Source: an uncultured Bdellovibrionales bacterium
GTDB lineage: Bacteria > Bdellovibrionota_C > UBA2361 > CAKMMH01
DNA: 64,000 nucleotides
NCBI GenBank assembly: GCA_964534945.1
Contig: CAZHSB010000001.1
Coordinates: 25,527-89,526 of the forward strand
Reading direction: 5' to 3'
The translations under genes and the position numbers were made by a program. The notes beneath the pieces are model-generated. The model was given only the letters and a program-made list of their open reading frames with translations, made no database searches and was not told the DNA's origin. This document shows, piece after piece, positions 1 to 64,000 of the stretch. Within the stretch, counting starts at the first letter, position 1, and the number at the start of each line of letters is the position of its first letter.

Positions 1-1
1 T

Positions 2-1003
2 ATCTCTCTAAGTAAATCAATCTTCTTTTTTGGCTTTATCGTTTCTATTGTTGGACTTTTTATATCTATTTACTTAAGCCCTTGGGGAAATAGAAAATTA
101 TCAACAGTACTATATGAAATTGCTAGATCTAAAAGTACAGCTGGACTTGATGAGGCGATGTTTAATAAACTAGGAAAACTTACTGTGTATGCAGAAAATA
201 TAAATCATACGACAGGAAATTTAAAACATGTAATTATTCAAGACGATAGATCAGAGCAAAAAAAGTTTGTGATATCATCATCGGGACAAATTATTTCAGA
301 TGATGCAAATCAACGAATAGTTATAAAATTACAAAATGGAGATATACATGAACAAGACAAAAAGAATTATGATATCACCCACTTTGATACAAATAGAATT
401 GTCTTAAGCGCGGATCAAATATATGATCCCGATGCAAAAATCCAAGGAAGAGAAAGCAAAAAAATGTCTTTGGAAGAGTTAGAAAAACAAAAAGAAGAAT
501 ATTTAAAATCATTTGCATTATTCAAAAAAACTGCTGATGTACAAGATTTTAAAATTGAAGAAGAAACGATGATCCCCCTACTCCCTGAGGTCGAAGTCAT
601 AGATGAAGAAATTCCTCTAAAAGAGTTAACAAAGAGAATCGCAAGATTGGATCTCGAGTCGGGAAAAAGATTTTCTATGCCGCTTGCATGTTTAATTTTA
701 GCGCTTGTAGCAATGCCCCTTGGAATTCAACCACCAAGGGCACAAAAAGCTTGGGGCGCAGGACTTTCATCAATAATCGGACTTTTGGTATTTATAACTT
801 ATTTTGGTATTTTATCCATTGGAATGGCAATCGCAGAAAAGGGTTCGATGAATCCTTATGTAGCACTTTGGATGCCCAATATTATTATGGGGGCCTTTAC
901 TGCAATATTATTAGAAAAGATGAACTCAGAAAAATGGCAATCAACAGCTCATTTTATAGAATCAGTTGGAACATTTTTTAAAAAAATCAAAAAGGAAAAA
1001 TAA
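2..1003 (+). CDS. lptF: LPS export ABC permease LptF (YjgP/YjgQ family), 5' end lies outside the window
   Basis: Open frame runs from the window edge into the 158..1003 ORF. Multi-TM permease with YjgP/YjgQ-like features, directly followed by a paralogous permease (lptF-lptG pair arrangement). Confidence 0.7.
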   Translation: MSLSKSIFFFGFIVSIVGLFISIYLSPWGNRKLSTVLYEIARSKSTAGLDEAMFNKLGKLTVYAENINHTTGNLKHVIIQDDRSEQKKFVISSSGQIISDDANQRIVIKLQNGDIHEQDKKNYDITHFDTNRIVLSADQIYDPDAKIQGRESKKMSLEELEKQKEEYLKSFALFKKTADVQDFKIEEETMIPLLPEVEVIDEEIPLKELTKRIARLDLESGKRFSMPLACLILALVAMPLGIQPPRAQKAWGAGLSSIIGLLVFITYFGILSIGMAIAEKGSMNPYVALWMPNIIMGAFTAILLEKMNSEKWQSTAHFIESVGTFFKKIKKEK

Positions 1004-1014
1004 ATTTTTAGTTT

Positions 1015-2118
1015 ATGAAAATTATACATAAATATTTATTAAAACATTTTTTAAAAACGCTTGGGCTTATGCTGGCGGCTTTGACAACTTTATTTTTGCT
1101 TTTTGATTTTTTTGAAAAAATTGATAAATTTTCTTCCGCAACAGATCCTGTTGTTTCAACATTATCTTATTTCATTTTCAAGATTCCCTATATGGTAAGT
1201 ATTATGCTTCCTCTTTCAATTCTTTTTTCAGCAATGATTTCTATTGGGCTACTAGCAAAAAATTCTGAGCTTACCGCTATGAGAGCTAGTGGATTAAAAT
1301 TATTTTGGCTTATGAAGCCAATTTTTTTTACAACTTTTTTATTATCAATTTTTTCATTATTTTTAAACGAAACACTAGTTCCCTGGACAACATCTCAATC
1401 ACGAGAAATTTATAATATTGACGTGAGGAAAAAAGATAAAACAGGTGGATATAGTCAAGAAAACTTATGGTGGAGAAATAAGAATGAAATTTATTCTGCA
1501 GATTTTTTTGATTCAAGAACAAAGCGATTAAACAATATTTCTAAATATATCATAAATGATGATTTTAAAGTTTTAAAAAGAATTGATGCAGAAAAAGCAG
1601 AATGGATAAATCCATCATTAAAATGGTCAATGGATAATGTAAAAGAATATACTTTTATTGAAACTCCACAAAAAACTTATGATTTCAAATTATCAAAGTA
1701 CAAATCGATTCCGATGCTTATTGATGAAACACCTGAAGATTTTTATAAAGCCAAGAAAGATCCTTTTTCCATGAGTTATTTCGAATTGCGAAATTTTATG
1801 GATAATCAAGAAAAAACTGGTTTGTCCATAAAAGGCTTTGAAGCTGATTTATATTCAAAGATTTCTTTTCCTTTTGTTTGCCTAGTTATTTGTGCAATCG
1901 CAATTCCGTTTGCGCTAAAGCCTGCAAGATCTGGAAGCCTTGCAAATAGTATATTGGCAGGATTCACAATTGGTTTTATATATTTTGCGGTACATTCCCT
2001 AAGTGTCGCAATGGGACGAGCGGAGCTTTTTCCAACGATGCTTTCTGCTTGGATTGCAAATATTTTAATGGGATTAATAGCCATTATCTTAAATATTGGC
2101 GCAGAAGATCCTTCGTAA
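1015..2118 (+). CDS. lptG: LPS export ABC permease LptG (YjgP/YjgQ family)
   Basis: 367 aa. N-terminal TM helices, large periplasmic loop and C-terminal TM helices, as typical of LptF/LptG. Sits 12 bp after the lptF-like gene. Confidence 0.7.
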   Translation: MKIIHKYLLKHFLKTLGLMLAALTTLFLLFDFFEKIDKFSSATDPVVSTLSYFIFKIPYMVSIMLPLSILFSAMISIGLLAKNSELTAMRASGLKLFWLMKPIFFTTFLLSIFSLFLNETLVPWTTSQSREIYNIDVRKKDKTGGYSQENLWWRNKNEIYSADFFDSRTKRLNNISKYIINDDFKVLKRIDAEKAEWINPSLKWSMDNVKEYTFIETPQKTYDFKLSKYKSIPMLIDETPEDFYKAKKDPFSMSYFELRNFMDNQEKTGLSIKGFEADLYSKISFPFVCLVICAIAIPFALKPARSGSLANSILAGFTIGFIYFAVHSLSVAMGRAELFPTMLSAWIANILMGLIAIILNIGAEDPS

Positions 2119-2123
2119 AAGTA

Positions 2124-4343
2124 TCATTTAGCTATATTTCCCCTTATAGTTCCTCTTACACCTGACTGACTTACTGGTAAAGTAATAATGAATTTTGCTC
2201 CTCGTGGTTTATTATCAAAAGTTCGAATTCTTCCCCTATGATCTGATATGACAGATGTTACAATTGCCAACCCCAATCCTGTCCCAGAAGCTTTTGTCGT
2301 AAAATATGGTTCGAAAATCCGTGTTTTGTCGATGTCCGTAATCCCAGGACCATTATCAGCAACTTCTATCGAAAATGATTTTTTCTTCTTTAAATAATAT
2401 AGTTTTAAAAAAATTTGAGGATCTTCTACCTTCGCATTCCTTAAAGCCTGCATAGCATTTTCAAATAAATTTAAAAACACCAATCTCATTTGTCCTGTAT
2501 CTATAGAAACCTCCAATTCATCTTCATCAAAAACCGATGAAAAATTTATATCTTCATTATTTTCAGAAAACGATGTGATAACATCTTTTAGAAAAGATAT
2601 TATATCCGTTTTCTCAAATGATGATGTCGGCATTCTAGCAAAATTGGAAAATTCATCTATCAATCTTTTTATAATATCTACTTGATCAACTATCATTTGA
2701 GATGATTCGTTATAAAGTTCAGGAAGGTTATTTTGCCTCGCACTTCTTTGAATCCTTTGAGCAGAAAGTTTTATTGGAGTAAGTGGATTTTTTATTTCAT
2801 GTGCTATACGCCTTGCCACTTCTCGCCATGCAGCCATTTTTTGCGCATGAGATAAATCTGTAATATCATCAAAAATCAAAACACTCCCTAATGTATCCCC
2901 AGAGCTATCTATAATTACCCCTGCAGTACAAACTAATTGGTACTCCCTACCTTCTATTCTGATTGTAAATTCCAAATCTGCCATTCCAGTATTAAATTCA
3001 TCAAATATTAAAGATGAATCATTCAACAGCCCCTCTAATTTTATAGCAATAGCCTTATCAAAAATATCATGTAATGATTGTTTGCCTGCATGTTCACCAC
3101 TTGGAATATTAAAAATATCAGAAGCAGCAGAGTTAACGGCAACTAATTTTTTATCCTTATTTAAGGTTATAACTCCCACTGCCAAATTGGATAAAACAGT
3201 TTCCATAAAAAGTCTATGACGTTCCGTCTCATTCTTTGATTGTTTCAAATCAGAGATCATTGTGTTAAATGAACGGCTCAAGTACGAAAGCTCATCATCT
3301 CCCACAACCTTGATAACATAGTCATAATCTCCTAAGGCTACAGCTTTCGTCGCATTTGCTAATTTTTCAATAGGAACAGTTATGTCTTTCGCAATGTAAA
3401 ATGCAATCCATATTGCTCCAAATAAAATTAGCATTGTTATCATCGCCAACGTCAAAAGATAACCTGATCTCATTGGGTTTTTATGAAACATTAAGTTTTC
3501 ATACGTTTTATAAGAATCTTCAATTTGAATTAACGATTTGTTGATTACGCTATCGACATAACCTGTAAGAATCAGAGTCAATTTCTCTTGATTAATTATC
3601 AATGGATAATAAAGCCTTATAAGTTGATTTTCCTGCATCGCCTTAAAAACGACTTTAGATTTTCCTTTTCTATTGACCTCTCTCAATGATTCACTGTTTA
3701 ATGACATATTACATTTAGAAATTTCATCTTGCACATTTACAATTTTTTCGCCTACCTCATTAATAATTGCGATGTTACAAATAAAATATCTATTTCTTTC
3801 ATCATTTAGTGATTTTTCTAGATTTTTTTTGTTTTTTAATCCAATTGATAAAATGGTCTTATCTAAAATTTTTGCTATCTTTTTATATCTTCTTTCAACT
3901 AATTTATAATAATTCTTGGCGACATCATCTGCTCCAGAAATTGCCTCTAAAACATTTTTAGAAAATATTTCTTCCATTGAACGCGTTAGCATTCCACTAG
4001 CTAATATGAAAATAATTACTGTCGGAACTAACGTTAATCCAACAAATGCAAAGATTAGCTTTCCTTTTAATTTTGAACCTAATATATTACGTTTTCTATC
4101 AAAAACTAACTTTATTATATTTCTGGCGACTAAAAATATGAAAACAAATAAAAGGGCAATATTAAGATTTATAAGAATGAAGAAAGTAAGGTTACTTGTG
4201 AAATTTTCAATTTCAAATTCAGGAGGACGTTGCCAATAAATTATTAAAGCCAACAAAGATGCGACAAGTACAAAAATTGCCAACCTTAAAGGCATTTCAA
4301 CTCGTTCCCACCAAACAGCTATCTTTAATCTTTTAGTAACCAT
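2124..4343 (-). CDS. NtrY-like sensor histidine kinase (N-terminal TM region, HAMP, PAS, HisKA, HATPase_c)
   Basis: 739 aa. H-box AHEIKNPLTPI, and an N/G-box region with DNGPGI and GTGLGLAIV motifs. Polytopic N-terminus. No cognate response regulator is adjacent. Confidence 0.7.
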   Translation of the reverse strand: MVTKRLKIAVWWERVEMPLRLAIFVLVASLLALIIYWQRPPEFEIENFTSNLTFFILINLNIALLFVFIFLVARNIIKLVFDRKRNILGSKLKGKLIFAFVGLTLVPTVIIFILASGMLTRSMEEIFSKNVLEAISGADDVAKNYYKLVERRYKKIAKILDKTILSIGLKNKKNLEKSLNDERNRYFICNIAIINEVGEKIVNVQDEISKCNMSLNSESLREVNRKGKSKVVFKAMQENQLIRLYYPLIINQEKLTLILTGYVDSVINKSLIQIEDSYKTYENLMFHKNPMRSGYLLTLAMITMLILFGAIWIAFYIAKDITVPIEKLANATKAVALGDYDYVIKVVGDDELSYLSRSFNTMISDLKQSKNETERHRLFMETVLSNLAVGVITLNKDKKLVAVNSAASDIFNIPSGEHAGKQSLHDIFDKAIAIKLEGLLNDSSLIFDEFNTGMADLEFTIRIEGREYQLVCTAGVIIDSSGDTLGSVLIFDDITDLSHAQKMAAWREVARRIAHEIKNPLTPIKLSAQRIQRSARQNNLPELYNESSQMIVDQVDIIKRLIDEFSNFARMPTSSFEKTDIISFLKDVITSFSENNEDINFSSVFDEDELEVSIDTGQMRLVFLNLFENAMQALRNAKVEDPQIFLKLYYLKKKKSFSIEVADNGPGITDIDKTRIFEPYFTTKASGTGLGLAIVTSVISDHRGRIRTFDNKPRGAKFIITLPVSQSGVRGTIRGNIAK

Positions 4344-4352
4344 AAAATTTAT

Positions 4353-5429
4353 TTAAATAAAAGACGCTTGACCATTATACTCTAAACCAAGATGATTATA
4401 TCCTTTTTCGGTAACCACTCTTCCACGCTTTGTCCTTGCTAAGAACCCCTCCTGCAACAGGTAAGGTTCATACACATCTTCTATAGTGTCTTTTTCTTCT
4501 CCAATAGCAGAAGAAATTGTATCAATACCGACAGGACCACCAGAAAATTTATCAATAATTGTCCTTAGAATTAATCTATCCATATCATCAAGTCCCAATG
4601 AATCAATTTGAAGAAAGTCGAGCGATTCTTTTGAGATCATTTTACCAATTGAATCACAATCCTTTGTCTGCGCATAATCTCTAACTCTTTTTAACAACTT
4701 ATTTGCGATTCTCGGAGTTCCACGAGAACGTTTGGCGATTTCTAGTGCCCCATCATCATCGATTTGAAGATTTAAAATCTTTGCTGATCTTAAAATTATT
4801 TTCTTTAATTCTTCAACCTCATAAAAATCAAGCCTTAAGACAAGCCCAAAACGATCTCGAAGCGGTGATGTTAAAAGCCCCGTCCTTGTTGTGGCACCAA
4901 TAAGAGTAAAAGGTTTTAAATCAATTTTTATTGATTTTGCGGCAGGACCATTTCCTATCATTATGTCTATTTCAAAATCTTCCATTGCAGGATATAAAAC
5001 TTCTTCTACGACTCTAGGCATTCTATGAATTTCATCTATAAACAAAATATCCCTAGGATTAAGTGTTGTTAAGATAGCCGCCAAATCTCCTGGCTTTTCT
5101 ATCACAGGACCAGAAGTTGCCTTAAAACCGACTCCAAGTTCTCCCGCTATTAATCTTGCCATTGAAGTTTTGCCAAGCCCAGGAGGTCCATGAAATAAAA
5201 TATGATCAAGAACATCTCCTCTTTTCAAAGTGGCACTGCAAGCAATTTTTACAGCCTCTTTAACCCTTTCCTGCCCTATATAATCCAAAAAAGCATTTGG
5301 CCTTAATGATTTTATTTCTATTCCATCTTGAGATTCAGAATCTTCATTTGCAAGAAGTGAAAGCCCTGTCCAGCATTGCATATCTTCATTATTTGGAACG
5401 ATTGTTTTTCTTGTATGATCTACGGGCAT
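4353..5429 (-). CDS. ruvB: Holliday junction branch migration helicase RuvB
   Basis: Walker [17 protein letters not shown]-terminal [13 protein letters not shown] motif and full-length RuvB-like architecture. The true start is possibly an internal Met (MQCWTG...). Confidence 0.9.
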
Positions 5430-5551
5430 TAAGAACTCTTTTTATTATTTTTATCGTGTTTCATTATAGTTAATCCAACGTAGATTGCAAAGAGGAAAAC
5501 TATCTAAAAAAAATAAAAAAAATAGACAAAATCCCTTTTGGCATTTATTTA

Positions 5552-6781
5552 TTATTTTCCAAAAATCTTTTTTGATTCTATTATTGCATCGACTAGCGCA
5601 TCGATATCTTCCTTATCACTATACACTCCAAAGCTAATTCGACATGTAGCATCTATATTTAATGAGTTTAAAAGTGGCATGGCACAATGGAAACCCGACC
5701 GAATCTGCACCCCAAAAGAATCTGCAATACTTGAAAAATCATGTGGATGAACGTTATCAATATTAAATGAAATAACTGATGATTTATTTTTCCCTGTACG
5801 TTCAGAGTAAATAGTTAATTCATCTAATTTATAAAGTTCTTCTATAGCATAAAGAAAAATACTCTTTTCATGCTCTTTAATTGATTCAAGACCTATTTTT
5901 TCAACAAAATCTATTGCCGTGCCTAACGCTATTGCCTCACCAATTGCAGGCGTTCCTGCCTCAAATTTGTGTGGAGCTTTTGCATACGTTGCATATTCTT
6001 TAGTAACAGTTTCTATCATTTCTCCGCCGCCTTGAAATGGTTGCATCTTTTCTAAAAGATGTTCTTTCCCATACAAAACGCCAATTCCCGTTGGGCCATA
6101 AATTTTATGTCCGCTAAAGCATAAAAAATCTGGATCTATTTTTTGTATATCAATTTTAAAATGCGAAACAAACTGAGCGGCATCAAGCAATGTTAATGCC
6201 CCACATTCTTTTGCAGTCTTTATAATTTCTTCTATAGGGAAAATCGTACCAAGTACATTTGACAGCATCGTCATCGCAACTAATTTAGGAGAATACTTTT
6301 TTATTTTTTTTAAATAATCATCTAAATCAAAATTATACTTATCATCTAAATTTACAAATATTAACTTTAAATTTTTTCTTTTGGCAAGCATTTGCCAAGG
6401 GATTAAATTGCTGTGGTGTTCTGCTATAGAAAGGAGTATTACATCTCCTTCTTGAAAATAATTTTCAAGAGCATAAGAAACTAAATTTATCGATTCTGTA
6501 GTTCCCCTAGTAAAAACAACTGAATTTTTAGTTTTAGCATTAATAAATTTCGAAACTTTTTCCCGTGAATCTTCGTAATATTTTGTAGCAATAGCACTCA
6601 AATCGTAAGCACCTCGTTGAATATTTGAATATTCTTTTGAATAAAAATCTAAAAGCCTTTTGATAACGCACGTTGGTTTTTGCGTACTTGCTGCAGAATC
6701 TAAAAAAGAAAGTCGTTTAGAAAAATTATCAAAAATTGGAAAATCTTTTCTTATCGCATTGCCTAACATTCTCATATTCAC
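5552..6781 (-). CDS. Cysteine desulfurase, class V aminotransferase (SufS/CsdA-like)
   Basis: 409 aa PLP-dependent enzyme with SufS-like N-terminus (FPIF...LDSAASTQKP), internal CFSGHKIYGPTGIG motif and C-terminal RSGFHCAMP motif. Confidence 0.8.
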   Translation of the reverse strand: MNMRMLGNAIRKDFPIFDNFSKRLSFLDSAASTQKPTCVIKRLLDFYSKEYSNIQRGAYDLSAIATKYYEDSREKVSKFINAKTKNSVVFTRGTTESINLVSYALENYFQEGDVILLSIAEHHSNLIPWQMLAKRKNLKLIFVNLDDKYNFDLDDYLKKIKKYSPKLVAMTMLSNVLGTIFPIEEIIKTAKECGALTLLDAAQFVSHFKIDIQKIDPDFLCFSGHKIYGPTGIGVLYGKEHLLEKMQPFQGGGEMIETVTKEYATYAKAPHKFEAGTPAIGEAIALGTAIDFVEKIGLESIKEHEKSIFLYAIEELYKLDELTIYSERTGKNKSSVISFNIDNVHPHDFSSIADSFGVQIRSGFHCAMPLLNSLNIDATCRISFGVYSDKEDIDALVDAIIESKKIFGK

Positions 6782-6872
6782 CTAAGTTAAATTATTAATC
6801 TATTGTCTTTAAATTTTTATTCTGTTAAAATTTTAACGTTTGTTTTAAAGGTTTATTTTATATTATATTTTC

Positions 6873-7808
6873 ATGAATTACTATAAAACTATAAATAATA
6901 GTTTGGTTGAAAAAAAAGGATATTTGTGCGCCATATTAGGGCTAGTTGTTATTTTCATATGTTGGATTTCCCTTGATTTGTCGTCTAATTATTACAAGAC
7001 ATCTATTAGTTTTGAGCTTTTAAAAGATGCATTAAATGAAAAACAACATGATAGAGCCACTGAGATAAGTGTTTCTCATTTAGATCCTAGTTTTAGCATA
7101 AAAATAATGAAAAGAATTTTTCCATCTTATTCAAATTTGCATTATTCCCTTCCAGCTACTTACCACTATAAAATATTTGGAATAGAAAGTCTTATTGATA
7201 AAAATGATTTAAACGGAGCAAAGGATAATTTAAAAATAGTAAAAAAAGCATTAAAAAGTTATGGATTTTTAGAAAACACTACCGTGCTAGGATCTCTTGA
7301 AACTATCGAAAAGCAAATAAAAACATTGCAATTAGAAAACAAAAATTTCTCTGAATATAAAACTTATTTAGAAGATTTAGAAGCAAAGAAAATACGAATA
7401 TTAAGACGTCATTCATTATTAGCAGATGAGTTTGGAATATTTTTATCATTAAGCCCAAATTATAAAAAAGGCACAGAGCTAAAAACATATTCAAAAGGTG
7501 TGCTTTATGGACTTCCTGTTTTGAAAGATTTACAAGATGACATTTCATCGCTTCCGATATTAAAAGAGGAGTTAGATAAGATTGGCGGAGAAGTTAATAT
7601 CGAAGCACAAAACGCTTATGAAGTTTTTGCAGGTCGTGTTTTATCAATACGAGAAGCAAGTAAAAAAATGAGAAAAAATTTTGATGAAGTAACTTCAAAT
7701 ATAAAACTTACAAAAAACGAAAAATCTGCCACAAAAAAATCAATTGAAGCTTTAAAAAAATCACTTAACACTAATATAGAGAAATTAATATTATCAATAA
7801 ATAGCTGA
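6873..7808 (+). CDS. Hypothetical membrane-anchored coiled-coil protein
   Basis: 311 aa with one N-terminal TM helix followed by a K/E-rich, predicted coiled-coil region. No recognisable family. Confidence 0.45.
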   Translation: MNYYKTINNSLVEKKGYLCAILGLVVIFICWISLDLSSNYYKTSISFELLKDALNEKQHDRATEISVSHLDPSFSIKIMKRIFPSYSNLHYSLPATYHYKIFGIESLIDKNDLNGAKDNLKIVKKALKSYGFLENTTVLGSLETIEKQIKTLQLENKNFSEYKTYLEDLEAKKIRILRRHSLLADEFGIFLSLSPNYKKGTELKTYSKGVLYGLPVLKDLQDDISSLPILKEELDKIGGEVNIEAQNAYEVFAGRVLSIREASKKMRKNFDEVTSNIKLTKNEKSATKKSIEALKKSLNTNIEKLILSINS

Positions 7809-8316
7809 TATTATTGCATTTTGTTTAGAGGTGTAATTTCCATAGAATATTGTTTTAGGTTTTTATATTTTTTTTATTCAAATGCATTTTTTTCTTGCAC
7901 TTCGCCTTTTTTTTGATTATAAGTAATAACAATGGTTTTTGAGTCCTTTTTGGTTTTGTTTTTTTTAGTCAGAAAGTTGCGAGTTCAGACTGGCTTAAGA
8001 TGTGTGTTTTTAAACTGATTTTTGAGAAGTTTTCATAGTTAGTAAGCCTGTGTGGATTCGCTATTTAATGTTTTTAGTAAAGTTCTTTACTATTAGGTTC
8101 AATATATATCTTGCCTTTAAGTTGACTATAAGTGATTTTAGAAAAGATATATCAAGGATTACATTTCATTAAATATATATATGTTGTTACTATTGTAAGA
8201 GGTATTTTTGCAAGATAAGGGTTGTTCACGCTTTTGAAGGTACTTTTTAAGGATACTTTTACAATGATAGCATTTGTTTGCTTTAAATTTTTATTTTTTA
8301 TTAAAAAGGAAATTAT

Positions 8317-8607
8317 ATGAAAGGCTGGTCAAATTCTGAGATCCCATCACAAAATCAATATCTTCCAGAAAAAAAGCTTTTAGCTGCCGTATTACAAAGA
8401 GCAATCACTGATTTTGTAAGCGGAGAAGGAGATTTAAAAGAGACTGCTAAAATTTGGATATTAGGAGAAGATCTTGAAACTCCTCTTACCTTTTCTTTTA
8501 TTTGTGAAGCATTAGATCTTGATATGCAAACACTTCAACATGCAATCATTTCTCAAGGAGATTGCGAGCATTCAAATTTAAATAGCATAAAAGAGATCGC
8601 TATTTAA
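8317..8607 (+). CDS. Small hypothetical protein, paralog of 43022..43330 (unassigned family)
   Basis: ATG with AAAGGA RBS 6 nt upstream. Shares the motif L..A.L.RA..D...G.D..KE...FSF..IC..LDLD....AI with the 102-aa ORF at 43022. Confidence 0.55.
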   Translation: MKGWSNSEIPSQNQYLPEKKLLAAVLQRAITDFVSGEGDLKETAKIWILGEDLETPLTFSFICEALDLDMQTLQHAIISQGDCEHSNLNSIKEIAI

Positions 8608-8626
8608 TTTTCTTTTTTATCAAAAA

Positions 8627-8685
8627 TATATAAATTCTAGCAGGGAAAAACAGTTTTCTTGTCATTTTTTGCTAGAATTTATATA
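8627..8685 (+). terminator. Perfect 16-bp inverted repeat hairpin (TATATAAATTCTAGCA / TGCTAGAATTTATATA, 27-nt loop); terminator-like or regulatory
   Basis: Read directly from the sequence. Lies between the 8317..8607 gene and yacG. Confidence 0.45.
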
Positions 8686-8701
8686 TTTTAAGAACTTTTG
8701 T

Positions 8702-8902
8702 ATGAAGTGTCCACATTGTAAAAAAAAGATTATAGAAAGTTGTATTGAAGATTTATCTTGTTTGCCATTTTGTTCAAAACGTTGCAAATTGTTGGACTTG
8801 GGGGCATGGGCAAATGAAGAGTATGTTATTTCATCGTCTGTTGATGAAACATCTATATCGTTAAATGAGACAAACCCCACACAACTTAAGAAAGAAGATT
8901 AA
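8702..8902 (+). CDS. yacG: DNA gyrase inhibitor YacG (zinc-binding)
   Basis: CPHCKK...PFCSKRCKLLDLGAWANEEY matches the YacG CxxC...FCSxRCxxIDLGxW signature. Start taken at the ATG at 8702; the upstream M in the ORF track corresponds to a TTG. Confidence 0.6.
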   Translation: MKCPHCKKKIIESCIEDLSCLPFCSKRCKLLDLGAWANEEYVISSSVDETSISLNETNPTQLKKED

Positions 8903-8952
8903 TGTTTTTGTAATTTTATTTTCCTTATAGAAAAATTTATTAAAGGCTCCTT

Positions 8953-10014
8953 TTAACTATTCTTAATTTTTTCTATTATCATGCTTGCATCTAATAAATC
9001 TTTTGCAATGTAATCTGGAGTAGCATCATATATTCCATCTTCTCCTGCATTCCCAGTTTTTACTATTATGCTTTTTAAATTAGCATTATTTGCCGTCTGA
9101 GTATCTGTTGTACTGTCTCCTATCAAAAAAGATTTTTCCATATCTACATTCAAATCCTTACAAGCCTGTTCGATCATTCCAATATTTGGTTTTCTCCATG
9201 TAGAGTTGTCAGATTTTGAATGAGGGGAAAAATAAATTTTGTTAATTAATATTTTTTCTGCACTCATTTGCTTCATCATTTCTTTATTTACAGCATAAAA
9301 ATCTTCTTTTGTATAATATCCAAGCCCAATACCCGCTTGATTTGTAACAATTATCAATCTAAAACCTAATTTCATAAAATTTTTTAACCCCTCGACGGCG
9401 TTCGGTAAAAGCTCTACGCTACTAGGATCACTAATGTATCCATTATCTTTAATGATGGTTCCGTCCCTATCTAAAAAAATCGCAGGCACTTTTTCATATT
9501 TTATTGTTTTATCATATGAGCAAAAATTCTGCATTCCATAGAGATCTAATATCTTATTTATAATTTCCGTTGTGGAAATATTTTGGACTACAGGAATAAG
9601 CTCAACTCTTCCACCATAGCTTTCTACAATAGGAGCAGAAGAAAGTTTACTTTTTGAATAATCTCCCGCTTTTATATAAATATTTGGCTTTAAAAGCGAA
9701 ATGTTCTCATTATTATTTAATTCTTCAAAATTAAATACAAAATCAACACATTCAAGCGCAGCTACCAAACCAGTTCTTGCTTCGCAAGAAATAATTGGCC
9801 TTCTAGGATCCTTATATTCTTTTATTGAATCATCAGAATTAATACCTACTATAAGATAATCACAAAATCCTTTAGCATCTTTTAAATATGATACATGACC
9901 AAAATGCAAAATATCAAAGGCACCCGAAGTAAAGCCTACAACTTTTCCGCTATCTTTCGCTTCTTTTACAAAATTAATGAGCCATTCTCTTGTTTTTATT
10001 TTATTTTTATCCAA
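8953..10014 (-). CDS. Fusion of D-beta-D-heptose-1-phosphate adenylyltransferase (HldE domain II / RfaE-II) with D,D-heptose-1,7-bisphosphate phosphatase (GmhB)
   Basis: N-terminal cytidylyltransferase motif GFTSGAFDILHFGHVSYL. C-terminal HAD phosphatase motifs FLDRDGTI and IVTNQAGIG. No kinase domain. Confidence 0.7.
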   Translation of the reverse strand: MDKNKIKTREWLINFVKEAKDSGKVVGFTSGAFDILHFGHVSYLKDAKGFCDYLIVGINSDDSIKEYKDPRRPIISCEARTGLVAALECVDFVFNFEELNNNENISLLKPNIYIKAGDYSKSKLSSAPIVESYGGRVELIPVVQNISTTEIINKILDLYGMQNFCSYDKTIKYEKVPAIFLDRDGTIIKDNGYISDPSSVELLPNAVEGLKNFMKLGFRLIIVTNQAGIGLGYYTKEDFYAVNKEMMKQMSAEKILINKIYFSPHSKSDNSTWRKPNIGMIEQACKDLNVDMEKSFLIGDSTTDTQTANNANLKSIIVKTGNAGEDGIYDATPDYIAKDLLDASMIIEKIKNS

Positions 10015-10107
10015 CTTTTCCCTTTATAATAAAAAAAGAGGAAATGCCTTTCTTATCAAAAAAGCATTTCCTTTCTTTATCAAATAACAATCGTCGCTTA
10101 TAACTAT

Positions 10108-11043
10108 CTATTTTGCAGCAGCGGCTTTCGCACTTTGACGATCTGACCACCATAATGCTATAGGAGAAGCAATAAAAATAGTCGAAAAGCAACCTATAAC
10201 AAGACCTATAACCAAAAATAAACTTAAATCCTTGATTTCCCCACCACCAAATACAAGTAATGCCACTGCAGAAAATAATGTTAAAATACTCGTTATAATT
10301 GTTCTTGATAATGTTTCTGTAACCGCCTTGTTAATAACATCTTCTAAAACATATTTTTTAGCACTAACAAGATCTTCTCTAATTCTATCAAAAATTACTA
10401 TTGTATCGTTAACGGAATATCCTAAAAGTGTTAAGGCTGCTGCTAATGTCGTAACACTAATTGTTTGCCCAAACATCAAATATAGCCCTAATCCGATGGA
10501 AATATCATGAAACAACGCGACAACTGCTCCAAGAGCAAATGCAAACTCAAATCTAATTGAGATATATATTAAAATTCCTACTATACTAATTAATACAGCA
10601 ATCAATGCTTGTCTTCTAAGCTCTTCCCCAGCAGTAGGACCAACATAATCAACCTTTAATATCTCAAAAGCATTTTGATTCCCAACCAACTCAGGAATAT
10701 TTTCATTAAATGCCGCATTTATTTCTTTTTTTACTTCCTCTGGATTTTTTTCATCATTAGATAAACGAATTAAAAATTCATCAGCACCACTAAAAGATTG
10801 AACGACAGCATCTTTTATTCCAATTTTCTCTATTGCATTTCGGATATGTTGACTATCAACAGGAGTTTTAAAACTTACCACTATTTCATAACCTCCCTTA
10901 TAATCTATTCCATATTTATTAGGACCTTTTGCAAACCAAGTATAAAAAGACGCCACAAGTAAAAGTGTCGAAAAAATTGCTGCAGGCTTTGCAAGTGATA
11001 AAAAATTAATTGTTTTCTTAGGTACGAATATTTTTCTAAACAT
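10108..11043 (-). CDS. secF: Protein translocase subunit SecF
   Basis: 311 aa polytopic membrane protein immediately downstream of secD; canonical yajC-secD-secF order. Confidence 0.85.
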   Translation of the reverse strand: MFRKIFVPKKTINFLSLAKPAAIFSTLLLVASFYTWFAKGPNKYGIDYKGGYEIVVSFKTPVDSQHIRNAIEKIGIKDAVVQSFSGADEFLIRLSNDEKNPEEVKKEINAAFNENIPELVGNQNAFEILKVDYVGPTAGEELRRQALIAVLISIVGILIYISIRFEFAFALGAVVALFHDISIGLGLYLMFGQTISVTTLAAALTLLGYSVNDTIVIFDRIREDLVSAKKYVLEDVINKAVTETLSRTIITSILTLFSAVALLVFGGGEIKDLSLFLVIGLVIGCFSTIFIASPIALWWSDRQSAKAAAAK

Positions 11044-11067
11044 TTTTAAATTCCTTTTTATAAACTC

Positions 11068-12609
11068 TTAAATTGACAATGACTTTGTATCCTTATTTTT
11101 CAAATCAAAAACATCGAAAGCTAATCGACTTGCAAAAGTCGCACAATATAACGTTGTCAACACACCTATTGATAAAGTGACTGCAAAACCCCTTACAGGT
11201 CCTGTACCAAAGCAAAAAAGGACTATTCCTGTAAGAAGCGTTGTTAAATTAGAATCAATTATTGCTGAAAAGGCCTTGTCAAACCCTGCCTCCACAGCCA
11301 CATCTCTAGAGGAACCATTTATTAATTCCTCCCTCATTCTTTCAAAAATAATAACGTTAGAATCAACCGCCATACCGATTGTCAACGCTAACCCCGCAAG
11401 CCCTGGCAACGTCAACGTTGCGCCAAATGCGGAAAGCAACGCTAAAATAAGTAATAAATTTAAAGCTAAACTACAAACTGCAATAAATCCAGATTTTCTA
11501 TAATAAATAACCATAAAAAATATAACTGCGACAAAGCCAATTGCAATAGCGATGACTCCACTTACAATTGAATCTTTTCCTAAAGATGGACCCACCGTTC
11601 TTTCTTCTAGTATAACAAGTGGTGCTGGCAATGCGCCCGCTCTTAACACAAGAGCTAATTGCTTCGCCTCTGGAACCGTAAATCCTCCAGAAATACTCGC
11701 ATTTCCTCCAGATATTGCATCACGAATAACAGGAGCAGAATAAACAACATTGTCTAAGATGATGGCCAATTTTTTACCAACATTATCAGCAGTGATCCTA
11801 TAAAATGTCCTTGCGCCCTCAGATGTAAAAGACAAAGAAACCTCAGGCTGCCCCATAGATTGATCAAACGTAACTCTTGCATCACTAATAACATCACCTG
11901 TCATTAACGTTGTATCATCAACTCTATAAGAAGCACCATTCCTATCTTTTAAGACGACACTTCTTGAAGCAGAATCTTCATCAGCAACCAATCTAAAATC
12001 AAGTTTAGCAACAGAACCAATTATCTTCTTTACTCCCTCAACATCTGTGACTCCAGGCATTTGAAGAAGTATTTGACGTTCACCTTTCCTTTGAATAGTA
12101 GGTTCAGAAACTCCAAACTGATCTACTCTATTTCTTAATGTTTCTACAGCTTTTGAAACCGCACTACGCTCAATATCGGTAACATCTTTTATTTCATATA
12201 CTAAATCAACTTGATTACCAGAGCCTGCGTCCTCTTTTACAAAAGTAAGTTCTTTAAAATTTTCTTTTATCTTCTCTTGCGATAATGAAGAGGTTGCCTT
12301 GTTTAAAAGCGTAAAATAAACTCTATTTCCCTCTACTCTAGTTTTTATAACAGGAACCTTTTCCTTCCTAAGATCAGATTTGACAACATTTGCTGTGCTT
12401 TGTAAACGACTAGTCACTGCTTCTTTTACTTGAACTTCATAAACTAGATGCGCGCCTCCCCTTAAATCAAGCCCTAATGAAATTGGCTTTGAAATCCAAG
12501 TTCCCATATTCGGAATAATGGTCGGAAGCAAAAACAAGATTGCACCACCTAACACTACAAAAAACACAATTATTTTCTTCTTTAACTCTGTCATACAACA
12601 TTTCTCCAA
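11068..12609 (-). CDS. secD: Protein translocase subunit SecD
   Basis: 513 aa with N-terminal TM helix, large periplasmic domain and C-terminal six-TM bundle. Follows yajC. Confidence 0.85.
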   Translation of the reverse strand: MEKCCMTELKKKIIVFFVVLGGAILFLLPTIIPNMGTWISKPISLGLDLRGGAHLVYEVQVKEAVTSRLQSTANVVKSDLRKEKVPVIKTRVEGNRVYFTLLNKATSSLSQEKIKENFKELTFVKEDAGSGNQVDLVYEIKDVTDIERSAVSKAVETLRNRVDQFGVSEPTIQRKGERQILLQMPGVTDVEGVKKIIGSVAKLDFRLVADEDSASRSVVLKDRNGASYRVDDTTLMTGDVISDARVTFDQSMGQPEVSLSFTSEGARTFYRITADNVGKKLAIILDNVVYSAPVIRDAISGGNASISGGFTVPEAKQLALVLRAGALPAPLVILEERTVGPSLGKDSIVSGVIAIAIGFVAVIFFMVIYYRKSGFIAVCSLALNLLLILALLSAFGATLTLPGLAGLALTIGMAVDSNVIIFERMREELINGSSRDVAVEAGFDKAFSAIIDSNLTTLLTGIVLFCFGTGPVRGFAVTLSIGVLTTLYCATFASRLAFDVFDLKNKDTKSLSI

Positions 12610-12624
12610 ATAAAATCGATAACC

Positions 12625-13005
12625 TTAAATTTTTCCAATTACAACATTTTTTTCAAACTTTACCTTTACCCCCTGTGCAATTTCTATAAAAATAAATTGA
12701 TCTTCCACAGACTGCACTTTTCCACAAATTCCACAAGAAGTCCTTACATTATCTCCTTTTTTCAAAGCACCAATCATTTCTGCTTGCTTCTTATTTTTTT
12801 GCTCTTGTGGACGCGTTACAAAAAAATAGAATATCAAATAAATCATGATACAAAGTGGTAACATTTGAATCATAAGCGCTAAAAAAGTTGGCTGATTAGG
12901 CACTTGCCCCACTTGTGCTCCACCACCAGCATCTGCAAAAGATAACTGCACAAAAGGAAAACTTACACATAAAACATTTAACAATACTAAAACTATCTTT
13001 CTCAT
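12625..13005 (-). CDS. yajC: Preprotein translocase subunit YajC
   Basis: Small single-TM protein with YajC-like C-terminal domain, located between tgt and secD. Confidence 0.8.
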   Translation of the reverse strand: MRKIVLVLLNVLCVSFPFVQLSFADAGGGAQVGQVPNQPTFLALMIQMLPLCIMIYLIFYFFVTRPQEQKNKKQAEMIGALKKGDNVRTSCGICGKVQSVEDQFIFIEIAQGVKVKFEKNVVIGKI

Positions 13006-13104
13006 ATAATTCTCAAAAAACTATTAACTAAATTTCTAAAAATAAAACATTTTTTATTATACATAAATTAGTATTTTTTTAAAAGTGCGTATCTTTATTT
13101 AATA

Positions 13105-14217
13105 TCATTTTTTAGACTGATATTCTTTATAAAAATCAAAAAATGTTCCATTTGATATTGCTTGACGAATCTTCTTCATAAAATTTAAGTAAAAGGCAAG
13201 ATTGTGAGTGCTTAATAATATTGGTCCCAACATTTCTCCTACCTTGAATAAATGATGAAGATATGCCTTTGAGTAATTCCTGCATGCTATGCAATCACAA
13301 TTTTTATCAAGTGGTTCATCTAAAGTGCTATATTTAGAATTTTTTATATTAATAAATGGTTCGTCTCCAGAAACATATGCTCTCCCAAAACGTCCTGCAC
13401 GTGTGGGCATAACACAATCAAAAAGATCTACGCCATTAAAAACTGCTTCAACTATATCTTGTGGAGTTCCCACCCCCATTAAATATCTAATTTTATCTTT
13501 TGGAAGTTCTCTTGGGTGATAACTTAAGACTTCATACATTTTTTCTTTTTCTTCACCAACACTGAGTCCTCCAATAGCAAACCCATCAAAGGGAAGCACC
13601 GAAAGCTCCTCTATTGCACGATGTCTTAAATCTCTAAACATTCCTCCTTGAGTGATAGCAAAAAGTGCCGTTTCTCCTCTCTTTTTAGCATTTAAAGATC
13701 GTTTTTCCCATTCTAAAGTTAAAGATAAAGAACTTTCAACCGCTTTATAATCTAAACGACCATCAGGACATTCATCAAAAGCCATCGCAATATCCACTCC
13801 TAAATCTTCTTGAATTTCTATTGATTTTTCTGGTGATAAAAAATGCTTCGATCCATCAATATACGAGCGAAACTCGACTCCCTCTTTCGATATTTTTCTG
13901 ATGCCCTTTAAACTAAAAACTTGGAATCCGCCACTATCACTTAAGATCGGTCCATTCCATGCGCAAAACTTATGAATTCCCCCGAAATCCTTTATAAGTT
14001 TTGATGTTGGACGAAGCATTAAATGGTATGTATTTACAAGGGTAATTTCTGTCCCTATTTCTTTTAACCTTTCATGGTCAATTCCCTTTACACTTGCCCT
14101 TGTTCCAACAGGCATAAAATTAGGTGTATCAAATTCGCCATGAATTGTTGAAAAGCTTCCAAGCCTTGCTTCCCCATCTTGGCCCCTTAACGTGTATTTA
14201 TGTATTTTTTCTGACAT
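13105..14217 (-). CDS. tgt: Queuine tRNA-ribosyltransferase
   Basis: 370 aa with zinc site CxCxxC...H (CDCIACRNYSKAYLHH) and Tgt-like N-terminus. queA-tgt synteny. Confidence 0.9.
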   Translation of the reverse strand: MSEKIHKYTLRGQDGEARLGSFSTIHGEFDTPNFMPVGTRASVKGIDHERLKEIGTEITLVNTYHLMLRPTSKLIKDFGGIHKFCAWNGPILSDSGGFQVFSLKGIRKISKEGVEFRSYIDGSKHFLSPEKSIEIQEDLGVDIAMAFDECPDGRLDYKAVESSLSLTLEWEKRSLNAKKRGETALFAITQGGMFRDLRHRAIEELSVLPFDGFAIGGLSVGEEKEKMYEVLSYHPRELPKDKIRYLMGVGTPQDIVEAVFNGVDLFDCVMPTRAGRFGRAYVSGDEPFINIKNSKYSTLDEPLDKNCDCIACRNYSKAYLHHLFKVGEMLGPILLSTHNLAFYLNFMKKIRQAISNGTFFDFYKEYQSKK

Positions 14218-14250
14218 ATTATTTTTACTTTATTTCTTTATTTCATTTCT

Positions 14251-15306
14251 CTAAAAAATTATCATCCCATCTCCATAACTTAAAAATCTAAAATCATTAT
14301 TTAATGCAAAATCATAAGATTTTTTAAGTAAAGATCTCCCCATAAAAGCCTGCACAAGTAATATATGGCTTGTCGCAGGTTGATGAAAATTTGTAACCAT
14401 TGTATCAATATACTTAAACTCAAAACCTGGGCTTATAAAAAGAGAAGTACTAAAAAATTCACCATCTTTTCCATTTTTATTTAAAGCCATTGACTCTAAA
14501 GCTCTAACAACAGTTGTCCCAACACCTATAACTTTTCCCCCACTTTCTTTAGTGTCTGCAATTTTTTTTATAATATCATTTGAATATATATAAAATTCTT
14601 CGCCAGGAAGCGCACTTATATTCATGTTATCATCTTCCTTGCTCTCCTCTTTCCAAAGTGGCAAAAAACTTGGTGTCCCAACATGAAGAGTTATAAATTC
14701 CCTCTTAACTCCCTTTTTATCAATCTTTTCTAAAAGCTCTTTTGTAAAATGAAGACTTGCTGTCGGCGCAGCGATTGAACCCAAAATTTTAGCAAAATTT
14801 GTTTGATAATCTATCCTATCTTTCTCATCTGATATCCCCTTTCTTATATAAGGAGGGATCGGCATAATTCCATTTTCAAAAATTGTCCCTTCATCTTCTT
14901 CCAAAAAAGCAAGCAAAAACTTTGTATCACTTAAAAAATCTTCTATTTTTAATTTTAAATTTTTATTTATTGTAACAATTGTCCCTTTCTTAAATTTTTT
15001 AAACGGTTTTCCAATTGCCTCCCATAGATTTTGAGAAATTTTCTTTATCAATAAAATTTCTACTCTTGCCCCCGTTTCAATCTCACCTAAGAACCTCGCA
15101 GGAATAACTTTTGTATTATTAAAAATCAATAGATCTTTTGAAGACACAAAATCTTCAAAATTAGAAAAAACGCTCTCTACAACTTTACCATCTTTCCTGT
15201 CACAAACTAGTAATTTTGCGCTATCATAAGGATATACTGGGCGTTGCGCTATTTTTTCTCGAGGCAAATCATAATCAAATATTTCTGACTTTTTTATATT
15301 TGGCAT
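14251..15306 (-). CDS. queA: S-adenosylmethionine:tRNA ribosyltransferase-isomerase
   Basis: 351 aa. QueA-like N-terminus (FDYDLP...IAQ.P) with full-length similarity. Immediately upstream of tgt. Confidence 0.85.
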   Translation of the reverse strand: MPNIKKSEIFDYDLPREKIAQRPVYPYDSAKLLVCDRKDGKVVESVFSNFEDFVSSKDLLIFNNTKVIPARFLGEIETGARVEILLIKKISQNLWEAIGKPFKKFKKGTIVTINKNLKLKIEDFLSDTKFLLAFLEEDEGTIFENGIMPIPPYIRKGISDEKDRIDYQTNFAKILGSIAAPTASLHFTKELLEKIDKKGVKREFITLHVGTPSFLPLWKEESKEDDNMNISALPGEEFYIYSNDIIKKIADTKESGGKVIGVGTTVVRALESMALNKNGKDGEFFSTSLFISPGFEFKYIDTMVTNFHQPATSHILLVQAFMGRSLLKKSYDFALNNDFRFLSYGDGMIIF

Positions 15307-15339
15307 TTCTTATTTCTCTTGTTTTCTTTATTTAATATT

Positions 15340-15879
15340 TTATTGGTTCTCAATTTCTTTTAAAAAAATTTTTAAGTCTCTCCAAAAAATTTTTTTGACT
15401 CCCATATTTTTTTTAACATCATCAATCGAAAAAGTTGGCATAATAATTATCTTATTTTCAACGTTCATTTTAGATAACTTTAGAATATCCTTAAATATTC
15501 CTTCCAAAAAAAACCTAGCTTTTTCTCCTAAGCACAAAATACTTTTGTAATTTTTAATGTCTTCATCAAAACTATCATTTAATTTTACACAAAAAACTTC
15601 GTTTTCTTTAAGATTCATTCCTAATTCTAATATATTTTTCCAAAGTATGTCATTTTTAGAAAAACTATTATCATCATCTGTTCCCAAAATAAGGAAAGAT
15701 GCATTTTGATTTCCCCATTTTTCGCAAATTAAATTTTTACTATTTTTTTTGTCCGCATTTTCTGTAAAAGAAGTTTCCTCCTTTTCATTTTTTAATATTT
15801 CTATAGGAATCGGAGAATATAAATCTTCAACGGCTTCTAAACTATTTAATATATCTTGTACATCAATATTGTTCTTCAT
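15340..15879 (-). CDS. Hypothetical protein, possibly a catalytically degenerate uracil-DNA glycosylase-fold (UDG family 4-like) protein
   Basis: Overall spacing resembles family-4 UDG. The positions of the GEAPG and HPSPLN motifs are replaced by LGTDDDN and MPTFS. Low-confidence fold call. Confidence 0.35.
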   Translation of the reverse strand: MKNNIDVQDILNSLEAVEDLYSPIPIEILKNEKEETSFTENADKKNSKNLICEKWGNQNASFLILGTDDDNSFSKNDILWKNILELGMNLKENEVFCVKLNDSFDEDIKNYKSILCLGEKARFFLEGIFKDILKLSKMNVENKIIIMPTFSIDDVKKNMGVKKIFWRDLKIFLKEIENQ

Positions 15880-15885
15880 CTCTCT

Positions 15886-16527
15886 TTAATTAAAATATTG
15901 GTTATCTAATTTTTCTGACAAAATTGTAGTATTTTCCCCATGCCCAGGATAAACGATAGTGTCATCAGGCAATACAAAGAGTTTTTCTCTTATACTTTTT
16001 AATATTGCCTCGTGATCTCCGCCAAAAAGGTCTGTTCTCCCAATAGTCCCCGCAAAAAGTGTATCGCCTGAAATAAGAATCTTATTATTTTCATTATAAA
16101 ACGAACAACCTCCAAGAGAATGCCCAGGAGTAAAAAAAGTTATGAACTTTTCTTCACCAACTGCTAAGACTAAATTATCCTCTAAAAAAACTTCTGGTTC
16201 TGGGCAATTTTGACAAGACTTATCAGTTATGCAAAACATTTCCATAATGTTCACAACCTCTTCTCTCATATTTTTTTCCAAACTATGAGCATATAATTTA
16301 ATATTTGGAAAAATCTTTTTCAATGTAGCAACTCCACCACAATGATCAAAATGAGAATGTGTAAGCCAAATACTTTTAGGAATTAATTTTTGATTTTTAA
16401 TAAATTCGGCTATTTCTTTCCCACTTCCCCCTGGGTCAACAATAGTAGCCTCCGATGTCTTTTCACACCACAAGACTCTGCAATGCTGAGAAATGGGCGT
16501 TACATTTATTGTTTTGATATTTATCAT
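15886..16527 (-). CDS. MBL-fold metallo-hydrolase (hydroxyacylglutathione hydrolase-like)
   Basis: THSHFDHCGG metal-binding motif, with downstream His and Asp ligands. Confidence 0.75.
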   Translation of the reverse strand: MINIKTINVTPISQHCRVLWCEKTSEATIVDPGGSGKEIAEFIKNQKLIPKSIWLTHSHFDHCGGVATLKKIFPNIKLYAHSLEKNMREEVVNIMEMFCITDKSCQNCPEPEVFLEDNLVLAVGEEKFITFFTPGHSLGGCSFYNENNKILISGDTLFAGTIGRTDLFGGDHEAILKSIREKLFVLPDDTIVYPGHGENTTILSEKLDNQYFN

Positions 16528-16673
16528 AAAAAATCTTTTAAGCTATTTTTTTATTAGTACTTGTTCTAGAAAATAAAATTTATTTCAAAAAGCCATTATT
16601 AAAATAACCTAGATTCAATATTTTTTCTATAATGTATAGCATAATTTCTTTTTTCATATAAAATAAAAACATT

Positions 16674-17024
16674 ATGGCTGTGTCTTTAAAAAACGAACAA
16701 AAATTATCACAAACTCAAACAAATCAAGGGAGTGTCAATCCTTTAAATAAAAATTTTACACAAAAGGGGAAAAAGGTTTCAACAGAAATAAAAAAAACCA
16801 CTCAAGCAAAAGGCGATCAGTATATTTATGACGATTCATTAGACCTAATGCAAGAAGAAGTAAAAATAAAATTCAATGACTTTATAAAAAAAATCATTGA
16901 GTTTTTAGCAAAACTTATTTCTGATATTCTTCAAACCTTAACCTTTGGTTTGGCAAGACGATATCAAAATAAAAAAAAAGAAAAAGAAATCATAAAAAAA
17001 ACTAAAGTATTACAAAAAAAATAA
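16674..17024 (+). CDS. Hypothetical Lys-rich small protein
   Basis: 116 aa, highly basic, no recognisable domain. Confidence 0.35.
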   Translation: MAVSLKNEQKLSQTQTNQGSVNPLNKNFTQKGKKVSTEIKKTTQAKGDQYIYDDSLDLMQEEVKIKFNDFIKKIIEFLAKLISDILQTLTFGLARRYQNKKKEKEIIKKTKVLQKK

Positions 17025-17040
17025 TCTACTTTAAACAACG

Positions 17041-17442
17041 TTAATCTATAAAATTAACTTGAACTTCTATGTCATTATTTAATGCTTTTTTTACTGGACA
17101 ATGCTTTGCGGTTTCTCTTAAAATATGGAGTTCTTTCTCCCCTAATGAATTAGGAAGTTTTATATTTAAAATAAATTTTATAATTGTATGCGTAGTCTCA
17201 TCTAATTCTTTTATCGCTTCAACTTTTGTTCCATCAATTGAAAAATTATGATTTTGAGAAATAAAATCCATCATACTAACAGTACAAACTGCCAAAGAAG
17301 CTGTTAAAAGATCTGTAGGAGAAATTCCTCCCTCGTCATTTCTAGCATCAGTAATAAAAGATATTTTTGATTCCGCTGAAGACACATTACAACGAAAATC
17401 ACCAAGATATTCCACATTTATTTTAGCCACATTAACTCCCAT
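17041..17442 (-). CDS. OsmC/Ohr family peroxiredoxin-like protein
   Basis: 133 aa. Conserved Cys pair (LAVCTV ... HCPV) at OsmC-like spacing. Confidence 0.7.
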   Translation of the reverse strand: MGVNVAKINVEYLGDFRCNVSSAESKISFITDARNDEGGISPTDLLTASLAVCTVSMMDFISQNHNFSIDGTKVEAIKELDETTHTIIKFILNIKLPNSLGEKELHILRETAKHCPVKKALNNDIEVQVNFID

Positions 17443-17449
17443 ATTTTAT

Positions 17450-18664
17450 CTAAAAGTTCTCACAAAGCCAACTTCCAAGCTTTTTTAATATCTTCATTGG
17501 ACCATATGCTCTATTTGGTTCTTGCAAAGAATAAGAAGCACTTAAATTGGCAAGCTTCAACAAGCCACTTATTGTCGCATATTGAGGATCTTTTATCAAA
17601 TCTGCCAATCCACTCGTCTCAATTACCTCTGCCACACGAGTAGGACATTTAAAAACATCCTCAGCAAAAACTTCTATCCCTCTTAAATTTGCCGTACCAC
17701 CACAAAGTACAACGCTTGAAATTTGAAAATCACATGATTTTTTAACTAGCTCACAAGCCAGCTTAAATATTTCTTTTACTCTAGCTTCAATTATATCAGA
17801 AACAAGCATCGTCGAAACTTCCTCTTGGCCTTTACCTCCTATTACAGGAACACTAATCGTCTTATTAGAAAAAACACCCGCATTTGGGGAATATGATTTT
17901 TTAATTGCCTCTGATACTACAATTGGTGTTTTTAATCCTGTAGCCAAGTCAGAAGTAATATTATTTCCTCCTAAAGGAATTACACTTACAAACTGTGTTG
18001 CACCATTTTTATAAACTGCAATATCAGTCGTTCCTGCACCAATATCCAAAAGCAATACTCCTAATTCCTTTTCATCTTCCCTTAAAACAGAGCTAGCAGA
18101 CGCTATAGCAGAAACCATTAAATTTCCGACTTCAAATCCATTTTGATTAATACATTTTACAATATTTCGATCACTTGAATAACTTGCCGTTAAAACATAC
18201 ACCCTAGCCTCTAATCTCACACCAGAAATTCCCACAGGATCACGAATTCCGTCAACGCCATCTACAATATATTCTTGAGGAAGTGTATGTAAAAGCTCAC
18301 GCCCCGAATCAAGTTTAACCGCCAAACAAGCAGAAATTACATTTTTAATATCTTCTTTATCTATTTCACTTCCACGAATAGGGAAAATACCATCACTAGA
18401 AAAGCCCTCTATATGATTTCCAGAAACTGAAGCATAAACTTTCTGAACTTTTATCCCTGCCATGTCCTCTGCATCAGAAACCGCCTGTGCAATTGACCTA
18501 AGAGTATCATTTATATTGATTACCACACCTTTTTTTACGCCTTTTGACGCACAACTACCAACTCCTATAATACGAATTTCTTGATCATCTTGTGGAATTC
18601 CAATTGCCACTTTTATTTCAGATGACCCGATATCCATAGCTGTTAATATTTTTTCCTTTGCCAT
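17450..18664 (-). CDS. ftsA: Cell division protein FtsA
   Basis: 404 aa actin-like ATPase. FtsA-like N-terminus (DIGSSEIKVAIG) and DIGAGTTDIAV phosphate-binding motif. Confidence 0.9.
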   Translation of the reverse strand: MAKEKILTAMDIGSSEIKVAIGIPQDDQEIRIIGVGSCASKGVKKGVVININDTLRSIAQAVSDAEDMAGIKVQKVYASVSGNHIEGFSSDGIFPIRGSEIDKEDIKNVISACLAVKLDSGRELLHTLPQEYIVDGVDGIRDPVGISGVRLEARVYVLTASYSSDRNIVKCINQNGFEVGNLMVSAIASASSVLREDEKELGVLLLDIGAGTTDIAVYKNGATQFVSVIPLGGNNITSDLATGLKTPIVVSEAIKKSYSPNAGVFSNKTISVPVIGGKGQEEVSTMLVSDIIEARVKEIFKLACELVKKSCDFQISSVVLCGGTANLRGIEVFAEDVFKCPTRVAEVIETSGLADLIKDPQYATISGLLKLANLSASYSLQEPNRAYGPMKILKKLGSWLCENF

Positions 18665-18793
18665 ACATTCTCCCTAAACAACTTGGTAGCAAATTTCAAC
18701 CGCTTTATATAATAAACATCTAACGACTTTTTCGCAATCCTTTTTAGTCTAGAGTCTTAGTAATAATTTAAGAAATATAAACAATAGAAAACT

Positions 18794-19546
18794 TTATTTT
18801 GTTAATACTCCGACCTTGCCGAACCCCAAATCAATTTGAGAAAGAGTATTTATATTACTTCCCAATTTTATCTCAATTGCCTTTAATCTACGTATTTGAG
18901 TTTCTAAAAATTTCTCACTTTTTGAAATGTCCATGATAATTTTCGGTTTTAATTCAGCAAAAGACAACTCCACATCTCCAGAGGGCAAATAATTAATTGA
19001 ATACACTGTATATTTAAAACTCTTTCGAAGCTGTTTTATAAACTTTGTTATATGTAGTAACCTTGAAGCCATGGTTTGTGCACTATCTAAATTAACATCC
19101 AAACCAGTAATTGTCGGCAATATATTAAAAAAATCTCTGTTATTTTTTAATATATCCACTTTGCTTAAAATCGATAAAATTTTCCCATCATTAGATATAA
19201 GTTCAAAATTATTATCTTTTAATTTTGATAAAAAATAAGGCTCTTCTTCGACAATATCAATATTAATTTTATCAAAATTTTTAACGGATTTTGGATAAAT
19301 TTTTACATCTTTTACATAAGGTAATAACCGTATGTTCTCTTCAATTTCTTTTTTCTTTATATACCAGTAAAAAACATCTGTCTTTTTTTCAAATTTTTCA
19401 AAAATTTCATCATTAGACGTTAGCTTATTTCCATTTAAAAACAAGGAAACCGAAATATAATTTTTAAAATATACATAACCAAAAATTAAAACATTTACTA
19501 AAATAATAAAAAAAACAAAAAATAAAATCTTCCCCTTTTTTCTCAT
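18794..19546 (-). CDS. ftsQ: Cell division protein FtsQ (POTRA domain)
   Basis: 250 aa, single N-terminal TM helix, positioned between murB and ftsA. Confidence 0.65.
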   Translation of the reverse strand: MRKKGKILFFVFFIILVNVLIFGYVYFKNYISVSLFLNGNKLTSNDEIFEKFEKKTDVFYWYIKKKEIEENIRLLPYVKDVKIYPKSVKNFDKINIDIVEEEPYFLSKLKDNNFELISNDGKILSILSKVDILKNNRDFFNILPTITGLDVNLDSAQTMASRLLHITKFIKQLRKSFKYTVYSINYLPSGDVELSFAELKPKIIMDISKSEKFLETQIRRLKAIEIKLGSNINTLSQIDLGFGKVGVLTK

Positions 19547-19561
19547 AATCTTTAAACCTTT

Positions 19562-20470
19562 TTACATAATAACAATTTCTGGTTCTAAAATTTCTTTAAA
19601 ATTTTCATAAACTTTTTCTTTCGCTATTTCCATCAGCTCCTTTACGTCACTTGCTGTGGCTTTAAGATCAGGATTAATAATCCAATTTGCATGAAGCGTC
19701 GAAATCATCGCTCCTCCTCTAGAAATTCCTTTAAGCCCACTTTTATCAATTAGCATTCCCGCAGAATGTTCTATGGAGGGATTCTTAAATATACAACCTG
19801 CAGAAGGAACTTTTGGCTGCGTTTTTAATCTAAAATCTTTATTTTCTTTTATTTTTAATTCTATTTTTTCTCTATCAGATTTTAGTAACTTTACTTTAGC
19901 TCCCATAATAACTGAATTTTTTGGAATCGATATTTTCTTTATCATTATCTCAAGATCATCTTTATTAATAACTTCAATTTCACCATTTTCTTTGCAAACT
20001 CTAATATTTTCTAAAACATCTGATATTTTTTGCCCCTTAAAACTTGCATTCATGTATAATGCACCGCCAAACTGCGCAGGAAGGTTGCATGCAAACTCAA
20101 ATCCCGATAAAGAATTTTTTGAAAAAAGTGTTGATAGCGATGGCATTAGATAAGAAGCTCCTATTTGAAATGTTGTATCATTTAAAGCATTAATTGTTGA
20201 AAAATTTTCACCTAATTTAATGACCACATCTTCAATCATATCATCTTTAAAAAGAACATTTGATCCATTTCCTAAAATCATATATGAAACATTATTTTTA
20301 TGAAATTCTTTTAATACTGAAGATAATTTTTTTTCGTCTTCTATATAAATTAAATTTCTTAACTCTCCACCAATTTTAAATGTACTTAAATCTCTTCCAG
20401 ATTTATTATTTATTTTTTTTATGTGTAAATCTTCTAATATTCGATCAATGTTTATCATTATATTTCCCAA
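19562..20470 (-). CDS. murB: UDP-N-acetylenolpyruvoylglucosamine reductase MurB
   Basis: 302 aa. FAD-binding N-terminal region (GGELRNLIYI...ILGNGSNVLF) and MurB C-terminal domain. dcw context. Confidence 0.85.
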   Translation of the reverse strand: MGNIMINIDRILEDLHIKKINNKSGRDLSTFKIGGELRNLIYIEDEKKLSSVLKEFHKNNVSYMILGNGSNVLFKDDMIEDVVIKLGENFSTINALNDTTFQIGASYLMPSLSTLFSKNSLSGFEFACNLPAQFGGALYMNASFKGQKISDVLENIRVCKENGEIEVINKDDLEIMIKKISIPKNSVIMGAKVKLLKSDREKIELKIKENKDFRLKTQPKVPSAGCIFKNPSIEHSAGMLIDKSGLKGISRGGAMISTLHANWIINPDLKATASDVKELMEIAKEKVYENFKEILEPEIVIM

Positions 20471-20536
20471 ATTTTTAAAATATAACCTTCTTAGATTATT
20501 GCATTATATAATAATTTTTGCCATAATTTTTGGATA

Positions 20537-21226
20537 ATGGTAGCTACAAGAGATGCCACAAGATATCGATATAAACCTTTCGTTGGTTCTAGTCACACTT
20601 GGGCAATAAATAACATTTTACGAGAAAAAAAAGATATCGCAATACTTGATGTAGGTTGCGCAAAGGGGATTGTAGGAAAAATTTTAAGTGAAAATAATTT
20701 TCCTAACGTTGATGCCGTTGAAGTCGACGAACATGCAAGGAAAGTAGCAAAAGAATTTTATCATTTTATCTATCCGTCGATAGATAATGTGGATAAAAAA
20801 TATGATTTAATTTTACTTTTAGATGTTTTAGAACATATTGAGAATCCAAAAAATTTTTTAGAAAACTTATTAACAAAGTTATCTCCATCTGGAAAATTAT
20901 TATTATCAGTTCCAAATGTCGCATTTTTACTGACTCGTTTACAACTACTCTTTGGAAATTTTAATTATACTCAAAAGGGAATTTTGGATAGAACACATTT
21001 GCGATTTTTTACAAAAAAAACAATTTTAAATCTCTTACAAAATATTCCAAGACTTAGAATTTTATCAACAAAAGTTTCCTCTGTCCCCATAGAGTTATTT
21101 TTAAATAAAAACATTGCTAATTCATGTAGTTGGGAGACAATTAGTAAAATGATATTATCTATTACTAATCTGTTTCCGACGTTACTAGGTTATCAACATT
21201 TAATTTTAATACAGAAGGAAGAATAA
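20537..21226 (+). CDS. Class I SAM-dependent methyltransferase
   Basis: ILDVGCAKG glycine-rich SAM motif and LLLDVLEHI motif II. Confidence 0.7.
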   Translation: MVATRDATRYRYKPFVGSSHTWAINNILREKKDIAILDVGCAKGIVGKILSENNFPNVDAVEVDEHARKVAKEFYHFIYPSIDNVDKKYDLILLLDVLEHIENPKNFLENLLTKLSPSGKLLLSVPNVAFLLTRLQLLFGNFNYTQKGILDRTHLRFFTKKTILNLLQNIPRLRILSTKVSSVPIELFLNKNIANSCSWETISKMILSITNLFPTLLGYQHLILIQKEE

Positions 21227-21231
21227 CATTC

Positions 21232-21495
21232 GTGTTTGGGCTTAGCTTTTTTGAACTCATTGTAATTTTTTTTATAGCATTGATTGTCTTAGGGCCAGAC
21301 AAACTTCAAGAGTTTGCTAAAAAATTAGGAAATTTTATTTCATCTATAAATGATTTTTCATCAAATATCAAAGATTCTTTTTCGGATTCTTTAACACCAA
21401 GCATTAATACCGACAAAAACACTAATGATTTTAAAAAGATTGAAGAAAAAGACGATAAAACCGACATACCAAAAGATGAAAAAAAAGATTGCTAA
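21232..21495 (+). CDS. tatA: Twin-arginine translocase TatA/TatB-family protein
   Basis: GTG start. N-terminal TM helix followed by an amphipathic helix (FFELIVIFFIALIVLGPDKLQEFAKKLG). No tatC is adjacent. Confidence 0.65.
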   Translation: MFGLSFFELIVIFFIALIVLGPDKLQEFAKKLGNFISSINDFSSNIKDSFSDSLTPSINTDKNTNDFKKIEEKDDKTDIPKDEKKDC

Positions 21496-21504
21496 TTTTT
21501 GACT

Positions 21505-21533
21505 TTTTTCTCTCTATTAGTTAAACTCTTTTG
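21505..21533 (+). promoter_or_regulatory. Sigma70-like promoter for tRNA-His (TTGACT-N17-TAAACT)
   Basis: Hexamers read directly from the sequence, about 10 nt upstream of the tRNA 5' end. Confidence 0.4.
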
Positions 21534-21541
21534 CAACTTGT

Positions 21542-21618
21542 GGTGGATATAGCTCAGTTGGTAGAGCCCTGGATTGTGGTTCCAGTTGTCGTGGGTTCGA
21601 GCCCCACTATTCACCCCA
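21542..21618 (+). tRNA. tRNA-His (anticodon GTG), G-1 and 3' CCA encoded
   Basis: Hand-folded cloverleaf. Acceptor GTGGATA/TATTCAC, D arm GCTC/GAGC, anticodon stem CTGGA/TCCAG with loop TTGTGGT, T arm GTGGG-TTCGAGC-CCCAC, extra G at -1 paired with C73. Confidence 0.85.
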
Positions 21619-21707
21619 TTTTTCAAGTAAAAAACTTTCACTTCAACATGATGATTTTTCTTTATATTTTTTCTTTTTTTATTTTTTCTAATTAATAGGG
21701 ATCGTTT

Positions 21708-22544
21708 ATGTTTTATATTGGTTGCCATTTATCTTCATCAAAAGGTTTTCTCGCCATGGGGAAAGAGGCGTTATCTATTGGTGCAAACACGTTTCAATTT
21801 TTTACAAGGAATCCAAGAGGCGGACAAGCAAAGCCTATCGATATAAATGATATGGAAAAATATGTCGCCTTTGCAAAGAAATATAACTTTGGCTCCATTG
21901 TAGCACATGCACCATATACTATGAATGCCTGCGCAAAAGATGAAGGATTAAGAATTTTTGCAAAAAATATGATGCAAGATGATTTATCAAGATTAGAACA
22001 CATTCCAAATAGCCTATATAATTTTCATCCGGGAAGCCATGTATCTCAAGGAGTTGATATCGGAATTAAATATATTTCTCAAATGTTAAATGAAAGCATA
22101 ACAAAAGATACTTCAACACTTGTTTTGCTTGAAACAATGTCAGGAAAAGGAAGTGAAATAGGACGTTCTTTTGAAGAGATAGAAGATATAATCTCAAAAG
22201 TTAATCTAAATGAGAAAGTGGGAGTTTGCCTAGATACATGTCACATTTTTGATGCTGGATACGACATAATCAATCATTTAGATGATGTTATAGAGAATTT
22301 TGATAAGATAATCGGGATTAAAAAATTAAAAGCTATTCATTTAAACGATACGATGAATCCATTTGAATCCCATAAAGATAGGCATCAAAAAATTGGTGAC
22401 GGTTATATAGGAATTGAAACTCTTTCTAAAGTGATAAACCACCCTAGCTTAAAAAATTTACCTTTTATTTTAGAAACGCCAAATGAAATTGACGGATACA
22501 AAAAAGAAATCGCCCTATTAAAAAGTCATAGAAACGATTCCTAA
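21708..22544 (+). CDS. nfo: Endonuclease IV (AP endonuclease family 2)
   Basis: 278 aa TIM-barrel with Nfo metal-site motifs ([31 protein letters not shown]). Confidence 0.85.
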
Positions 22545-22580
22545 ATAACCAATAAAGAATAAACTTATTAATAAAGTAAT

Positions 22581-23384
22581 TTAAAAAGTTTGTTCAGGAT
22601 ACTTTACCTTTAACTCTTCTTTTAACTTATCTAACGCCTGAGCATCGTCTCCTGTAGACAAAGATTCCAATGTTTTAAAAGCAACTACATTAAAATATAT
22701 TCCATCTTTTGCAAGTTGCGTTAATAAATCTTTAGCTTCACCATCTTGTGTCCCATTTTCAAAATAATATTTTGCCATTATTATTGCAGATAGCTCTTTA
22801 TAAAATCTTGCCTTATCATCTTTTTCTTTTGCAAAAGTTTGATAATTACTTTTTCCAATCTTGCTCTTAAAGCCTTCAATATCATTTTTCGATTTATCAA
22901 GAAGCGCAGAATAAAGAATAGTAACAGTATCATAATCTCTATCACTTGATAAAATTTTTATAGACTCATCAGATATCTTATAAGATTCTTCTAATTGCTT
23001 TTTTAAGTCTTCTAGATCTTTTTTCTTACCTTCTATTTTTTTATCCTCTTTCATCTCTTTTTGAGATCCATCTATTTCTAATTGCATTTCCTTAATATCT
23101 TTATTTAAAGTTATTATATTGGCATATTGAGAACGAAGATTAGCAAAACTATCGGCAGCGTCATGTTTACTATTTTCTCTTACTTCAGTAAATTTTTGAT
23201 TCGCATAATAGCAACCAATTAAAATGATGATCGCCCAACAAATAACTCCTTGCCATTTTTTTATAAATCTAAATAACGGATCTTCAACAAAAGTTTTCTC
23301 TATTTCAGATTCGACAACTTCTGGAGTTACTATATTTTTATTTTCATTTAAGTTTTCAACCTTTCTATCTTTCTTTTTGTTCAT
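22581..23384 (-). CDS. Hypothetical membrane-anchored coiled-coil protein (possibly with TPR-like C-terminus)
   Basis: 267 aa. Single TM helix (VICWAIIILIGCYY) followed by a K/E-rich coiled-coil. Confidence 0.4.
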   Translation of the reverse strand: MNKKKDRKVENLNENKNIVTPEVVESEIEKTFVEDPLFRFIKKWQGVICWAIIILIGCYYANQKFTEVRENSKHDAADSFANLRSQYANIITLNKDIKEMQLEIDGSQKEMKEDKKIEGKKKDLEDLKKQLEESYKISDESIKILSSDRDYDTVTILYSALLDKSKNDIEGFKSKIGKSNYQTFAKEKDDKARFYKELSAIIMAKYYFENGTQDGEAKDLLTQLAKDGIYFNVVAFKTLESLSTGDDAQALDKLKEELKVKYPEQTF

Positions 23385-23410
23385 AATTTTTCCCTTAGCT
23401 TAAATAAATA

Positions 23411-24001
23411 TTAAACCTTATATTTAAAATCTTCTGGATTAAGATTATCCAGCAATTCTTCCCACTTATCTTTATCTATTTTTTCAAATGACAAAGTTCG
23501 ATTTTCAGAATTATCGTCTTCATCTTTCTCGTCGTTTAATTTTTCTTTATTATTAAAATTTACTTCACCGTCCATCATCCTACCATAGGCACCTGTCGAT
23601 TTTGCAAATTTTAAGACGGTCTCTGTAACGTATATTAAAGCAGATTCTCTAAGTGCCAAAGCTATTGCATCACTTGGTCTTGAATCTACAATATATGTTT
23701 TTGATCCATCAGAAATAATAAGTTCCGCATAATATGTAGCATCTTTTATTTGAGTTATTACAATTCTTTCTAATTTAACAGAAAGAGAATCAAAAATATT
23801 TGAAATTAAATCATGCGTAAGAGGACGTGACAATTCAACATTTTTTAAAGAAGTAGCAATCGCTGTAGCTTCAGAAAATCCAATCCAAATAGGGAGGCAC
23901 CCATCTCCATCACATTCTTTTAGAATTACAACAGGGCTTTCCGTATTGCGATCCATAACAAGTCCAACGACAACCATTTCCAATGCTTTTTCTTGAGACA
24001 T
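23411..24001 (-). CDS. Bifunctional nuclease family protein (BFN/DUF151 domain)
   Basis: N-terminal region matches the DUF151 pattern (PVVILKE...LPIWIG..EA.AI......RPLTHDL), with an acidic C-terminal tail. Confidence 0.6.
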   Translation of the reverse strand: MSQEKALEMVVVGLVMDRNTESPVVILKECDGDGCLPIWIGFSEATAIATSLKNVELSRPLTHDLISNIFDSLSVKLERIVITQIKDATYYAELIISDGSKTYIVDSRPSDAIALALRESALIYVTETVLKFAKSTGAYGRMMDGEVNFNNKEKLNDEKDEDDNSENRTLSFEKIDKDKWEELLDNLNPEDFKYKV

Positions 24002-24020
24002 AAAATCCTTTATTATATTC

Positions 24021-25349
24021 CTACGCTTTCAATGTTAATCTTGCACTATCCTGTATTTTAACAGTTATAATATCACCTAGTTTTAATTTTGAATAGTCCC
24101 CATCAAACCTTGTATTAAAATCTGAGGAAAAATTCACAGTAATATTTTGAGAATTTGTTCCTTTAAAGCAATTTTCATCTTTTTTAGAAAAACCATCTAT
24201 TAAAATTTCACTATCTTTACCAATAAAAGATTTTAAAACTTTTGCTGAAACTTCATATTGTCTGTCTTGCAAAAATTTTAATCTTGCTAACTTTTCTTGA
24301 TAAGAAACTTTGTCATCTAACTTTAAGGCTTCAGTGTTAGGGCGTGGTGAGTAAACAAATGAATAACTATTCACAAATCCCACTTTTTCTACTATATCAA
24401 TAGTTTCCAAGAACTCTGATTCTGTTTCTGTAGGGAAACCAACAATGATATCTGTAGTAAAAGCCATATCTGGTATTTTTGATCGTATTTTTTCTATAAT
24501 TTCAAGGTAATGTTCTCGTGTATATTTTCTATTCATCAAATCTAGCACTCTATTATTTCCAGCCTGCAAAGGAAGATGAATACTCCTACAAATTTTTGGA
24601 TTTGAACATACAAGAGAAATAAATTCTTCTGTTATATGTTTTGGATGTGGGCTTACAAAACGAATTCTTTCCAATCCATCGATTTTTGATATTTGATCAA
24701 GTAATTTCTCGAAAGTCATACTCTCATTTAAATCACTTCCATAAGAATTTACGCATTGTCCCAAAAGCAAAACCTCTTTAGCACCATGTTCCACAGATTG
24801 TTTTATTTCATCTACAATCTGAGCTTTAGGCCTTGATACTTCAGGTCCTCTTGTTTGTGGAACTATACAATAAGCACAGCGATTATTACAACCTCTACTT
24901 ATTCCTACAGATATAGATAAATTTCCCATTAATGGAGGATTTGATAACGATAGATCTTCCCATTTTTCTCTATAATCTACGTTACATTGATGTTCTTTTT
25001 GAGCATCTTTTATAAAATTTGGAATTAACGATAAATTATGCGTTCCAAAAACAAAATCTACATTTGGCGCGTTTTTAAAAAGTTCTTGACCATACTGTTG
25101 TGCAACACAACCACCGACTCCAATAAGTAAATTTTTATTTTGTTTTTTTAATGGTTTTAATGAGGCAAGAACAGCTAATAATTTTTCTTCGGGTTTTTTA
25201 CGCACACTACAAGTATTTATAATTATAAGATCTGCATTAACTGCAGAATCCACTTTCTCATATTCATTTTCCAAAAGGCGTTCTATCCTTGCAGAATCAT
25301 AAACATTCATCTGACAACCGTATGTTCTGATAAATAGCTTTTTTTTCAT
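24021..25349 (-). CDS. miaB: tRNA-i6A37 methylthiotransferase MiaB (radical SAM MTTase with TRAM domain)
   Basis: N-terminal MTTase domain (IRTYGCQMN), radical SAM CxxxCxxC (CNNRCAYC) and C-terminal TRAM domain. Confidence 0.8.
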   Translation of the reverse strand: MKKKLFIRTYGCQMNVYDSARIERLLENEYEKVDSAVNADLIIINTCSVRKKPEEKLLAVLASLKPLKKQNKNLLIGVGGCVAQQYGQELFKNAPNVDFVFGTHNLSLIPNFIKDAQKEHQCNVDYREKWEDLSLSNPPLMGNLSISVGISRGCNNRCAYCIVPQTRGPEVSRPKAQIVDEIKQSVEHGAKEVLLLGQCVNSYGSDLNESMTFEKLLDQISKIDGLERIRFVSPHPKHITEEFISLVCSNPKICRSIHLPLQAGNNRVLDLMNRKYTREHYLEIIEKIRSKIPDMAFTTDIIVGFPTETESEFLETIDIVEKVGFVNSYSFVYSPRPNTEALKLDDKVSYQEKLARLKFLQDRQYEVSAKVLKSFIGKDSEILIDGFSKKDENCFKGTNSQNITVNFSSDFNTRFDGDYSKLKLGDIITVKIQDSARLTLKA

Positions 25350-25363
25350 TTTTATAAAAATTC

Positions 25364-26152
25364 TTAATGTGAAAAACTTACAATTCTTATATCAGGCGTA
25401 TAAAGATTAACCTCATCTCCACTTAAAATGGTTTCTAACTCCATCTCAAATTTTTTTGTGCTTTTTGGTTTTAATGCTACATCCTTTATTTCTAAGAATT
25501 CTTCATCATTACTTAACTTTTTGTCCCCTATTTTACTTTTAAACGAAACTGCTAAAGAAATTTCTTTTACAACCTTATCAGATAAGTTTTCGAAATCTCC
25601 ACTTATAACAAAATAATATTGTAAATCCTTTCCTGAAGGAGAGACTATCTTTTTATCAAAATATAAATTGCTCATTTTCAATACTTCCGTTTTAGTACTA
25701 GTTTGAGCTTGTGCATTAGGTTTTGTAAATTTCTTCAATGCCTCCTCTCCCCACAAAAGTTCCAATTGAAAATCAGTAGACTTTTTAAGATCAGTAGAAA
25801 TTAAAAACTTTTTAGGCTCATCTGCATTAATAAATTCACTCTTATCCTTGCCCATTAATTTTGAAAGAATGTATGCATGTTCACTAACTACTTTTGAATT
25901 TATATCAAGTAACCTTAAATTCAACACCACATCTTTCACAGGGGCTTTAACTTCGCTCGTAATTTGACCTAATATATAAATTTTTTCTCCATCATTAATC
26001 TTTTCCAATACTTCCAAAGAAAACATCTCATCATCACTTTTCGGAGAATTAGTTCCTACGGAGACAACCCCTCCTTTCAAAACACAAGATGAAAAAAAAC
26101 ATAAAAAAATACTAAAAAAACATTTGAAAAAAAATTTATTTTTCTTGATCAC
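25364..26152 (-). CDS. Hypothetical lipoprotein
   Basis: Signal peptide with lipobox (FFSSC). No recognisable family. Confidence 0.45.
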   Translation of the reverse strand: MIKKNKFFFKCFFSIFLCFFSSCVLKGGVVSVGTNSPKSDDEMFSLEVLEKINDGEKIYILGQITSEVKAPVKDVVLNLRLLDINSKVVSEHAYILSKLMGKDKSEFINADEPKKFLISTDLKKSTDFQLELLWGEEALKKFTKPNAQAQTSTKTEVLKMSNLYFDKKIVSPSGKDLQYYFVISGDFENLSDKVVKEISLAVSFKSKIGDKKLSNDEEFLEIKDVALKPKSTKKFEMELETILSGDEVNLYTPDIRIVSFSH

Positions 26153-26591
26153 TTAAAATAACCCTTTTTGATAAAGTCCATTCCCCTAAATTAAAATTCC
26201 AAGTTTCTTCTACATTCTCATCATTTACTACATACTGTGGTATTTCATAATATTTTACCAAAACCTGAACTGTTGCTGTTTTTGATAAATCAGAAAAAGC
26301 AATATCTTCTGTCTTTATAGAAACTATTTTTCGTTCCTTATATCGCTTGAAAGTTTCACGAACATCATCAATTGATTCCTCTTTTACCGAAGCTACTGCC
26401 CTCGAATATGAACCCCAATAAATATTATCTTGAAAGCTTTTTAATGTCTTTGGAAGCAATCCTTGCCTATCTGCCTCTGTGACTCCCATACTCTTGTATG
26501 AATCAATGAACGGCACAAAAACGCATGCATCAAGACACAAAATTGATACCAATGATAACAACAAAATACCTTTACTAATTTTTTTTACCAT
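26136..26591 (-). CDS. Hypothetical lipoprotein
   Basis: Signal peptide with lipobox (LDAC). Overlaps the downstream gene by 17 nt, suggesting an operon. Confidence 0.45.
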   Translation of the reverse strand: MVKKISKGILLLSLVSILCLDACVFVPFIDSYKSMGVTEADRQGLLPKTLKSFQDNIYWGSYSRAVASVKEESIDDVRETFKRYKERKIVSIKTEDIAFSDLSKTATVQVLVKYYEIPQYVVNDENVEETWNFNLGEWTLSKRVILSDQEK

Positions 26592-26834
26592 TTAAAGCTC
26601 CCCTTTTTTAAATTTTTGAATTGTTTTCTTTATCATCGTAAAATCATTTTTTTTATCTTTATTATTTATTGCATATTCATATGAACGCGGGCCAAATGCC
26701 CCTTGGAAATAAAGCTCAGTATCAATTTTATTAACACTAGGAGAACATCTATAAAGCTCCCTTGCACCAAGTGCTGTAATAGAAATTGCAAATCCAAAAA
26801 AAACTAGCTTTTGCCACATTTTTAAATCTGACAT
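26592..26834 (-). CDS. Hypothetical small membrane protein
   Basis: 80 aa with one hydrophobic helix. Abuts the next gene with no gap. Confidence 0.3.
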   Translation of the reverse strand: MSDLKMWQKLVFFGFAISITALGARELYRCSPSVNKIDTELYFQGAFGPRSYEYAINNKDKKNDFTMIKKTIQKFKKGEL

Positions 26835-26891
26835 AAATTCCTCTTTAAAAACAAATATTTTAACACAAAATCATATTTCTTACTAATAACG

Positions 26892-27236
26892 TTAACACGG
26901 AGGCCAACCCAGCATCTTACCACCTATTATATGGATATGAAGATGTTTTACTGACTGCAAAGCATCTTCTCCATTATTAATAACTAATCTATATCCAGTT
27001 TCTGATATTCCTTGTTCGATTACTATTTGCTTTATAGCTTCGAACAGATCTGTCAATATTTCACCATCTTCTTTTTCTAAAGAATTGACATTAGGAATTT
27101 CTTTTTTGGGAATTACCAATATATGAACAGGAGCAACTGGATTCACATCTTTAAATGCCAAAACAGTTTCATTTTCAAAAACTATTGTAGCAGGAATTTC
27201 TCTTTTTATTATCTTTGAAAAAATTGTCTCACTCAT
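26892..27236 (-). CDS. HIT family (histidine triad) protein
   Basis: HLHIHIIGG histidine-triad motif. Confidence 0.8.
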   Translation of the reverse strand: MSETIFSKIIKREIPATIVFENETVLAFKDVNPVAPVHILVIPKKEIPNVNSLEKEDGEILTDLFEAIKQIVIEQGISETGYRLVINNGEDALQSVKHLHIHIIGGKMLGWPPC

Positions 27237-27341
27237 GTTATTTATAGTAAAGTTAAACAGTTAAACATACAAGATTAAAAATGAAACATACATATTTTTT
27301 CTTTATAATTTTTATATAAAAATTATAAATGAAATAAAAAA

Positions 27342-27374
27342 AAGCTTCCTAGTTATATTATAACTAGGAAGCTT
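27342..27374 (-). terminator. Rho-independent terminator of the porin gene (perfect 16-bp palindrome AAGCTTCCTAGTTATA...TATAACTAGGAAGCTT flanked by an A-run on + and a T-run on -)
   Basis: Read directly from the sequence, 39 nt downstream of the porin stop on the minus strand. Confidence 0.6.
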
Positions 27375-27412
27375 TTCCCTTTTAATTAAACTCTAAAAGC
27401 GTTTTGGCCAGA

Positions 27413-28600
27413 CTACCACCAAGTCGACACACCAACTAACCATTTATTAGTTGTGTCTTTATCTCTTGTTTCAAAATCTTTTTCTTCAATAACATCATAG
27501 CCAACTTGTGCTTTTAAATGTTGTCCCCAGAAATAGTAGTTTGCAACAACAGATGCTTGTTTGATGTTGTCATTTCCTGAACATTCTCTCCAGTACTTTC
27601 CATCATCACAATCAGAGTATCCATAACGAGTAGCTAATTCTAACTTTTGAGGTAATACAAAATAACCTGTTTGAACATAGAACCCTTTGTAATCTGCAGT
27701 ATCTTCTGGTCCCTCAGGATCTAATCTATCATAAAAATATTCACCTGTTAGTGAAAAACCTTTAATTTTTAGATTAGCATCAGTGCTTATGGCTTGAGAA
27801 GAATATGTTGTATCAATTTGATTAAAATCTGAATACCCATAAGCAGTACCAACATTTAATGCCAAGTCTTCAGTGTTCCCAAGGTCACCTTCTTCAAAAG
27901 GATTCATTTCACCAAGGATGTCTAATCTTGCGAAAGCAAATCCAGCAACATCATTGTCTACACCAGGTAAGTTTCTTCCTTCATCTACACTATCTCCACC
28001 TCTAACTGATGCACCAAATTTTAACTTACCATCTAGCACGTCACCTTGAGCACCAAAACCTTGTTGGTATCCCTTAGTAATGACATCCGAAGCAACAGTT
28101 CTGTCAAGAAATTGCATATTGCTTATGCTAGTATTAAATTGTCTTGAAATTTCTGTTTTCCATTGTCCTAAACGAGCCCTTGCATTATCACAAGGTTGCC
28201 ATTGGATGTAAGCATCTCTTACAAGGTCTCCTGCATCACCCTCAAGGTCAGCTTCAAACTTGTAATAAAATTCGTTATAAAGAGCAGTTCCATCAATACC
28301 AATTCTTAAGTTGGTGTTTTCAAAATTATCGTCATTTTCGGAATTATCATTGTCAATAAACTCATATCTCGTACGATATTTTGCATAAACTCTAGCAGTA
28401 AAACCATCATCTGGAAATTCTACTCTACTTCCCTCATTCCAATAAATTTTTACAGGTTCCTCAGCAGTATCTTCTTTAGCCAAAGCAAGTTCATTTCTTG
28501 TAACGATACCTTTTTCAACAAGGATATCCTCTAAAGTTTTTGCTTGCGAAGCAAAAGGGATAAGGAGAGATAAAACTGTAAATGCTATTATTTTTCGCAT
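27413..28600 (-). CDS. Outer-membrane beta-barrel porin (putative)
   Basis: Signal peptide (ASQA). Alternating amphipathic beta-strands and an aromatic C-terminus (TWW). Pattern resembles phosphate-selective and general porins. Confidence 0.55.
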   Translation of the reverse strand: MRKIIAFTVLSLLIPFASQAKTLEDILVEKGIVTRNELALAKEDTAEEPVKIYWNEGSRVEFPDDGFTARVYAKYRTRYEFIDNDNSENDDNFENTNLRIGIDGTALYNEFYYKFEADLEGDAGDLVRDAYIQWQPCDNARARLGQWKTEISRQFNTSISNMQFLDRTVASDVITKGYQQGFGAQGDVLDGKLKFGASVRGGDSVDEGRNLPGVDNDVAGFAFARLDILGEMNPFEEGDLGNTEDLALNVGTAYGYSDFNQIDTTYSSQAISTDANLKIKGFSLTGEYFYDRLDPEGPEDTADYKGFYVQTGYFVLPQKLELATRYGYSDCDDGKYWRECSGNDNIKQASVVANYYFWGQHLKAQVGYDVIEEKDFETRDKDTTNKWLVGVSTWW

Positions 28601-28941
28601 ATTAAATTCTCCAAAAAAATTTAAAATTAATAAATCTTACTTAAAATCGATTGTGGGACATCATTCAACAAACTAGATATCTTGAATGATCAATTTAAAA
28701 CAAAAATAAATCAATCGTGCAAGACATCTTACCCACACAACCAAGGATAAATTTTACACGAACGACAGCATTAGTCAACTAGCTTTTTCACTTTTATTTT
28801 TTCTATCATCCTAGATTTGTTAAATATATTCTAATGCGCTCTCTAATAATTTTGATAAGTTAAAAAATAAAAATCGAAGCAACACGACTGTAAAATCAGA
28901 CTTAATATTACTTTTCATTTTACATCAAAATAGGAGGTTTT

Positions 28942-29091
28942 ATGATTCCAGAGAATGTAAGAAAAAATTTTACCGTAGTAAATATAAACATTCAAAATCA
29001 CCCTGACTACATAAAACTAAAAGAAAGAGTCTACCAATTAGAGCGCCAAGTAAGTGAAAAGAAAGTAACGTTATTTGGAAAGAAAAAATAA
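28942..29091 (+). CDS. Small ORF (49 aa) with strong RBS, hypothetical
   Basis: AGGAGG sits 6 nt upstream of the ATG. Not in the ORF track because it is under 60 aa. Ends 24 nt before the tRNA-Lys 3' end. Confidence 0.3.
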   Translation: MIPENVRKNFTVVNINIQNHPDYIKLKERVYQLERQVSEKKVTLFGKKK

Positions 29092-29115
29092 GATATCACA
29101 GATCAAAAAGAAAAA

Positions 29116-29191
29116 TGGTACACCAAGAGGGATTCGAACCCACGACCAAGAGATTAAGAGTCTCCTGCTCTACCAGCTGAGCTATTGGTGC
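29116..29191 (-). tRNA. tRNA-Lys (anticodon CTT), CCA encoded
   Basis: Hand-folded from the reverse complement. Acceptor GCACCAA/TTGGTGT, D arm GCTC/GAGC, anticodon stem GGAGA/TCTCT with loop CTCTTAA, T loop TTCGAAT, A73. There is one T-T mismatch in the T stem. Confidence 0.8.
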
Positions 29192-29360
29192 ACGCTCATA
29201 AGACTTGTTTTTTATATATTAAATAAAAAATTTTTGCAATAGTATCAGATACTAATTTGACTATCAAGGCCAAAATCCCCCTAAAAAATGTTTACAAAAA
29301 AAAAGAAACATTTGTAAAAATAACTGCATCATAATAAAAAGTTAGAATTTGTAATAAATC

Positions 29361-29678
29361 TTGAGGTACTATATGGCAGTTGCAAATGAGTTTTTAGAAG
29401 CTTTTTACGTTAGAGAATTTTTAACAAATTATGCAGGTTTACTGGCAAATTTAGCCGACGGATTAGAAGAAGAATCAAAAAAAAACATTGGATCGTTAAT
29501 AAGTTTAGATAAAAAAGCAAAAAATCTTTTAACCAATGTTAATTATATAAAATACAAGAAGAAAAAATCACAACTTACGAAAACTTTTAATCAAAAATTA
29601 TTAGAAAAGGTAGATAAAGAAATCATCGAAGATCCTATAAATTCTGCTCTAAAATCTTTAAAAAAATATAACATTTAA
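29361..29678 (+). CDS. Hypothetical small protein
   Basis: 105 aa ORF. The likely true start is the ATG at 29373, which has a GAGGT RBS. No recognisable family. Confidence 0.35.
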   Translation: MRYYMAVANEFLEAFYVREFLTNYAGLLANLADGLEEESKKNIGSLISLDKKAKNLLTNVNYIKYKKKKSQLTKTFNQKLLEKVDKEIIEDPINSALKSLKKYNI

Positions 29679-29963
29679 AGGTTTGAAACTTTTTTCCCTA
29701 CAGTATTCGTAGTTCTTGAGATATCACTTCTTTTATACGGAAAAGAGTAAATAGCAGAAAAAGTGTGTGACTTGCTAAAAATAATTCTTCTTGGATAATA
29801 TGTTTTCGTTTTTTCATTATTTTCTTTCATACTAAAAGATCAAGCGCTCTGGCACTTTTGCTCCCCAAAAAAGCAAATTCTAGCAAAATCAGAGAATCTT
29901 TTTGATACTTTTATTAATCAAATATAGTGAGATTTTAGTTTTATTGATAAGGACCATAAATTT

Positions 29964-30332
29964 ATGCTACTTGCCTATACATATAACCATGAAATAAAAA
30001 ACGATAAGCCATTTTTGGCAATTATACCAGATATCATAACAGATCGCACGGCAAAGCCCGTACCTATTGAAAAATTATCTATTTCGGATTGTGCAATATT
30101 TTATGTTAGCAATTATGAGGCAGTTTGCGTAAAACGAGAAGATAATGGATTAGTCATTTCACCATTGGCAGGACAAAGATTGTACTTAACAACCAACTTA
30201 CCAGATAGACCTGGAATCTCAGCAAGAATGATAAAAATCACTAAAGGCCAAAATCAGTCTTTTGTTTGTCATTACCAAAAAGAAAAAGATACATCTTATA
30301 GCGAATGGACACCTTACAAGATAAACGTATAA
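29964..30332 (+). CDS. Hypothetical protein
   Basis: 122 aa, no recognisable family. Confidence 0.4.
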   Translation: MLLAYTYNHEIKNDKPFLAIIPDIITDRTAKPVPIEKLSISDCAIFYVSNYEAVCVKREDNGLVISPLAGQRLYLTTNLPDRPGISARMIKITKGQNQSFVCHYQKEKDTSYSEWTPYKINV

Positions 30333-30337
30333 ATTTT

Positions 30338-32335
30338 TTATTTATCTTTTTTATTTTTTGAAAACATATTCATTATAAGAGAGCTATATTTTTCAAATAT
30401 TACATTTCTTTTTATTTTCGAAACTTCATTTAACATTCCGTTTTCAAGATTAAAACCATTTTTTAATATTTCAAATTGCTTAATTTTCTCAAATGGCTTT
30501 AATTGAGACTTGCTCTTTATGTAAGTATTTATTTCTTTTTTTATAAGCTCTCTTAATGTCGTATCTTGAATTGTTAAACGCTTGGTAGATTTTAATTCAT
30601 TTGCAATCACACCGCACTTTTTTAGCGCTTCATCAGACGGAACAACCAACGCGCCTACGCTTCCTTCATCTTGCCCTACCAAAACTATTTGATCAATATA
30701 TGGGCTCTCTAAGCATGCAGCCTCAATTGGAATTGGCTCAACATTTTCTCCACTAGATAAAACTATTGTCTCTTTTGACCTTCCAATAATTACAAGATTA
30801 TTTTCTTTTGTAATAAATCCCAAATCTCCCGTATTAAACCAACCATCTTTTAACACTGCATCTGTTGCTTCTTTGTTTTTGTAATATCCCTTCATTATTT
30901 GAGGTCCCTTTACCAGCAAAACCCCTTTTCTGTACATTCCTATTTCTTCTAATGTATCAGGATCCACAATCTTAATGTCTGTCGCCAACAAGGGTTGCCC
31001 TGCAGAACCTAAATAATTTGGTTCATAGCTTTTCCTCATAACGACTACTGGAGATGTTTCTGTCAGTCCATATCCTTCTCTTAAATTAACACCAATCGCA
31101 TCATAAAAAAGTTGATCTTTCATTGAAAGAGAACCACCGCCAGAAATCGATATTCTAAAATTTAATCCAAAATTTTCTCTTATCTTCTTATAAATTTTTT
31201 TGCTTGCAAATAAGTGTATCGGCTTTATAAAAGTACGAACTATTCTGTGATATATCTTTGATCGTGTCTTGTATTTAGTTTTTTTATTAGTTATTCTCCT
31301 CTCGCTATACATCTTATGTATTTTATACAAAATACTAAACTTAACTGCCAAATCGAAGAAATAATATGTCCACATGGACGTTTGTTTTAGTTTCTGATAA
31401 ATTCCAATTCTTATTGTCTCCCAAATTCTAGGAACAGAACAAATTAAATCAACTTGATATTTAGTTAAATCCTTCTTCAGCCCTGAAAGCGTTGTAAAAT
31501 GAACATGCGCACCGTTACAAAACCATGAATATTGTAATGTCCTCTCATAAGCATGCCAGACAGGTAAAACCTCCAATGATTTTTCTCCCGCTTGTAAACG
31601 TATAGAGCTAGTAATCGAAACTAATTGAGATAAAATATTTTTATGAGTAATTATTGCACCTTTTGGATTTCCAGTCGTTCCTGATGTATAAAGCATTGAG
31701 TAATTATCATCTAACTCTATTTTAGGCTTTACAAAGTGATGCAACTCCCCTATTTGCAAAACATCATTATATGAATAAACTTTACCATTTTCATCTTGAG
31801 CATTAGTTTTATCAAACATTAAAACAATAAATTTTAGATTAAATTTACATAAAACATCTTTTAATTTATCATATAGATTTTTGTGTTGTAAAATTATGCC
31901 TACGCATTCACTATGAGACATAATATATTCTAGTTCATCTTTTGGAGCATTTGCACCTCTTAAAGTGCTTACGGCGCCACATCTTGTAATAGATTGATCT
32001 ATCACGACCCATCGCCCGTTATTTTCGGAAAATATGCAAGCGAACTCACCCTTAGATAAACCTAATGATTGTAATCCAGAAGAAAATTTCTTAATATCCT
32101 CTTCTAGCTCTCCATATGTCATTTCTATTTTTGAATATTCATCAGTAATGGCCTTATAATCCTTATGAACTATCGCTTGAGCACTAAAATAATCTCCAAA
32201 GGAAACAGATTTTTTGTAAAAATCTTCTAGTACTTTTCCTTCTTCAACTATTTCTCTTTGTCTTTTTTCTTTAAAATTCTTTAATTTATCTAATTCAGAA
32301 AATCCCATAGAACCATCACAATCAAAAATACGCAT
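30338..32335 (-). CDS. AMP-dependent synthetase/ligase (long-chain fatty acid--CoA ligase-like)
   Basis: AMP-binding motif YTSGTTGNPKGAIITH. 665 aa with an extended C-terminal region. Confidence 0.8.
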   Translation of the reverse strand: MRIFDCDGSMGFSELDKLKNFKEKRQREIVEEGKVLEDFYKKSVSFGDYFSAQAIVHKDYKAITDEYSKIEMTYGELEEDIKKFSSGLQSLGLSKGEFACIFSENNGRWVVIDQSITRCGAVSTLRGANAPKDELEYIMSHSECVGIILQHKNLYDKLKDVLCKFNLKFIVLMFDKTNAQDENGKVYSYNDVLQIGELHHFVKPKIELDDNYSMLYTSGTTGNPKGAIITHKNILSQLVSITSSIRLQAGEKSLEVLPVWHAYERTLQYSWFCNGAHVHFTTLSGLKKDLTKYQVDLICSVPRIWETIRIGIYQKLKQTSMWTYYFFDLAVKFSILYKIHKMYSERRITNKKTKYKTRSKIYHRIVRTFIKPIHLFASKKIYKKIRENFGLNFRISISGGGSLSMKDQLFYDAIGVNLREGYGLTETSPVVVMRKSYEPNYLGSAGQPLLATDIKIVDPDTLEEIGMYRKGVLLVKGPQIMKGYYKNKEATDAVLKDGWFNTGDLGFITKENNLVIIGRSKETIVLSSGENVEPIPIEAACLESPYIDQIVLVGQDEGSVGALVVPSDEALKKCGVIANELKSTKRLTIQDTTLRELIKKEINTYIKSKSQLKPFEKIKQFEILKNGFNLENGMLNEVSKIKRNVIFEKYSSLIMNMFSKNKKDK

Positions 32336-32428
32336 AAAACTTTCTTGAGTTTTATCATATTCAAAAAAAATTTAAAAGATTATTAGATTAATCATTTCAC
32401 TGTAAAATTATACATAAATTTTGCGAGG

Positions 32429-33769
32429 TTACAAAAGTTCATTTGCTAAGTTCGCAAGTTCTGAACGTTCGCCTTTTTCTAATTTTACATGGGCAAAAAG
32501 CTTGTTCCCTTTTAGCTTATCTATCAAAAAAGAAAGACCGTTGCTTTGGGAATCAAGGTATGGCGTATCAATTTGATGAATATCACCAGTGAAAATAAGT
32601 TTCGTATTATCTCCTGCTCTTGTAATAATTGTTTTTACTTCATGGGGCGTTAAGTTCTGTGCTTCATCAACGATAAAAATCACATTTGAGAGACTTCTTC
32701 CTCTTATATATGAAAGGGGTGCTATCTCAATTTTTTCTGTCTTTATCAATTCATCAATTTTACTACTTTCTTTTGAGCTATCACTAAACTGAGACTTTAT
32801 AAATTTTAAATTATCCCACAATGGCTCCATATATGGAGTCATTTTTGATTTTACATCTCCAGGCAAAAATCCAAGATCCTTGTTTCCTAAAGGAACTACA
32901 GGTCGTGCAACAAAAACTTGTTTGAAATTTTTCCTTTGTTCCAAAGCAGCCGCTAATGCCAATAAAGTTTTCCCTGTTCCTGCAATACCTTGAAGTGTCA
33001 CAAGGGAAATATCTGGCCTCATAAGAACATCTATCGCAAAAATCTGTTCCGCATTCCTTGGTTCAATTCTATAAACAGCTCTTTTTTGTATGCGTTCTAA
33101 AATCTTTTTTGAGGAATTATAAAATGTTAATGCCGATTGTCTCCCGCATCTTAAAACATAAAAAGAGTTAACTTGAAAATCAACATCTTTAAATTCATCT
33201 TCTTCTAAATATCCATCTGCAAAAATCTTATCAATTAGTTCTGGAGTTTCAACCTCTATATAACCTTTACCTGTCTCAAGCTTTTCTACATCTTTAATTT
33301 TCCCCTTTTCATAATCTTCGGCAGTTATATTCAACGCCCTTGCTTTTACACGAAGCGCTATATCTTTAGTCACCAAGACTACTTTTTTATCTTCATTTTC
33401 TTGTAAAGTAAGCGCAGCATTCAAAATTTTATGATCTCCTTTATCATCATCGAAAACAACTTCTGCATCTACTTTTTTTACTTTTGGATATACGACCTTG
33501 AATCTTCCCTCTCCATCTTCTGTAATTGGCACCCATTCTTGAAGCATTGTTGACTCTGAAATTTTATCAATAAAGCGAATAAATTCTCTCGCGGAATAAC
33601 TTTTTGTATCATTTCCTTTTTTAAATTTATCAAGTTCCTCTAAAACGGTAATTGGTATCGCTACATATTGATCTTTAAAATGTGTTATTGCATTGTGGTC
33701 ATGCAAAATTACTGACGTATCTAAAACAAATATTTTATTACTCATATTGCCTCTTATAAAAATATACAA
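32429..33769 (-). CDS. PhoH-like ATPase with N-terminal PIN domain (YlaK-type)
   Basis: PIN-like N-terminus (FVLDTSVILHD) and PhoH Walker A (GIAGTGKT). Confidence 0.8.
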   Translation of the reverse strand: MYIFIRGNMSNKIFVLDTSVILHDHNAITHFKDQYVAIPITVLEELDKFKKGNDTKSYSAREFIRFIDKISESTMLQEWVPITEDGEGRFKVVYPKVKKVDAEVVFDDDKGDHKILNAALTLQENEDKKVVLVTKDIALRVKARALNITAEDYEKGKIKDVEKLETGKGYIEVETPELIDKIFADGYLEEDEFKDVDFQVNSFYVLRCGRQSALTFYNSSKKILERIQKRAVYRIEPRNAEQIFAIDVLMRPDISLVTLQGIAGTGKTLLALAAALEQRKNFKQVFVARPVVPLGNKDLGFLPGDVKSKMTPYMEPLWDNLKFIKSQFSDSSKESSKIDELIKTEKIEIAPLSYIRGRSLSNVIFIVDEAQNLTPHEVKTIITRAGDNTKLIFTGDIHQIDTPYLDSQSNGLSFLIDKLKGNKLFAHVKLEKGERSELANLANELL

Positions 33770-33875
33770 TTCAAAAGTTTACAAAAAATTATATAAATTA
33801 AAAAGATACAAATTTTTTGTATTAGACGGACAAAAGCTTGTCTTACATTAGATTTTGTAGCTAAAATATGTTCCC

Positions 33876-35495
33876 ATGATTGAAAATAATGTTTTAGAAG
33901 CACAAATAACTAGAGAAATTGAAAAAAGGCGTACTTTCGCGATAATAAGCCACCCAGATGCTGGAAAAACTACGCTTACAGAAAAGCTTCTCTTGTATGC
34001 AGGCATGATTAGAACGGCTGGAATGGTCCATGGAAGAAAAAACCAAAAAAAAGCGTCTTCTGATTGGATGGAAATGGAACAAGAAAGAGGCATTTCCATA
34101 ACAGCATCTGCCATGCAGTTTAATTATAAAGATTTCGTTATCAATGTACTTGATACTCCTGGGCACCAAGATTTCTCTGAAGATACATATAGGACATTAA
34201 CAGCAGCAGATAGCGCCGTGATGGTAATTGATGCCTCAAAAGGTGTGGAAACACAAACTAGAAAATTATTCAAAGTTTGTAAAATGAGAAATATTCCAAT
34301 ATTAACTTTTATTAACAAAATGGATCTGCCAGCGAAAAATCCATTAGATCTTTTAAGCGAAATTGAAGAAGTCTTGGGTATTCAAACGACTCCTGTGAAT
34401 TGGCCAATTGGAAAAGGAAAAGATTTTAAGGGCGTTTTTCACCTTGAAAAAGATGAAGTTTATATTTTTGAAAAGTCGAAAGAAGGTGGAACAACTAAAA
34501 AAGCACTTGAAACAAAATATACAAAAGATGAGTTTTTTAATTCTATTTTAGAAGATAAAGAATTAAGAGAAAAAACACTAGAAGAAATTGAACTAGTAGA
34601 AGTTGCAGGAGAAAGTTTTAATGAAGAAAAATTTTTAAATGGTTTAATAACTCCTGTTTTTTTCGGATCTGCTCTTACAAATTTTGGTGTAGAATTTTTC
34701 TTTGATTTCTTTACAAAACTTGCGCCCAAACCACGCGCGAGAATTGCTTTTAATGATGACAATCAAAAAATTATTATAGATCCCATAAAATATCCTTTTA
34801 GTGGAAATGTATTTAAAATACAGGCCAATATGGATCCAAAGCATAGAGACAGTATGGCTTTTTTACGCGTCAATTCTGGACGTTTTGAAAGAGATTTAAT
34901 AGTAAAACATTCAAGACAAAAAAAAGAAATAAAGCTTTCAAGGTCTCATAGTATGTTTGGAAGAGAAAGAGAAACTCTTGATTATGCATATCCAGGAGAT
35001 ATTGTCGGTGTTGTAAACCCAGGAGTTTTTGCAATCGGTGATACAATTTCAATCAATGGGCACTTTACTTTTCAACCAATGCCAAAATTTCCACCAGAAA
35101 TTGTTGCAAGGATTCGTCCGATTGATGCCTTAAAAAGAAAAGCATTCGAAAAAGGAATCGAACAATTTACAGCAGAAGGTGCAGTTTTAATATTAACTGA
35201 ATTAAATAATTTAAATTCTGATCCATTAATCGCGGCAGTTGGAATTTTACAATTTGAAGTTTTACAAAGTAGATTTTTAAATGAATACCATGTCAAAACC
35301 GAAATTAATACCTTACCATATCGTCACGGTGCATGGCTAAAAGGAGATCCAAAAACTTTTAGTTTGCCAAGTAATAGTCTTATAGCTTACGATGGAAACA
35401 ATGATTATATATTTTTGTATGCACAAGAATGGCAAAAAGATTTTGCTGAGGAAAAAAACCCCAACCACAAACTTATAGATTTTCAGGATAGTTAA
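33876..35495 (+). CDS. prfC: Peptide chain release factor 3
   Basis: GTPase motifs AIISHPDAGKTT and DTPGHQDF, with an RF3-specific middle and C-terminal region. Confidence 0.9.
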   Translation: MIENNVLEAQITREIEKRRTFAIISHPDAGKTTLTEKLLLYAGMIRTAGMVHGRKNQKKASSDWMEMEQERGISITASAMQFNYKDFVINVLDTPGHQDFSEDTYRTLTAADSAVMVIDASKGVETQTRKLFKVCKMRNIPILTFINKMDLPAKNPLDLLSEIEEVLGIQTTPVNWPIGKGKDFKGVFHLEKDEVYIFEKSKEGGTTKKALETKYTKDEFFNSILEDKELREKTLEEIELVEVAGESFNEEKFLNGLITPVFFGSALTNFGVEFFFDFFTKLAPKPRARIAFNDDNQKIIIDPIKYPFSGNVFKIQANMDPKHRDSMAFLRVNSGRFERDLIVKHSRQKKEIKLSRSHSMFGRERETLDYAYPGDIVGVVNPGVFAIGDTISINGHFTFQPMPKFPPEIVARIRPIDALKRKAFEKGIEQFTAEGAVLILTELNNLNSDPLIAAVGILQFEVLQSRFLNEYHVKTEINTLPYRHGAWLKGDPKTFSLPSNSLIAYDGNNDYIFLYAQEWQKDFAEEKNPNHKLIDFQDS

Positions 35496-35499
35496 TTTT

Positions 35500-36150
35500 A
35501 TGGAAAAATATCAAGCTGTAATTTTCGATAAAGATGGCCTTTTATTGGATACAGAAATGCTTACATTTCGTGCTTTTAGTGAGGCATTCAAAAAGCATGG
35601 TATTGAATTACCATTAAATGTATATGAAAAATCACTTGGCATTTCAACAGAAGACTCTTTCCAAATTTTTAAGAATTTTCTTAACAACAGAATTTCTGAT
35701 GAGGAGTTATTATATATTCGCTCCGATTTTTTATATGCTTATTTTGATCTTCACACAATTCCCGTAAAAAAAGGGGTTCAAGACTTTTTAACTTTTTTAA
35801 AAGTCAAAAATATTCCTTGTGCTATTGCAACTTCTTGCGAAACATCGCGTGCAAAAGATCAATTTGACAAATTGGAACTTCTAGGATTTTTTAATGTTGT
35901 GATTGGAAAAGATAAAGTACAAAATGCAAAACCATTTCCAGATATATTTTTAAAAGCAGGTAAACTTTTAAATTGTGATCCTAGTAAGATAATTGCTTTT
36001 GAAGACTCAGAGGCAGGAATAACTGCCATTAAAAATGCTGGAATGACCGCGGTTCATGTAAAAGATTTATTACCACCTAATCAAAACATTATCAACAAAG
36101 CAGATTTTCTATTGGACTCTCTTTTAGAAGCTCCAATGTTGTTTAATTGA
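35500..36150 (+). CDS. HAD-superfamily hydrolase (beta-phosphoglucomutase-like, subfamily IA)
   Basis: Motif I (AVIFDKDGLL) and a later FEDSEAGI motif. Confidence 0.7.
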   Translation: MEKYQAVIFDKDGLLLDTEMLTFRAFSEAFKKHGIELPLNVYEKSLGISTEDSFQIFKNFLNNRISDEELLYIRSDFLYAYFDLHTIPVKKGVQDFLTFLKVKNIPCAIATSCETSRAKDQFDKLELLGFFNVVIGKDKVQNAKPFPDIFLKAGKLLNCDPSKIIAFEDSEAGITAIKNAGMTAVHVKDLLPPNQNIINKADFLLDSLLEAPMLFN

Positions 36151-36184
36151 TAATTAATAAAACACATAAAAAAATAAAAATACC

Positions 36185-36340
36185 TTATGAAGCTTTTTTT
36201 AAAACTTTCTTTTCTTCTTTCTCGTCTTCTGACATTTTATCAAGAAGTCTTTTTAATAATGCTTCTTGAACTTGTCTAAAGTATTCTTCTTCTCTTAAAT
36301 GCTTTTTTGTTTTAAAGTAGCAAATTTTTTTCTCTATCAT
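36185..36340 (-). CDS. Small K/E-rich ORF (51 aa), paralog of 36396..36536
   Basis: ATG preceded by a GGAGG RBS. Shares the pattern EKxI.F.KK...EE.(Y/H)F...Q..L...LL.K with the upstream small ORF. Confidence 0.3.
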   Translation of the reverse strand: MIEKKICYFKTKKHLREEEYFRQVQEALLKRLLDKMSEDEKEEKKVLKKAS

Positions 36341-36395
36341 AAAAGCCTCCTTACTCACGAATCGCGGCTTTTATTTAAATTGCTTCTTTTTTTAT

Positions 36396-36536
36396 TTATT
36401 CATTTTGATTTTTTTTCTGTTCTTCAGCTTTCTTTTTTTCTAATAATTTTTCAAAAAGACGCCTTTGTTCATCTTGAAAATGTTGCTCTTCTTGAGATTT
36501 TTCTTTTTTTTCAAAAATTGTTTCTTTTTCAACCAT
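36396..36536 (-). CDS. Small K/E-rich ORF (46 aa), 8 nt downstream of glgB
   Basis: ATG lies 8 nt after the glgB stop. Paralogous pattern to the neighbouring small ORF. Not in the ORF track because it is under 60 aa. Confidence 0.3.
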   Translation of the reverse strand: MVEKETIFEKKEKSQEEQHFQDEQRRLFEKLLEKKKAEEQKKNQNE

Positions 36537-36544
36537 TTACTTAG

Positions 36545-38614
36545 CTACTCTATTTTTTCTAATACAAATGCACTTCTTGTAGGAAGATACACCTTAAAAT
36601 AAGTCTCTGTATAGTCTTCAAATTCTTCATTTTCTGTTAAGATTTCTTGACTACACTGTATTCTACCAAGCCCCGCGAAGCATGATCGTTCAGTATCAAA
36701 GATTAATCTATATTTACCAGCTTCAACACCATTTATCCTATAATCCGCATAAGAAGATTGAGGATTAAAATTAAAAAGAAAATATAAATTCCGTCTTCTA
36801 AAGCATAATACCTGTTCGGCTATATGACTATATATCTTCTCTACATAACTATGTCCATCTATAACATGATATTGTTTCACAAGTTCGAGCATCGCTTTGT
36901 CAAAATCAGCAATTTTGTGATATTGCAAGTTTGGGTTATCTCTTAAGCTCCACTGTCTTCTTGCATGATGATATGACCAATTATTTCCTTCTCTTGGAAA
37001 ATCAATCCATTCTGGGTGACCAAACTCATTTCCCATAAAATTTAAATAACCATCTCCCGCAGTAACAAGCGTTATAAACTTTATAAGCCTATGAAGCGCA
37101 AGCCCTCTATCAATAAGGTGATTTTGCTGATCTATTCTCATACTATCATAAATGAGTGTTTGTAATAATCTAAAGATTATTGTTTGATCTCCAACTAATG
37201 CCTGATCATGACTTTCTGCATATGAAATCGTCTTCTCATCATTTCTTCTATTAGTAAGTTCCCACAATATTCCCTCGACATGCCATTCTTCATCTTTTTT
37301 TTCTTTTAAAGTTTTTATCCAAAAATCAGGAATTCCCATTGACAATCGATAATCAAATCCGTTTCCACCATTTTCGTAAGAAGTTGCAAGACCTGGGAAG
37401 CCACTTACATCTTCTGCCAGTGTAATGGCCAATGGACGCCCCTCATGAACAAGCTTATTTGCCAAAGTAAGATATGTTAACGCATCTCTATCTAAATTAT
37501 CACAAAAATAATCATTATAACTCATAAAAGCTGTGCCTATGCCGTGGTTGTGATAGAGCATGCTTGTAACACCATCAAATCTAAAACCATCAAACTTATA
37601 ATCTTCAAGCCAATAACGAATATTAGAAAGTAAAAATCTTAAGACTTCTGTCTTTGAATAATTAAATAATCTTGAATCCCATAAAGGATGCTCTCCTCTC
37701 GCGCCTTGATGAAAAAATAACGAATACGTACCATCAAATTTTGATATTCCTTCAACTTCATTTTTAACTGCATGACTATGAACAATATCAAGTAGTACTC
37801 TAAGGCCTAAACTATGCGCTTTATCAATTAATGATTTCAACTCGTCAGGCGTTCCAAATCGAGAAGATGGTGCAAAAAAATTAGAAACTTGATAACCAAA
37901 AGAACCATAATAAGGGTGTTCTTGGATAGCCATTATTTGTACTGTATTATAACCTGCATCTTTTATTCTTGGTAAAATATTATTTTCAAACTCTACATAA
38001 GTTCCTACCCTTTCTTCTTCTGTCGCCATTCCGATATGACATTCATAGATAAGAAGTGGCTCATCTTGATTCGGACAAAAATCTAAAATTTTCCATTGAT
38101 AACTTTTCTCAGGATTCCAAACTTGAGCAGAAAAAAGAGACGTTTTCCAATCTTGGACAACTCTTTCACAATAAGACGGAATCCTCTCGCCCTCTCCACC
38201 ATTCCATTTAATCAATAATCTATATAAATCACCATGCCTCAATGCATCTTTTGGAAGTCGTATTTCCCAATTTCCAATACCAGTCGATGTAAATGCATAT
38301 TCTTTTGACGGCTTCCAAGAAGAAAAACCACCTATTAAATAAATCTGTGTTGCATTTGGTGCGCATTCTCTTAATATCCATTCGTCATCTTCTTGGTGAA
38401 GCCCAAAAAATTCATGCGCCGTTGCAAAATCCCATAATGAACATTTATTCTCTGTTAATCTTTTTTCTATTGCTAATACTTGTTCCTTAATCTTATTGAA
38501 ATAATCGGAAAATGGAGAAAGGTATGGATCCTTTAAAATGATTGGAAGGACATTTTCTTTGATATTTAATAACAAAGCTTCTTTATCGTTTTTTAAAATT
38601 CTTTTTGAAACCAT
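36545..38614 (-). CDS. glgB: 1,4-alpha-glucan branching enzyme
   Basis: GH13 motifs (GFRFDGVTSM, LLDIVHSHA) plus an N-terminal CBM48-like region. 689 aa. Confidence 0.85.
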   Translation of the reverse strand: MVSKRILKNDKEALLLNIKENVLPIILKDPYLSPFSDYFNKIKEQVLAIEKRLTENKCSLWDFATAHEFFGLHQEDDEWILRECAPNATQIYLIGGFSSWKPSKEYAFTSTGIGNWEIRLPKDALRHGDLYRLLIKWNGGEGERIPSYCERVVQDWKTSLFSAQVWNPEKSYQWKILDFCPNQDEPLLIYECHIGMATEEERVGTYVEFENNILPRIKDAGYNTVQIMAIQEHPYYGSFGYQVSNFFAPSSRFGTPDELKSLIDKAHSLGLRVLLDIVHSHAVKNEVEGISKFDGTYSLFFHQGARGEHPLWDSRLFNYSKTEVLRFLLSNIRYWLEDYKFDGFRFDGVTSMLYHNHGIGTAFMSYNDYFCDNLDRDALTYLTLANKLVHEGRPLAITLAEDVSGFPGLATSYENGGNGFDYRLSMGIPDFWIKTLKEKKDEEWHVEGILWELTNRRNDEKTISYAESHDQALVGDQTIIFRLLQTLIYDSMRIDQQNHLIDRGLALHRLIKFITLVTAGDGYLNFMGNEFGHPEWIDFPREGNNWSYHHARRQWSLRDNPNLQYHKIADFDKAMLELVKQYHVIDGHSYVEKIYSHIAEQVLCFRRRNLYFLFNFNPQSSYADYRINGVEAGKYRLIFDTERSCFAGLGRIQCSQEILTENEEFEDYTETYFKVYLPTRSAFVLEKIE

Positions 38615-38776
38615 AATAAAAAAATACCTTTGAGAAAATGTGCGAAAAAACTTTTAAACATTCCTATTGATTATGAACAGAATTTTAAAATAGTAAATAA
38701 GAAATGGAAAAATTCCATTTCTTATTGCAATTATAAAAACTTTTATAATGTTTTTTCCCTTATCATGTATTTATTT

Positions 38777-39655
38777 TTATCCTCTAATTTCTTCACTAGA
38801 TTCTGGAATTACTATTCGTTGATTTCTTTCATCCCATAAATTAATATTAACCTCAACATCATCTGGATATTTATCTCCTGCCTGTTTAAAATGAAATACC
38901 AATTGACCTTTACTATTTACATTATATTTATTTTGTACCTCCAACCTTTCTCCAGCACTGTTATATAAAGCCAACCTTTTTACTCTCCCCTCATAGCTTG
39001 ATGGCAAAAATATGGCAAGCTTTTTGTATAAATAACTTTCGGGCCTCCAAACAAAGTTCTTGGGGTATTCTTCTAAATAGACAGGTCCTATTTCTCCGAT
39101 ATCGTCTTTTACTTCATCTTGTAAAGCCTCACAATTTCCAATCAAATTAGATTTTATTCTTTGTGCAGAATCTAAAGATAACGATTCATTTTCTGAAAAT
39201 TTATTTATAACAGTACCTAATGATCTTAATGGCGTATCATTATATTTTGCACCTTCTACCCTTTTAGTATCTAAACTTTCACTATTTGAATCTAAAGAAG
39301 ATTTACCTAAAGAAAAGCTTAAAAGGTTTAATAAATAATCACAACTAATTTTTCCAGCACTCTTTAACTTTCCTAATGCTGTATCAGCTAACTCTTCAAA
39401 AGAATATTTTTTATCTTCCGAATTTTCTATCTGAAAAGAAATTTCATTTAAATATTCTTTTCCCAACTCACTGTCTTGTTGGTTCAAAACGCCATAATTA
39501 ATAGCACTATATAACTCTTCTTCATTAACCCTTTTTCCATTCGTTAAATCTGAGGCTAAAATCTGCTTGTTTGCTTTTAACGAAAGAATTTCTGCTATTG
39601 AATTTCTAAGTGCATTTTCATCTAAATTAAAATTATTACTAATTTCCATATACAT
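38777..39655 (-). CDS. Hypothetical protein (no signal peptide, no recognisable family)
   Basis: 292 aa, N/S/E-rich. Confidence 0.4.
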   Translation of the reverse strand: MYMEISNNFNLDENALRNSIAEILSLKANKQILASDLTNGKRVNEEELYSAINYGVLNQQDSELGKEYLNEISFQIENSEDKKYSFEELADTALGKLKSAGKISCDYLLNLLSFSLGKSSLDSNSESLDTKRVEGAKYNDTPLRSLGTVINKFSENESLSLDSAQRIKSNLIGNCEALQDEVKDDIGEIGPVYLEEYPKNFVWRPESYLYKKLAIFLPSSYEGRVKRLALYNSAGERLEVQNKYNVNSKGQLVFHFKQAGDKYPDDVEVNINLWDERNQRIVIPESSEEIRG

Positions 39656-39768
39656 TCTCCTAAAAAAATAAATTTATAAAAACTATCGTTTTTACTATCT
39701 ATCTTTTCGAGAATATAAAAGAAAAGTGACCAATATCACTAACAATCAAATTTTATATGCGAAGCCAA

Positions 39769-40347
39769 CTATTGATTTTCAGAAATCAATTCTCTTAATC
39801 TTCCATCCTTACTTGCTTCTTGCAAAGCAACATGCATGGCTTCTGCTAAAGCTTTTTCGACATCTGATTGAGTAAAAAATATCCCTGTATTTGAAAAGTT
39901 TCCATTATAAACTGATTTATAAATTACCTTTCCTTCTCTATTTAACAACGACAACATGATCTCTGCCTTTGAAGTTAATAACGTAGATAAAGCCCTAGGC
40001 TTAACAGCGACAACCCAAGACGATAATTCGCCTAAAACTGTTGGAGCATTAAACAAAGAAATATCATACCCATTAATTGAAAAATATTTCTCGAGCCCTT
40101 TTTGGACAACTCTAGTAGCGTCTCCAAGCTCTGTTAAAGAACGCCCCTCAATTTCGCCAACAACCTTTTGAGTTCTTAAATCATTTACTATACCGATCCT
40201 AACTTTTGGGGAAACTTTATCTTTATAAAAATCTCTTTGAAATTCTGTTTGAGTTGGGGTTAATTCATATAAAGTCAACTGGCTTCTAAGATTTGGAGTA
40301 CAAGACATAACCAAAAACAAACTCAAAATAAGAAATATTTTTTTCAT
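39769..40347 (-). CDS. Hypothetical lipoprotein (possibly PqiC/YmbA-like ABC-transport auxiliary lipoprotein, or LptE-like)
   Basis: Lipobox (VMSC). About 190 aa mature length, typical of auxiliary envelope lipoproteins. The family call is tentative. Confidence 0.4.
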   Translation of the reverse strand: MKKIFLILSLFLVMSCTPNLRSQLTLYELTPTQTEFQRDFYKDKVSPKVRIGIVNDLRTQKVVGEIEGRSLTELGDATRVVQKGLEKYFSINGYDISLFNAPTVLGELSSWVVAVKPRALSTLLTSKAEIMLSLLNREGKVIYKSVYNGNFSNTGIFFTQSDVEKALAEAMHVALQEASKDGRLRELISENQ

Positions 40348-40675
40348 GATTTTCCCTTTTTTAAATAATAAAAAACTTTCTTGCTATATATCTTAAAACT
40401 TTATTCTTGTTATTATTACTTAAATTTCTAATAACATCAAGAATTCAAATATTTCTCCAACTTAGCTAATCGTAAAAAATATATATCTTCTATTAATCTT
40501 TCCCCTTGTTAGCCTTAAAAGATAAAAAAAGACTGTCCTTAAATAATATTTTTTAATTTTCGATCTTCTAATATTAAATAAAGATTTCCCCTAAAATAAA
40601 AATTTTTCATGTAAAAACTTGATTTAATATAAATTTTTCTATATTGTAATCAAGTCGTTTCGACAATATTAGTGC

Positions 40676-40752
40676 GTCCCTATCGTCTAGCCGGCCTAGG
40701 ACAGCAGCCTTTCACGCTGTAGACATGGGTTCGAATCCCGTTAGGGACGCCA
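40676..40752 (+). tRNA. tRNA-Glu (anticodon TTC), CCA encoded
   Basis: Hand-folded. Acceptor GTCCCTA/TAGGGAC, anticodon stem GCAGC/GCTGT with loop CTTTCAC, T arm ATGGG-TTCGAAT-CCCGT, G73. Confidence 0.85.
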
Positions 40753-40809
40753 TTTTCATTATTTTTCATCTTATTTAAAAGTTAAAATTTTTAAAATTAG
40801 AATTGTTTG

Positions 40810-41685
40810 TTATCTTAGCAATATTGATACCGTTAATATCATTTCCAATGCCACGACTAAATTTCTAGCAAGAACAAAATTTCGTAAAAAATTATTGGAA
40901 TCTGCATGCACTATGTATTCTTTTAAATACCCATATAATTTTCTTACCATAGGCAATGTAAATACTATCAACAAAACCAAGGGAGAAATAAGCTTAAAAA
41001 GCATAAGAAGAATCATTATGACATAAGATAAAAAAATTAAGGAAAACAAAAAAAATAGAGCATTTTTTTTACTTCCAAATATTATTAATAATGTTCTTTT
41101 CTTCGACTCTTTATCAGAATCAAAGTCCATTAGCGCATGTGTATCTAGTAAAATAACTGTAAGGATTCCCACCAATACAGATACCAAAAGCAAAATAATT
41201 TCAAAATCAACTCCCATAACAAGACTTATCCCATAGAAAAGGCATGGACCGAACAAAAGGATAAGCGCGAATTCTCCTAAAGCATAATGATTTAATTTCG
41301 GATATAAAAGACAAAGAATTCCTGAAGATACACTTATTAAAATAATATTAATTCCAAATTTAAGTACAAAAAAAATCCCAATAAAAAAAGCAACTCCAAA
41401 ACAAATCGATAATATCAACAATATTTTATTTAACCCTACTTTCCCATCTTTAAAATAAACTCGTTTACAATCCTGTTTTGGAATCTCATTTTTGAAATCA
41501 ATATAATCATCATATAAATTCGTCCCCGCATGTGCTAATACGATCCCGATTAATGCAAGAATACCATAAAAAATATTTTCACTATCTTTAAAACACCAAC
41601 TGAAGACGACAAGCCAACTAAAAATGCTCATTGGAAGTGAGTATCCTCTTGAAGCCTTAAACCAAAAAATCAATTTATCGATCAT
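40810..41685 (-). CDS. UbiA-family prenyltransferase (MenA-like 1,4-dihydroxy-2-naphthoate polyprenyltransferase)
   Basis: Polytopic membrane protein with an NLYDDYIDF Asp-rich motif. Divergent from a polyprenyl synthase gene. Confidence 0.65.
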   Translation of the reverse strand: MIDKLIFWFKASRGYSLPMSIFSWLVVFSWCFKDSENIFYGILALIGIVLAHAGTNLYDDYIDFKNEIPKQDCKRVYFKDGKVGLNKILLILSICFGVAFFIGIFFVLKFGINIILISVSSGILCLLYPKLNHYALGEFALILLFGPCLFYGISLVMGVDFEIILLLVSVLVGILTVILLDTHALMDFDSDKESKKRTLLIIFGSKKNALFFLFSLIFLSYVIMILLMLFKLISPLVLLIVFTLPMVRKLYGYLKEYIVHADSNNFLRNFVLARNLVVALEMILTVSILLR

Positions 41686-41758
41686 TTAAATTATTCCTTC
41701 ATTTTTCCAAAATTTTTGTGCAATTGATTTAATAAGAAAATATACTTATTATTAGAAT

Positions 41759-42763
41759 ATGCAAGAAAACACAATCGAATTCCTATTTAAAAAATATAAT
41801 ATTGAACTTGAGCAAATATATGAAAATTTCAATTCAAGTTTTCATAAATCATCTTCTCTTTGTAATATTTCAAAATATCAAGTTTTCTCTGGAGGAAAAC
41901 GTATACGACCTTTAATTATTTTTGTTATAGCTAATCTTTTAAGGAACAACATTAATCAAAGTACTATAAATTTTGCAACTTGCGTAGAGCTATTACATAA
42001 TGCAACTTTAATACATGATGATGTAATTGATGATTCCGATTATAGACGCTCAAAAACAACCTTAAAAAAAGAATTTGGAATTTCAAAAGCTATTCTTTCT
42101 GGAGATTATCTTTTCGCATATGCATTCGACTATATTATTGAGCTTCCCAAGCCTCTTATTATCGAAACTCAAAAAACTGCATTGAAATTAATCGAAGGAG
42201 AATATGCAGAATTGGAAGTTAATCTAAAAAACTTATCTATCGATGACTCATTAAATATCATGCAACATAAAACTGCATCTCTTTTTTCTTTATCAACTTT
42301 CGGAAGCTATATTTTAAATCATGACAATATTAATAATGAAAATAATTTATTGGAAAATGATTTTAAAGAATTTGGGAAAAATATAGGAATGTGCTTCCAA
42401 ATTATGGATGATATCTTAGATATTTCCGTATCTAAAGAAATTTCTGGAAAACCTCAAGGAACAGATTTTATTGAAAAAAAACCATCAATAATCGTTACAT
42501 TATGGTTAAAAGAAAAAACAAGCTTATTTAACGATTTTATTAATGAAGATAAAAATATTTTTAACCTATTACCAGATATCCACAAAGAAGTTTTATCTTT
42601 AGGCATAATAAATAAAGCTTTGGTATATTTTGAAAAATATTATTCTTTATCAATTAAAAACTTAAATTCGTTAAAAATAAAATATCCCAATAATATCAAT
42701 CTGTTAGATTTGGAAAATTATTTAAAATATATCAAAGATAACGCCCTAAAAAATTTTTCGTAA
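41759..42763 (+). CDS. Polyprenyl diphosphate synthase (IspB/HepT-like trans-isoprenyl diphosphate synthase)
   Basis: First DDxxD-type motif (LIHDDVIDDSDYRR) and second (FQIMDDILD). Confidence 0.8.
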   Translation: MQENTIEFLFKKYNIELEQIYENFNSSFHKSSSLCNISKYQVFSGGKRIRPLIIFVIANLLRNNINQSTINFATCVELLHNATLIHDDVIDDSDYRRSKTTLKKEFGISKAILSGDYLFAYAFDYIIELPKPLIIETQKTALKLIEGEYAELEVNLKNLSIDDSLNIMQHKTASLFSLSTFGSYILNHDNINNENNLLENDFKEFGKNIGMCFQIMDDILDISVSKEISGKPQGTDFIEKKPSIIVTLWLKEKTSLFNDFINEDKNIFNLLPDIHKEVLSLGIINKALVYFEKYYSLSIKNLNSLKIKYPNNINLLDLENYLKYIKDNALKNFS

Positions 42764-43021
42764 AAAAACAAAAAAATATGCGACACTTTCTTTAATAATC
42801 CCCATAAGTGTTATTGTGAGCCAAGGCAATCCCTTCTTCACGGTTTTTCTTACTGATAATTTTCCATACATTAATTAAACGAAAACGCTTTTTTAAGTTA
42901 AAAAGATTTTTATTTTCTTGTTTTAATTTTTAAGAAGCATTTTTCTCGGTAAAAAGTTTTTCTTTAGGTTCTAAAAAAGTTTTATCAAAAAATTTTAACT
43001 TACTTTTTTAGGAGCTACACC

Positions 43022-43330
43022 ATGTCAAAATTATATCAACAAGATCCTGCTTACTTAACAGATAAAGGCTATGATCCAGTATGTGAACTTATGAGGGCAA
43101 TCATTCTTAGAGCAGTTGAAGACTACAATGCAGGTGGCGATTACAGAAAAGAAGCTGTAGATTATATGTTCGATAAGACTGGTGATAAGATTTTTTATGA
43201 AAACGAAGATGATCAATATATTTTTTCATTCTCATCAATATGCAAACATTTGGATTTAGATCCTGCAAAGACAAGATTTGCAATAATGAATGCTGATCAT
43301 AAAATTAGTACGAGACGTAGAACTATCTAA
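43022..43330 (+). CDS. Small hypothetical protein, paralog of 8317..8607 (unassigned family)
   Basis: AGGAG RBS. Shares L..A.L.RA..D...G.D..KEA and FSF..IC..LDLD....AI with the 8317 ORF. Confidence 0.55.
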   Translation: MSKLYQQDPAYLTDKGYDPVCELMRAIILRAVEDYNAGGDYRKEAVDYMFDKTGDKIFYENEDDQYIFSFSSICKHLDLDPAKTRFAIMNADHKISTRRRTI

Positions 43331-43364
43331 TTTTTGTTTTATCAGCAATAAATCATAAAATGGA

Positions 43365-43399
43365 CAGGGGGAGAATTGCATGGCTAAAAAATCCCCCTG
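43365..43399. terminator. 8-bp GC-rich stem hairpin (CAGGGGGA...TCCCCCTG) between convergent genes; putative bidirectional terminator
   Basis: Read directly from the sequence. Sits between the small ORF (+) and the cysA-like gene (-). Confidence 0.5.
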
Positions 43400-43472
43400 C
43401 TTGTTTTCTCCAAATTCTCATCAAAAATTTCAATCTAAAATTAAACAAAAGTAGGAAAAAATAAAAATTTTC

Positions 43473-45353
43473 TTAAATTGAAGGAACTATTAGGACACTG
43501 CTTGTGGTATGAGTTACAATCTCCTTTAGTAAATCAAAAACCTCCTTTTCATGTGAAAGAGGAACTCCAATAACTACTAAAGATATATCATCTTTGTTTA
43601 CTTTATTTAAAATTTCACTCATAAAATCTCCATTTTCAACACAAGAAATACAATTTAACTTATAAGATTCAAATAATAGTGAAGATTTCATAAGATAACG
43701 ATTCATTCGTTCTCTTTCTTCCTTTAATTTTGTATTTAATACATGAAAAAGTGTAACTTCGTTTCTTAAATGCCGTGCAATTCTTGCCCCAAATCTTATA
43801 ACTGTTTTCCCAGGCTCTCCTCCTGCCGTACAAATTAACATTTTATCTAACCTTAAGGTTCGAAAGTTAGAAATTAAAACAGGAACTCCTGCAGATACCA
43901 AAAGCTTTTTTGTTAAAAAACTTAATTTCGAAATTTCCTGTATATTATTATTTTGCGGAGCATCAACTAAAGAAACATCATAATACCCTTCCTGAACTTC
44001 TCTAACAAATTCTTTTATTAATTTTCCACTTCTTATTTTAGTATCAAAATGAAATAAATGACCTACACTTATCTTATCTTGTATCTTTTTTAAATTTTTT
44101 TGGACTTCCTCTAAAGCTTCTCCTCTCACACATGAATGAAATAAACTTAAAACTCCATGCGATGATAATGCAAGCTCTTTTCCTAAGGTCAATGCACCAT
44201 CTTGTTTTTCAAAATCATTCACTAGTGTAATAAATTTTAAAGCACTTGGTTCTAAAACATGATAAGAAGATAATGCTAAATATTGTTTTTTTCCAATCTC
44301 AACATCATTTTTAATATTCAATGAAATATCACTCGGTTCGCTACAAGCAACGTTGGCAAAACGTTGCCCATAAGAAAGTGCGGGCATTACAGGCCTTGTT
44401 CCCAAAAAAGTTTCAAGCTCAAAACAAAGCCTATTTATTGCACCTGAAAACCTAATTTCTTTTAATGTTCCCTCGCCTATCGGATAACAATCTTTAAATG
44501 GTACATCTTGATGCTTTACCATTTCTGGCCTAAACAAAAGCCTAACAGGTGCTCCCTCCTCATGCAAAGGTGCATCTTGTGGAAAAGGAAGTCTTTGTGT
44601 TCCAAGTCTTATTTCTCCACCTTCAGCCCTGCCAACAACTACATTTCCAGCTCCTAAAAATTTTGCAACAAATTCCTTTTTTGGTTTGTAATAAAGATTT
44701 TTGGGCGTTCCAACCTCTACTAAAATTCCTTTTTCCAAAACTCCTATTCTATCTCCAAGCTCAAAAGCTTCCTCTTGATCATGCGTAACTAAAATCGTAG
44801 TTACCTTTAATTCTCTTTGAATCTCTTTTAAAGAACATCTAAGCTGACTTCTTATCTCCGCATCAAGTGCCCCAAAGGGCTCATCTAATAACAACACTGC
44901 AGGCTCATATGCTAAAGCTCTTGCAAGTGCCACACGTTGTCTTTGCCCACCAGAGAGTTCATTTGGAAATCTCGTTCCAAGTCCACTAAGCCCTACAAGA
45001 TCAAGAAGCATTTGAGAACGACGATAACGTTCTTTCCTTTTTACTTTTCTAATTTTTAAGCCAAACTCTATATTGTCAACAACAGACATATTTCTAAAAA
45101 TCGCATAATTTTGAAATACAAATCCAGCATCCCTTTTCTGTGGAGAAAAATTAGTAACATCTTTACCATTTAAAAAGACCGCCCCCTCATCAGGATAAAG
45201 AAGCCCTGCGATAATTCTTAAAATTGTACTTTTTCCACTTCCACTACTTCCTAATAAGACAAAAAGTTCGCCATCATTAACAGTTAAATTAAGCTTATTT
45301 ACGACTAAATGCTCGTTAAACCCTTTTACTATATTTTCTAAAATTATTGCCAT
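43473..45353 (-). CDS. cysA: Sulfate/molybdate-type ABC transporter ATP-binding protein (CysA-like) fused to a TOBE-like domain and two C-terminal universal stress protein (UspA) domains
   Basis: Walker A GSSGSGKST, signature LSGGQRQR, Walker B LLLDEP. C-terminal 270 aa show two USP-like repeats (LICTAGGEPG...VTLFHV...ISLVVIGV...SVLIVP). Confidence 0.7.
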   Translation of the reverse strand: MAIILENIVKGFNEHLVVNKLNLTVNDGELFVLLGSSGSGKSTILRIIAGLLYPDEGAVFLNGKDVTNFSPQKRDAGFVFQNYAIFRNMSVVDNIEFGLKIRKVKRKERYRRSQMLLDLVGLSGLGTRFPNELSGGQRQRVALARALAYEPAVLLLDEPFGALDAEIRSQLRCSLKEIQRELKVTTILVTHDQEEAFELGDRIGVLEKGILVEVGTPKNLYYKPKKEFVAKFLGAGNVVVGRAEGGEIRLGTQRLPFPQDAPLHEEGAPVRLLFRPEMVKHQDVPFKDCYPIGEGTLKEIRFSGAINRLCFELETFLGTRPVMPALSYGQRFANVACSEPSDISLNIKNDVEIGKKQYLALSSYHVLEPSALKFITLVNDFEKQDGALTLGKELALSSHGVLSLFHSCVRGEALEEVQKNLKKIQDKISVGHLFHFDTKIRSGKLIKEFVREVQEGYYDVSLVDAPQNNNIQEISKLSFLTKKLLVSAGVPVLISNFRTLRLDKMLICTAGGEPGKTVIRFGARIARHLRNEVTLFHVLNTKLKEERERMNRYLMKSSLLFESYKLNCISCVENGDFMSEILNKVNKDDISLVVIGVPLSHEKEVFDLLKEIVTHTTSSVLIVPSI

Positions 45354-45386
45354 TTATTCCTCTTAATTTTATTTCTGCCATTTTAT

Positions 45387-46235
45387 TTAGGCTTTCTTAT
45401 ATTTCCATTCAATAATGCTTTTTAATATAAGTGTAAGGACAGCTAACAATGCTAAAAGTGACGATACAGCAAATGCCGCCGTAAAATTATATTCATTATA
45501 TAAAACCTCAACTTGTAACGGCATCGTATTAGTAACTCCCCTAATATGACCTGATACAACAGAAACAGCGCCGAATTCTCCCATAGCTCTTGCATTACAT
45601 AAAATAAGACCATACAAGAGTCCCCATTTCACATTAGGTAGCGTTATTGATATAAAAGTCCTAAGACCACTTGCTCCCATCGTAAGCGCCGCTTCTTCTT
45701 CATGGTACCCTTGTTCTTGCATAAGAGGTATAAGCTCCCTTGCTACATAAGGAAGCGTTACGAAAATTGTAGCAAGCAAAATTCCTGGAAAAGCAAAAAC
45801 TATTTTGATATCAAAATAATTAAGAATCGGCGCAAAAAACCCATGCGATCCATATAGCAAAATAAACATCATTCCTGCGATAACAGGAGAAACCGCCAGC
45901 GGTATTTCAATAAGCGTTAAAAGTACTTGTTTTCCAAAAAATCTAAATCTTGTAATAAGCCAAGAAGCAATAAGCCCAAAAATTAAATTAACAGGCACCG
46001 CGATTAAGGCTACAAACAACGTTAATTTTATCGAGGCTAGTGCATCAGGATCTTTTATAGATGCCATATAAGTATCAAATCCCTTTGCAAATGCCCCTGC
46101 AAAAACTGCAAAAAGAGGAATCACTAAAAACATAAAAAGAAATACTAATGCTATGGCAATTAGAAACCACCTGCCGATTCTTACCATAAATGGAATATTT
46201 TTTTCTTCTGTTACATTAAAAATATTTCTTACCAT
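45387..46235 (-). CDS. cysW: Sulfate ABC transporter permease CysW
   Basis: Six-TM ABC permease with an EAA-like loop, in a cysT-cysW-cysA arrangement. Confidence 0.8.
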   Translation of the reverse strand: MVRNIFNVTEEKNIPFMVRIGRWFLIAIALVFLFMFLVIPLFAVFAGAFAKGFDTYMASIKDPDALASIKLTLFVALIAVPVNLIFGLIASWLITRFRFFGKQVLLTLIEIPLAVSPVIAGMMFILLYGSHGFFAPILNYFDIKIVFAFPGILLATIFVTLPYVARELIPLMQEQGYHEEEAALTMGASGLRTFISITLPNVKWGLLYGLILCNARAMGEFGAVSVVSGHIRGVTNTMPLQVEVLYNEYNFTAAFAVSSLLALLAVLTLILKSIIEWKYKKA

Positions 46236-46242
46236 TCTTTAT

Positions 46243-47109
46243 TTATTTTCCATATCTCTTACTTGTAAAAAAACTTATAAAATTTACACTTAACATTAGG
46301 ACAAATGAAACACAAAGCATAACTATCGCATATGATGTCGCGCCAAGATAATCATATTGCTCTAATCTCGTCATAATCAAAAGTGGTACTATTTCCGTTT
46401 TCATCGGCATATTTCCAGATATAAAAACAACAGATCCATATTCTCCTAATGATCTTGCAAATGCTAAAGAAAAACCTGTAAAAATAGCAGGCCACAAATT
46501 CGGTAAAATTATTTTAAAAAAAATCACAAATCTACTTGCTCCCATACAAGCTGCCGCTTGCTCAAGTTCGGGTTCTAAATCTGCCAAAACTGGTTGGATA
46601 GTTCTAACAACAAAAGGTAAACTTATAAAAATAAGAGCAAAGATAACCCCAAGCTCTGTGAACGCAACTTTTATTCCTACCTTACCAAGCAACATTCCTA
46701 AATAACCACTGTACCAAGTCGCGCTATCTTTTACGACAGGAATCGCATATAAACTTGTTAGCATAATACCTGCAACCGCCGTCGGTAATGCAAAGGGAAG
46801 ATCTACAAGCGCGTCAATAAATTTTTTTCCAAAAAATTTATATCTTACCAACACCCAAGCAACTAAGAATCCAAAAAATGAATTCACAATCCCCGCGACA
46901 AGCGATGCGCCAAAACTTAATTTATAGGAAGCTATCGCACGCGGAGAAAGAATAATTTCCCAAAATTTTGAAAAAGTTAAATCAGATGCTTTTAAAATAA
47001 GCATAGAAAGCGGGAGCAAAACAAAAAAGCTAATATAAATTAGAGTAAACCCCATAGTAATTCCAAATCCAGGGAGCGTATTATGTTTTTTTATTTTCCT
47101 ACTTTGCAA
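46243..47109 (-). CDS. cysT: Sulfate ABC transporter permease CysT
   Basis: Six-TM ABC permease paralogous to the downstream permease; cys operon order. Confidence 0.8.
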   Translation of the reverse strand: MQSRKIKKHNTLPGFGITMGFTLIYISFFVLLPLSMLILKASDLTFSKFWEIILSPRAIASYKLSFGASLVAGIVNSFFGFLVAWVLVRYKFFGKKFIDALVDLPFALPTAVAGIMLTSLYAIPVVKDSATWYSGYLGMLLGKVGIKVAFTELGVIFALIFISLPFVVRTIQPVLADLEPELEQAAACMGASRFVIFFKIILPNLWPAIFTGFSLAFARSLGEYGSVVFISGNMPMKTEIVPLLIMTRLEQYDYLGATSYAIVMLCVSFVLMLSVNFISFFTSKRYGK

Positions 47110-47225
47110 AGAATATTTTCTCCTTAAAAATCCATTGAAAGAAAAACCCTTGATATTATAAAGTTATATAAAAAAATAACAACCAACGATAAAGAAATAT
47201 GAGTTTATTTTTTTTGAATCTTATA

Positions 47226-48188
47226 TTAGAAAAAACTAATAATATTATCTTCCGTGTCTATATTAGCCTTACCACCAATTGGAATTGTGAACAATGGATC
47301 TGTGTGACCAAAATCTAAATTATAGATAATCGGTATTGTTAAGTCTCTAAAAAGATCATCATAAATCAATGTTTCGGGATCATCTCTAGAAAATTTAGAA
47401 TCAGAGCTAAATCTTCCGATACAAATTCCTAACAATGTTTTTAAATCTATCACTTGCGATAAATGCGTAAAAAATCTATGAACCATCATAGTGTTAACAT
47501 CTTCGCATTCCTCTAAAAAAAGAATTTTATTAGATAAATCTGGAAAATATTTTGTCCCCGCAAGCACCATTAGTGTTTGTAAGTTAGAAGCAATGACATC
47601 TCCTGAAGCCTTTCCATGTTTATAAATCTTTCTTCCCTCATTTTTTTTCATAATACGATGATTAGAATCTTTTCTTAAGAAATAAAGATCATCTGCAAAA
47701 TACGGCGAGTCATCTATTTTGCAAGGCCTTTTATCAATAACTACATCATTAAAATATTTCAAACTATATTCAAATGGATCAGGCTTATCAAACGTAATTC
47801 CGCAAGGCCCCATAAAAGTTTTTATATTAGCAAATTTATGCACAGCCAAAAGTAATGCTGACGTATCTGAATATCCAATAATCGGTTTTGGATATTTTCT
47901 AAACATTTCATAATCTAGATAAGGAAGTATTTGATTTGTATTCGCCCCTCCCCAATATGACATCAAAATATCGATTGAAGGATCTTCCAACATTTTATAA
48001 ATAGCATTTACCCTCTCATCAATACTACCCGCCACATGCCCAAAAATTTTTGTAACTTGCGGATGTTCATAAATCTCAAAGCCATTCTTTTTTAGATATG
48101 AATATCTACATTTTTCGTCTCCCTGAACTGGAAGTGACGTTGAAAAAATCCCTATTTTTACTTTTTTTGCATCACTTTTTCTGCTCAT
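47226..48188 (-). CDS. ldcA: LD-carboxypeptidase (peptidase S66, LdcA-like)
   Basis: GYSDTSAL nucleophile motif and a downstream FGH His. S66-like full length. Confidence 0.7.
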   Translation of the reverse strand: MSRKSDAKKVKIGIFSTSLPVQGDEKCRYSYLKKNGFEIYEHPQVTKIFGHVAGSIDERVNAIYKMLEDPSIDILMSYWGGANTNQILPYLDYEMFRKYPKPIIGYSDTSALLLAVHKFANIKTFMGPCGITFDKPDPFEYSLKYFNDVVIDKRPCKIDDSPYFADDLYFLRKDSNHRIMKKNEGRKIYKHGKASGDVIASNLQTLMVLAGTKYFPDLSNKILFLEECEDVNTMMVHRFFTHLSQVIDLKTLLGICIGRFSSDSKFSRDDPETLIYDDLFRDLTIPIIYNLDFGHTDPLFTIPIGGKANIDTEDNIISFF

Positions 48189-48193
48189 GAGCT

Positions 48194-49201
48194 CTATTCA
48201 TAAAATTTATCGAATATTGCGCCCTCGTCAAAATGTTTTTCTTGCGCTTTTTGCCAACCGCCGAACATTTCGTCATCAATTGTTAATAAATTCAATTTTG
48301 GAAAACGAGAATTATATTTTTTCTGCATTGACTCCATGCGTGGTCGATAATACCACTTACCAGCTAAATCTTGTCCTGTTTCGCTATATAAAAATTTTAA
48401 ATAACTTTCTGCTATTTTCCTTGTTCCATGCTTTTCAACATTTTTATCAACTAATGAAACTGTTGGCTCTGCCAAGATACTAATTGATGGCGTAACAACC
48501 TCAAACTCTCCTTTGCCTAATTCTTTCATTGCCAAAAATGCTTCATTTTCCCAAGTAACAAGAACGTCTCCGATTCCTCTTTGAACAAAAGTAATCGTTG
48601 ATCCCCTTGCACCTGTATCTAATACAGGAACATTTTTAAAAAGCTTTTTTACAAACTCTTTTGCCTTTTCCTCTGAATTATTATTATGTTTCATTGCATA
48701 TCCCCAAGCCGCCAAATAATTCCATCTAGCGCCACCTGACGTTTTTGGATTTGGAGTTATAACTTGAATACCATCTTTTACAAGGCTATCCCAATCAGTT
48801 ATCTTTTTAGGATTTCCTTTTCTAACTAAGAAAACAATCGTTGATGTATAAGGAGCACTATTTTGTGGAAGCCTCGTCTGCCAATCTAATGGCATAAGCT
48901 GTGCCCTTTTTGCAATCTCATCAATATCAAGCGCTAATGCCAATGTTACTACATCAGCTTCTAATCCATCGATAACCGCCCTTGCCTGTTTTCCAGACCC
49001 CGCATGAGATTGTCTAACTTGGATAGTCTCTTTATTTTCTTTTTCATAAAATTTAACAAATTCCTTATTAAATTCTTGATAAAATTCTCGCGTTGGATCG
49101 TAAGAAACATTTAAAATAATATTTTCCTTTGCGCTTACAAAAGAAGAATAAAGTAAAATAACACTTCCTAAAAAAACTAATTTTAAATTCAAGACTTTCA
49201 T
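48194..49201 (-). CDS. sbp: Sulfate/thiosulfate ABC transporter substrate-binding protein
   Basis: Signal peptide followed by an Sbp/CysP-like periplasmic binding protein. Upstream of the cys permeases. Confidence 0.8.
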
Positions 49202-49249
49202 TTTTCCTCTTAAAAAATAATTTTTATAATTATGTAAAGAATACTGGAC

Positions 49250-49858
49250 CTACTTGTTCTCTTTACATTTTACGATGATTTTATCATCTACTAAATTCAT
49301 ACTATCAACCTTTTCAAAATATTTTTTAGTATTATCTTGCAACGTTATTTTCTGCCAATCTTTTAAAAAAGGTATCTGTTTCGAATTAAAATCAATAATA
49401 TTTGTCTTTAACTCAATTTCATTTGGGAATTTAGAATCAAAACGAGTTTCAAAATTTAATATCCCATTTAAAAATTTACCTTGAAAAATCTTTGTATTTA
49501 ATAAATTAATTAATGGTATTGAAAAAGATACATCAATTTTGGAATCTTTTATATTTCCATAAATCCATTTTGTAAGCACAATTTTGTCATCAATATCTTT
49601 TATAAATAGATTTATCTCTTCTCCCTTAATGACATATTCGCCATCACAAATCCCCGATTTTAAATTATTTAAAAATATGTCAAAAGAACGTCTTTTTTTA
49701 AGAAACTCATCTTCTGGGATACTAATACTTTGGACCTCCACAGGAGAATTTGATGCAAGGCTAATGACATAATTTGTAAATTTCTTATAAGAATAATATG
49801 AAGCTCCTGCAAAAATTAAAAATACGATACAAAGTATAATTAAGATTTTTTTCCCCAT
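49250..49858 (-). CDS. Hypothetical membrane-anchored protein
   Basis: 202 aa, N-terminal TM helix, no recognisable family. Confidence 0.4.
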   Translation of the reverse strand: MGKKILIILCIVFLIFAGASYYSYKKFTNYVISLASNSPVEVQSISIPEDEFLKKRRSFDIFLNNLKSGICDGEYVIKGEEINLFIKDIDDKIVLTKWIYGNIKDSKIDVSFSIPLINLLNTKIFQGKFLNGILNFETRFDSKFPNEIELKTNIIDFNSKQIPFLKDWQKITLQDNTKKYFEKVDSMNLVDDKIIVKCKENK

Positions 49859-50875
49859 TTAATTTTTCTCCATTAAAATATTTTCTAAAAAACTATCCTT
49901 ACCAATAACGTCCATTCTGATTTTAGCAAAGTAACACTGTTTTTGCCATACATCATCTAGCTTGACAAAATCTTTTTCTGTACAAACAACGCTACAATTA
50001 TTTTCATGTGCATACTTAAAGATTTTTTTTAAATCTTTTTCTGATATCACTTTATGATCTAAAAATTTATATGTCTTTAAAATTTTTAGTCCTTTATTTT
50101 CTAATGTATTAAGAAAACTTTGCGGCTTTGATATGGCGCAAAATGCCACGATTTCTTTTTCAATATCTATGACTTTATACTCATAATCTACTATTTCTAC
50201 TTTATTTACGAACCCCTCATATAAAGGTATGTTTTTAGGCAAAACTTTCTTTAAAATATTTATTTCCTCTCTTTTTTGAGAATATACACCTCTATAATTT
50301 AGTACTATAATATCAGTTCTTTTTAATACGTCTTTAACGCTTTCTCTTAAAAAACCTCTTGGAATCAATCTATTTGATAAAATATCTTCAACTGATTTTT
50401 TTGTACTAACATCTATTGATAAAATATCTATATCCCGCGCCACACATCTATGTTGCATTGCATCATCTAGTAAAATAATGTCTGCTTTATCCTTTAACGC
50501 CTTTATTCCCAATGTTCTTTTAGGAGATATAACAACAGGGCATTTCACATTTTTATAAATCATATATGGCTCATCACCTATCAGATCAGATGAATCTTTA
50601 TCTTCAATAAGATGAAAACCTTTTTTTATTTTTGATTTATATCCTCTTGTTACAACCGCTACTTTCTTATTTTTCTTTTTTAGCTCCTCCAATAAAAAAA
50701 TGACAAGTGGTGTTTTTCCACTTCCGCCAAGAGAAACATTTCCAACACTAATTATCTTTTTATCTAAAAACTTTTTTGTTTTTAAAATTGAACTATCATA
50801 AAGCCTATTTCTAATATGTGTAATTAGGAAATAAATAAATTCAATTGGTAATAATAAAATTTTTAAATATTTCAT
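49859..50875 (-). CDS. lpxK: Tetraacyldisaccharide 4'-kinase
   Basis: P-loop VGNVSLGGSGKTP and LpxK-like length. Confidence 0.85.
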   Translation of the reverse strand: MKYLKILLLPIEFIYFLITHIRNRLYDSSILKTKKFLDKKIISVGNVSLGGSGKTPLVIFLLEELKKKNKKVAVVTRGYKSKIKKGFHLIEDKDSSDLIGDEPYMIYKNVKCPVVISPKRTLGIKALKDKADIILLDDAMQHRCVARDIDILSIDVSTKKSVEDILSNRLIPRGFLRESVKDVLKRTDIIVLNYRGVYSQKREEINILKKVLPKNIPLYEGFVNKVEIVDYEYKVIDIEKEIVAFCAISKPQSFLNTLENKGLKILKTYKFLDHKVISEKDLKKIFKYAHENNCSVVCTEKDFVKLDDVWQKQCYFAKIRMDVIGKDSFLENILMEKN

Positions 50876-52116
50876 ATTTCCTTTAAAATTTTTTCTGTTG
50901 CGCCCATTAGGTGCTTACAAAATTCCTTTTGAATTGCACCCTTTTCTTTTAATAAACTAGGTGTATTTAATAACACGATACAAAGCTCCTCGATATCTTC
51001 TTTTGTCCTAACAATTGATATGGCATTTTGCAATAAGAGTTCGTTTACAATATCAAAATAATTTTGAAAATATTCTCCCATAAAAACATAGGCTCCGTAT
51101 TGCATTGCTTCCATTGGGTTATGACCACCAATATTAATTAAGCTAGCACCTATAAAGACAAGATTAGAAAAAGAAAATATTTTTTCTAATTCTCCATATG
51201 TATCTAACAAAACAACTTGATAATCTTTTTTTCCACCATTATTATCACTCCACTTAGTAAATTTAAACCCTTGATCTTTTAATTCATCTTCAAAATATGA
51301 AAATTTTTCTTTATGTCTTGGCGCAACAATAATTCCGATATCCTCATTATTTTCGTATAATGTTTTTAAGATCGGAAATAATATTTTTTCTTCATTTGGA
51401 CGAATGCTAGCTAGTGTAATAATCTTGTTTATTTTTGAATCTGGAAAATATTTTTTGCTAAGCTCTAATGCCTCGTAAGGACTTTTTATTTTTGGATTAA
51501 ATTCATATTTTGAATTTCCTGCAATTGATAAAATATTTTTATCAACATTAATCTTTTCAAAATATTCAAAATCTTTATTTGATTGCACTAAAATTTTAGT
51601 AAACTTATTTAAAATAGGAGTAATAAACCAAGATAATTTTTTATACTTATTTATAGTATTATTAGAAATTCTTGCATTAATAAGAAAAAGTGGAATTCCT
51701 TTTTTTGCATAATATGTTATAAAAGACGGCCAAATTTCAGTTTCCGAAATTATAATTTTAATTGGAGAAAATTTTTTAAAAATTTTTGAATGATAAATAC
51801 TACTATCAAAAGCCATTAAATGATTTTCATCAACGAAATCTTTTCCCTCATCTAATCCTGTAACAGAAGTCGTTGTAAGTAATATTTTTTGATTAGGTTT
51901 TTCTTGCTTTATTTTCTTTATTAGCGGAAGAATTCCTTTTACTTCACCTAATGATGCTGCATGAAACCAAATATATTCATCTTTTTTTATTTTCCAAAAT
52001 CCATATCTTTCTAAAAGTCTAGATCTTCCTCTTTTCTTTAGCAAAAAAAATGGCCAAACAAATAAAGATAATACAAAAACTCCATAATCATAAATTTTTA
52101 ATAAACTAGCATTCAT
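50872..52116 (-). CDS. waaA: 3-deoxy-D-manno-octulosonic acid (Kdo) transferase
   Basis: WFHAASLGE N-terminal motif with GT30-like architecture. Overlaps the lpxK start by 4 nt. Confidence 0.85.
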   Translation of the reverse strand: MNASLLKIYDYGVFVLSLFVWPFFLLKKRGRSRLLERYGFWKIKKDEYIWFHAASLGEVKGILPLIKKIKQEKPNQKILLTTTSVTGLDEGKDFVDENHLMAFDSSIYHSKIFKKFSPIKIIISETEIWPSFITYYAKKGIPLFLINARISNNTINKYKKLSWFITPILNKFTKILVQSNKDFEYFEKINVDKNILSIAGNSKYEFNPKIKSPYEALELSKKYFPDSKINKIITLASIRPNEEKILFPILKTLYENNEDIGIIVAPRHKEKFSYFEDELKDQGFKFTKWSDNNGGKKDYQVVLLDTYGELEKIFSFSNLVFIGASLINIGGHNPMEAMQYGAYVFMGEYFQNYFDIVNELLLQNAISIVRTKEDIEELCIVLLNTPSLLKEKGAIQKEFCKHLMGATEKILKEI

Positions 52117-52795
52117 AATTTCCTGCCATATTAAAAATATTGTTTAATTCATCTTCTACAAGCTTTCTATAATTTTCAGCTTCTTCATCAGTTAAATTTT
52201 CTTTTATGTAAATTGGTTTGCCTATAATAAGCACTCCCTTAGAGAACGGTTTTGGAAAAAACATTTTATCCCAACTATTAAACACCCACTTTCTTTTAAA
52301 ATCATACCCTATAGGGATAATTGGCATATTTGATAAAGAAGCCAGTGTTATTGCTCCCATTTTCATTTTACAAGCAGGGCCTTTTGGCCCATCAGGAGTA
52401 ATTCCTATATAAGCATCTTCTTCTTTTAGATCCTTTAATAATTTAAGACTCGATGCTCTAGAATTTTTTGTAGAAGAACCTGCAACAGAGCCATAATTAA
52501 AATATTTCATTACATTTGCTATTAATCTTCCATCACTATGTTGGCTGATTAAAACAGATATTTTTACATTTTTTCTATCATGAAAAAAACTTTTTTTTGT
52601 AATTGGTGCCATCAACAATTGATGCGCATGCCAAAAAATAATAACTCCTTTTTTAGGGAAAATTTTTCCCCCATCTAAGAAAGTTACATGCCATCTTATT
52701 GTCTTGTTTACAATAAAAATTATAACAAATCCTAAAAAAGCAAGAACATGAACTTTAAAAAAACTCTTTATCTTATTTGTAAATGTTTTTATCAT
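52106..52795 (-). CDS. Lysophospholipid acyltransferase-family protein (DUF374)
   Basis: N-terminal TM helix with FWHAHQL and GITPDGPKGP motifs. A typical waaA neighbour. Confidence 0.65.
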   Translation of the reverse strand: MIKTFTNKIKSFFKVHVLAFLGFVIIFIVNKTIRWHVTFLDGGKIFPKKGVIIFWHAHQLLMAPITKKSFFHDRKNVKISVLISQHSDGRLIANVMKYFNYGSVAGSSTKNSRASSLKLLKDLKEEDAYIGITPDGPKGPACKMKMGAITLASLSNMPIIPIGYDFKRKWVFNSWDKMFFPKPFSKGVLIIGKPIYIKENLTDEEAENYRKLVEDELNNIFNMAGNYEC

Positions 52796-52806
52796 AAAAA
52801 ATATTT

Positions 52807-54558
52807 TTATTTATCTTCTTTAAATTGCAAAGCATAAAGTTTTTCATACTCGCCATTTAATTTTAAAAGTTCCTCATGAGTCCCCATTTCTACGATTTGT
52901 CCTGCTCTCATTACAACAATACAGTCAGAATTTAAGATTGTGGAAAGCCTATGCGCAATTACAAGACAAGTTCTGTTTTTTGATAATTTTTCAAGCGCTT
53001 CTTGAACTTCTCTTTCTGATTGATTATCAAGTGATGCCGTGGCTTCATCTAAAATTAAAATTGGTGCATCTTTTAATACTGCTCTTGCAATAGATATTCT
53101 TTGTCGTTCTCCTCCAGAAAGAGCGTATCCAGATTCTCCAACAATAGAATCAAATTTATTTGGAAGCTTGTTTATAAAATCATAAGCAAACGAAACCTTT
53201 GAAGCGCTGATAATATCCTCTTTTGAAGCTTCTAAATTTCCATATTGAATATTATTAAAAATTGTATCATTAAATAAAAAAGTATGCTGACTTACCATTG
53301 CAATTTTTGAGCGAAGCTCAACTAAATCTAATTTTTTTACATCAACATCACCTATCAAAATTTTCCCTTCATTAGGATCCATAAATCTTGGAAGCAAATC
53401 AACAAGTGTAGATTTACCTGCGCCTGATAATCCAACAAGAGCATATTTCTTCCCTTCGGGAACTTTAAAATTTATATTCTTTAATGCAAAATCGCTAGAG
53501 TCTTTATTGTATGAAAACGTAATATTTTCAAAAGAAATATTATTTTCTTTTGGAAGTAATTGAGGATTTTCAGGTGTTACAATTTCTGGATTATGGTCTA
53601 ATATTTCAAAAACCCTATCTGCTCCCGTTAATCCTTGTTGAATATTTGTGCTTAATTTACTTAACTTTTTAAATGGTTCATACATTAAAAATACAGAAGT
53701 TAAGAATGCAATAAATTCCCCTTGGCTTTTAAAACCTTCAATCACATTGTATCCACCATACCAAATAACTCCCGCAACAGCAGAGCATGCTAATATTTCG
53801 TTTATTGGACCTGTAATTGCTTTCTTTTGTTCTGATTTTATAAATTCTTTATTAACTTTATCATTGTTTTTCTTGAACCGTTCTTTTTCGAATTCCTCTC
53901 GTCCAAAAATTTTAATAACTCTATTTCCCAAAATGCTTTCTGTAAGCATCGCAGTTAATGCGCCAATTCCATCTTGTCCTTTTTTACTATGTTTCCTTAC
54001 ATTCTTTCCTATCTTATATACAGGAAAAACAGCTAATGGAAAAGCAATAGAGGCAATTATCCCTAATATAGGATCTAAGTAAATTGCGGCGGAAACTAAG
54101 GAAATAAGTCTTATGGAATCTCCTAACAGCGATGAAAAAGAATCTGTAAGCAATGTTCGTAGCAGTGTTACATCACTTGTAATTCTACTTAGTAAATCTC
54201 CAGATTTATTATTAATAAAATAACTTGGAGAAAATTCTAAAAGCTTATCATTAATTTTAGACCTTAAATCTCTTATAATGTTATATCCGACTAATCCCAT
54301 CAAATATTTTTGCAAAAAATCCATAAGTCCCCTAAATATTGCAAAAACCACTAAAAGAAGTGGAAGAAAAAATAAGAATTCTTTATTTTTACTAGCGAAT
54401 ACTTCATCTAAAATATATTTGATTATAAAAGGCAAAGCTCCATCTGTTGCACCAAATATAATCATGCACAGCATGCCTAAAATGAATAAACCTTTATAAG
54501 GTTTCAAATACACAAGAAGCCTTATATAGATTTTTTTACTTTCTTGAAATTCTTTCAT
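52807..54558 (-). CDS. msbA: Lipid A export ABC transporter (permease-ATPase fusion) MsbA
   Basis: Six-TM domain plus NBD (GLSGAGKST, LSGGERQR, ILILDEATS). Adjacent to waaA and lpxK. Confidence 0.8.
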   Translation of the reverse strand: MKEFQESKKIYIRLLVYLKPYKGLFILGMLCMIIFGATDGALPFIIKYILDEVFASKNKEFLFFLPLLLVVFAIFRGLMDFLQKYLMGLVGYNIIRDLRSKINDKLLEFSPSYFINNKSGDLLSRITSDVTLLRTLLTDSFSSLLGDSIRLISLVSAAIYLDPILGIIASIAFPLAVFPVYKIGKNVRKHSKKGQDGIGALTAMLTESILGNRVIKIFGREEFEKERFKKNNDKVNKEFIKSEQKKAITGPINEILACSAVAGVIWYGGYNVIEGFKSQGEFIAFLTSVFLMYEPFKKLSKLSTNIQQGLTGADRVFEILDHNPEIVTPENPQLLPKENNISFENITFSYNKDSSDFALKNINFKVPEGKKYALVGLSGAGKSTLVDLLPRFMDPNEGKILIGDVDVKKLDLVELRSKIAMVSQHTFLFNDTIFNNIQYGNLEASKEDIISASKVSFAYDFINKLPNKFDSIVGESGYALSGGERQRISIARAVLKDAPILILDEATASLDNQSEREVQEALEKLSKNRTCLVIAHRLSTILNSDCIVVMRAGQIVEMGTHEELLKLNGEYEKLYALQFKEDK

Positions 54559-54682
54559 GAAAAAACTTTTTTAAAAAAATAAATATAGCAAACATAACTA
54601 AATAACAATCAACAACCCATTGGTGTTGATTGTATCATATCATTAAAAAAATAAAAAATGTCGCTTTTAAGTAATTCATCTC

Positions 54683-56200
54683 TTATTTTTTATTGCTTTT
54701 CTTGCTATTTTTATCTCTTATATTACCTTTTATTTTACTTTTACTACCTATTTGCACTTTTTCTTTTTCCTGCTTAGGTAAAAGCTTATATATCAAATAT
54801 CTTGTATGTTCTCCCCTCTTTAAAAGAATTAAAAATGGCTTATTTAATGATTTTGATTTTATAGCATTTTTAACATCAATTACATTTGTTATTTTTTTAC
54901 CTGCAACTTCTTTTATCAAATCCCCTCTTTGTATTCCAGAATCAAGAAATGCTTCATCATCTTTTATATCCGTGATCAAAACACCTTCAAAATCCTCAAG
55001 CTGTAAAACATCCGCTAATTTTTTATTCATATCTTTTAATAAAAGTCCCATAATATAATCTTCATCTTTTTCTTTCTTTTTCTTTTCATCATCTTTTGCG
55101 TCAAATTTATTTATCGTGGCGTTTAAAGTCAAAAATTTTCCATTTCTTATAAGGCCAATTTTCGCCTTACTACCAAGTGGCATTTCTGAAACTCTTAATG
55201 ATAACTCACTAAAATCTTTTATTTGAAAATCATTAAAGTTTGTTACAACGTCTCCTATCTTTATCCCTATTTTTTCCGCTACGGAATTTTTCAAAACGTC
55301 GGCAACTAATGCCCCACTTATCTTTTCTAAATTTAAAGCCTCTCTTACTTCTTCATCGACTTGTTGAATAATAATTCCTAAAGCACCTCTATCAACTTTT
55401 CCCTGTTCCTTTAATTGATTTATAATTTTTTTAACTTGATTCATCGGTGTTGAAAATCCAATGCCGATATTAAAGCCTGCTCCCCCAAATCTTGATGGGC
55501 TAAATATAGCAGTATTAATTCCTACGACTTGTCCTCTTGTATTAAGAAGCGGCCCACCGCTACTTCCTGGATTTATTGAGGCATCTGTTTGGATATAGTT
55601 TGCAAAAGGAAAAGCTTGATTTCCTTGAACCTGCCTAGACACAGCTGATACGATTCCTGCAGTAACTGTTTGCCCAAGTTGAAATTGATTTCCAATAGCA
55701 ATGACCCATTCGCCAACATGTAACTTATCAGAATCTCCTAAATACAAAAAATTAAAATCATTTCTTGCTTCAATTATCTTTAATAAAGCAATATCTACTT
55801 GTGGATCTTTTCCCAATATTTTTGCACTATATTGTTTCATATCGCCATCGAATCTAACTTTTATATTCTTTGCTGATTCTATGACATGATTATTGGTTAA
55901 GATAAAGCCCTCTTTACTTATAATGAATCCAGATCCAAGAGAAACAATTTTTCCTCCATCAAATTCTTCTTTTCCGTTTTCTTTCTCTTTTTTTACCAAT
56001 TCGCCAGAAATATTAACAACTGCCTTTTCTGCAATTTTCACCAATTTACTAAAATTTTGCCTCTTAAAAACTCTTTTTTGCTTTTGCATTAAAGGTGGTA
56101 TCCCCTCCTTAAACAATCCTTCATCACCATTTCCAGCATAACCACTTGTCTGAAAAACCAAGCTAAAAACTATCAAAATAAAAAAAACACTGTTTTTCAT
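54683..56200 (-). CDS. htrA: Do-family periplasmic serine endoprotease (DegP/HtrA) with two PDZ domains
   Basis: Signal peptide, catalytic GNSGGPLLN motif, and two PDZ-like C-terminal domains. Confidence 0.9.
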   Translation of the reverse strand: MKNSVFFILIVFSLVFQTSGYAGNGDEGLFKEGIPPLMQKQKRVFKRQNFSKLVKIAEKAVVNISGELVKKEKENGKEEFDGGKIVSLGSGFIISKEGFILTNNHVIESAKNIKVRFDGDMKQYSAKILGKDPQVDIALLKIIEARNDFNFLYLGDSDKLHVGEWVIAIGNQFQLGQTVTAGIVSAVSRQVQGNQAFPFANYIQTDASINPGSSGGPLLNTRGQVVGINTAIFSPSRFGGAGFNIGIGFSTPMNQVKKIINQLKEQGKVDRGALGIIIQQVDEEVREALNLEKISGALVADVLKNSVAEKIGIKIGDVVTNFNDFQIKDFSELSLRVSEMPLGSKAKIGLIRNGKFLTLNATINKFDAKDDEKKKKEKDEDYIMGLLLKDMNKKLADVLQLEDFEGVLITDIKDDEAFLDSGIQRGDLIKEVAGKKITNVIDVKNAIKSKSLNKPFLILLKRGEHTRYLIYKLLPKQEKEKVQIGSKSKIKGNIRDKNSKKSNKK

Positions 56201-56406
56201 AATATTCCTTTAAAATTTTTAATTTTTTATAACAATTTCAGATAATAACCTTAAAAAGAGTTACTGTAAATCAGAAAAATACTAAAAAAACTATTGAAAT
56301 TTAGAAGCATTGCCGAAATACTACAAGATAACTAAAAAGTTAAAACTGGAGCAAGTTATCTTGCAAATTTTTTATATCGTTTTTTATAAATTTTAAGGAG
56401 CATCTT

Positions 56407-56799
56407 ATGCTAGAAAAAATTAAATCGTGTTATGAAGGAACTTGTAGATATATTGGAGCTATGCAAATTGCACCAACAAAAAGACAAGCTCAAGTATGCC
56501 TTCTTCTTTTAGGTCTTGTTATTTTAACTGCAGGTTCTGGCCTAGAAGCAATGGCTCAAAATAATTCTGAGATAAATACAGATAGAATCGATAAAGCTGC
56601 AGATAAATTATTAAAAGCCATCCAAGGTCCATTTGGAGCTTTAATAATGATTGTTGCAGGAATATTTGCAATTGTTTGTGCTGCAATGGGAAGTTATAAG
56701 GTAGCATTATCTTTGCTAGTTATTTCTTTAGGCGCATTTATCTTGAGATCAATTATTGCTACATTCTTCAATGTAAACAGTATTGGTGAAGGCTATTAA
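56407..56799 (+). CDS. VirB2/TrbC-family pilin-like protein (orphan)
   Basis: Long N-terminal leader ending AMAQ. The mature region GPFGALIMIVAGIFAIVCAAMGS...LSLLVISLGAFIL parallels the A. tumefaciens VirB2 GPFGQSLAVLGIVAIGISWMFGR...FGASFL two-helix pattern. Confidence 0.5.
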   Translation: MLEKIKSCYEGTCRYIGAMQIAPTKRQAQVCLLLLGLVILTAGSGLEAMAQNNSEINTDRIDKAADKLLKAIQGPFGALIMIVAGIFAIVCAAMGSYKVALSLLVISLGAFILRSIIATFFNVNSIGEGY

Positions 56800-56818
56800 A
56801 GTAAATATTTAAACGAAA

Positions 56819-56856
56819 AAGTCGATCCATAATTTTATGGGTCGACTTTTTTTTGC
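56819..56856 (+). terminator. Rho-independent terminator (11-bp stem AAGTCGATCCA/TGGGTCGACTT, 8-nt loop, T-run)
   Basis: Read directly from the sequence, 20 nt after the pilin-like ORF stop. Confidence 0.7.
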
Positions 56857-56873
56857 TTTTTTATTTTTGTTTC

Positions 56874-57701
56874 TTATTTTCCGCCTAATCTTTCCCCAAA
56901 TGAAATTTCCCCTCTTTTATTAAAATCAATTTTATCTTTAAAATTATTATCTAAAACGAGTACAACTGTCGATCCAAGTTTAAAGCTTGCTATCTTTTCA
57001 AAGATATCTATTTTTTCATTTATATTAAATTCTTTTACTTTTCTTTCTTTTAAATTGTTAGTTTCAAAATTTAAAAATTTGTTTGTCATTTTTCCCACAT
57101 TTGTTGCACCTATCATAATTAGTAACAAATTTCCAAATTCTGATTCAATATTAAAAATTAATCTTTCATTTACAGAAAAAAGGTTTTTAACTGACCTTAA
57201 AGACCAATCAGTTACTGGCCAAAGATTTCCAGGTATATAACGAATAGTTTTTAATATTCCACTTAATGGACTATGAACATTATGATAATCTTTTGGTGAA
57301 AGATATAAATTGATAAAAAAACCATCTTGAAACTTTTTAGCTTCTTCTTTAGAACCTAATAATTTATCAAGCTCATATCTTTGTCCTTTTAAAACTTCAA
57401 TTGAAAGATTTTTTACCTCATCAACGTTCCTTAAAAATGCATCAACAGGACTTACAAAATTACTCTCAATTTTTCTTGCCCCTGATTTTAAATCCCTATT
57501 AAAAAATTCTCCTAATGATTCATATTCTTCTAAATTTTTTGAGATTTCCGATACATCGATTTTATAAAAAGAAATAAAGCGTCCTATTACAAACCTTACT
57601 AAATATTTAGGTCGTGTTATATTGGCAATTTTCCCAAATATAAAACTTAAATAATTTTTTGGAAAAATAAAAAATAACAAAAATAAGATTTTATCTCTCA
57701 T
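56874..57701 (-). CDS. psd: Phosphatidylserine decarboxylase proenzyme
   Basis: C-terminal LGST self-cleavage motif and a Psd-like core (FINLYLSPKDYH). Confidence 0.85.
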   Translation of the reverse strand: MRDKILFLLFFIFPKNYLSFIFGKIANITRPKYLVRFVIGRFISFYKIDVSEISKNLEEYESLGEFFNRDLKSGARKIESNFVSPVDAFLRNVDEVKNLSIEVLKGQRYELDKLLGSKEEAKKFQDGFFINLYLSPKDYHNVHSPLSGILKTIRYIPGNLWPVTDWSLRSVKNLFSVNERLIFNIESEFGNLLLIMIGATNVGKMTNKFLNFETNNLKERKVKEFNINEKIDIFEKIASFKLGSTVVLVLDNNFKDKIDFNKRGEISFGERLGGK

Positions 57702-57840
57702 AATGAATACCTATAATTAAATTTGTTTTTAAAATCTAATATTATTTAAAAACTTTCCGATATACAAACAAGTAAAAGTAAATATGCTTCAAAAGGCATT
57801 AACACTTTTATACTGTATCATATTTTTATTTTCTTAAAAC

Positions 57841-57869
57841 TTGACAAAGAAAATAAAAATATCTACTAT
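57841..57869 (+). promoter_or_regulatory. Sigma70-like promoter for initiator tRNA (TTGACA-N17-TACTAT)
   Basis: Hexamers read directly from the sequence, about 14 nt upstream of the tRNA. Confidence 0.45.
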
Positions 57870-57883
57870 ACATGACATCATAT

Positions 57884-57960
<77 letters not shown>

Positions 57961-57972
57961 TTTTCATTTATC

Positions 57973-58485
57973 TTAAAAATCCTCGGCGCTAGAATATTTT
58001 CCCAAATATCTTCCTTTTTCGTCGTATTTTTTATATGAACCATCTGATGATTTTTCTAATTTTCCAACATACTGTCCTCGCTCATCATAATGCTTAATAG
58101 TTCGTCCAGATGAATCTTCTTCATACTTTCCTTTATAATGGCCAGATGAATCAAAAGATTTTGATGTTCCCCCAAATGACTTTTCTAATTTTCCCTCATA
58201 CTTTCCTGAAGAGCCATATTTTTTTACTGTATTGCCAAAATCTTCATATTTTCCTTGATATCTTCCATGATCATCAAAAGATTTTATCGTTTTATCATCT
58301 TGCCTTTTAAATTGACCTTCATATAGTCCAGAAGAATTATAGCCTCTCACTGTATGATTTGAATTATTATCATGATTACTAAATCGATTATCAAAATCAT
58401 TAGGCTCAGCAAATGAAATATTTAAAAATAAAAAAATAATACTCAAAATTAAAGTAATGTTTTTCACAAATAAACCCTTATGCAT
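57973..58485 (-). CDS. Secreted protein composed of about six tandem ~21-aa repeats (G-x-Y-x-G-K-[YL]-E ... K-x-[YF]-D; MORN-like)
   Basis: Signal peptide (ISFA) followed by repeats visible in the translation. Confidence 0.5.
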   Translation of the reverse strand: MHKGLFVKNITLILSIIFLFLNISFAEPNDFDNRFSNHDNNSNHTVRGYNSSGLYEGQFKRQDDKTIKSFDDHGRYQGKYEDFGNTVKKYGSSGKYEGKLEKSFGGTSKSFDSSGHYKGKYEEDSSGRTIKHYDERGQYVGKLEKSSDGSYKKYDEKGRYLGKYSSAEDF

Positions 58486-58518
58486 ATATACGAAGACTTT
58501 AAATTAAATTACTGTAAA

Positions 58519-58746
58519 TTATAAAAGTTTACTTTCTTTTACAATTTTTAATATTTTTTCTTTTCCCTGTAATTTCCTTTTTTTTATACTTGCAAATTCA
58601 GACTGTTCTTCAGGACTTAAATAACTTTTATTAGACAACACTTCAACTCTCTTGTCTAAATCAACATGTTCTTCATATAGCTTTTTTAATTCGTAATCTC
58701 CAGCATTAATTAATTTTTTTATAGCATCAATTTCATGTTTTTCCAT
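58519..58746 (-). CDS. DUF465 (YdcH-like) small protein
   Basis: C-terminal pattern EE.SEFASIKKRKLQGKEKILKI matches the DUF465 E..RLKK.KL.LKD.I signature. Confidence 0.5.
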   Translation of the reverse strand: MEKHEIDAIKKLINAGDYELKKLYEEHVDLDKRVEVLSNKSYLSPEEQSEFASIKKRKLQGKEKILKIVKESKLL

Positions 58747-58816
58747 AAAATCCCTTTTAAAAATAATTTAATTATAAAAATATCTTACCATAAATAAAAA
58801 AACTTAAAAATTTTTA

Positions 58817-59803
58817 TTATCCTTTTCTAAATATTTCTATTAAACTTTGAAAATCTTCCGGTAAAGAAGAATCAAAGAATAACCTTTTTCCAGTTACAGG
58901 ATGAATAAAACCTAAATTTTTTGCATGTAATGCCTGACGTCCAAATTTTTCTTCTGCAACTCTTAAATTATATGGAAGCAAAGAAAAATCTCCATACATC
59001 TTATCTCCAATAATAGGAGAATGAATATAATCCATATGTACTCTTATTTGATGAGTTCTGCCCGTTTCTAATTTAAACGACAATAAACATGCATAACGCA
59101 TTTCTTCTATTTTTTTCCAATGAGTAATTGCAATTTTTCCTTCATCTTCAAGTACCGCTCTTTTTAAACGATTGATCTTATGACGTCCTATGAAAGTATT
59201 TATAACACCTTCATCTGACTTATTAACTTCTCTATCTGCTCTTGGAGTTGAAAGGACAAGCGCCATGTATTGCCTATCTACAGAATGTTCCTTAAACTGC
59301 TTCATTAAATTAACTTGCGAAAATTCATTTTTTGCGACGACTAAAAGACCAGTAGTATCTTTATCTATTCTATGAACGATACCAACCCTGACATTTTTTT
59401 TAGATTCATTATTAAACGATAACTTATCAATAACTGCATTTAAAAGCGTTTTATCTTTATTACCTGCCCCTGGATGTACAACAAACTCTGGTCCCTTATT
59501 TATAACAAGCAAATCATCATCTTCATAGACAATATCAAGCACTACATCTTTCCACGGTTTGATATAATTTACCTCTTCTTCGATGTCAAGGTCACATTCT
59601 ATTTTATCATTTAATTGAAGCGCATAAGAGCCTTTCTTAGGCTTTCCATTTATGAGAACATTTCCATTTTTTATAAACTCTTGAATCTTCGATCGAGAAA
59701 AAAACATTTTTGATAAATCTTTAGACTCTAATAACAAAAGTAATGCTATATCTAATCTTTTCCCAACAAACTCTGAATCAACATTAAAATCAATTTTATT
59801 CAT
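58817..59803 (-). CDS. rluD: 23S rRNA pseudouridine synthase RluD (RluA family with S4 domain)
   Basis: N-terminal S4 domain and catalytic HRIDKDTTGLLVVAK motif. Confidence 0.85.
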   Translation of the reverse strand: MNKIDFNVDSEFVGKRLDIALLLLLESKDLSKMFFSRSKIQEFIKNGNVLINGKPKKGSYALQLNDKIECDLDIEEEVNYIKPWKDVVLDIVYEDDDLLVINKGPEFVVHPGAGNKDKTLLNAVIDKLSFNNESKKNVRVGIVHRIDKDTTGLLVVAKNEFSQVNLMKQFKEHSVDRQYMALVLSTPRADREVNKSDEGVINTFIGRHKINRLKRAVLEDEGKIAITHWKKIEEMRYACLLSFKLETGRTHQIRVHMDYIHSPIIGDKMYGDFSLLPYNLRVAEEKFGRQALHAKNLGFIHPVTGKRLFFDSSLPEDFQSLIEIFRKG

Positions 59804-59810
59804 ATTAATT

Positions 59811-60596
59811 TTAAATATCTTTTAATTTTTTCTGTGCCTTTTCTTTATACTCCGAACCCGGATATTCCTTGATTAATTTTTGTAAACTTAATTTTGTGGC
59901 ATTTTTATCTTTTAAACGTAAGAACACTAATGCTTGATTGTATAATGCCATTGGAGCACGCGGATGATTTTTGAAAGTTGTCAATAGAGAATTATAAGCT
60001 ATAAGTGCATCTTTATTATTACCAACAGCATCGGAACAAATTCCTTGCCAAAAAAGCACTCTTGTTTGTTGCTCCCCTACAGCACTAGTCATTAAATCGT
60101 TTATTATTGTTAAAGCTTCTCTAAATTTATTTGTTTTTATATTTTCTAACATTTCAAGCATTTCACGCCCAAATTCAATATTTTGTTTCGACGCAAAAAC
60201 TTCATCTTCAGCTAACATTGCCTCAGGCACTATCGCATGCATTGGCTCCCCCTGCGACACTTTATCAGATGCCAAATTCCCGACAAGTTCTGGTTGAATA
60301 TTCACATCGGGAGAGGCAATATTTTGATTTTGGATTTCTTGCATTTGATCCTTGTAATGTTGCAATTCTTCTATTGTTCCATTCGCCTTTTGCAATTCTT
60401 CTGAAAGCCTTGAAACTTCAGAAGACTGTTCTAATTGATAAGATCTAAGATTCTCAACAGATCTTTTTAATGACATGATCTCGTCTGAAGTATTCGAGGA
60501 AAAACACGCAGATAATAAAAAAAGACTTAATAGATAAAAATTTTTTTTCATAGCAAACACAGATACAAGAAATAAAAGGAAGATAACGAGGAACAC
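59811..60596 (-). CDS. cpoB: Tol-Pal system protein CpoB/YbgF (coiled coil plus TPR)
   Basis: Signal peptide, N-terminal coiled-coil, C-terminal TPR repeats. Immediately downstream of pal. Confidence 0.75.
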   Translation of the reverse strand: MFLVIFLLFLVSVFAMKKNFYLLSLFLLSACFSSNTSDEIMSLKRSVENLRSYQLEQSSEVSRLSEELQKANGTIEELQHYKDQMQEIQNQNIASPDVNIQPELVGNLASDKVSQGEPMHAIVPEAMLAEDEVFASKQNIEFGREMLEMLENIKTNKFREALTIINDLMTSAVGEQQTRVLFWQGICSDAVGNNKDALIAYNSLLTTFKNHPRAPMALYNQALVFLRLKDKNATKLSLQKLIKEYPGSEYKEKAQKKLKDI

Positions 60597-60650
60597 ATCT
60601 AAAGAAGTAACCTTATAAAGGCTACCTCTTTAAACGTAAAACATCTCAAA

Positions 60651-61076
60651 CTATTTAACGTCGAAATGAGCACGACGGTTTTTAGACCAAGCAGCTTCAT
60701 TATGGCCAGCATCTAAAGGAAGTTCTTCCCCATAAGGTGCAGTAGTCATACGAGAAGTAGCTATTCCTAAAGACTTCATATAATCTTGAACAGCATTTGC
60801 TCTCTTAGCACTAAGTGCCATATTATATTCTGCAGTTCCTCTTTCATCACAATGCCCTTCAATAGTAACTGAAGCAGAATCGTTTTCAGTTAACCATTCA
60901 GCATTTGATTTCAAAATTTCTTTTGCAGAAGAATCAATTGCATATGAATCAAAAGCAAAATGAACATCACTCAAAGGTCCACCCTCTGTTGCATCAGCAA
61001 TATTCGTCTTTCTACAAGAACAAGCAGAAAGGCCAACAAGCATTGCTAAAGCTAATAAAATTTTTAGACTTCGCAT
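60651..61076 (-). CDS. pal: Peptidoglycan-associated lipoprotein Pal (OmpA-like domain)
   Basis: Lipobox (LSAC) and OmpA-like domain (TIEGHCDERGTAEYNMALSAKRA). tolB-pal order. Confidence 0.85.
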   Translation of the reverse strand: MRSLKILLALAMLVGLSACSCRKTNIADATEGGPLSDVHFAFDSYAIDSSAKEILKSNAEWLTENDSASVTIEGHCDERGTAEYNMALSAKRANAVQDYMKSLGIATSRMTTAPYGEELPLDAGHNEAAWSKNRRAHFDVK

Positions 61077-61306
61077 TACGCATCTCCTATCTTAAAAAAA
61101 CATAAACTCCTTTCTTGTTTTACAAACCTTTAGAATCACAAGATTCAAATCGTTTAAAAATTTCAAAAGTATTTATAAAATATATATATTTTATAAATTC
61201 GCCATAAAAATCTATGGTGAATTCAACTCATAAGAAAATAATATAAAATCCAAATAAATACAATAGATTTTTAATAAAAATTTTTACTTTTGATCATTAT
61301 TTAATT

Positions 61307-62593
61307 TTATTCGACAGGCCCCCAGCTAGGATCCATATAACCAGTAGTACTAAAAGTAAGTTGTCTCAAATTAGTGCCATCTGCTTTTATCATCGCAATA
61401 TTAAAAACTTTTGAAGAACCAAAAGTAGATGCGAAAACTAAATATCTTCCATCAGGAGACCACGATGGATCTTCATTGTTACCGTATGTCGTAAGTTGTT
61501 GCGTGTTAGAACCGTCAACATCACTTACAAAAATTTGGAATCTCCCCTCTGCCCTACAAATATAGGCTACTTTTTCTCCCGTAGGTGACCAAGCAGGCGA
61601 AGTGCAATAATTTGAACTTACGAAACTAATCCTCTTGATTCCACTTCCATTGCTTGCCATCTTATAAATTTGAGGACCGCCTCCTCTATTTGAACAAAAA
61701 ATAATCTCCCTTGCATCTGGAGACCATGAAGGAGAAACATTGATAATTCCCCCCTCCGAAAGAACATTTCTAATAATTCCACCATTTGTGTTCATCAAGA
61801 TTAAATCTGCTCCAGAACCTCTTGTTCTTGAAAATAAGATGCTATTTCCGTCAGGTGAAAATTGTCCCCCTATTTCAAGAGAGTTTCCCGAAGTAAGCCT
61901 TACTACTCGCCTAGTAGCAAGAGAATATTTAAATAAATCTGGAGCCCTATCTCTATAAGAAGTATAAACTAAATCTTGACCATTTGGTGACCAAGATGTA
62001 GATAAAACGAGCCCTCTATCCCTTGTTATCTGCCTAATTTCCGTTCCATTTGCATTCATTAAAAATAACTCTTTAAATCGCCCAACTTTTCCAGAAAAAG
62101 CAATCGTAGATCCAAAAAATCCCGAAGATCCCGTAAAATATTCTAATATAACATTTGAAAACCTATTTGCGACTGTTGATATTCCAGCTGGACCGCTTAT
62201 TTTATATTCTTTTGCTACGACAACCCCTTGTTTTGCGACATCGTGCAAATACATTTTTACTGTAATTTGCGAACCATCTTTAACAGCTTCTCCTTTTACA
62301 AGCCCTTCAGCACCGATTATACTCCAATCAGAATAGGCAAAAGAACCATTATCACACTTACCTTTTGACTCTATATACGTGTTAGGATCCAACACATTAA
62401 AGAATCCACTTACATCTAAATTACTAATTATTGTTTTCTCTGGATCTAATTTGTAGGATGTCTGGTTACAAATAGATGCAATAGCAATTGGAAAACGTTT
62501 TCCAGCCCCTTGAATCATAATATCAGTAGCAGCTGCATATAAACAATTTGAGATAAATAAAAACGAAGCAACAAAGTATAATATTTTTTTCAT
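61307..62593 (-). CDS. tolB: Tol-Pal system beta-propeller protein TolB
   Basis: Signal peptide, N-terminal TolB domain, and repeated SWSPDG-type beta-propeller blades. Confidence 0.9.
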   Translation of the reverse strand: MKKILYFVASFLFISNCLYAAATDIMIQGAGKRFPIAIASICNQTSYKLDPEKTIISNLDVSGFFNVLDPNTYIESKGKCDNGSFAYSDWSIIGAEGLVKGEAVKDGSQITVKMYLHDVAKQGVVVAKEYKISGPAGISTVANRFSNVILEYFTGSSGFFGSTIAFSGKVGRFKELFLMNANGTEIRQITRDRGLVLSTSWSPNGQDLVYTSYRDRAPDLFKYSLATRRVVRLTSGNSLEIGGQFSPDGNSILFSRTRGSGADLILMNTNGGIIRNVLSEGGIINVSPSWSPDAREIIFCSNRGGGPQIYKMASNGSGIKRISFVSSNYCTSPAWSPTGEKVAYICRAEGRFQIFVSDVDGSNTQQLTTYGNNEDPSWSPDGRYLVFASTFGSSKVFNIAMIKADGTNLRQLTFSTTGYMDPSWGPVE

Positions 62594-62705
62594 ATCAATA
62601 AAATCCTAATTAACACTTAAAAACTTTTTTATGATAAATTTTATTTAGCAATATGTCTACACTTCAACTTTAGAGGATATGTCTTATCTAAAAAATTAAA
62701 ATATG

Positions 62706-63452
62706 TTAAGAAACATCATTACCAAAGTTTTTCAAACAACTGTAATAGGCTTTCAAAAAAGCTCCGACAAAACAAATTTCAGCAAAACTTTTGCAAGATT
62801 CTTCTATTATGTCTAGTACTCTCAAAATGGTTGTTAACACTTCTCCACTAAAAAACAAATCCATAACTCCATTTCTGCCACCAAGGAAATCAAGAACAAC
62901 CATTAAAGTCGCAAAAATTGCCGCACCAATAAATATTTTTACTGATTCTTTAAATACCATTAATTCTGAAAAGTATTTTATTAAAAGAAACACCCCGAAA
63001 ACGCCATAAAAAAGTATCAAAAGATCATCAATATGATCAGCGGGACCATGCCTATCAAAGCCGAAGATGTCGCATATGCGATGATCAATAGATTCATGTA
63101 GTCTTAAAAGCTCATCAAACGCAAGAAAAATAAAAAATATGTAAAGGAAATACCACAATTTTGAATCTAACGATTCATCTTTCCTGAGTATAAAAATATT
63201 TTTCGAAATAAAACTTACTAAAAGTAATTGAAAAAAAGATACCCATGTGACAGGTCTCATTTCTTGAAACCCCCACCCTAAATGTAATCCCAATGGATAA
63301 CTAAGAGCCATACAAGCCAATATTACAAAAAGCACTATTTTAAAAAGTCTATGAATAGCTTTTGTTGGCTCTATATCTTTTAATTTTTCTTTGCCAAGAA
63401 AAATTAAAAACAACCTCTTCTCAAATTTATCAATATTTTTTGATGTTTCCAT
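62706..63452 (-). CDS. Hypothetical polytopic membrane protein inserted between the tolA-like gene and tolB
   Basis: 248 aa with about six hydrophobic helices. Not TolQ-like or TolR-like. Confidence 0.4.
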   Translation of the reverse strand: METSKNIDKFEKRLFLIFLGKEKLKDIEPTKAIHRLFKIVLFVILACMALSYPLGLHLGWGFQEMRPVTWVSFFQLLLVSFISKNIFILRKDESLDSKLWYFLYIFFIFLAFDELLRLHESIDHRICDIFGFDRHGPADHIDDLLILFYGVFGVFLLIKYFSELMVFKESVKIFIGAAIFATLMVVLDFLGGRNGVMDLFFSGEVLTTILRVLDIIEESCKSFAEICFVGAFLKAYYSCLKNFGNDVS

Positions 63453-63477
63453 TAATTACTCTTTTTTTAAAAATAAT

Positions 63478-64000
63478 TTATTCTCTTGGATCAAATACCA
63501 ACCTTATTTCTTTAAAAAATTCATACACATTATCTGGCGGAATCGGAACAGGAGAAGATTTTTGTATCGCTCTTAAAATTGAGTCATCAAACCTTTCAAG
63601 CCCAGAACTCGTCACTATTTTATAATTTGTGATCATGCCCTTTTTGTCAATAAACATTTCAACTTGCGCCTTATATGGCTGAGAAGTATCAAACCAATTC
63701 CAATTTGATTTTATATGTTTTACAAGAACATCTTTATATTTAAAAAATTCTGGTGGTCTTACGACTCCTCCTCCCATACCATTTCCACCGGTAATTTTAG
63801 CGGCACCAAAGCCAACTCCTCCAGCATCGGAAGACTCTCCAATATACCTTTGCAATGCTTTTTGAAGTTGAGTATCTAAATTTCCTCCACCTGTCCCTGT
63901 GCCCCCCTTAACTCCATTTGGTTTTGCATTCTTATTATTCACTGTATTTTTGTTTCCAGATTTTGCTGTACTTGTCGTGGCTTTATTTGCAGGTTTTATT
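63478..64000 (-). CDS. TolA/TonB-type energy-transducer C-terminal domain protein (probably TolA), 5' end outside the window
   Basis: The reading frame stays open to the window end, so the M in the ORF track is not the true start. C-terminal domain fold pattern plus a Gly-rich linker. Context upstream of tolB. Confidence 0.55.
   Translation of the reverse strand, partial: IKPANKATTSTAKSGNKNTVNNKNAKPNGVKGGTGTGGGNLDTQLQKALQRYIGESSDAGGVGFGAAKITGGNGMGGGVVRPPEFFKYKDVLVKHIKSNWNWFDTSQPYKAQVEMFIDKKGMITNYKIVTSSGLERFDDSILRAIQKSSPVPIPPDNVYEFFKEIRLVFDPRE

Follow-up and report, generated by a model that had tools for sequence, protein, structure and literature searches.

The terminal gene of a sulfate importer cluster in the window (the whole stretch of DNA analysed, 64,000 nucleotides) encodes a CysA-type ATPase in which an ABC nucleotide-binding domain (NBD) and a TOBE-like domain are followed by two universal stress protein (USP) domains. 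This CysA-USP2 fusion is genuine and conserved across phyla, and its combination of parts on the ATPase of a sulfate importer is a real, rare design, carried by roughly a hundred species-level genomes of uncultured bacteria. The tail is probably a regulator built into the sulfate pump. ABC importers are textbook machines whose known built-in regulation operates via C-terminal TOBE-like, MalK-type or MetN-type domains; with a conserved tandem-USP tail stacked on a domain of this kind, sulfate uptake would gain a second layer of control.

The fusion gene and its cluster

The genes of the cluster, and the domains encoded by the last of them, all lie on the same strand:

48194..49201, minus strand: sbp, periplasmic sulfate-binding protein gene that opens the cluster (335-aa ORF)
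47226..48188, minus strand: S66 LD-carboxypeptidase gene between sbp and cysT (Pfam Peptidase_S66 and Peptidase_S66C, E ~1e-25)
46243..47109, minus strand: cysT, sulfate ABC permease (NCBIfam TIGR02139 CysT, 371 bits vs. cut-off 246)
45387..46235, minus strand: cysW, sulfate ABC permease (NCBIfam TIGR02140 CysW, 390 bits vs. cut-off 329)
43473..45353, minus strand: cysA-USP2 fusion gene (uninterrupted ORF, 626 aa plus stop codon)
44646..45353, minus strand: ABC NBD, aa 1-236 (Pfam ABC_tran E 1e-33; PDB 1z47, its best solved relative, E 7e-73)
44247..44645, minus strand: all-beta C-terminal regulatory domain, putatively TOBE/Mop-like, aa 237-369
43854..44246, minus strand: USP domain 1, degenerate and without ATP motif, aa 370-500 (model topology, profile, hhalign)
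43476..43853, minus strand: USP domain 2, aa 501-626 (sub-threshold Pfam Usp match at aa 503-597; profile matches)
43800..43838, minus strand: family signature loop, aa 506-518, LICTAGGEPGKTV, between strand b1 and helix a1 of USP domain 2

A previous reading of the same DNA, made from the sequence only, had described a 626-aa last gene of an sbp-ldcA-cysT-cysW-cysA operon, and the ORF, its position and the neighbours all agree with that description. Both cysT and cysW, directly upstream of cysA-USP2, exceeded the NCBIfam equivalog cut-offs, and the window Sbp was 51-71% identical to Sbp-like genes found upstream of the fusion in Bdellovibrionota (L008, L014, L018, L020 and L023). No homologue of the S66 peptidase was detected among 86 related loci, so this gene is an insertion specific to the window. 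Regarding other elements, there were no Rfam matches in 42000-50500, and promoter-like sites were no more frequent than expected by chance. Terminator-like sites outnumbered those of shuffled sequences (9 vs. 3.2); none was located between the cysA-USP2 stop codon and the downstream ORF.

The NBD belongs to the ABC ATPases (ABC_tran, PF00005: 116.9 bits vs. a cut-off of 25), and its Walker A (GSSGSGKST), Q-loop (FVFQNYA), LSGGQRQR, LLLDEP and THDQ motifs were intact and kept across 99 relatives. By its operon the protein is a CysA, being the sole ABC ATPase of the cluster alongside cysT, cysW and sbp. Its scores were below the cut-offs of the CysA models (305.1 bits vs. 342.75 for TIGR00968; 286.3 vs. 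502 for PRK10851), and no ATPase family cut-off was reached by the window protein or by the relatives in L008, L010, L015 and L044. The sequence-only reading had assigned the first ~340 aa to an NBD followed by a TOBE-like domain; the order stands, while the boundary has to be moved, as the beta domain reaches approximately aa 369.

In the structure models, which were of monomers only and of low confidence in the NBD part, where the alignment was shallow, the five-stranded USP alpha/beta fold occurs twice in the window protein. USP domain 1 was modelled with b-a-b-a-b-a-b-a-b topology (pLDDT 77-90) and domain 2 with pLDDT 75-93, and the last strand of the regulatory domain passed straight into USP strand b1. 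The two domains matched each other in hhalign (probability 99.7%, E 5e-27), and both halves of the family profile matched USP structures when compared with PDB sequences: profile positions 16-140 (domain 1) matched 3loq, 3mt0 and 7mq5, and domain 2 matched MJ0577, TeaD and TTHA0350; the E value of the profile for TTHA0350 was 3e-13. Fold searches likewise ranked tandem USPs first (Foldseek TM 0.80 to 3ab7). With respect to Pfam Usp (PF00582), the window protein alone stayed below the 24-bit cut-off (17.3 bits at full length, 21.2 bits for the C-terminal module alone, with only domain 2 matched), yet 20 of 21 relatives were matched, at a best E of 1.8e-33. The two USP domains previously proposed were both recovered, in a tail of ~255 aa instead of ~270. 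The segments taken as their two repeats (LICTAGGEPG...VTLFHV and ISLVVIGV...SVLIVP) turned out to be strands b1-b2 and b4-b5 of domain 2, the true first repeat being aa 372-497 (LKFITLVN...VLSLFHS...YYDVSLVD...VPVLIS) and the second aa 503-626. The tandem-USP tail is under purifying selection: dN/dS values against L007 were 0.36 for USP1 and 0.18 for USP2, with 0.05 for the NBD. Domain 1 evolves fastest, that of the window being only 33-43% identical to those of L008 and L009.

Distribution and genomic context of the fusion

In a signature scan covering 185,579 species-representative genomes, 114 stretches were confirmed and 80 loci, all of them from MAGs, were kept. NBD and USP module were found in one ORF in 72 of these loci, six were cut by contig ends, and two were stand-alone. 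The fusion was found in at least eight lineages, Bdellovibrionota, Chloroflexota and Acidobacteriota among them. An exhaustive profile search retrieved 1778 representatives (68 at E <= 1e-30), and among the best 150 of these 1778 cluster representatives about 30 were 617-643 aa long, with the module at approximately aa 320-630. The module had appeared to be an orphan, with two homologues of the C-terminal 301 aa among 5.8 billion proteins; this was rejected, the word index used being insensitive.

An error of sequencing or assembly could in principle have fused cysA with an independent tandem-USP gene lying downstream of it. Consistent with this, two related public assemblies slip frame within the gene (L004 at the NBD/regulatory domain, L001 at the contig edge), and a few stand-alone tandem USPs (L048, L053 and P0009) share the domain-2 signature. 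Against it, the junction [YF]H[VI]L.PS.LK was conserved in frame in the 72 genome loci and in ~30 metagenomic cluster representatives, the window gene has no stop codon or intergenic spacer between its NBD and USP parts, and the last strand of the regulatory domain leads straight into USP b1 in the model. Since 72 independent genome loci have the fusion in one ORF, a sequencing artefact is effectively excluded, and an artefactual origin of this kind is vanishingly improbable. P0005, P0004 and P0001 had been considered as free tandem USPs and were rejected, as tblastn revealed either an NBD upstream that lies out of frame (L004) or a gene cut off where the contig ends (L001, L002 and L005); P0005 is this very fusion, divided by a frameshift in the assembly. 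The polypeptide proposed from the sequence, with a CysA-type NBD, a putatively TOBE-like domain and two USP domains, is confirmed, and it withstood the comparison with related genomes suggested as a check (72 of 80 loci with a single ORF). Its description as an unusual architecture is borne out by rarity (114 stretches in 185,579 genomes) and tempered by its recurrence in at least eight lineages, by its occurrence, without a name or with an automatic one, in public metagenome data and by the transporter-USP fusions already known.

The cross-phylum identity of the NBD among fused proteins (66-69%) hints at a single origin of the fusion followed by horizontal transfer. The ten cluster representatives that were looked up had no protein name of their own, and a few relatives carried JGI automatic names ('ABC-type ... 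ATPase subunit / nucleotide-binding universal stress UspA family protein' or 'sulfate transport system ATP-binding protein'). Literature searches retrieved no paper describing a CysA-USP or ABC-USP fusion.

The fusion gene was nearly always located beside genes for sulfate-type permeases and binding proteins. It adjoined sbp, cysT and cysW in Bdellovibrionota, Neomarinimicrobiota and many Acidobacteriota, and a single permease and a binding protein in other lineages, these proteins being best matched by sulfate families (TIGR00969, 238 bits, cut-off 240; TIGR00971, 149 bits, cut-off 155.5). The single-permease operons were therefore rejected as molybdate ModABC systems, the sulfate families scoring best, just below their cut-offs and above ModB. 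A second ATPase (NBD) gene was absent from the related operons. The 1.6-3.5 kb gaps in some Acidobacteriota operons were considered as possible sites of a canonical cysA; they contain a Porin_O_P gene instead. The gap in L063 also holds a protein with Usp plus glycosyltransferase.

Possible roles of the tandem-USP tail

The ATP-binding class of USPs is defined by the motif G-2X-G-9X-G(S/T), ahead of the last strand (PMC3673472). The corresponding pattern, G-x2-G-x9-G-[ST], was absent from both USP domains of the window protein, and across 99 full-length family members it was present in domain 1 of eight (e.g. P0066, P0071 and P0087) and in domain 2 of one. The tail may therefore have no ligand; from the sequences, any ligand of the tail would be recognised by something other than this canonical motif. 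What the family does conserve is the loop of domain 2, with a nearly invariant family consensus (C-T-A-[AG]-G-E-P-G-K-x-D) and the following conservation out of 99 sequences: C508 97, T509 92, A510 91, G512 97, E513 96, P514 96, G515 96 and K516 95. Position 518 was D in 86 of 99, and V both in the window protein and in L007, the relative nearest to it. The loop sits between E504-508 and H516-529 of the model, at the b1/a1 site through which USPs touch the ribose of a bound nucleotide (PMC3673472). The Gly-rich loop and K516 are followed, along helix a1, by the conserved residues R523 and R526. In 46 of 99 members, the window protein among them, domain 2 conforms to the P-loop pattern [AG]x4GK[ST]. 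A Walker A motif was nonetheless rejected there, given this proportion and a variable [ST] (position 517 being S, T, N, A, R and others).

Regulation of sulfate import is the most plausible role of the USP module, and a probability of about 0.6 is assigned to the whole explanation that the tail is a cis regulatory or dimerisation module of the importer ATPase. The gating that we infer, its direction and ligand included, would proceed as follows. Two CysA-USP2 copies would sit beneath CysT/CysW, the arrangement common to type I ABC importers, and within each tail the two USP domains would form a pseudo-dimer. Directly under the regulatory domains, one tail would then associate with the other in a four-domain assembly of the kind typical for tandem USPs, which form dimers of tandems (PMC3673472). 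This assembly could act as a cis regulatory clamp that favours or hinders NBD closure, its state being set by a ligand or partner at the domain-2 loop, thus tuning ATP hydrolysis and sulfate uptake. By analogy with TeaD/TeaABC, Rv2623/Rv1747 and the trans-inhibition of ModC and MetN, the tail would most likely act as a brake. According to PMC8280820, citing Schweikhard 2010, deletion of TeaD potentiates TeaABC; the ABC transporter Rv1747 is negatively regulated by Rv2623 (PMC5549992).

The sequence-only reading had proposed that adenine nucleotides gate the importer, with one or both USP domains binding ATP, ADP or AMP and thereby coupling import to energy or stress. Its rationale, that USP domains bind nucleotides, finds no support in the canonical motif, which is missing from both window domains and from >90% of the family; the [ST] position of the P-loop-like pattern varies as well. 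Nucleotide binding by the tail may nevertheless occur, since the C-terminal domain of TTHA0350 binds ATP with a completely degenerate motif (PMC3673472), and several observations point the same way: the highest-ranked structural matches are binders of adenine nucleotides (TTHA0350 with ATP, 3ab8; MJ0577; TeaD; AMP-bound 3tnj and 2gm3), the USP-like lobe of the KCC1 tail binds ATP/ADP (PMC8280820), eight members retain the canonical motif in domain 1, and domain 2 combines its Gly-rich loop and P-loop-like pattern with K516, R523 and R526. The USP fold, however, does not dictate ATP, because non-adenine ligands of USP domains are known as well, for example c-di-AMP for that of KdpD (7ji4) and UDP-3-O-acyl-GlcNAc for UspE (4wy2), and gating by adenine nucleotides is considered somewhat unlikely. 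A ligand-free role, in which the tail would be a scaffold that helps CysA to dimerise or stabilises its dimer, or a platform for protein docking, is a little less probable still. It would be in line with the obligate dimer-of-tandem assemblies of tandem USPs (PMC3673472), the degenerated ATP motif of both domains, the rapid evolution of domain 1 and the action of Rv2623 through protein-protein contact with an FHA domain (PMC5549992). Scaffolding alone would hardly explain, however, why a loop of 10 residues at the canonical ligand site in domain 2 shows 95-97% conservation between phyla, far above the rest of the module. Moreover, canonical CysA dimers, such as those of E. coli and Alicyclobacillus, function without a USP tail.

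As a more specific form of the regulatory reading, the domain-2 loop may mark a novel subclass of ligand-binding USPs, one that senses a metabolite of the sulfur pathway and shuts the importer directly, which is regarded as distinctly unlikely. Such a sensor could draw on an anion-binding, Gly-rich turn where a helix begins, on an invariant Cys and on the Lys/Arg residues of helix a1; its ligand could be APS, PAPS or another anionic nucleotide, or C508 could read a thiol/redox signal. If true, it would mean feedback control of an ABC importer by a USP-derived sensor stacked on a TOBE-type oxyanion sensor, a layer that, to our knowledge, has not been described for any ABC transporter. As far as we know, little is established about what USP domains do biochemically. 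The fusion would offer a case, rare in USP biology, in which there is no doubt about the regulated target, because the module is attached to it; with an invariant loop and sharp domain boundaries, the question can be addressed directly with recombinant protein. The practical impact is modest, as the parts are familiar, fusions of this general kind are known and current understanding is not overturned.

Comparison with known systems

The window protein shares an NBD with all catalytic motifs with the ATPases of type I importers (CysA, PDB 1z47, GlcV 1oxs, ModC 3d31, MalK and MetN), and the operon with sbp, cysT and cysW with CysA-type systems. It differs from these ATPases in the extra tail of two USP domains, and from CysA in scoring below the NCBIfam sulfate ATPase cut-offs. 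Regulation through a C-terminal domain (trans-inhibition) is established logic in ModC and MetN.

Tandem USPs (TTHA0350, Rv2623, UspE, AF 3loq and PA1789) have two homologous USP domains per chain, as in the window tail, and in TTHA0350 and PA1789 one or both ATP motifs are similarly degenerate (PMC3673472). These proteins are free-standing, whereas the window module is covalently joined to an ABC ATPase, and the usual USP motif V-x-V-D-x-S is replaced in domain 2 of the family by the signature loop.

Among secondary transporters, USP fusions are known from an archaeal amino-acid permease with two USP domains and a Na+/H+ exchanger (PMC3673472, PMC12159084), and cation-chloride cotransporters (3g40, KCC, NKCC) have tandem USP-like C-terminal domains. 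In this group of transporters, a cytoplasmic tail of tandem USP-like domains forms dimers and controls transport (PMC3673472, PMC12159084, PMC8280820). Those carriers are membrane-embedded; the window tail, in contrast, is on the soluble ATPase of a primary, binding-protein-dependent ABC importer and, unlike in secondary-carrier fusions, comes after a TOBE-like domain. Negative regulation of a transporter by a USP, tandem in the case of Rv2623, is described in PMC8280820 and PMC5549992 for TeaD/TeaABC (TRAP) and Rv2623/Rv1747 (ABC exporter), respectively. TeaD and Rv2623 are separate polypeptides that bind ATP via the canonical motif, and Rv2623 uses a phospho-threonine/FHA contact that has no counterpart in the window system, whose tail lacks the motif and is fused to the ATPase itself.

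Gene cluster and domain structure

The ORF encoding the CysA-USP2 fusion protein (626 aa, without interruption) was the last gene of a same-strand cluster with short intergenic gaps, in which both cysT and cysW scored above the NCBIfam equivalog cut-off.

Genes of the cluster (window coordinates, strand)
48194-49201, -, sbp
47226-48188, -, S66 LD-carboxypeptidase (LdcA-like), matching both S66 Pfam domains
46243-47109, -, cysT
45387-46235, -, cysW
43473-45353, -, fusion gene

The S66 gene, located between sbp and cysT inside the sulfate cluster, starts 5 bp past the sbp end and is separated from cysT by a 116-bp gap. No S66 homologue was found at that place in related loci, and in two of them (L008 and L009) sbp was directly followed by cysT. 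A 102-aa ORF without Pfam match (43022-43330, +) was convergent with the fusion gene.

Residues 1-236 correspond to the nucleotide-binding domain (NBD; Pfam ABC_tran, E 1e-33), with all five catalytic motifs, which were kept in 99 aligned relatives. The nearest solved relative was PDB 1z47 (E 7e-73), the CysA of Alicyclobacillus, and the alignment extended into the regulatory domain. This beta domain reaches about residue 369, beyond the boundary at ~340 proposed in the sequence-only reading, and the two peptides quoted there as separate universal stress protein (USP) repeats both fall within the second USP domain (domain 2), the actual first repeat (domain 1) spanning residues 372-497.

Taken alone, the C-terminal module of the window protein did not score as USP in Pfam; stronger evidence was obtained at the family level. 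Pfam Usp scores (17.3 bits for the full length, 21.2 bits for the module) were below the cut-off of 24 bits, with the match confined to residues 503-597 and no Pfam match in 340-500, while 20 of 21 diverse module relatives passed it (best E 1.8e-33). Both halves of the family profile matched USPs among solved structures, the top hit being the tandem-type USP TTHA0350 (E 3e-13). Based on the profile-profile comparison of domains 1 and 2 (probability 99.7%, E 5e-27, 120 columns), the two halves are homologous repeats. AF2 models consisted of two b-a-b-a-b-a-b-a-b units in succession (pLDDT 77-90 in domain 1 and 75-93 in domain 2, 25-sequence model).

Occurrence of the fusion and selection on its domains

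A first single-sequence search returned two short metagenomic homologues only. An exhaustive HMM search retrieved 1778 cluster representatives at E <= 1e-3 (68 at E <= 1e-30), and ~30 of the best 150 were 617-643 aa long, with the module at about residues 320-630. Scanning 185,579 genomes (one per GTDB species) for the signature L[IVF]CTA[GA]GEP yielded 130 stretches, of which 114 were confirmed and 80 loci kept. NBD and module shared one ORF in 72 of these; six were cut by a contig end, and two (L048 and L053) carried stand-alone tandem USPs. The junction where the last regulatory-domain strand passes into USP strand b1 was also conserved ([YF]H[VI]L.PS.LK). Four further loci seemed to encode stand-alone USPs: L001, L002 and L005 are truncated at the edges of their contigs, while L004 has an NBD upstream (66% identity) in another frame, indicating an assembly frameshift. 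Given the one-ORF loci, the conserved junction and these explained exceptions, an artefactual fusion is effectively excluded, and the fusion is real, as first proposed.

Frameshifts split the fusion gene in public assemblies (L004 125-2126, NCBI GCA_012974945.1; L001 1-180). In L004, where the NBD lies at 266-910 (frame 2) and the rest at 981-2114 (frame 3), the annotation gives a 'USP' protein of 365 aa; a minus-strand gene call of 237 aa is probably spurious, as it overlaps the NBD region and lacks a Pfam match. Stand-alone tandem USPs bearing the CTAGGEP signature in domain 2 (L048 1204-2124, L053 1819-2658 and L006 685-1605, the latter being cluster representative P0009, with a canonical ATP motif in domain 1) are candidate free-living sources from which the fused module may derive.

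All 80 kept loci, the best genome matches, came from MAGs, and no cultured isolate with the fusion was seen among them, which may explain why it went unstudied. They belonged to Bdellovibrionota, Chloroflexota (mostly Anaerolineae), Acidobacteriota (mostly Blastocatellia), Armatimonadota, Fraserbacteria, Neomarinimicrobiota, Bipolaricaulota/Acetothermia, Ignavibacteria and one Clostridia MAG. Two operon types were found: one with sbp-cysT-cysW immediately upstream of the fusion gene, and another with a single permease and a binding protein, both best matched by sulfate families and ahead of ModB. Since these scores were just below the sulfate cut-offs, the second type may transport sulfate or another oxyanion related to it. 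This type was observed in Chloroflexota, Fraserbacteria, Armatimonadota and Bipolaricaulota (L010, L015, L019, L026, L027, L060 and others, about 5000-6930). No second ATPase was found in fusion-gene operons.

Several Acidobacteriota/Blastocatellia operons carried a Porin_O_P gene (phosphate-selective porin O/P family) between cysW and the fusion gene (L063 3486-4985; L082 5158-6675), whose product may serve the system as a dedicated anion channel in the outer membrane. In L063, a 623-aa ORF immediately upstream of the fusion gene (5001-6872; Usp, 34.9 bits, and Glycos_transf_2 matches) represents an additional USP-containing protein encoded in that operon.

The nearest relative was L007, an uncultured Bdellovibrionales MAG (module 70%, NBD 90% and CysW fragment 95% identical), which makes a low-GC member of Bdellovibrionota the very likely origin of the window.

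Comparison with L007 by domain (identity, dN/dS; dS ~0.7-1.1, so that dN/dS values are rough)
NBD, 90%, 0.05
Regulatory domain, 69%, 0.19
Domain 1, 68%, 0.36
Domain 2, 71%, 0.18

By these sequence comparisons, the tail is kept by selection but changes more quickly than the motor, in line with expectation for a regulatory appendage.

Nucleotide binding and the domain-2 loop

The sequence-only reading proposed stress- or nucleotide-gated sulfate import. The motif defining ATP-binding USPs, G-2X-G-9X-G(S/T) (PMC3673472), was absent from both USP domains of the window protein, and among 99 full-length members it was found in domain 1 of eight and in domain 2 of one, which weighs against classic adenine-nucleotide gating. 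However, the C-terminal domain of TTHA0350 binds ATP despite a degenerate motif (PMC3673472), so its absence is still compatible with ATP. Other ligands among USP-fold structures include c-di-AMP (7ji4) and UDP-3-O-acyl-GlcNAc (4wy2). A minority of members carried G-x2-G-x8-10-G-[ST] in domain 1 (P0066, P0071, P0087, P0015, P0036, P0088, L010 and L021), the first three together with the canonical VDGS strand-b1 motif and G.RG....GST. These few members suggest an ancestor resembling a normal tandem USP, and the motif looks like the remnant of an original ATP-binding state that the lineage of the window has lost.

The start of domain 2 was near-invariant (C508-T-A-[AG]-G-E-P-G-K516-x-D518, most positions in 95-97 of 99 members) and was followed by G.R[IL]AR on helix a1. 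In the AF2 model this loop leads from strand b1 into the N-terminal end of helix a1, and in the family profile comparison it aligned with the D-x-S-E loop of TTHA0350, a region of nucleotide ribose contact in USPs (PMC3673472). This conservation points to a putative binding or contact site; a strict P-loop pattern fitted in only 46 of 99 members. Residue 518 (nt 43800-43802), directly past the invariant GK, was Val in the window and L007 and Asp in 86 of 99 members.

Proposed regulation and comparison with known systems

In type I ABC importers the NBDs dimerize, with C-terminal regulatory domains paired below; in ModC and MetN, ligand at these domains keeps the NBDs apart (trans-inhibition). 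In tandem USPs, the two domains of one chain form a pseudo-dimer, and two such chains associate into an assembly of four domains (PMC3673472). Given both pairings, two CysA-USP2 chains would form a four-USP assembly below the regulatory domains, acting as a cis regulatory clamp whose state would be set at the domain-2 loop by a bound ligand or an interacting partner. By analogy with TeaD, whose deletion potentiates TeaABC (PMC8280820), and with Rv2623, which acts negatively on the ABC transporter Rv1747 (PMC5549992), the clamp is probably a brake. Alternatively, the tail could play a ligand-free role as scaffold or docking site.

Known USP fusions involve a second USP domain, kinases, amino-acid permeases (also with two USP domains) and Na+/H+ exchangers (PMC3673472, PMC12159084). 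No description of a USP fused to an ABC ATPase or CysA was found in the literature search; the ten cluster representatives looked up had no name of their own, and a few relatives bear automatic composite names. The architecture, initially regarded as unusual, is real, rare and unstudied, but also recurrent and made of familiar parts.

Follow-up and report, generated by a model that had tools for sequence, protein, structure and literature searches.

F-type type IV secretion systems (T4SSs) do without VirB11, and pilins of the VirB2/TrbC family undergo head-to-tail cyclisation. In the Rickettsiales the vir-homologue T4SS is split over separate loci, and the Anaplasmataceae carry several virB2 paralogues. 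T4SSs also serve non-conjugative purposes, such as DNA secretion by the GGI of Neisseria gonorrhoeae, DNA uptake by ComB of Helicobacter and the killing of bacteria by the X-T4SS of Xanthomonadales. The cultured predators of the Bdellovibrionota are usually described as being without T4SSs. Here we analyse a small gene (56407..56799, + strand) in a stretch of 64,000 nucleotides from an uncultured Bdellovibrionales bacterium, hereafter called the window. It probably encodes the VirB2/TrbC-like pre-pilin of a chromosomal T4SS with a divergent F-type core, the pilin gene having moved, in a low-GC clade, to a pairing with htrA, and the rest of the machine being encoded elsewhere in the genome.

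The assignment of the gene to a VirB2/TrbC-like pre-pilin family rests on the ORF itself, on profile comparison and on synteny in relatives. The ORF runs from an ATG through 130 codons to a stop, and a Shine-Dalgarno-like AAGGAG, read from the sequence, lies 6 nt 5' of the ATG (56395..56400, + strand) and is also found in an 82%-identical relative. The preliminary description had pointed to a leader ending in AMAQ, a GPFG motif, two hydrophobic helices and LGAFIL, and all of these are present. From the family alignment and hhalign, the leader comprises residues 1-50 (56407..56556, + strand), with a hydrophobic core at approximately residues 30-46 and A48-M49-A50 immediately before Q51. The predicted mature pilin of 80 aa (56557..56796, + strand), delimited with AlphaFold2 helices and family conservation, consists of an amphipathic helix (58-73), GPFG, hydrophobic helix 1 (75-93), a loop G95-S-Y97-K98, hydrophobic helix 2 (97-120) and a variable C-terminal tail. 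Its motifs are G74-P75-F76-G77, M94-G95-S96-Y97-K98 and L108-G-A-F-I-L-R114, and the AlphaFold2 model has pLDDT >90 over residues 81-110.

The gene stands alone between a divergent HtrA-type gene with Trypsin_2 and PDZ domains (54683..56200, - strand) and a convergent psd gene (PS_Dcarbxylase; 56874..57701, - strand). This solitary position had been reported before, together with a terminator of its own, and we confirmed both: directly 3' of the stop codon is an intrinsic-terminator-like hairpin with a 17-bp stem followed by a T-run (56815..56852, + strand), one of two terminator-like sites seen where 0.3 were expected. As its 5' side is A-rich, this hairpin may be a terminator shared with psd. 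A smaller hairpin, GCAAG-TTAT-CTTGC followed by a T-run (56351..56364, + strand), lies in the 5' leader of the pilin gene; it is kept in three relatives, with two of its pairs altered on both sides (only four sequences compared), and is at most a possible regulatory element. A tblastn search of the window with the T4SS cluster proteins of two related loci (L004 and L089, described below) matched the pilin ORF alone, in agreement with the earlier remark that no other T4SS gene is found in the window, and the family HMM finds a single copy of the pilin gene there. The window has approximately 31% GC, with 2-kb bins from 0.26 to 0.35 and 0.278 in the pilin-bearing bin, and its genes lie almost all on the - strand. 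This even GC and the housekeeping neighbours led us to reject the idea that the pilin gene is part of an island recently gained by horizontal transfer.

Homologues of approximately 130 aa number 41 in a 90%-clustered protein database, nearly all of them from metagenome-assembled genomes (MAGs) labelled Bdellovibrionota, Bdellovibrionales, 'Deltaproteobacteria' or Dadabacteria, and a profile search of 1.84 billion representatives returned 673 clusters (50% identity) at E<=1e-3 and 484 at E<=1e-10. The ORF is therefore a conserved gene and not a chance ORF. None of the 41 homologues has a precomputed Pfam domain, and one family member has independently been named 'VirB2 component (pilin)' by a JGI pipeline; the pilin of the window carries no name in the source databases. 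Over 156 family members G74, G77 and G85 are invariant, and E73, F76, A78-L-I-M81, G95, Y97, G109-x-F-I-L-R-S115 and F120-F121 are nearly so, with R or K at loop position 98 in 147 of the 156. The position before the putative cleavage site (-1) is A in 145/156 members and position -3 is A, S, V or T, likewise in 145/156, which suggests that signal peptidase I would cleave at A50/Q51. The C-terminal tail of the family is variable and without conservation, and cyclisation is consequently not to be assumed for these proteins. Tandem copies, two or three in number, occur at four TraC loci (L009, L010, L013 and L027). Two other identities were considered for the protein and rejected: a type IV (T4P) or Flp/Tad pilin, because the leader is a Sec-type one of 50 residues with A-x-A and without a class-III motif for a prepilin peptidase, be it G/F or G/M followed by x-x-x-E or the Flp motif G/xxxxEY (nor does the protein have a Pfam match to the T4P/Flp families), and a phage or holin-like protein, to which the context lends no support.

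Genomic context is the strongest evidence for the identity of the pilin. On a 449-kb metagenomic contig (L004), a 45%-identical homologue is the last gene of a same-strand run that encodes a TraK-like protein, TrbI/TraB, TraV, a 224-aa protein, a 925-aa TraC/VirB4, three small proteins, and bPH_2, SH3 and M23 proteins. Most related species likewise have the pilin gene as the last of the cluster, just past the M23 peptidase gene: a pilin-family gene is found on the same strand at 34 of the 53 TraC loci from related species with at least 5 kb downstream, and its start is at most 1.5 kb past the M23 gene at 28 of 47 loci. Counted in reverse, among 28 pilin loci from metagenomes that are 6 kb or longer, 10 adjoin T4SS core genes and about 17 (~60%) do not.

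The cluster shared by these loci has 15 genes. It starts with a divergent coupling-protein-like ATPase and a protein of 628 aa that has membrane segments near its N terminus, and continues with a 117-aa secreted protein, a 142-aa membrane protein in the position of TraL/VirB3, TraE, TraK, TraB, TraV, a lipoprotein, TraC, a second lipoprotein, a small protein, bPH_2 and SH3, ending at the M23 gene. Three small lipoproteins are among its accessory genes. The VirB4-family ATPase of L004 matches TraC_F_IV with 42.1 bits against a cut-off of 28.1 and P-loop_TraG with 34 against 25.8, and the cluster core also includes Pfam matches above threshold to TrbI (44.5 bits against 35), TraV (22.8 against 21) and TraE (28.2 against 24.8), TraK_C being sub-threshold (19.6-22.5 against 28.5); together these proteins supply homologues of VirB10, VirB9 and VirB7 for an outer-membrane core complex and a VirB8 homologue. 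The coupling-protein-like ATPase has a Walker A motif, GVGKT, and matches TraG-D_C with 29.8 bits against 22 and SXT_TraD with E 1e-14. In NCBIfam, the core is nearest to F-type models, all matches lying far below the curated cut-offs; the TraC of L089, for example, matches TraC-F-type with E 1e-55 and 189 bits against 567. Most parts of the cluster go unnamed because they fall below these NCBIfam cut-offs and some of them also below the Pfam ones. Among the cluster proteins scanned there was no Pfam or NCBIfam match to VirB6, VirB3, VirB5, VirB11 or VirB1, and none of the cluster genes could be recognised as a further pilin candidate. The place of a VirB1-type lytic transglycosylase is taken by the M23 and SH3 proteins.

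In the low-GC clade to which the window belongs, the two parts are separated. The low-GC TraC loci (among them L058, L066, L069 and L079) have no pilin gene within approximately 10 kb. The divergent htrA-pilin pair recurs in relatives with pilins of 82% (L171), 67% (L170) and 63% (L002) identity, and the gene on the far side of the pair differs among them. The last of these pairs is on contig JBMNLI010000012 of assembly GCA_050952645.1, and the TraC cluster of the same assembly is on a separate contig, JBMNLI010000017 (L069). In JBMNLI01, the nearest named relative, the scattered arrangement is thus directly demonstrated.

For the genome of the window itself the evidence is indirect. The contigs of the window occur in Logan run SRR8925823, and the same run contains a 47.6-kb contig (L089) with an intact 15-gene cluster, whose TraC (P0307) is 94% identical to that of a GTDB representative (L062). 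No pilin gene follows the M23 gene of L089 in the 0.6 kb covered. The tetranucleotide correlation of L089 with the window is 0.984, the top value among loci of 5 kb or more (two 16-kb pieces of the window compared with each other give 0.992), and P0307 and the proteins of the window have the same source pattern, an NCBI record plus Logan. From the shared run, the composition and the data sources, we consider it likely that the L089 cluster and the window belong to one genome. The preliminary description had proposed a search of the genome for further T4SS components and had suggested a scattered T4SS. Such components are now found upstream of the pilin in 34 of the 53 species, on another contig in JBMNLI01 and in run SRR8925823, and the scattered reading is supported, with the presence of the cluster in the window's own genome being an inferred part of it.

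That description had also offered a second possibility, a domesticated pilin-like membrane protein. Here the protein would descend from a T4SS pilin and have become independent of the machine in this clade, possibly moonlighting, for example in an envelope role with htrA. Such a change would fit the detachment of the gene from the cluster and its stable pairing with htrA, which four lineages share at 63-100% identity. Orphan copies are common, as the reverse count shows, and could have functions of their own; moreover, some genomes have both a cluster copy and an orphan copy, the usual way for new functions to arise, as in the RFHI01 MAG (D6719), with one cluster copy and, on another contig, an orphan copy that is 69% identical. 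However, neither L069 (approximately 10 kb downstream) nor L089 (approximately 0.6 kb past the M23 gene) has a cluster-adjacent copy, which leaves the gene beside htrA as the sole candidate pilin so far seen for a machine that is otherwise intact and conserved. In addition, the family-defining residues are all kept in the pilin of the window (G74, G77, G85, G95, Y97, K98 and GAFILR). We retain domestication as a less parsimonious reading than that of a working T4SS pilin, and a rather unlikely one.

A second alternative accepts the pilin and the cluster as partners and places both in a conjugative element, an ICE or a plasmid remnant, which would transfer DNA between cells in an F-like or P-like manner. 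The core is indeed closest to models from F-type conjugation (TraC-F-type at 1e-55, TraE, TraK, TraB and TraV), a TraD/VirD4-like coupling ATPase adjoins it, and the genes that flank the cluster vary between loci. The distribution of the system argues for something else. TraC is present in 110 GTDB species (one genome each); its identity is 64-77% across the best 120 of 299 database matches and 61-74% at the 80 loci listed, all of which are from Bdellovibrionota-type MAGs, so that the range over all matches listed is 61-77%. Over 40 loci the GC content of the cluster follows that of its flanks, from 0.31 to 0.58, with r = 0.987 and a mean difference of 0.012, and because of this agreement long residence is indicated rather than recent transfer, as for a vertically inherited system. 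A scan of the genes within the cluster recognised neither a relaxase nor an integrase, and a tblastn search of 72,556 plasmids gave no pilin match at E<=1. A conjugative element is accordingly improbable as the setting of this gene, and a chromosomal T4SS of long standing, with its pilin gene detached in the low-GC clade, is the more probable one.

The similarity to VirB2 noted in the preliminary description had been put forward for checking against the TrbC/VirB2 profile, and the outcome depended on the method. With the single sequence, Pfam TrbC/VirB2 (PF04956) gave 22.8 bits against a gathering threshold of 27.9 (E 1.1e-4; model positions 6-87 of 98), so that this match, the sole relevant one in Pfam, falls short of membership at that threshold; NCBIfam returned nothing relevant for the pilin. 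A TrbC match at E<0.01 was found for 28 of 146 diverse family members, the best at 3.4e-6, and the only other Pfam family matched by more than one of the 146 was Peptidase_M23, in five apparent fusions, these being the five M23-pilin fusions in the database. Profile-profile comparison was positive: hhalign aligned the 156-member family with seven VirB2/TrbC sequences over 76 columns with a probability of 92.7%, E 4e-7 and a score of 44.5, bringing the A-x-A/Q site, the GxFG motif and the FG-R loop into register. The template is a small one of seven alphaproteobacterial sequences, made up of six annotated VirB2/TrbC proteins from MPF_T conjugative plasmids and Agrobacterium VirB2, the sequence used for the last being 99.2% identical to the annotated protein. 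Controls scored far lower, with 13.7 for the reversed template, at most 20.1 in 30 full column shuffles, 12.7 for E. coli ATP synthase subunit c, and a mean of 14.4 (sd 2.8, maximum 20.9) in 30 local shuffles of 8-column blocks that left the hydrophobic segments in place. The comparison is convincing only with the seven-sequence template and the 156-sequence query together, a single VirB2 sequence giving a probability of only 13.6%.

Other comparisons of the same kind gave little. For TraA (PF05513) the pilin had no Pfam match at E<=10, and hhalign against one F TraA sequence gave 8.9, a weak test given that VirB2 against TraA itself reached only 10.1. The family profile found no solved pilin among PDB sequences at E<=10, the matches being chance ones with E >1, and fold searches with the pilin return generic helical hairpins only. 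The sequence comparisons thus point to a divergent subfamily that is related to VirB2/TrbC and stands outside membership at the Pfam threshold. That the protein is instead an unrelated two-helix small membrane protein, resembling VirB2 through hydrophobic composition, would agree with the sub-threshold Pfam match and with fold searches that cannot separate it from any helical hairpin, but is hardly credible when controls preserving composition and segments reach at most 20.9 against the real 44.5 and when family members adjoin a VirB4/VirB10-type cluster in 34 of 53 species, something that composition cannot account for.

Taking the gene as the pre-pilin of this T4SS, the following mechanism can be proposed by analogy with the family. 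The 130-aa precursor would enter the inner membrane via Sec, where signal peptidase I would cut off the 50-residue leader after A48-M49-A50. The mature 80-residue two-helix hairpin, with K98 as the basic residue of its loop, would then pool in the inner membrane, from which the TraC/VirB4 ATPase would pull it out for polymerisation on a scaffold of TraE, TraK, TraB and TraV to give a pilus or conduit. In place of a VirB1-type lytic transglycosylase, the M23 peptidase and the SH3 protein would make local openings in the peptidoglycan. As to the cargo, the predicted coupling-protein-like ATPase would allow either DNA or protein. The partner cluster yielded no effectors, immunity proteins or DNA-processing genes, and we lean away from classical conjugation, given the vertical pattern and a cluster in which no relaxase could be recognised.

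A bolder proposal, which we put forward tentatively and do not consider the likelier outcome, is that the pilin family and the 15-gene cluster together represent an undescribed class of T4SS, with an F-type-like core, a VirB2-type pilin, an M23/SH3 module and no recognisable relaxase. This class would be passed on vertically and belong to the core genome of a large uncultured clade of Bdellovibrionota. Its role would be non-conjugative and would define the lifestyle of these bacteria, for example by letting them touch or attack other cells, or take up or release DNA. If this is true, detached and duplicated pilin genes would permit separate regulation or surface variation. As far as can be judged from sequence, the partner machine is F-type-like, fails every curated NCBIfam cut-off and has a distinct accessory set. 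In an incomplete search of the literature on Bdellovibrionota or Oligoflexia with T4SS, VirB4 or TraC we found no description of this system. The pilin gene has thus been given a plausible identity, and the T4SS behind it is apparently undescribed in the literature found.

These results have consequences for annotation as well as for biology. A T4SS is conserved in at least 110 species of uncultured Bdellovibrionota-type bacteria, and such a T4SS, if inherited vertically in these uncultured relatives of the cultured predators and equipped with a module of cell-wall hydrolases, would be a candidate cell-cell interaction machine. For the pilin, a practical rule can be given: a small two-helix 'hypothetical' protein with A-x-A/Q ... 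E-G-x-F-G-A-L-I-M ... G-x-Y-R ... G-A-F-I-L-R-S should be regarded as a T4SS pilin candidate, even where its gene is solitary.

When the locus and its partner cluster are compared with known systems, the pilin is most like VirB2/TrbC. They have in common a leader of approximately 50 residues that ends in an A-x-A/Q-type site, a mature part of approximately 75-80 residues, an I-x-G-x-F-G motif that opens hydrophobic helix 1, a short loop with a basic residue, and hydrophobic helix 2. Unlike VirB2/TrbC, the family has motifs of its own (E-G-x-F-G-A-L-I-M, G-x-Y-R/K, G-A-F-I-L-R-S and F-F), its partners form an F-type-like core rather than a VirB/Trb operon, and the gene studied here is without the adjoining virB1/virB3 homologues of the annotated VirB2/TrbC examples.

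With the F-type core, which in the F plasmid is arranged TraL-TraE-TraK-TraB-TraV-TraC, the partner cluster shares the gene order E-K-B-V-C, its best model matches (TraC-F-type, PRK13729 TraB, TraE, TraK_C and TraV) and the lack of a VirB11. It is unlike F-type systems in that no TraW/U/N/F/H/G, TrbC or relaxase model is among the Pfam and NCBIfam matches of the scanned cluster proteins, and in the addition of bPH_2, SH3, M23 and the three small lipoproteins. The pilin also differs, resembling VirB2/TrbC and not TraA, and its gene, rather than lying at the 5' end, closes the cluster on its 3' side or is found elsewhere.

The arrangement of the genes recalls the Rickettsiales, in having a chromosomal and vertically conserved T4SS at several loci, with pilin genes that are detached and in some genomes duplicated. 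A parallel with obligate intracellular Alphaproteobacteria had been drawn from the solitary gene at the outset; as the organism is a Bdellovibrionota-type MAG it stands as an analogy only, the phylum being a different one, the core being F-like and not VirB-type (P-type), and the pilin being the only component known to be detached here. Lastly, the GGI, ComB and X-T4SS systems provide precedents for T4SSs that are fixed in the chromosome and serve purposes beyond plasmid transfer, with a peptidoglycan hydrolase in the cluster.

Genes for a type IV secretion system (T4SS), which in related species usually lie 5' of the pilin-family genes and in the low-GC clade of the window probably lie elsewhere in the genome, form a cluster of about 15 genes that is conserved between loci. 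It was located at 1079-15250 of L089, from the sequencing run that holds the contigs of the window, at 138-15759 of L069, from the assembly of the nearest named relative, at 1-9484 of L004, and also across loci L009 to L088. According to a TraC scan the cluster is present in 110 GTDB species, and the 80 matches listed are all Bdellovibrionota-type MAGs; TraC is 61-77% identical. The GC content of the flanks and that of the cluster track each other (r = 0.987).

Some species carry two to three tandem pilin copies 3' of the M23 gene, and paralogues were recorded at L009 15859-18483, L010 9867-11249, L013 10078-11149, L027 15965-16865 and L022 15650-16120, the last together with protein P0027. 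The RFHI01 (D6719) MAG has one cluster pilin and one orphan pilin, which are 69% identical. Among database members of the family, some contain two pilin domains within a single protein and five are fused to a Peptidase_M23 domain.

A fatty-acid desaturase gene was found a few kb from the pilin gene both in a cluster-adjoining locus (L004 10675-11550) and in an orphan locus (L006 7040-7930; L007 999-1889). This common neighbour may have been left over from an earlier shared gene order.

The htrA-pilin intergenic region (window 56201-56406) was compared with the upstream regions of the three relatives that keep this gene pair, L171, L170 and L002, and the spacer measures about 206-225 bp in the four lineages. 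About 40 nt 5' of the pilin start codon there is a small hairpin, GCAAG-TTAT-CTTGC (56351-56364), followed by a T-run. In a comparison of only four sequences, the relatives retain it, and two of its base pairs are altered on both sides. The hairpin might act as an attenuator or an operator, or serve as a stem that stabilises the transcript.

The 2-kb bin of the pilin gene has a GC content of 0.278, within a window range of 0.26-0.35. Just past psd, 1.1 kb 3' of the pilin gene, is a tRNA-Met gene (57884-57960, + strand), and beyond it lies a gene on the - strand (57973-58485). Its 170-aa product has a signal peptide and carries some seven degenerate repeats that resemble S-S-G-x-Y-x-G-K. Negative GC skew was observed in 29 of the 32 2-kb bins of window 1-64000, and cumulative skew declines near-steadily. 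Nearly every gene of 100 aa or more is on the - strand, and the window is therefore likely to fall inside a single replichore. Among its few + strand genes is that of the pilin.

The products of the T4SS cluster are a coupling-protein-like ATPase, a 628-aa protein, TraE, TraK, TraB, TraV and TraC, three lipoproteins, and bPH_2, SH3 and M23 proteins. Pfam and NCBIfam scans of cluster proteins recognised neither a relaxase nor a VirB6 or VirB11 homologue. Judged from its predicted products, the cluster is a divergent F-type-like T4SS.
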